This document shows, in pieces, positions 1 through 25,504 of a DNA stretch of 25,504 nucleotides (the first letter of the stretch is position 1; each line of letters begins with the position of its first letter). Origin of the DNA: Lepidodermella squamata (Eukaryota > Animalia > Gastrotricha); the NCBI GenBank assembly GCA_047495785.1, contig JBLDXI010000087.1:1-25504 (forward strand), written 5' to 3'. A model generated the notes under the pieces. It was given only the letters and a program-made list of their open reading frames with translations, was not told the DNA's origin and did no database searches. A program made the position numbers and the translations under genes.

Positions 1-2
1 GC

Positions 3-497
3 GACCGGATCCAGGATGCCGACGTATCGTTGTTCTTCTATGCCGGCCACGGCCTGGAGGTGGATGGTACCAACTACCTGGTTCCGGTAGATGCCAATAT
101 TCAGTCTGCGCTCGATGTGAAGCTGAAGACCATCCCGCTCACGGGTGTAATCCGAACCATGGAATTCGCTAACGACGAGGGTTTGAATATGATTATCCTC
201 GATGCCTGCCGCAACAATCCATTCCCCACCGGAAAACGGAGTGGTGGATCAGGTCTGGCCCGGGTACAGGCGCCCAGCGGCACGCTTATCGCCTACGCTA
301 CAGACCCAGGTTCTACGGCATCCGACGGAGACAAAGCCAATGGGCTGTACACCGGCGAACTGGTGAAGCAAATGAGGGTTTCCCAGCGGATCGAAGACAT
401 CTTCATGAACACGCGCAACCAGGTCGAGCATCTTTCCAACGGCGCACAACGGCCATGGGAAGAAGCAAGACTTAAAGGGGTGTTCTTTCTAAGGTAG
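3..497 (+). CDS. Caspase-family (peptidase C14, metacaspase-like) protein, C-terminal part; 5' end lies outside the window
   Basis: Frame is open from base 3 (DRIQDADVSLFFYAGHG...). Catalytic dyad motifs YAGHG and ILDACR are present, followed by the p10-like GTLIAYAT.PG..A.DG...NGLYT and Q.PW motifs. Confidence 0.92.
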   Translation, partial: DRIQDADVSLFFYAGHGLEVDGTNYLVPVDANIQSALDVKLKTIPLTGVIRTMEFANDEGLNMIILDACRNNPFPTGKRSGGSGLARVQAPSGTLIAYATDPGSTASDGDKANGLYTGELVKQMRVSQRIEDIFMNTRNQVEHLSNGAQRPWEEARLKGVFFLR

Positions 498-530
498 CCA
501 AGCTAGAACTGGGATTTCAACTTCGGGTCT

Positions 531-2244
531 TCATCTTACGTTCGCTTCCGCAGACCTGGGTTTCGAAGTGAGATTGATCACAAACTGGATCAACACTCCA
601 AACCCGATGACGGCCGCACACCCGGCAAAGTTGTAATACAGAAATGCGAGGTCTGTACCTGCCCAAACGTAGATCACGATCGCCTCTCCTATGATGGCAG
701 AGATAAAGACGGCCAACGACTTCACATACTTCACATAGAAGGCGGTCAGGAAGATGCCCAGCAGCGTTCCATAGAACAATGACCCGACTATGTTGACGAG
801 TTGAATCAGGTTCTCAGCATGCGAAGCCAGCATCGCAAATCCCATAGCGAAAACGGCCCAGCCGGCGGTGAAGACTTTGGACATCAACACGTAGTGCTTG
901 TCGTCGGCGTTCTTGTTTATCGATCTTTTGTAGATATCGACTGTGGTAGTGGAAGTGAGCGCGTTGAGCTCAGAGGCTGTCGACGACATGGCTGCGGAGA
1001 AGACCACCGCGAGCAACAGGCCGATCACGCCATGTGGCAGCCAGCTCATCACGAAATTGATGAAGACATAGTCCGTATCGTTCCCCTTCTCTCCCGTTGC
1101 TCTGTAGACATGTGCCCGGGCGCGGTTCCGGAGCGTATCCTGTTGCACACCCAATTCTTCGATCCGGCTCGTTGCCTGCCCGATTGCGCTCTCATCTTCG
1201 CTTCGAATGGCACTGGCGAGGGCGAGCGACTGTTCCTTCTTGATCCGGAACACTTCGTTATACTCCGACTCGATGCTGCGGATGGTTGCCGAATGCTCTG
1301 TTGTCAAGGCTCGCTCGTAGAGACTCTTATTGTGCATTATCGGTGGTTGATTGAACTGGTAGAACATGAACACCAGGATCCCGATATACAAAATGATGAA
1401 TTGCATGGGGATCTTGAGGAGCCCATTGAAGATCAGCCCCAGGCGGCTCTCCGTGAGCGAACTGCCGGCGAGGGTAACGGCCGACCTGCGATTGATCTGC
1501 GCCGAAGTAGGACAGAAAGAGAAACAGTCCACCCAGCAGCCCCGACCAGACGTTATAGCGATCATTCAAGTCGAAATTGAAGTTGACAAGGTTCATCTTG
1601 CCCACTGCGCCTGCGTAACTGAATGTCTCGCCGAAGCTGATCTCCGGAATGTTATAAAATGCGATTCCACCGGCGAGGATCATACCCGCCATGATGATCG
1701 TTAGCTGATATCGCTGTGTAAGACTGACCGCTTTCGATCCGCCAGTGATTGTATAGATCATTACCAGGCAGCCAATCATTAATGTTGTCAACTCCAGTCT
1801 CCAGCCAAGAATCGTGGAAAGAATAAGGGATGGGGCGAAGACAGTGATCCCCACTGAGAAGCCACGCAGGACGAGAAAGAACATCGCGGCGAGCGAACGC
1901 ACGCGCACATCAAAACGTGTTTCCAGATACTCGTACGCAGTAAACACCTTGAGCTTTCTGTACAAAGGAACAGCTGTGATACAGAGAATTACCATGGCGA
2001 GCGGAAGGCCAAAATAGAATTGAAGAAACCGCATCCCATCGTTGAACGCCTGCCCCGGTGTGGACAGGAACGTAACCGCACTGGCTTGAGTCGCCATGAT
2101 GGAAAGACAGACTGTCCACCAAGGCATGCTGCGATTTCCAACCAGGAACCCCTCCATGCTGGAGGTATTACGGCTTTTCACCACTCCGTATACCACAATC
2201 ATCCCAAGCACTCCGAAGAGTACGATCCAATCGATATTGTTCAT
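531..2244 (-). CDS. Sodium:solute symporter (SSS/SLC5 family), split by one +1 indel at the GGG at 1472-1474 (probable sequencing error)
   Basis: ORF 1327..2244 gives the N-half (DW.VL, SIMATQASAVTFLSTPG, TAYEYLETRF, SYFGADQSQVGRY). Removing one G continues it as YLAGSSLTESRLGL into ORF 531..1565 (AAMSSTASELNAL, GSLFYG). About 570 aa when joined. Confidence 0.92.
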
Positions 2245-2378
2245 TTAAAGGAGTTAGTGACGACGGTGTAGATGATGATCTGCACGATAAGAACGATCAT
2301 AACGAGCCAGTACCAGCCGCTCCATTTCTTAAACACCGGCGGTTGCTCGGGATCGACGGGAGAAGGTGATTCGCTCAT
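2241..2378 (-). CDS. Small single-pass membrane protein (45 aa) co-transcribed with the symporter; not in the ORF track
   Basis: Hand translation: MSESPSPVDPEQPPVFKKWSGWYWLVMIVLIVQIIIYTVVTNSFK*. It has ATGA overlaps with both the upstream deacetylase stop (2375-2378) and the downstream symporter start (2241-2244). Confidence 0.85.
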   Translation of the reverse strand: MSESPSPVDPEQPPVFKKWSGWYWLVMIVLIVQIIIYTVVTNSFK

Positions 2379-4886
2379 TTTTTGAGGGATTTAACTTTTT
2401 GCTCCGAAGGCTTTGGTGCCTTGCCGAGTGAAACAATATTGGCAAATAGTTTATAGGCACCCGGTACCCCTTCGGGTAACTCCCGGAAGAACGAGAGGCC
2501 AGTATACACGTAGTAACCTTGTCCATAACGGGCCACGAGCAATCCTCCATCTTTGGGTGTTTCTCCCTTGTCGTTCGAAGATATCAGTGCATCGAAATGA
2601 CTATCCCACTTGTTCGGGTAGTACAAGCCTCGTTCCTGCACCCAACCTTTGAAATCGTCCGCTGTAATCTTGTTAGGATAGTTCAGTGCAGGGTGCTCCG
2701 GCTTCAGTAATCGAACTTCGCTATTCTCTTCAGTGACCCGGTCTCTCGACAGCGTGATTGGATAAGGCGAGAACTTGTCTGCGTCGATCTCCATCTCAAA
2801 GTTGGTGTTGTATTGTACAATGAGTGTCCCTCCTCCCTCCACAAACTTCAGCAAAGCAGGCATGAAGTACCGGATCCGTTCATTCGTGTTAAGGGCGCGA
2901 ACCCCTAGTACTACGGCATCTACGCGGGCAAGATTGGCACTGGTCACTTCTTCGTTCTTCATCTCCCACACTTCGTAGCCGAGGTTGCGCAAAGCAGCGG
3001 GCACTTCGTCACCAGCGCCACGGATGTAGCCCACTACGCTTCCCTCCTTACGTATGTTCACCTTCACCAGTCGTGACGACGACTCGGGAACAAGGGTCTG
3101 CACAGGTATGTGATCGTAGTTGATTGTCTGAACGGAATGCTTCAATACGGTCCCGTTCACCGTCGCGAATGCGCCGAGCTTCCCTGTCAGCTCCTCTTTG
3201 GATGGCGTAACTGTAAATGCGACAGAATGCTCCTCGCCGCGTTTCACCAAGGTGAACGACTGCTGGACCGGCTCCGACTTCCATCCCTGGGGAAGTGACA
3301 AGGCGAGGGTGCCTGTCATCGACTGATTGGAGTATGAACGGGCCAGCACGACTACTTGCTGGGGTGCAGCTTCACGAAAGATGTATACGGGCGATGAAAG
3401 AGAAACGGCCACCGGGGGCACGATCTCGAAGGGCCTCATCTGCTCGCCCTTTACGGGATCCGTCCACTTATAGACAAGTGGCGTTGTGATCTGAAGTTCC
3501 TCGTTACCGATCGCATAGGTAAACCGGATCTCGATCGCCGGATGGTTTTCGGGCATGCCGATCAAGGACGGGTCCTTTACGGTAAACGTGCCTTGCGTAT
3601 GTTCCTCTCGTAACCAATACGGCCCGGAGTATGAAGCTGTCGTGCTCAGTTTCTTCAAACTTTGAAATGTGATGAGCTTGTTATTACCTGCTTCGAGGTT
3701 CGCGATCGTGTCGAAACCGAGAATCTCACTCCTGATGCTCTTCAATCGGACGGCTGCTTTCGATCGGTTGACTACTTCGAACTGCAGGCGGACTTGTTCG
3801 CCGGGCGCCGCGTTAAATTGAGTGGCGGTCACTTCTGTATATAATCCGGCACATGCCTGAATCAGTTGCTCTGTTTCCTGGAGTTTGCGGGTTCGCCAAA
3901 CGCCGGGTTCGAGAGACGCGATCTCTTTTCGGATCGTCAACAAGTCCGGAATAATCTCGTACGGACGCTCGTCGGAGAACTTTGCCAGTGCCTTCTCCAC
4001 CAAAGGCTGGATCCGGCTTCCGCCTTTAACGCGGGACCACGTAGTATTCACCCCGTCCAGGATATCGGACTTTGCCGAATCGCCCTTTATAAACTCAAAG
4101 AACTCGAGAGCGTCGCCGCGACGACCCTGAGAGCCGAAACCCTGGCTCTTGTGCTGTGTCCGGCTGTCGGCAGCTATCTCTGAATAGGACTTGCCGAGCA
4201 ACGTATTGAAGGCCCCTACGTTGAGCGCTAATACCCCCGGTGTGTTTTCATTGATCGTCTGGTTCCACCACCTGCCTGTATTGGTATAGAGTCGTTTCGG
4301 CTTCCATGGGCCATAGGTATTTAGCTGGTCAGTATATGAGGTGGTGGTGCCCGAAAGATCGAATGCTTCCTGGGCCAGTACTGCGGAGCCCGTATGGTGG
4401 CCGTGGCCGGCGCGCTCATCGGGTGGAAATCGGGTGATGATCACATCCGGCTGGAACTGCCTGTACACCCGTACCACATCCGAAAGTATCTCATTCTTAT
4501 TCCAGATCTCAAATGCTTCGTTCACGTTCTTTGAGAATCCAAAATCATTAGCCCGGGTAAAGAACTGCTGACCGCCATCGATCCTCCGTGCCGCAATGAG
4601 TTCTTGCGTGCGAATCAATCCCAGCAGGTCACGTATTTCGGGTCCGATGAGATTTTGTCCACCATCACCGCGTGTCATCGACAGATATGCGGTAGCCGCA
4701 AGTCGCTCGCTCGCGAGGTATGCGATCACCCGGGTGTTTTCGTCGTCGGGGGTGGGCTGCCACATAAAGTACGGAGCCCAGGTAATTGAGCTTCTTGAGC
4801 CGGAGTCGAATCTCCGATGTACTAAGTTGTTTTTGTGAATAAGCCGAAAGCGGGAGGAGGAGCAGTAACCAAAACAGTCGTTGCAT
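2375..4886 (-). CDS. PIG-L/LmbE family deacetylase with signal peptide and C-terminal class I GATase-like domain, split by one +1 indel at G5 4748-4752
   Basis: ORF 4665..4886 gives the signal peptide plus SVLYVAAHP. Removing one G restores AHPDDENT and joins ORF 2375..4765 (TRGDGGQNLIG, R..E, HGHH, WVQERGLY). This is the typical Bacteroidota PIG-L + small protein + SSS arrangement. Confidence 0.92.
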
Positions 4887-4991
4887 GATGCAATTAACGA
4901 CTAATTAAGTAAACGTCTCGGCCAGTTAAAAGGGTATTTGAGCCTCTTAACATTTATTAACAAGACGACTAAATCTATAGATTATATATTT

Positions 4992-5456
4992 TTAGAATTT
5001 TCCTCTTCGTTCTCCATTCACGAGAAACGATCCATCTTCGGCCACCACGAGTTCGATCTTGTTCAACTGCTTTCGAGCGTCGTCCATGGCATAGATGGTG
5101 TACGCATTTGGAGTGACGCGATCCTTCAGGTCATCGATGTACCCCATGTCGATCAGAAAAGTAAGTGACTTATCAGATTTCTTATTGAACAGCGACTTAC
5201 CGAAACTATCCTCACACTTGAAGCGCGCTTCTTCCGATTTAAGGTTGAGAATCTTCACATGAACGATGAGATAGGGCAACGGTCCATGGTTCTTTCTTTC
5301 CGCCACGGAATTGGGATCCAGTGAAACGTTCGTGTTATCCGAGGTTGGTCGTTGCTTGAAGTTGTACTTCAACTCAACCTGAAAATCCTCCTTGGCACGA
5401 AAAGGAACGTCACCGCTTTGCAGCAGGAATAGGAACGAAATGAGGTAAGATAACAT
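4992..5456 (-). CDS. Hypothetical protein (154 aa) with hydrophobic N-terminus, probably exported
   Basis: Full ORF with ATG, co-oriented with its neighbours; N-terminus MLSYLISFLFLLQ. No family recognised. Confidence 0.75.
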   Translation of the reverse strand: MLSYLISFLFLLQSGDVPFRAKEDFQVELKYNFKQRPTSDNTNVSLDPNSVAERKNHGPLPYLIVHVKILNLKSEEARFKCEDSFGKSLFNKKSDKSLTFLIDMGYIDDLKDRVTPNAYTIYAMDDARKQLNKIELVVAEDGSFLVNGERRGKF

Positions 5457-5528
5457 GGCAGGTAAATGGGTAAGTACAAGTTACGCATTTCCCATCTCCC
5501 GGCCTTGTAAAGAATCGTCCTAAAAGTG

Positions 5529-6639
5529 TTACAAATTGATGTCGGATCCTTGTTCGAGCTTCCGGATCATTCCTTCCACATTTCGCCGGGCCCCATCGTC
5601 CGGTGCGAGCGGCAAAGCTGCTTTAAGATGGTTTAGCGACTTCTTCAGGTCGCCCCGGGCGCTATAGGCGCGTGCCATGCCGACGTTGGTTGTGTACTCT
5701 TTGGGTGCTTTTTCGTAGTTCATCTTAAACACCTTGAAAGCCTCGTCTACCTGTTTTTGGGCGAGCAATTGCCGGGCATAGAAATGTACGTCCTGCAGAG
5801 TACCCATGGGCAGGGCCTCGTCCATGGTCTTCCTCGCTTCATCCATGCGACCGAGTGCTGTAAGGACGCGGGCGCGGGTACTTAATGTGTTGAAGTTCTT
5901 CTCCCCCATTATGCGGAAATACGTGCCCCGGTCGATCCATGCGAGCGCCTGTTCGAGCTCTATGTTGTTGCGCAGGCACCAATCGGCGGCCTGTATATAA
6001 TCGTAATAAGGTCTCGTAGTCCGAAAGTCGTTTCGAAACGCTGCCATTTGCAGCTTCTCCCGCTCGATCGTAACGGTAAACGGAATCCGTCGCTTCTCCC
6101 AGGACAGCGCAATAACAGCGGAGTTCGGAGTTTCGTCGGAGAACTCGTACTTCAACCATTCCACACTTTTGTCGAGCGACTCATTCGGCACAGTGACACG
6201 CAACTGATCTTCGGCGGGATCGTAGTAGAAGCTCCCCCACGAGGTGCTGATCTTGTTGAAGATGAGTGTGCTCTCGGTATCGCCGAGTGCAATAAAGAAC
6301 CCATACGTGCCGGCTGGCAGGTCGGCACCATTGATCTTGACGGGCTGCGAGAAAGACATCGTGGTGTTCTCGTTGGCACCGGCGCGCCACGGAGCTGCGT
6401 AACTTGTACCGTGGCCCTGATCGACGAAGCCGTAGTGGGCCACGCTGGTTCCCCAGATGCGCCCTTCGCGTCCCTTGACCCCTGGGCGGCTGTAGGAAAT
6501 ACTGATCTTTACGATGCCAATTTGTTCCGAGATGGAGGCTTTCTTATTCCCCCCATCGGGCTTCGGAGGTGAGAGGCATGATCTGCGCGTGCGCATAAAG
6601 TGCGCTCACGAGAAAAAGGATTGATAATTTCCGTTTCAT
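5529..6639 (-). CDS. DUF2911 domain protein with C-terminal TPR repeats; frameshift near 6560-6567
   Basis: Signal peptide MKRKLSILFLVSALYAHAQ starts at ATG 6639. A one-base shift joins it to PDGGNKKASISEQIG...YSRPGVKGR...PWRAGANENT...LPAGTYG...WGS (DUF2911 motifs), followed by helical TPR-like repeats. Confidence 0.85.
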
Positions 6640-6665
6640 AACTGTCCTTGGTGATTGTGGATAAC

Positions 6666-6748
6666 CAAAGACAATGATCGGAAGCGGCGGCCCGATGTTT
6701 CCGAAAGTGGTGTTCAATCCGGAAACAAACCTGTTCAAGCATGTTCAG
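6666..6748 (-). promoter_or_regulatory. Putative activator-dependent promoter of the DUF2911 gene, with TGTTCA direct repeats
   Basis: TGTTCA(A/G) at 6711, 6732 and 6742 (spacings 21 and 10). An 8-bp inverted repeat lies at 6696-6703/6720-6727, and a near-consensus -7 element TGTCTTTG (minus strand) at 6666-6673. Confidence 0.4.
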
Positions 6749-6751
6749 GCC

Positions 6752-8314
6752 CTAGTAGTTGACTTTTTCCAGGTGCCCCTCGATCTTTTTTTCCTTTCGA
6801 AAGTACTCCACCACATACAGGTAGCCGGACTTGGCCTTCATGATATTAAACTCAGAAGATCGTCTTTTGATATTGAACTTATCGACAACGAAGGTCTTCT
6901 CGGGGGTGTAGACAACGGAGCCGATCACGAACGCACTGCCAGCCGATGATTGTGACTTGTCGTAGTCTACGTACGTAACGAGGAAGGTAGAATTATCGGG
7001 AGACATCTGCGTAAAGCGATAGTCGAATGCACCCCACGACTTCGCGAAATGGGAGACTGCCTTAGGCGAGGTCTCGAGCGCTCCCGACGGAAGCTGCATA
7101 ACACTCTTCTTCTTCTCGAACACATGCACCTTATTGATGCTGAAATCGGGGTTGAACTGGAAGACCACAAGGTTGTAGATATTGATCTGGGTGACAGATG
7201 TACTCGCGCTTCCGCCCAAAGCAACGGCTGCAACGGCCAAAGCGATGCCGCCCGCGCTTGCTGCTTTCTTGTACTGCTCGCCGATAACAAAGATCTGTCC
7301 ATCGCTGGTGCGAACGGTGTTGTGGAAAATGATGCTGGTGTTGCTGCCATCGAACTTACCCTTTTCGTCCAGCGGCGTCACTTTACTCATAGACTCCCAT
7401 GAGTTGGCCTTTTGTTCTTTGAGCTTTCCGGCGCCGTCGAAGACTACGTTCATGAATCCGAGACTTCGGTCGCGTGTTTCCCGGGCGGATGGTGCATAGT
7501 ATTCACCAAAGACAATATAATCCCCTGAAACGGTATCGTGGCGAATGTCTGAGACAGCCACTGTGTAGCCATTGTCGACGACGACGGGCACCTTGAACAG
7601 CCTATGTCCGTCTACGGCGCTGTTGACGAGCAGATCGTATTCGATGTCTTTCGATCCGGCCTTTTTCCTTCGTTCGATCAGCGAACCGATCGTCTGCGAA
7701 TCCTGGAACGCTTCGAACCCGATCTCAAAACCGGCGTCGGCGGCGGCGCGGTCTACCCATTTCGATTTCAGTTGATTATCGAGGAACTCGATGTGATAGT
7801 GGGCCTTTCGATCTTCAGTAACCGAGTACAGCAGGAATCCAGTATTCGCTACAGGCACGATAAAATTCTGTTCTGTTTCGTTGCCATTCGCAGCTGCGCC
7901 ATACGCATTGAGCATATTGCTGCCCTTCACCATGCGAACAAAGGAAGCGATCTGCTGAAGTTTTTCGTCGTAGGCGATCAGTTCCATCAGGTTCCTTGAA
8001 CGATCGTAGCCCAGCACCGCAAACACAGATCCGTTATACGACGCTTCCAGTATTACGAAGCCCGAGGTTCGCTGGATGGTTACCGAATTGATCTCGTTGA
8101 GATTCTCGTCGAGTACCTTCAGCAAGAAGTTATTCAGCCGTGCATTGGTGCGTTCCAGATCGTAGAACATGTAGTAACCGGTAACCTGATTGTTATGAAT
8201 TACCTCGCCGGAGTTGCGGATCTTCACACTTCGGATATTAGTCTGAGTGTACGATTGCGCCAGCGTAGCGGATCCAACAGAGAGAGCGGCTAGCACCAGA
8301 ATGATATTTTTCAT
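6752..8314 (-). CDS. Exported beta-rich protein, DUF6770-like (520 aa)
   Basis: Signal peptide; IRNSGEVI...GYYMFY N-terminus; FVIGEQYKK; YFRKEKKI..HLEKVNY end. ATGA overlap with the upstream M48 peptidase. Family assignment is from recall. Confidence 0.7.
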   Translation of the reverse strand: MKNIILVLAALSVGSATLAQSYTQTNIRSVKIRNSGEVIHNNQVTGYYMFYDLERTNARLNNFLLKVLDENLNEINSVTIQRTSGFVILEASYNGSVFAVLGYDRSRNLMELIAYDEKLQQIASFVRMVKGSNMLNAYGAAANGNETEQNFIVPVANTGFLLYSVTEDRKAHYHIEFLDNQLKSKWVDRAAADAGFEIGFEAFQDSQTIGSLIERRKKAGSKDIEYDLLVNSAVDGHRLFKVPVVVDNGYTVAVSDIRHDTVSGDYIVFGEYYAPSARETRDRSLGFMNVVFDGAGKLKEQKANSWESMSKVTPLDEKGKFDGSNTSIIFHNTVRTSDGQIFVIGEQYKKAASAGGIALAVAAVALGGSASTSVTQINIYNLVVFQFNPDFSINKVHVFEKKKSVMQLPSGALETSPKAVSHFAKSWGAFDYRFTQMSPDNSTFLVTYVDYDKSQSSAGSAFVIGSVVYTPEKTFVVDKFNIKRRSSEFNIMKAKSGYLYVVEYFRKEKKIEGHLEKVNY

Positions 8315-9758
8315 TTGAGCGTTGGGTTGTTCTTCATCATTAGTTTATATCTCCCATTTGGAAAAAGTTCGTCGTAATCGCCACGCACTTTGTCGGGGTC
8401 GAGTTTGCTGGTCTTGAAATTACTCACGAGCCAGAGAGCATAAACAAAATCCTCATTGGTATAGAACGACTCAGGTTGGCTTACCATGATTTGATAGGTG
8501 ACGTACTCCATTTCGGGCAACCGGAGCTTATGGATAAGTGTCAACAACCGGTTATAGGACTCGGAGAAATAGGCATCTGGAAGATCTACCGACGTGCCCA
8601 GGGAGTGATTTCGTTGTCGGGTATAGATCTCATAAAGGCAGCGACCGATCATCGCCTTGATCCATGCGTTTTCGGGATAGATGCGCGAAAGCTGGATGGC
8701 GTGGTAGAGTGCCCGGCTGTAGTTCTTGAAATGAAATTCGGAGTCTACCATCTCGAGTTGAGCTCGTTTCTGATAAACGTTCTTGTTTAGTTTTCGTTCC
8801 TGGTTAAGATCATCGTAGCTGTATCCCATCTGCGCCATGCGCTTGGCCATGGTGATCGTTCGTTCGGTAATGTTAGGATGTGTCGAAAGGCTGTCCGGAA
8901 TCGTTGTGTCCTTTCGCCAGCGGTTGGTGTTCGCATACTCCAGCCACGGAGGTTGTATGGTAACTCCATTACTGACGAGGAACTTTTCCAGGTCGAGTGT
9001 ATCGTAGGGATCCTTATCAGCCCCGCGCAATACCTCCATAGCCTTTAGCGACGAACCTGGATCGTAGCCGGCCTTCAGATACAACACGAGGCCCATGGAG
9101 TCGGCAGAAGTTTCGTGCGAACGACTGTGCGAAGCGAATGCCCGGTCGAGATCCAGCAGCAGTTCGCGCGTTCTTGAATAGTTGTTGTAGCTGCTTCGCC
9201 TGGCCTGGTTGATCTTCTTTCTCGTATCACGGTCATTGAGCATCCGATTTCATCCTCAATTCCGACCACAATGTCTTTCTTCAATGCGTGTGCGAGCTCG
9301 TGGCAAACTATCGTTGCAACCTGATCTTCCGTTTGAAGTCGTGCGAGGAGGCCCAGGTGCACTCCGAGAACGGACTCCCCAAAGCAAATGGCGTTCGGGA
9401 CTTCACTTCTATACGCAAAGATGTTCACATCGCTGGAAGAGAACCCGTTGGCTACCGCAATTCGGTCCACGATGGAAGTCAGATAGTCGCTTAGCTCCGA
9501 CTTCATCATCATTCGGTCCTGGTTGAATTGCTTCAGCGTCGATTCGAAGACGTTCTTGTAGGCCTTCTTGACGTCATTCTTGTGTTTGCTGGTCTTATTG
9601 ATGCTGTTGATCTCCTGGGTGTGCCGGCTTTTCAGTAGCTGATACAGGCCGGGAGTGATCGTGTCCAGGTATGCGGACGGAATGAAATCGTCGGCAGGTT
9701 GTGCATTTATTGGCGCACAGCTGCACAAAACGAGTAGTATGACGATGGGGAGGCGCAT
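8311..9758 (-). CDS. M48 family metallopeptidase, split by a one-base deletion near 9244-9246
   Basis: ORF 9075..9758 gives the signal peptide, PNA and CHELAH (HExxH). ORF 8311..9243 gives E..AD..G, GYDP and STHP...ER. Adding one base at GAA ATC GG ATG joins them. Confidence 0.88.
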
Positions 9759-9771
9759 AATGTACCCGACT

Positions 9772-9779
9772 CAAAAGTA
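9772..9779 (-). promoter_or_regulatory. Bacteroidota housekeeping-sigma -7 element for the M48/DUF6770 operon
   Basis: Minus strand TACTTTTG matches TAnnTTTG, 14 bp upstream of the ATG at 9758. No clear -33 TTTG. Confidence 0.5.
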
Positions 9780-9845
9780 GCGAATCGGCCTTTTATATGG
9801 TGTGGGATTGGAAATATAGGGGGTATAGCATGCGGAGGTTGTTCT

Positions 9846-9917
9846 CACGGATCGCACGGATCGCACGGACACATGCATCGGCAAACCGAACCCAATCGAA
9901 GCACGTCACTTCTGCGG
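9846..9917. repeat. 9-bp tandem repeat (CACGGATCG x2.7) merging into a diverged 60-bp partial copy of the 103-bp repeat unit
   Basis: cacggatcg-cacggatcg-cacggac at 9846-9870. 9858-9917 matches 10071-10131 with a few substitutions and one indel. Confidence 0.85.
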
Positions 9918-10018
9918 CTGCGCCGTCCGCTACCAGAATTTCGGCCCTTCGGGCCTGGCTGGATTACGAAATCCCGCCGTTATAAAATCCGAGCACACGG
10001 ATTATATCGGAACACCTA

Positions 10019-10260
10019 ACTTCTGCGGTTCAATTGTTCAATTGCTCTGCTGTTCTACTGTTCTCTGATGGGATCGCACGGACGCATACATCGGCAAACC
10101 GAACCCAAATCGAAACTCGTCACTTCTGCGGTTCAATTGTTCAATTGCTCTGCTGTTCCATTGTTCTCTGATGGGATCGCACGGACGCATACATCGGCAA
10201 ACCGAACCCAAATCGAAACTCGTCACTTCTGCGGTTCAATTGTTTAATTGCTCTGCTGTT
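10019..10260. repeat. Intergenic tandem repeat, 103-bp unit, about 2.35 copies
   Basis: ACTTCTGCGGTTCAATTG... starts at 10019, 10122 and 10225. Copies differ at a few positions (ctact vs ccatt; gttcaattg vs gtttaattg). Each unit has an internal 8-bp periodicity. Confidence 0.95.
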
Positions 10261-10648
10261 TATTTCGTCCTTTTCCAATACCCAACACATCTCGTGAGAG
10301 TCCCCAGGCACACAATCATCAGCATACTATACTCCACTCCATTCCTCCCTCCTCCTACAACAAACCATCCCTCGTGTGCGTGTATCATTACGATCCCTGC
10401 GATCAGTTGGATCATGAACGCTATACAAAGGATGGATGTCCAGCGGTCGAGAATGATGAGGACGGCAGCAATGATCTCGAAGAATGTAATGATCCAGGCC
10501 GTGAATGGCGGAAAGCCGAATGAGGAAAGCCAGGCGTCGAACGAGCGACACCGCCTACGCTAAGTCGGTATACTCCGTGGATAAGCATGTTTCCGGCGCA
10601 GGCAATGCGCACAATTGCCAACGGAAGCGCGTATTGGGTAATGGGCAT
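10260..10648 (-). CDS. DoxX family membrane protein (~129 aa); one-base deletion at ~10543 and barcode overwrite near its 3' end
   Basis: MPITQYALPLAIVRIACAGNMLIHGVYRL...GGVA. Adding one base continues as PFDAWLSSFGFPPFTAWIITFFEIIAAVLIIL...AGIVMIHAHEGWFVVGGGRNGVEYSMLMIVCL, with typical DoxX R..HG, E and GWF..NGxEY motifs. Confidence 0.88.
10285..10301 (+). other. Untrimmed PacBio barcode bc1003 (+T), copy 1 - technical artefact
   Basis: Exact ACACATCTCGTGAGAGT inside the DoxX 3' end. Identity as bc1003 is from recall of the PacBio barcode set. Confidence 0.88.
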
Positions 10649-10720
10649 AGGCCCTAAAAATACTGTAAGGGCCTTTGAATTGCAGGATCAGATTGGGTAT
10701 AAATTGACAAAAACGCCAAT

Positions 10721-13700
10721 TCAACGCTTCTGAACCTTGACCATCTTAACCCCTTCTGGCAGGAATATCTGCACCAGATAAATTCCAGAGGCGAAAGGCG
10801 ACATATCCAGTTCACCGGTAGTGGCGGTTCCCTGTTGGTTCAGGCGAAGTGTGCCAACTACCTGGCCTGAAAGATTCATCAACTGGACTTTCGTTACAGG
10901 CGCGCGATCGTGGCGGAAATAAAGCACTTCGCTGACAGGGTTAGGATATACGTCGACTGATGCGTCCCAGTCTGACTCGCCGCCTGCCGTTACGTAGATG
11001 AACGATGTCTCCGACATGCACTGTCCCACAGAAACCCGGACTGTATAGTTTCCATCTGTCTTCGGCTTCAGGCTTGACAGCGTATCATTGGCCAACAGTG
11101 CATCATTCAGATACCACTGTTTCTTCCGGGGACGTTGACTGTAAGCGAATCGTTGCGAAGTACAATGATGGGATCGTTGTAGTGTATGACGGTTGCAGTA
11201 ACTGGCACGCGCTCACTTTCGCATCCTGCATTGGTAATGACGGACACATAGAACGTCTGGGTCTTCTGTAGGGTCGGTGTCGTAAATCCACCGCCTGTGA
11301 ACAGAGGACTAGTATCATCTGGTTTCGCATACCATTGGTAACGCTGGCCCGCAGCGGCACCGGTAGCGGTCAACGTGGCGCTTCCTTCCGGCAGATCGAC
11401 GGGCCAACACCGGCTGTGGGCGCGGACACTGTTTCGGAAACAAATGTGACTGTCTTCGTAATCGATTCCCCGCATCCATTGAGCGGAGTTGCCACCACGC
11501 TGACACGATTAATGCCTGTGATCAATGCTTCGGATGAAACAGTAACTCCTATCGATCCACCGTTGCCGGGTTGGGCGGCAATCAAACGTTCATTTACCGA
11601 TACGGAATAACTCGCCAGGCCCGAGGTCTTTGTGAGCTCGATGAGCGCATCCGAACCTTTGCAGACCGTTGTCGCGGAAACCAAATAGTCCATTGGCGCT
11701 ACCTGTCGGACGAATCGCAAAGTAAACCGTGAACTATTACTGCTCGCTGGATTTGTAGTAACGCTGAAGACGTACGTAGAATCAAGCAAAAGGTTGGACT
11801 CTGTTCCGGTGAAGGCATCTGCCAGCGTAATGTCGACGGCATCATTGAATGACGCCAGTTCGCCGAACGTTAATGTATAGTTGCCCGCGGGCACGTTGTC
11901 AAATGCGAGGCCAACTGAAGCCGAGCAAAATGAAGTACTGAGGGAATTGATCGCCAGTTTGTCCTTTCCGGACAGCTGGGTGACACATCTCGTGAGAGTA
12001 CGAATGTGTCGATCAACAAGCCATCTTCGCGGAAATGAACAATAGCCTCGTCCCGTACGCTTCCCTGTGCCAACGTTACACGCACGAAATTCTCGGGGGT
12101 TGTCTTTCTGAAGAATGAGGTCTGAGTACCCGCAACCTTGGTGTTCTCGTTCAATGAAAGTGCCGGTGATGATGACGATGCCTTCACCCAGAAGGCCTGA
12201 CCAGCCGTAATGTATCTTGAACCGCCGTTGGTTCCTACGAGCCCGTTCCAAGTGGGCATATTGGCCACCCGCGACGGCATTGTCGCGTATGTATACCGTG
12301 GCATTGATGTTCGTCTTTGTCCATCCCGTGGCCGCGTTCCAGTCGATGGTAGCGGGATATGGATTACCAACCAGGTTCCACCCGTCGTTGGCGATGGTCC
12401 CCGAAGAGGTGAATGAGACCGGCATGCTGATGAGGCCGCTATTGATCGGTCCACGCAGATCCCACAGCGCTGTGGGGATGAGGTTGCCTCGCACAAACAT
12501 GGCATACCCCCTGCCCGGCTGAAATACTTCGGTGTTCGTAGTGACCGGGAAAGCAACATACCCCCCATCGATGCCGTTCGTGATGACCGTTTCATCGTAC
12601 GAAAACATGGATGCCGTTGTCGTACATCCCGTGCAGAGGCTCCGCCCCGTAAAATTCCCGGAGATGGGTATTTCATTTTGCATATCGGCAACCGTCGCGT
12701 TACGGACCGGAGCAGAGATGTAGCGGTAGATTCTTCCGCCGCTGGCTCCTTCAATTGTCATAAATCGCTGCACGGTGACGTTACCGGTCACACTCGCACC
12801 AGCAGGCAGTGTCGCGATCGCAGCATCCCGGTAGGACTGTCGCCTGTGGAGATGAGTCTCAATACCGAAGAGTTCGAACCTCCATCCGCATCGACGGTAA
12901 CATTCGAAGCAAGCGTCAAGACACCGCGCAGGTTCTGATTCGTTTCCACGCTGACACCCGGCGAACTCAGGTTAGTAACATTCACATTAACGAAATCGGT
13001 AACCGACGAACCTCCAATGTTCTGCGTGCTAGCGCCCTTAAATAGGATGTTGCTCGTCGCGCCGATAGTGAACGTTCCGTTATTGACCCAATGGCCGTTG
13101 AGTCGAAGTGTTGCCAGATTCGGCAATACCGCTGTGGTAGCATTCGTAAGGGTGTTCACCTCCGTGGCCGTCGTTGCACTGAACGTTTTTGACCCGGGAT
13201 TCGAGAGGAGCAGATTGGCATAATCTATCGGCGCGATGGCCTGCGCTCCTCCATTATATTGAACGGTACTGCTTGCGTCGAATGTATAACCAAGCGTGAA
13301 TACCGGCATGGTATTCACTGAGCCAATCACCAGCGTGGTGTTGGCATCCATGCTGAGCGACCCCCCGGTGCCAGTGTTTTCCGTCACACTAAAGCCGAGC
13401 AAGTCCAGCGTTCCTGCATTCACGGTTAGAGTTCGTATGCTGCTGATATTTCCACTTAGAGACAATGTCGATGATGGCTTGTTGATCGACACATTCGTAA
13501 ATCTTGTGGTAACTGGTCCGCCCACCTGGCCTGGTGTGGTGCCGGTGAAGTTCACGGTTGCGTCGCCCGGAAGGAAAGAAGCGTTACTCACCATGTTTCG
13601 CTCCACGTTAAAGTTGGCTGTCGCTTCCACCACTCCGTTCACGCGAATGTCGTAGAAGTTGATTGTGCCGCTGCCGCCGATCTGGGCAGTGTCCACCGGG

Positions 13701-16700
13701 CTTAGTATGAAGGTAGAAGTGTTGCCATCCAGAAGACCGTTTACAAGAAGGTTACTCTTGACCGTATGTGTCCGGCCGCTGCCTGACATGAATCTCGCGT
13801 TCGTCGCAACGGTCAAGTCGCCATTGATATTCAGATCACCTGCTGCGGTGATGCCACTGGCATTTGTATTACTGAATATGACGTCGTTGAATGCGGAAGG
13901 AGTTCCCACAATTGAAAGTGCGTTGGCTCCACCAAACTCAACCGTACCCGTGTTCTGGAAACTGGTGCCCGAGCCTAGTGTGATCACCACCGGCCCTGTT
14001 GCGATCGGTAGGCCTGGGACTATATTAAACTTTCCGCTTCCGGTAACTATTCCGGAATTGGTGAAGGTTGCCCGGAAAGTGTGGTCTGGGGTAGATCCAT
14101 TCCATCTGCCCGACGTGTTCACGGTAAAGTTCCCCACGACCGTCCATGGCTGATTGGCGGTAACTCCTGCTGTGTTGTTGATGGTGACATGCGTGAATGT
14201 CGGAGCGATCGTCGAAACTAATACGGGCGAAACAGAACCGTTGAAAAAAACGGTGTTCGTCAGCGAGGGCGACACCAGTGCTCCATCCTGATCAATTGTC
14301 TGCACCTGAGTTCCTGAAAAGATCACATCTCCATCGCTTCTCAATGTACCATCCAGTATAACATCACCTGAGAAGGTCACCGGGTTGGTGCCGGCATTGA
14401 GAGTTCCCGGAACATTTGCGAGTCCATTAACGGTGAGCGCCGTTCCTGTAGAAGCCGTATAGCTTCCGGAAATGTTTAATGAACTGAAGGTCGTAGAACC
14501 GGTAATTGATTTGCTGGTACCAAGAAGTTCTACGGTTCCGGCAGCGGGCGTGAAGCTCCCGCTATTGGTCCAACTTCCCTGGAGGCTGACCGTACGGCCT
14601 GCCCCGTCGAACGTAGCGCCGGTGTTGATCGTTAGGTCGCCATTTACCTGGATGTCCCCGGCCAGCGACTTTGCAGTCGCTCCGCCATTTGCGAACACAA
14701 GGCTTCCGTACGTCATCGCGGGTACACTCTGCGCAGCGGTTCCATTAAAGATCACGGTGCTATTGGCGGTCAGCAATTGCGCATCATAGTTCGCAGGAAA
14801 ATTCGAGGCGCCGCCCACTCGCAGCGTTGCCCCATCACCAATCGTTAACGTCCCACCTGCAGCACTTCGGTTCACAGAGAAAGCGCCAATATCAAACACG
14901 CCTGAATTGATGGAGAGATCTCCATTGATCACAAGATCATTGGCTGGTGTTACCACGCCTCCAGTCTTGTTGATGACCAGGTCGTTGAAGGTAGTTTGTA
15001 CAATGGTCTGGGTCGCCGCACCATTAAGAACTACCACCCCATCCGCAGAATTGAAGGAGCCCGAACGGTTCCAGTTACCACCTACACGCATGGTGGCGTT
15101 GTTAGTTGTTACGGTCGCACCTGCGCTGATGTCGACATTCCCCGCAACATCAAGTGCTGCGTTGATGTTGACATTGCTCGCACCGGAAACGGTAAGACTA
15201 CCATTAACGGTCGACGCAGTGGGAAGTGTAGCGATACCTGCCGTCTTAAAAATGGCAAGATTGTTATAGGTTAAGCCCCCGGCGATGACCTGGTCTACCG
15301 TCCCATTATAAGTCACCGTACCCGTGCCTGCCGAAAATGTACCCGCCGTATAATTGAATGCATTACCGATCAACAGGTTTCCGTTGCCTGTAAACGACAC
15401 AGAACCTGAACCGGACTGATTGAGGGAACCGGAAATAGTGATCGTACCCGTCGACAGCGAAAGCTGAATGCTACGCGTTGCGCTGCCGTTACTTAACGTG
15501 ACATCACCTCCCACGGAAAGCGAGCGTGCACCGACCGCGATTGCATGTACCTGATCGGCAAGCCAGTCGCCCGTCATATTTCCAGTCACGTTCAAAGATC
15601 CTGCACCGCCTCCTATCGTAAGTGTAGCCGCCTTGATACTCCCGAAGAAGATCGACTTGGAAGTAACAGCGGTAGTGATCGTTGGCTGATTGGTGAAAGT
15701 TTCTGTACCGATGAGAATATTGTCATTAACACCCGGAACGACTCCCGACTTCCAGTTGCTCGCTGTGTTCCATGCCGTGCTGGTTGTGCCCTTCCACACC
15801 TGAATGGTACTTCCGTCAGAGAATGTCCAGCGGCCCGTGATATCGGTAAATGAAGTCTGTTGAACCCAGTTATTATTTACGTCATTAGCCGATTTTCCGG
15901 CAGTAACCCAACCGCCAGAGAATCGCCACAGGCTCATGTTGGCTTCGGCGTTTCCATTCAACTCCGTATCCTCGTAGTGCATGCGAACGTTTGCTACGTA
16001 AGAGCCAATGCGCGTAACGTTGACTGTGTAAGATCTATTGACGGACGCCTGTGCCGGAAAGTCCGAAACGGTGGCCGAAACGACGTTGACCGTTACGGAT
16101 GTGACAGAACCACTGATGCTGGTGAACGTGATGGTATTGAACGAACTCTCGAAAGCATATGCGGTATTCGCCAGGAATGTATGCGTGCGCGTGATCGTAC
16201 CCAGGATCACGGCGTTGCCGGTCCTCGTCCCCGTGATCGTCACGGAATTGGCGCCTGTCAACATCCTGCCATTCGTCATGGTCAGGTTGTTGGTGGTGAT
16301 GCTATTGTTCAGCGTTACCGTGGTGGTAGTCGTGCTCTTGTTCAACGTCAGGTTATTGAACGTCGTGGTGCCCGTGGTTGATGTGTTAAGCGCTCCATTG
16401 AAGGCAACCGTGCTCGTCGCCGGCACGAACGTTCCATTGTTGATCCAGTTTCCGCTTACCGTATGCGTGAAGGTGGCCCCATTGAAGGTAACACCTGGAT
16501 TGATGGTTAGATTGCTACCCGTCGTCGTTGCTCCGGCCGCTGTCTTGGTACCGCCTGTGGCAAGGATCAGGTTGTTGTACGTGGCTGCCGCAATGTTCTG
16601 ATTTCCGGATCCATTATATACGAATGTGTTGGGTGTCGTCGTAGTTGTATTGAGCGTACCCGCTGTGATCGTGAAGGCACCGGCAACGCGCAGTGTGGCA

Positions 16701-18544
16701 TTGGCTGCGAGTTGCAGTCGGGTGCCATTGATGGTTACGTTGAAGAGATCGTGTGTTCCACTCACGAGTGAGGTGCCAATAAAGCTCACAGTTCCCGCAG
16801 TGGCCGTGAGTTTGCCCGTTCCGGATACAGCAGACCTGATTGAAATATTGACTGCAGTACTTACCTGTCCATTGAGTTGCAGCGCAAAGAAGGTCGTCGA
16901 ACCGGCTCCGCCAATTACTGGCGACGCACCGGAGAATGTGATCGTTCCTGCCGTCGCATCGAATGTACCCGTGGTTGTCATGTTGCTGCGGATCGTGATC
17001 GGCACACGCGCAGACACTGTTCCGGATACCACCAGGTTAAATAACGAGTGGCCTGTTCCGGTGATGGTCTTGGTCGCGCCCGAAAGAGTGAGCGTGCCTC
17101 CATCGTTGTGAGTAAATGTTCCCGTGCCGGTGGTTGCCAGGTTGCCGGTCACAGTTACACTGGTCGACGAACAGGTCACCCCTGCTCCTGTCACCGTCAG
17201 GTTATTGAAGTTCAGAACTCCCCCGCCGCTGATCACACGTGCGGCACCAGTGAAGCGCGCCGTTCCCGTGTTGCCATTAAAGATACCGGCGTTACTAAAG
17301 TTACCTGCGAAATTGTGGGTTCCAGCTCCTGCATTGAAGGTAGTCAGGTTACCCAGGCTGACGTTACCAGATACGGTAAGCGCCGCAGTTGCAGTAAGTG
17401 TGAGCGAAGAGGCACTTCCGAGCGTGGCCGTGAGATCACCGGCAACGGTCATAGCGGTAGCTGGAAATGTCTTGATTACGCCGCCCGTTGTCCCGCGGAG
17501 CACCAGGTGACCGTACGTCTTGCTCGAGATCGCCTGGTTGGTTCCTCCATATACAACCTGACTTGTAGCTCCAAGAGTATACGTGTTATAGTTGGCCGGG
17601 AATGTGTTGGTTCCTCCGATAATCAACTGCGCTCCATTGGAAACGACGAAGGTACCACCACCGGTCGCGTTACGGTTGAGTGTGAACGCTCCGATATCCA
17701 GCGTTCCGGCATTTAGATTGACACGACCCGCTGCTGCAGAGGTAGACTGCATCACTGTATTGGCGGCCAGTGTTTTTACAGAACCCCCGCTGATCGTCAG
17801 CGTTCCGTAACTAAGTGTAGCGATCGTCTGACTGGTCGACGTTGCTGCGTATTCCACAACACTCGTCGCGTTAAGCGTTGGATTAATGGAATAGTTGCCG
17901 GAGAAGAGTGAAGCAAATACCCTGATCCTGCCACCACCGTTCACCGTAAAAGTTGAGCCTGCGAGTGTGACGAGGTTGGTAGATGTCACCGGGTCGAATA
18001 TACCACTCACCACAAACGCATTCACCACTGTGATGCTGGCACCCAGCGATGTCGTACTACCGGAATTGATCGTGAGCCGGCGAAAACTCGTCGCACTGTT
18101 GATCGCCTGTGTGGTGCCCGAGAAAACCACAGTTGCCCCGGCAACGGTCGGATTGTAGGTTCCGGTATTCGTCCAGTTTCCCCGTAGACTGATCGTGTTG
18201 GCAGTATGCCGAAGCGTACCTAGTGCGGCGATATTCAGATTGCTGTTGACGTTCAGCAGGGCGTTGACCGTAAGAGTCGTTGCCCTCGTTCCACCACCGA
18301 CAGTAAGTGATCGGCAAGCGGCCGTTGCTGTTACAGAGGGTTGGAATGTTCCTGTGAAGTTGGCGTCTCCCACGATGGCATCCAGGGTTGCTGTGGGGAC
18401 TCCATTTGTCCAGTTCGCGGCCGTGGCCCAGGCAGTGCTGGTGGTTCCCCGCCAACACATCTCGTGAGAGTCACTCAGGGAGGTCAGAAGCATTAAGAAA
18501 AAGACAATAAGAAGCCGATACTCAGTAACTCGCTGAGAGATCAT
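10721..18544 (-). CDS. Giant (~2600 aa) T9SS type A-sorted surface protein with T/G/N/S-rich beta-strand repeats, an Ig-like domain and a C-terminal sorting domain; broken by indels at ~12829, ~12255, ~11390 and ~11125 and by the chimeric patch at 11983-12025
   Basis: ORFs 12788..18544, 11370..12791, 11870..12754, 11107..11475 and 10721..11095 join into one logical protein: ...DAAIATLPAGASVTGNVTVQR...GWNLVGNPYP...YATWNG...GQAFWVK...FTTPTL..T.TFYVS...VYPNP...SGIYLVQI...KVQKR. It has an N-terminal signal peptide. Confidence 0.88.
11983..11999 (+). other. Untrimmed PacBio barcode bc1003 (+T), copy 2 - technical artefact
   Basis: Exact ACACATCTCGTGAGAGT inside the T9SS gene at a reading-frame break. 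Confidence 0.88.
11999..12025. repeat. 27-bp perfect inverted copy of 13473-13499 (probable chimeric read end)
   Basis: tacgaatgtgtcgatcaacaagccatc is the reverse complement of gatggcttgttgatcgacacattcgta and directly abuts barcode copy 2. Confidence 0.9.
18455..18471 (+). other. Untrimmed PacBio barcode bc1003 (+T), copy 3 - technical artefact
   Basis: Exact ACACATCTCGTGAGAGT. It yields the residues DSHEMC where the signal-peptide cleavage site of the T9SS protein is expected. Confidence 0.88.
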
Positions 18545-18671
18545 AACATTGGGGGTGTTTCACAAATCCGTCCTCGCCTCTTGCCTTGTGGGCAAACTAC
18601 ATCCAATGCCAGCTCAGGCCCGTTTTACCAGGCTCTTCATTTTAAGGTTTTAGGCTACCAGATGGGCGCTA

Positions 18672-18679
18672 CAAAGATA
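18672..18679 (-). promoter_or_regulatory. Bacteroidota -7 promoter element for the giant T9SS gene (leader of about 120 nt)
   Basis: Minus strand TATCTTTG is a perfect TAnnTTTG match in an AT-rich intergenic region. Confidence 0.6.
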
Positions 18680-18792
18680 GGAACTTGTTGGAACGCCTAA
18701 TAGAAAATATTCAATTATCACACAGTTCTTACACCAAAAGCACATGATGATGCGTTTTTGACCCAATTTCCCATTGTGTAAGAATTACACGT

Positions 18793-18845
18793 GGCAGAGG
18801 AGGCCCGGAATGTCTTGAAAAAGACATCCTGCGGCATCCCTTGCC
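18793..18845. terminator. Long imperfect stem-loop 18 bp downstream of the crystallin gene stop (terminator or mRNA 3' structure)
   Basis: Core ATGTCTT-GAAA-AAGACAT, extended imperfectly out to GGCA...TGCC. No clear U-tract on either side. Confidence 0.35.
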
Positions 18846-18863
18846 TCGCAAGTTGGGCGACGG

Positions 18864-20786
18864 CTATTTGCCCTTAAGAAACTGATTGAACGCGTTGCGG
18901 GTAGACATGAACTTGAAGACATCCTCCAGGAGGTAATACTCCGACTTCTCCTGTGACAATTCGTACGCGTATTTGACGAATTCCAGGGTTTGGTCTTCAT
19001 TCATAAACAGGCCTGCGATCGTGCGAATCTGCAACACCGACAGGCAGCGGTCCTTGGTCGACAGTTTTGCTGCAGTCATCATCTCATCCATGAAGTGCTT
19101 CGACTCAATTGCCTTGTAGGCCGCCTGAAACTGGGTAGTGTTCATCTCACAGGATGGCTGGGTTTCTTCTACCGTAACAATGGTGGGTACCGGGGTCGGC
19201 TCCGGAGTTGTAATGACCGGTGGCGGCGTGTTTGTAATGGTCTCGACGATCAGCGACGAGGTGCGATTGTCGAATGCTCTCGAAGCGATCAGATCGACGT
19301 TGGCTTCTGCTGTGAGCGAGTAACCTTTGAATCCATCGTCTTCGAAGAGTATCAGTCGAAGCCCATGAGGTACGGTAGCAGAACTGATCTTGTTGTCCCC
19401 TATGGTGAGATCTTTCAACGCATAACGGCCAACTGGCAATGTCTGCGATGCTCCGGAGAATCCGTCGGCATAGACAATCACGGCAGGACCTGAGGGCGCT
19501 GCTTCTTCAACAACTTCGGCAACAACGATCGACGATGTTTCATTGTTGAATGAACTGGACGAAAGAACATCAGTGCCCGTGTCACGCGTAAGTGTGAGAC
19601 TTCGCCCACCGAAGCGTTCGTCTTCATACAGAGTAACGGTCAATCCCTTTGGCACCCGTACGGATGACAACTGGTCGTTACCGATACCAAAGTCGTGACC
19701 CGGGTACCGACCGGGCAGCAATCTCGCTGATACGCCTCCATAATCGCCTTCATATACAGTCGCCATCAATAGGGCCTCTACCCAAACGGAAGAAGTAAGA
19801 TTATTGAAATTGTTTTCAACAAAGAAGGATGCCCTGGAATCCTGAGTGATGACAATCGACTTGCCCTCGAACGCGTCTCCGTCGTAGAGGGTCACCCGAA
19901 ATCCTTTGGGGACCTTGATCGACGACAGTTCGTCGTTGGCGATCCCAAGTTTGTCGCGACTGTATCTGCCTGGGGACAAGCTCATGGAAGGACTGGAAAA
20001 GTCGCCCTGGTACAAGATCGGCTCGGTTGGTTCCTGGATGACCGGATCGGCAACAGGGACGGTGGTTGTTGTGGTAGTTACGGTGGGCTCCGTCGTCACT
20101 ACGGGAGTAATGACCGGTGACTCTTTCTCTGTGGGCTGTTGTTTTACGATCGCCTGTTCTACAAGTATACTGGAAGTCTGGTCGTTAAACTTCTTACTGA
20201 TTAGCATGGCAGCCCGGGTGTCGGTCGTAAAGGAAACACTTCGTCCCTTGAAGCCGCCGTGCTCGTAAAGCGTGACCTTCATATTGGCAGGAATCTTTAA
20301 TGATGAAAGCTGGTCGTTGCCGACTTCACCGAGGTCGTTGACATCATAGCGACCAGCAACGAGGTTCTTGGACGCACCTGAGAAATCATTCTTGTAGATG
20401 ATAACGAAGGTGCCAGGTGCGGGTAACTCCGTTTCCGGTATCTTCTCTACGATGATAGAAATGTTCATGGTGATCTGTGCGAATCCCTTTGCTTCAAGTT
20501 GCGACTGCTTCGTATTCTCTGTGAGAGTTAACGAAGTGCCTTCGAAGTTGTCGCGTTCAAACAGGATCGCTCTCATGCCCGAAGGCACCTTGACAGACTT
20601 GACGGCCATGTTGCCGGCGCGCACGAGATACATATAGTCGTACTTGCCCGGTGCGAGTTCAAGCTTGTTCCCGGCGAAGTCATCTGAATACACGGTGACC
20701 TTGTCGTTTGAATTCTGGGCAATAGCTACAGAAGGATGCACACAGTACAAGCACAGGATGCAGACTGCGAGAAGGGTGATTCTCAT
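18864..20786 (-). CDS. Secreted protein with five beta/gamma-crystallin (Protein S-like) domains, P/T-rich linkers and a C-terminal DUF4476-like domain (640 aa)
   Basis: Likely start at MRITLLAVCILC (20786). Five repeats of V..Y..DF.G.S..L..G.Y...NDxxSSxxVP.G..V.L(Y/F)E...F.G.S...FNxxTSS. Ends in M...F...KAI...F.DE...A...CLSV.QI..I...F..ED..LEF.KYAY. Confidence 0.88.
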   Translation of the reverse strand: MRITLLAVCILCLYCVHPSVAIAQNSNDKVTVYSDDFAGNKLELAPGKYDYMYLVRAGNMAVKSVKVPSGMRAILFERDNFEGTSLTLTENTKQSQLEAKGFAQITMNISIIVEKIPETELPAPGTFVIIYKNDFSGASKNLVAGRYDVNDLGEVGNDQLSSLKIPANMKVTLYEHGGFKGRSVSFTTDTRAAMLISKKFNDQTSSILVEQAIVKQQPTEKESPVITPVVTTEPTVTTTTTTVPVADPVIQEPTEPILYQGDFSSPSMSLSPGRYSRDKLGIANDELSSIKVPKGFRVTLYDGDAFEGKSIVITQDSRASFFVENNFNNLTSSVWVEALLMATVYEGDYGGVSARLLPGRYPGHDFGIGNDQLSSVRVPKGLTVTLYEDERFGGRSLTLTRDTGTDVLSSSSFNNETSSIVVAEVVEEAAPSGPAVIVYADGFSGASQTLPVGRYALKDLTIGDNKISSATVPHGLRLILFEDDGFKGYSLTAEANVDLIASRAFDNRTSSLIVETITNTPPPVITTPEPTPVPTIVTVEETQPSCEMNTTQFQAAYKAIESKHFMDEMMTAAKLSTKDRCLSVLQIRTIAGLFMNEDQTLEFVKYAYELSQEKSEYYLLEDVFKFMSTRNAFNQFLKGK

Positions 20787-20847
20787 GGAGAGGGTTTTTA
20801 GGTTAACTAAGGTAATCTTATTTCCGGAAACATGCATTCACTGAGTC

Positions 20848-21459
20848 CTATGGCCCTTGCTTCAGGAAAACGAGAGGGTTGTAAAAGTGCTTCTGCAACT
20901 CTGCCTCGGTGTGACACATCAGGGTGTAGGAAACATAGTGACGGGTCGGTGTCCTTCTATCCGGAGCAAGTTTCATGGGTGAGCTCCTGAGTACCTCGAA
21001 GTGAAAGTGATCGAACTGCCAGCCAAATCGATTGAGTTCGTCCTTGTTCATGAACCGGGCAATGACGGTTTTCGGATTCACCGGATCACCCGGCTTCACA
21101 CGTATTCCTGCAACATGTTCGTAGACGGTCCAGAACCTGGTTTGATTCAGTTCGTGGGCAATGATGACTTGTGCATACGGCCCATCGTTGCGGGTACTGA
21201 TCACAACGCCGTCGGTAATGGGAAGAATGGGCTCTTCCTTATAGTTGGCTCCAGGCCTGGCGATGTCGATCCCCGTGTGAAGATGAGCGGGTACCGTTTT
21301 GCGTGCCTTGCGCGGTAGTCCAAATTGACCAATATCAGTGAGGCGCAATGTACCAGTCGATCGGCGGTTTTCGGCGTGAACAGGAAGCAAAGGAAGTGGA
21401 TCACCAGGACCGAATGCGAGGGAGAAAAGAACGAGTGGAGCAATCGGGAGTGCGAGCAT
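20848..21459 (-). CDS. M23 family metallopeptidase (peptidoglycan endopeptidase-like)
   Basis: HTGIDI (HxxxD), DGVV, YEHV, V..GD.V and HFHFEV (HxH) motifs; hydrophobic N-terminus. Confidence 0.9.
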   Translation of the reverse strand: MLALPIAPLVLFSLAFGPGDPLPLLPVHAENRRSTGTLRLTDIGQFGLPRKARKTVPAHLHTGIDIARPGANYKEEPILPITDGVVISTRNDGPYAQVIIAHELNQTRFWTVYEHVAGIRVKPGDPVNPKTVIARFMNKDELNRFGWQFDHFHFEVLRSSPMKLAPDRRTPTRHYVSYTLMCHTEAELQKHFYNPLVFLKQGP

Positions 21460-21497
21460 AATTTCCTGCCAGGATATCCTTCAATCCCTGGCAACTC

Positions 21498-22538
21498 CTA
21501 AAGTTCCATTGGGGCACCCGAACTTCCAAAACCCAGGCCCAGGTAGTTCTTGATGAGCTCGACCGCCATCCCTCCTATGGTGTTGACTGTGATGTCACCG
21601 AGACCCTTGGTGAGTGTTTGTTTTACCGTGTCCAGTTTTTTGACTGGATCCTGACCTGCCTTTTCCTCCCTGACCAACTTGATAAGTTCCTGAATGAGGG
21701 CACGATCGATTTCCAGATCATCCAACCTTCGTTCCAGTTCCGGAAGATTTCCCTGGACCTTCACCCGGATATCAACCGGGTTTACAAAAACATTCAACTG
21801 CTGCGAAGGTGACGCAGGCTGAACGTGGGCACGGGAGTCATGAGCTCCCGAAGCCTGTCCGCTTTTCTTCGAATTTCGTTTCGATCGCATGAGCTCGATC
21901 TCTCGCTTAATGCTATCCTGAACTTCCGGCGTCATCGACTCAAAAATAAGATTGACATCCTTATCTAATCGTAGGTCGAGGCCCGTCACGTGATATTCCT
22001 TCTTATTCGATATTTTCTGAAATGCCAACTGACTGGGAAAAGCCTGGCATGTAAGTTTTATTTTCTTGTGATGTGCACGTCTCAGATCTTTGTGAACGAA
22101 TGTAACGATCTCTATCTGGTGGTTTTTTCCGTGCCGCTCAAAGAAAGCGCCAGGATACACACGTACCAGTTTGTACTCAGATGACCAGTAGTCGATAATC
22201 CCGAGTTCAATCGAAAGATCCACGTAATTGTTCATAAACTTGATCAACCCGCTCTTGACCTGCTTGGGGTTAACGTCGTAACTAATCTCCATCCGATCAA
22301 TTCTCTCGCTGAGCGACATGCCGCTCAAAAAGTGTCCCTTTGAAACGTCAATAAACGCGATGTTGTGGAAATACACGAAAAAGTTGTCGGGATCGAACGC
22401 AGCAAGCTCCGCCAGTTGCCAAAGCCTTTCGCGCAGCACCGTGAGTTTGAACGGGTCCAGTTCCGTAGTCACTTCAATTCGAAAGCCAAGATACGTCTCT
22501 ATATTCATGATGATCCGGGTACAATGGAAAAAGCCCAC
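21498..22538 (-). CDS. Hypothetical cytoplasmic protein (346 aa; alternative start MNIETY at 22508) with an AbiTii-like C-terminal helical tail
   Basis: Long uninterrupted ORF, AT-richer than its neighbours, with its own promoter-like motif. C-terminus GN...L...L....I....IQEL..LV.EE...GG...ELIKNYLGL. The similarity to AbiTii tails is by eye only. Confidence 0.65.
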   Translation of the reverse strand: MGFFHCTRIIMNIETYLGFRIEVTTELDPFKLTVLRERLWQLAELAAFDPDNFFVYFHNIAFIDVSKGHFLSGMSLSERIDRMEISYDVNPKQVKSGLIKFMNNYVDLSIELGIIDYWSSEYKLVRVYPGAFFERHGKNHQIEIVTFVHKDLRRAHHKKIKLTCQAFPSQLAFQKISNKKEYHVTGLDLRLDKDVNLIFESMTPEVQDSIKREIELMRSKRNSKKSGQASGAHDSRAHVQPASPSQQLNVFVNPVDIRVKVQGNLPELERRLDDLEIDRALIQELIKLVREEKAGQDPVKKLDTVKQTLTKGLGDITVNTIGGMAVELIKNYLGLGFGSSGAPMEL

Positions 22539-22574
22539 GCTCCTTCCTTTCGTAGAAAGAGCAATGGGCTCAGT

Positions 22575-22606
22575 TAAAGATAAATATTGATACCGGATCG
22601 CTCCAA
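22575..22606 (-). promoter_or_regulatory. Promoter-like motif for the 21498..22538 gene
   Basis: Minus strand TTGG-N20-TATCTTTA, close to the Bacteroidota TTTG-N19-21-TAnnTTTG consensus. Confidence 0.5.
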
Positions 22607-22736
22607 CAAAACCTGGATGTTGTTTTTCGGGCCTATTGAAAATATCCAGATCAACCTTGCAACTACCTAAATTCCGGCATGTGTACCTCCCCGAAAACCG
22701 GTAGTCTAAATTACCTCTTCACTTTACGTGTCTATA

Positions 22737-22769
22737 CTGGCAAATTCCCGTAGCTATTCCTTATCTTTA
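22737..22769 (+). promoter_or_regulatory. Promoter-like motif for the membrane protein/amidohydrolase operon
   Basis: CTGG-N21-TATCTTTA (22762-22769), with the same -7 variant as the divergent promoter. Confidence 0.45.
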
Positions 22770-22775
22770 GCTAAG

Positions 22776-22821
22776 AGCCCTTGCCGGATACAGAACTGTC
22801 CGGCAAAGGGCTTTTTTATTT
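22776..22821 (+). terminator. Intrinsic-terminator-like hairpin with U-tract in the 5' leader of 22831..23856
   Basis: AGCCCTTGCCGGA (22776-22788) pairs with TCCGGCAAAGGGCT (22799-22812, one bulge), followed by TTTTTTATTT. It ends about 10 bp before the ATG. Confidence 0.65.
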
Positions 22822-22830
22822 ACACCCACT

Positions 22831-23856
22831 ATGGACATACTTAACAATCCTACTGTTGAAGTAGTACTGAGCCTTATCGTTACATGGGCTCTGTTTGCCA
22901 TCCTTTGCAGCTTCGGCCATGAGATCATTGCCGAGATCATCGCCGAACGTGGCCGATTTCTGAAAAAGAAGATTCACGATCAATTGGTCGACCGTCCCAA
23001 CCGTGTAAACTGGGCAACGGCGCTGTACAACCATGGTTCCATCGATCTCCTGAGTCGCGCGGACAATAAGCCAAGTTCCGATATTCCTGCGAAGCTCTTC
23101 GCTGAAGTGATCGTCGAGAATGTGGCCACATCGCAACTCGTACAGATGCACATCCGCGGGCCGCTGGGCGACAATGCCACTCCGGAAGAAAGAGCGTTCC
23201 GGGAAACATACAAGAAGATTCCGTACCAGAACCAGGTGTTGAGGGATTTCAAGGCCGCCACCATGGTGCTGAAGCCAAGCGATGTGATGACGATGTACAA
23301 GCAGGCGCTGGCTTCGGCGGAACTCCGGGCGGGCTCGGCACAAGCTCCAGAGTTTGAGGCTAACGTATACAAATACCTGATCGAGAATATATGCAATTGG
23401 TACGACTCATTTTCGGGACGTATGTCGGCCTGGTACAAGAAGCGCACCCGGATGCGCCTGTTCCTCATGGGTATATTCGTGGCTGGCTTGTTTCAGATCG
23501 ACTCGATCCAGCTGTACCAGTTCTACCGCAGCCAGCCCGAAGCACGCGCTACCGTCATCCAGTACTTTAAGGAGAACATTGATGAACTTGAGCAGAAGTA
23601 TGTAAACGACACTACTTCCGATGCGCAACATCGTAAAGAACTGTACGACGAATTCAAGAGAGAGATGTCGGCTGTCTCCAAGTCGATCGACCTTCCCATT
23701 GGATGGGATAAAGCCGACCTCGATCGGCCAGATCGCGAACCTTACTGGTCGTGGATAGCCAAAATCCTTGGCATCCTTCTCACGGCACTCGCCGGAAGTT
23801 ACGGCGCCCCCTTCTGGTTCGAACTATTCAGAAAATTCACTCAACGTAAATCCTGA
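22831..23856 (+). CDS. Uncharacterised multi-pass membrane protein with C-terminal LPIGW...GAPFWF motif (341 aa)
   Basis: N-terminal TM helix followed by E.I...RG..L, WY......S.WYK..TR, second TM with IDSI, LPIGW, and third TM GILLTALAGSYGAPFWFELF. I recognise this as a widespread hypothetical family with no function known to me. Confidence 0.85.
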   Translation: MDILNNPTVEVVLSLIVTWALFAILCSFGHEIIAEIIAERGRFLKKKIHDQLVDRPNRVNWATALYNHGSIDLLSRADNKPSSDIPAKLFAEVIVENVATSQLVQMHIRGPLGDNATPEERAFRETYKKIPYQNQVLRDFKAATMVLKPSDVMTMYKQALASAELRAGSAQAPEFEANVYKYLIENICNWYDSFSGRMSAWYKKRTRMRLFLMGIFVAGLFQIDSIQLYQFYRSQPEARATVIQYFKENIDELEQKYVNDTTSDAQHRKELYDEFKREMSAVSKSIDLPIGWDKADLDRPDREPYWSWIAKILGILLTALAGSYGAPFWFELFRKFTQRKS

Positions 23857-23862
23857 CATAAC

Positions 23863-25170
23863 ATGCAGTATTACAACGTCCACACGCATACCTTCAGCAC
23901 ATACGACTTGCCGGAGGACTTCCTGAAGCTCTATCTTCCCTCCTTCATCGCTACGCCGGTGGATGCCATCACCGATACGAAGGTGGGTTCCTTTATTGTC
24001 CGGGGTTTGCTGAGCACCTTAGGCGGCAATGGAGGCAGACGCTATGCGGACTTCCTTCATGTAGGTAAGAGCAGGACACAGAAGGAGGTATTTGAAATCC
24101 TCATGGACTCGGTGGCCGACGATCCGAGCATGCGACACATCGCGCTCACCCTGGACATGGAGCACATTGGGGCAGGTCCCTCCAAGACCCTTTTTGCAGG
24201 ACAGGTGGAAGACATTCTGAACCTCAAGAAGGAATACGATGACAACCTGCTCATTTTCCTGGGTGTAGATCCACGCTGGAAAGGGACAGGCACCGATATC
24301 CGCAAAACGGTTGAAGGCTACTTTAACACCAAACTGTACGTCAACGAGCTCAAACAAGTCAACCCCTTCGTAGGACTGAAGCTGTATCCAAGCACCGGCT
24401 TCTATGTGTTCGACGAAAAACTGAAGGAGACCCTCCAATGGGCTGCAGATAATGGGGTGCCCGTGATGAGTCACTGCAGCTACCTGGGTGGAGTCTTCAA
24501 TAACGTGGAGAAAGCGATCCGCAACGCGCTCAATCCGCGAAACGTGTACGACAACGGGGCGGTCTATTCGCAGGCCGGTTATATCAAGAAGAACAAGTTC
24601 TTCCGGAAGCTGGTGAACACCAACACCTCGCGGAACAACCTGATGACGTGTTCCTATTTCCTGGAGCCCAGCACCTACGAATACCTCTTCCGTTATTTCG
24701 AGCGGCAGTTCAATGAATTTGAAAGAAGGAACGATCCTCTGAAGATCTGCATGGCCCACTTCGGTGGAGGCAACCAGGTGGAGGTAGCTGTGCTTGGCAC
24801 AGATGGTCGCAAGAAGCCAGATCAGGAAGAATTGACTCCCTACGGGGTTACCGGTGCTAACTGGTATCGTAAGATTCAACAGTTGCTTACCCAGTATAGG
24901 GGTGCGTATACGGACATCTCCTATGCAGTTTCCAACCCCGATCTCTTCGATGCATTCCACAGCGACGTGAACAATCCGGACTATGGCGACCGCGTGATGT
25001 TCGGTACCGACTTCTTTATGACGGAGCGCGTGCGCAGACACAACGAAGTGTACGAAGCGTTCAAATCGTTCGCAGTGAACAAGGATCTCAGTAACTACCC
25101 GGGTACGAAGCTATGGGATAAAGTAGCTGGAACTAATGTCGAGAGATATCTGAGGAGTGCGTATTTCTGA
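23863..25170 (+). CDS. Metal-dependent amidohydrolase (TIM-barrel, Amidohydro_2-like), 435 aa
   Basis: NVHTH, LGVDPR, GLKLYP..GF, PVMSHC, CMAHFGG, YTDISY and VMFGTDF motifs; starts 6 bp after the upstream stop. Confidence 0.9.
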   Translation: MQYYNVHTHTFSTYDLPEDFLKLYLPSFIATPVDAITDTKVGSFIVRGLLSTLGGNGGRRYADFLHVGKSRTQKEVFEILMDSVADDPSMRHIALTLDMEHIGAGPSKTLFAGQVEDILNLKKEYDDNLLIFLGVDPRWKGTGTDIRKTVEGYFNTKLYVNELKQVNPFVGLKLYPSTGFYVFDEKLKETLQWAADNGVPVMSHCSYLGGVFNNVEKAIRNALNPRNVYDNGAVYSQAGYIKKNKFFRKLVNTNTSRNNLMTCSYFLEPSTYEYLFRYFERQFNEFERRNDPLKICMAHFGGGNQVEVAVLGTDGRKKPDQEELTPYGVTGANWYRKIQQLLTQYRGAYTDISYAVSNPDLFDAFHSDVNNPDYGDRVMFGTDFFMTERVRRHNEVYEAFKSFAVNKDLSNYPGTKLWDKVAGTNVERYLRSAYF

Positions 25171-25255
25171 CCTGTTGTAAATTTTTGTGAGGTGCAGGAT
25201 TGGAGAAAACAATAATCAGGTTGTTGTCTATATTTAGGCCACAATTCTAATTCAT

Positions 25256-25487
25256 ATGCTACGGCTACTTCTGATTTCCGCCCTCACCCTGTCGGTACTC
25301 TTTTCAAACGCACAGCAGATTAACGAACCGAAAGGTATTCCGGAATGGTCGCAGCCCTACGAACCGTTTCGGGTTGTCGGGAATATCTACTACGTTGGCA
25401 CCTACGATCTTGCCTGCTACCTGATCACCACCCCGAAGGGGCATGTGTTGATCAACACCGGGCTTGCCGCTTCCCTCGATCCCATCC
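25256..25487 (+). CDS. bla: Subclass B3 metallo-beta-lactamase (GOB/FEZ-like), 5' fragment truncated at the contig end; not in the ORF track
   Basis: Hand translation: MLRLLLISALTLSVLFSNAQQINEPKGIPEWSQPYEPFRVVGNIYYVGTYDLACYLITTPKGHVLINTGLAASLDPI. This is a signal peptide plus the W...PFR..GN.YYVGTYDLA.YLI.T..G..LINTG signature of GOB-type enzymes. Confidence 0.88.
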
Positions 25488-25504
25488 ACTCTCACGAGAT
25501 GTGT
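25488..25504 (-). other. Untrimmed PacBio barcode bc1003 (+T), copy 4, reverse complement at the sequence terminus
   Basis: ACTCTCACGAGATGTGT forms the final 17 bases, the orientation expected at the right end of a symmetrically barcoded read. Confidence 0.9.

Follow-up and report, generated by a model that had tools for sequence, protein, structure and literature searches.

Probable remnants of the PacBio barcode bc1003 in a thinly covered bacterial contig from the Lepidodermella squamata assembly

The window, i.e., the whole stretch of 25,504 nt analyzed here, contains four exact copies of the 17-mer ACACATCTCGTGAGAGT, which are almost certainly the stem ends of the synthetic PacBio adapter bc1003, built into a thinly covered bacterial contig as an artefact of assembly. 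The identity of the motif with the end of a printed adapter oligonucleotide, its absence from independent sequence at all four sites and the genuine bases lost from the genes concerned carry this reading, and they uphold the opinion of the initial annotation that the motif is not a biological repeat.

The 17-mer and its identity with an adapter end

Even when two mismatches are allowed, the 17-mer has exactly four matches in the window, all of them exact, while the expectation by chance from shuffled sequence is about 0.02 and four matches were reached in none of 100 shuffles. The count and arrangement initially proposed therefore stand, with three forward copies and one reverse complement at the end of the sequence. 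The forward copies are all internal and the sole reverse copy lies at the right end, its last base being the final base of the window, an orientation that fits the geometry of reads. Shorter fragments of the barcode (10-mers) are found nowhere else in the window. The copies and the genes that they affect are the following:

10285..10301, plus strand: copy 1, probable barcode remnant (bc1003 + T), exact match
11983..11999, plus strand: copy 2, probable barcode remnant, exact match
18455..18471, plus strand: copy 3, probable barcode remnant, exact match
25488..25504, minus strand: copy 4, probable barcode remnant (A + reverse complement of bc1003), exact match
10260..10648, minus strand: DoxX-family membrane protein gene (Pfam PF07681), disrupted both by copy 1 and by the lack of a G after 10542
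10721..18544, minus strand: gene for a giant surface protein sorted by the T9SS, about 2608 codons long, recognized from homologues and from Por_Secre_tail and Ig_7 domains in its pieces
25259..25487, plus strand: metallo-beta-lactamase-fold (MBL-fold) gene, first 76 codons, cut by the contig end; the protein of a related genome (L015) is identical there

The oligonucleotide bcAd1003 is printed with the indication "barcode = ACACATCTCGTGAGAG"; its 3' end reads ...GAGAGAGAT-ACACATCTCGTGAGAG-T and its 5' end ACTCTCACGAGATGTGT (bioRxiv 10.1101/2023.02.19.526140). In a second paper, the same 16-mer is used as "bc3" of the standard barcode series, where the bc1002 sequence precedes it and that of bc1004 follows. 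The 17-mer corresponds to the last 17 bases of bcAd1003, namely the 16-nt barcode followed by T, and its reverse complement to the first 17 bases, so that every one of the 17 bases in the copies matches the oligonucleotide, in either orientation. The proposed assignment to bc1003 is thus confirmed in print. The same holds for the extra T, which had been attributed to an adapter overhang: it belongs to the stem end of the adapter in both orientations, and it is present (as A on the other strand) on the insert side in all four copies. Unlike the oligonucleotide, the window lacks the stem bases GAGAGAGAT before the barcode, which agrees with removal of the adapter but not of the barcode. Regarding the 45-nt SMRTbell hairpin, not one of its 12-mers occurs anywhere in the window.

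In public sequence, the 17-mer is rare. It has nine matches in 596 Gb of genomes, where by our own arithmetic a random 17-mer should occur roughly 70 times, and six in JGI metagenomes; the window's own assembly is in neither of these collections, and both scans speak only to rarity. None of the 15 matches in the two large collections comes from a relative of this bacterium. Where the 17-mer recurs in these collections, its flanks are homologous, whereas the flanks of the four copies in the window are mutually unrelated and show no target-site duplication, terminal repeat or shared flank structure, in agreement with the initial annotation, which had reported no target-site duplication.

Genes interrupted by the four copies

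Several sources of sequence were compared with the window around the copies. The first, X1, is the probable source run of the window and was read as Logan contigs, from which words seen once are dropped. Two others are independent: X2 is a 36-kb contig with a depth of 22 and X10 is a second sample. The comparison with the independent samples at the DNA level covered 6 kb and concerned copies 1 and 2. Both X2 and X10 span these two copies and are collinear with the window on both sides, with different letters in place of the 17-mer, and the letters of X2 restore uninterrupted reading frames through both. Altogether, the 17-mer is absent from independent sequence at four of four sites, as judged from X2 and X10 (copies 1 and 2), homologous proteins (copy 3) and L015 (copy 4). 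Its presence at the same positions in relatives, which according to the initial annotation would speak against an artefact, was looked for in X2, X10 and L015 and is found in none of them.

Copy 1 lies within the C-terminal part of the DoxX gene, where it takes the place of 11 nt on the minus strand and is read as TLTRCV. At this site X2 has ATCCCCACCGC, translated as ...MLMIVCLGAVGIGYWKRTK*. The DoxX domain (PF07681) was recognized on the minus strand at 10260-10541 (25.9 bits against a cut-off of 23.6; 1.6e-5) after the piece had been re-cut at the frameshift; as first cut, the short DoxX and MBL fragments had no Pfam match with E <= 0.01. After 10542, both X2 and X10 contain one more G than the window, and the X1 contigs break at this position; an X1 contig starts at exactly 10302, the first base beyond copy 1.

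The giant T9SS gene contains both copy 2 and copy 3. Homologues of its product are 2615-2624 aa long and harbor PF18962 and PF19081; the pieces in the window carry Por_Secre_tail and Ig_7 domains. In the window, this gene is present as four open reading frames, split by copy 2 together with one-base errors at 11125, 11387, 12254, and 12829 (indels called relative to X1, X2, X10, and X11). Copy 2, located in the C-terminal part of the gene, replaces about 21 nt and thereby shifts the reading frame. X2 and X10 have other letters there, with extra bases at 11981 and 11990, and those of X2 can be read in a single frame straight through (...VHFREDGLFIDALVPTRFNVSTQLSGKDKLAINSL...). The X1 contig agrees with the window up to 11982, after which 13 letters differ. 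Three more mismatches to X2 follow just after the copy, at 12002, 12007, and 12014, and may reflect differences between strains or errors at the start of a read.

Copy 3 comes directly after the signal peptide of the same protein and overwrites, in frame, the start of the mature protein, where it is read as DSHEMC. The comparison with homologues was made here at the protein level only: the window has SLSDSHEMCWRGTTS where 13 homologues have ...QTTSWRGT.S, the T and S of the QTTSW motif being at least 90% conserved and the W invariant. No public sequencing run is listed for the words found only at the junctions of copy 3, which is weak evidence as only five words were sampled.

The residues at copies 1 and 3 that had been described as out of character for their coding sequences are indeed read there, TLTRCV in DoxX and DSHEMC after the signal peptide. 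Two other descriptions hold only in part. The genes concerned are indeed unrelated when DoxX, the T9SS gene and the terminal MBL-fold gene are considered, but copies 2 and 3 share one gene of about 2600 aa. Similarly, the collinear flanks in X2 and X10 agree with the motif replacing sequence rather than being inserted into it, although the length replaced is 11 nt at copy 1 and about 21 nt at copy 2, not 17.

Regarding copy 4, the L015 contig (NCBI GCA_044229015.1, 95% nucleotide identity) was found through a 98%-identical homologue of the 435-aa amidohydrolase of the window and covers the window from 19079. It aligns up to 25487 and then continues GGAAGAATATTGAAACG.... In L015, the full-length gene encodes 286 aa with a Lactamase_B domain and is identical to the window over the first 76 codons; the 82-aa MBL fragment of the window has no Pfam match and was identified via L015. 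The 203-aa gene at 20848-21459 was not on record in an exact-protein look-up. Taken together, X2, the homologues and L015 confirm that the barcodes corrupt the DoxX and T9SS predictions and truncate the beta-lactamase, as had been anticipated.

Read depth and the origin of the copies

The very low coverage invoked in the initial annotation is found in X1, with a word depth of 0 at 9000-9799, 2.0 at 10400-11999, and 2.8 beyond. The X1 contigs are otherwise identical to the window and none of them spans a barcode copy; the motif is unsupported in X1 contigs at a depth of at least 2. The proposed correspondence between the copies and read ends agrees with the borders of X1 contigs at 10302 and 11982 and with the reverse copy, which lies at an end where L015 continues. 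Moreover, the window holds eight one-base errors, seven of which are in runs of G or C, creating false frameshifts and indicating sequence left at the level of uncorrected reads. The window disagrees at 12254 and 12829 even with X1 contigs supported by at least two reads.

A plausible course of events can be proposed. The terminal T of the adapter pairs with the A-tail of the insert. The hairpin part would be removed when reads are made, and the barcode would be left because demultiplexing or clipping was skipped or failed; every read would consequently start with barcode and T and end with A and the reverse-complemented barcode. With the contig covered by one to three reads only, there would be no consensus to outvote the read ends. 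The assembler would then have composed the contig from successive read prefixes, switching at the very first base of the next read, so that the barcode would displace a roughly equal number of genuine bases, while the last read, written to its very end, would leave its reverse copy where the contig stops. We infer such behavior from a string-graph layout of the miniasm or hifiasm type, with individual reads presumably starting at 10285, 11983, and 18455 and one ending at 25504. As X1 was read as Logan contigs, these starts and ends are taken from contig borders and depth steps. The replaced lengths of 11 and about 21 nt, instead of 17, would require that overlaps were only imprecisely placed where one read gives way to the next. 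No barcode is present at the left end of the window, which would count against an artefact if the window is a whole contig.

It has been documented that HiCanu, hifiasm, and IPA build adapter sequence into the contigs of HiFi assemblies (Sim et al., 2022, HiFiAdapterFilt, PMC8864876). As in that case, library sequence on HiFi reads damages otherwise correct contigs. However, the published case deals with the 45-nt hairpin adapter, a UniVec entry that is screened at submission. The window has barcode and T only, located where reads would hand over and where the contig ends and not inside missed-adapter palindromes. A missed-adapter palindrome or hairpin contamination (UniVec "PacBio Blunt Adapter") was also considered for the window and rejected in view of the collinear flanks and the lack of hairpin sequence.

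Other readings and consequences for annotation

Two further explanations were weighed, which together leave only a slight chance that strains or loci are invisibly joined at the barcodes or, more remotely, that a real element matches the adapter by accident. It is very improbable that the contig is chimeric, i.e., that unrelated molecules, strains or loci were stitched together at the barcodes and the contig order is wrong. The cluster of mismatches after copy 2 could be seen as the trace of such a join, and if this were true the gene order or the parts of the T9SS gene would form a mosaic existing in no cell. Yet the 36-kb X2 contig is collinear over copies 1 and 2, except for the copy number of a 103-nt repeat array, and the giant gene keeps its expected order and length over copies 2 and 3, with about 2608 codons where the homologues have 2615-2624 aa; neither palindromic structure, as left by a missed adapter, nor hairpin sequence is present.

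Least probable of all, and hardly credible, is a genuine dispersed element, such as a recombination or att site, the footprint of a miniature mobile element or a gene-conversion tract, resembling the barcode by coincidence. Four exact copies within 25.5 kb would suit such an element, as would the reading frame that stays open at copies 1 and 3. A short exact motif recurring locally, once inverted, is likewise reminiscent of REP/MITE-like elements and of att or dif-like sites. In contrast to these, however, the copies replace coding bases, even overwriting the conserved QTTSW motif at copy 3, and come without duplications, terminal repeats or shared flanks. X2, X10, and L015 lack the 17-mer at these positions, no related genome in 596 Gb has it, and the X1 contigs give it no support at a depth of at least 2. 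The identity with synthetic DNA extends over 17 of 17 bases, with the T and the orientation included, and the sequence stops exactly where the motif ends.

The 17-mers hold no new biology and their value is in quality control. A 17-nt barcode stub may be misread as an att site, as a dispersed repeat or as the scar of a mobile element, and such a stub, being short and probably also unfamiliar to them, likely passes standard adapter screens. The gene models damaged here are those of DoxX, of the T9SS protein of about 2600 aa (N-terminus and C-terminal part) and of the MBL-fold protein (end of the gene). The contig is effectively single-read sequence. One-base errors, mostly in homopolymer runs, account for its apparent pseudogenes, i.e., an M48 peptidase, DoxX, and the split T9SS gene, which are artefacts. 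Any junction, inversion or frameshift found beside the 17-mer in this assembly should be distrusted pending a check of the reads.

With regards to the neighboring 103-nt repeat array, a search of the whole window with Rfam returned no family, so the array is left unnamed; its copy number differs between X2 and the window.

Identity and distribution of the 17-mer

The initial annotation had read a 17-mer as the untrimmed PacBio barcode bc1003 built into the contig, and all four copies it named are exact in the window:

10285-10301, forward strand: copy 1 of ACACATCTCGTGAGAGT, exact match
11983-11999, forward strand: copy 2 of ACACATCTCGTGAGAGT, exact match
18455-18471, forward strand: copy 3 of ACACATCTCGTGAGAGT, exact match
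25488-25504, reverse strand (reverse complement): copy 4 of ACACATCTCGTGAGAGT, exact match

Copy 4 ends on the final base of the window, while the left end carries no barcode. No fifth copy was found in the window with two mismatches allowed, nor any partial copy (10-mer) elsewhere in it; the chance expectation is 0.02 matches in dinucleotide-preserving shuffles, 0 of 100 of which contained four. The four copies have mutually unrelated flanks and, in agreement with the earlier claim of no target-site duplication, none of them adjoins duplicated bases.

The 16-mer was looked up by full-text literature search. It is the barcode printed for the SMRTbell adapter oligo 'bcAd1003' ('barcode = ACACATCTCGTGAGAG'), which starts with 5'-ACTCTCACGAGATGTGT, continues through the hairpin ATCTCTCTC...GAGAGAGAT and finishes with ACACATCTCGTGAGAGT-3' (bioRxiv 10.1101/2023.02.19.526140). 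In a second paper the identical 16-mer is 'bc3', with the bc1002 and bc1004 sequences as series neighbours, and the bc1003 assignment is thereby borne out. Because the printed oligo ends in ACACATCTCGTGAGAGT, the 17-mer is the whole stem end of the adapter, and the extra T, rightly ascribed to the adapter, is its terminal 3' base. Reverse copy 4 at the window end is the opposite end of the oligo. No 12-mer of the hairpin is present anywhere in the window, and a barcode without hairpin is the look expected of reads with the adapter removed and the barcode unclipped. Barcode clipping is normally the job of the demultiplexer lima, and hifiasm has an option for trimming read ends in such cases; bc1003 is one of those supplied with PacBio's barcoded overhang adapter kits.

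Sequence at the four sites in independent relatives

A search of public runs revealed near-identical DNA in several studies, and the contigs of four runs were aligned on window 9000-14999. Run X2 (other organism label, 2019, depth 22) crosses this interval with one 36-kb contig, collinear with the window either side of copies 1 and 2, except that a tandem-repeat array differs in length by 325 nt. The genes holding copies 1 to 3 are:

minus strand: DoxX-family gene with copy 1 in its C-terminal part (Pfam DoxX, 25.9 bits, above cut-off)
12788-18544, 11370-12791, 11107-11475 and 10721-11095, minus strand: ORFs of a giant T9SS gene, together ~2608 codons

At copy 1, X2 has 11 nt (ATCCCCACCGC) in place of the 17-mer, and with these letters the DoxX tail reads ...MLMIVCLGAVGIGYWKRTK*. 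At copy 2 it has ~21 nt and one uninterrupted frame, reading ...VHFREDGLFIDALVPTRFNVSTQLSGKDKLAINSL...; the reading frame of the window switches at the barcode. Strain differences or errors at a read start may account for three mismatches against X2 immediately after copy 2 (12002, 12007 and 12014). A bioreactor metagenome, X10, likewise carries letters other than the 17-mer at copies 1 and 2.

Copies 2 and 3 both lie inside the giant gene, so the earlier description of the copies as falling in unrelated genes is only partly right: it stands for the DoxX, T9SS and metallo-beta-lactamase-fold genes and fails for these two copies. ORFs 11107-11475 and 10721-11095 encode a CHU_C-associated Ig-like domain (PF19081) and a T9SS C-terminal sorting domain (PF18962), and the closest homologues of the gene, 2615-2624 aa long, each carry both domains in one protein. 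The copy 3 site was compared at the protein level: the window reads SLSDSHEMCWRGTTS, and 13 aligned homologues read ...QTTSWRGT.S, with W invariant and T and S at least 90% conserved. No public run was listed for five sampled junction-only words of copy 3, which is weak evidence. Just upstream of the giant gene, 18864-20837 (minus strand) encodes a protein of 657 aa that has two beta/gamma-crystallin domains and carries DUF4476 at its C-terminus.

Copy 4 directly follows codon 76 of the metallo-beta-lactamase-fold gene. Contig L015 (NCBI GCA_044229015.1), which carries a 98%-identical homologue of a neighbour protein, shares 95% nucleotide identity with the window as far as 25487; past this point L015 has the remainder of a 286-aa Lactamase_B gene and the window has the 17-mer, then stops. 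The proposed truncation of the beta-lactamase by the motif is thus confirmed. The motif is absent from independent relatives at all four sites, since X2 and X10 (copies 1 and 2), the homologues (copy 3) and L015 (copy 4) differ from it; with genuine sequence in its place and collinearity around copies 1 and 2, it replaces sequence rather than inserting, as had been suggested. The full-length gene (L015:5233-6093) has the metal-binding motif Q-A-H-Y-D-H, Gln first, which we take to resemble a subgroup of subclass B3 enzymes, its beta-lactamase activity being putative.

Read depth and sequence quality

The best holder of the sampled words (0.87) is X1 (2024; Logan contigs), a probable source sample or sister of the source since its contigs between barcodes are identical to the window. 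Its word depth agrees with the very low coverage previously supposed: 0 at 9000-9799, 2.0 at 10400-11999 and 2.8 beyond. Since words seen once are missing from Logan contigs, a depth of 0 stands for one read at most. One X1 contig starts exactly at 10302, the first base past copy 1; another matches to 11982, the last base before copy 2, then has 13 letters unlike the window, and the following contig picks up again near 12020. No barcode junction occurs in the X1 contigs of 9000-14999. Such a pattern would arise if every copy were the start of a read whose barcode had not been trimmed; barcode-to-insert words would then occur once, and depth would gain one read after the copy.

Compared with X2 and X10, the window is one base short after 9243, 10542, 10694, 11125, 11387, 11981 and 12829, and has one base too many at 12254. 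Seven of these eight errors lie in G or C runs; the base missing at 10542 is the second G beside a single G. Breaks between X1 contigs coincide exactly with error sites, and at 12254 and 12829 X1's own contigs (at least two reads) contradict the window. The errors produce apparent frameshifts, and with them the pseudogene look, in the M48 peptidase (9075-9758), DoxX and the ~2608-codon T9SS gene. The contig is thus a string of single reads left without correction, and it is in such sequence that barcodes at read ends survive.

Origin of the copies and of the contig

Taken together, the synthetic identity of the motif, the replacement of genuine bases, its absence in relatives and the very low depth leave little doubt that the copies are an assembly artefact and not a real feature. 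String-graph layout (miniasm or hifiasm style) writes the non-overlapped prefix of each read and then carries on with the following read, starting at its first base. The contig would have been written in this way, prefix by prefix, with a short unaligned overhang at the start of each read tolerated by the assembler; the 17-nt barcode would thereby displace about 17 genuine bases, and the final read would be written to its very end. The replaced lengths (11 nt at copy 1, about 21 nt at copy 2, and 17+3n nt) are unequal, which fits if overlap coordinates are approximate. For the hairpin adapter, HiCanu, hifiasm and IPA are documented to build adapter sequence into HiFi assemblies (PMC8864876); the window shows the same fault with the barcode alone.

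Every test of the motif contradicts its reading as a biological repeat or an att site, and so does its rarity: 596 Gb of genomes (185,579 species represented) contain 9 matches and JGI metagenomes 6. Three Poseidoniales/euryarchaeote contigs from marine MAGs (L002:143-159; L004:22-38 and 1963-1979; L006:6780-6796) show what genuine recurrence looks like, their homologous flanks pointing to one conserved gene, whereas the copies in the window have the motif alone in common. A chimeric join of sequences at the barcodes is unlikely in the window, given that X2 is collinear with it and that the giant gene has the expected length and order; such joins may occur in other pieces of the assembly. Biological interest is low; the practical value is a warning for the assembly and for gene calls in the window.

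The window is bacterial, with Bacteroidota-type T9SS proteins and a Cyclobacteriaceae MAG as nearest named match (75% aa identity). As runs under three different organism labels also contain near-identical DNA, and so do bioreactor and biofilm metagenomes, the bacterium either lives in association with the sequenced animal or is a contaminant. Its tandem array of a 103-nt unit (9858-10260; copies 10006-10108 and 10109-10211, partial units both sides) stops 25 nt short of copy 1, is 325 nt shorter in X2 and has no Rfam match. In X1, X2 and X10 alike, word depth in the array is 5-9 times the flanking value, and the array is joined to many other places, which makes it a multi-copy dispersed repeat of the bacterium.
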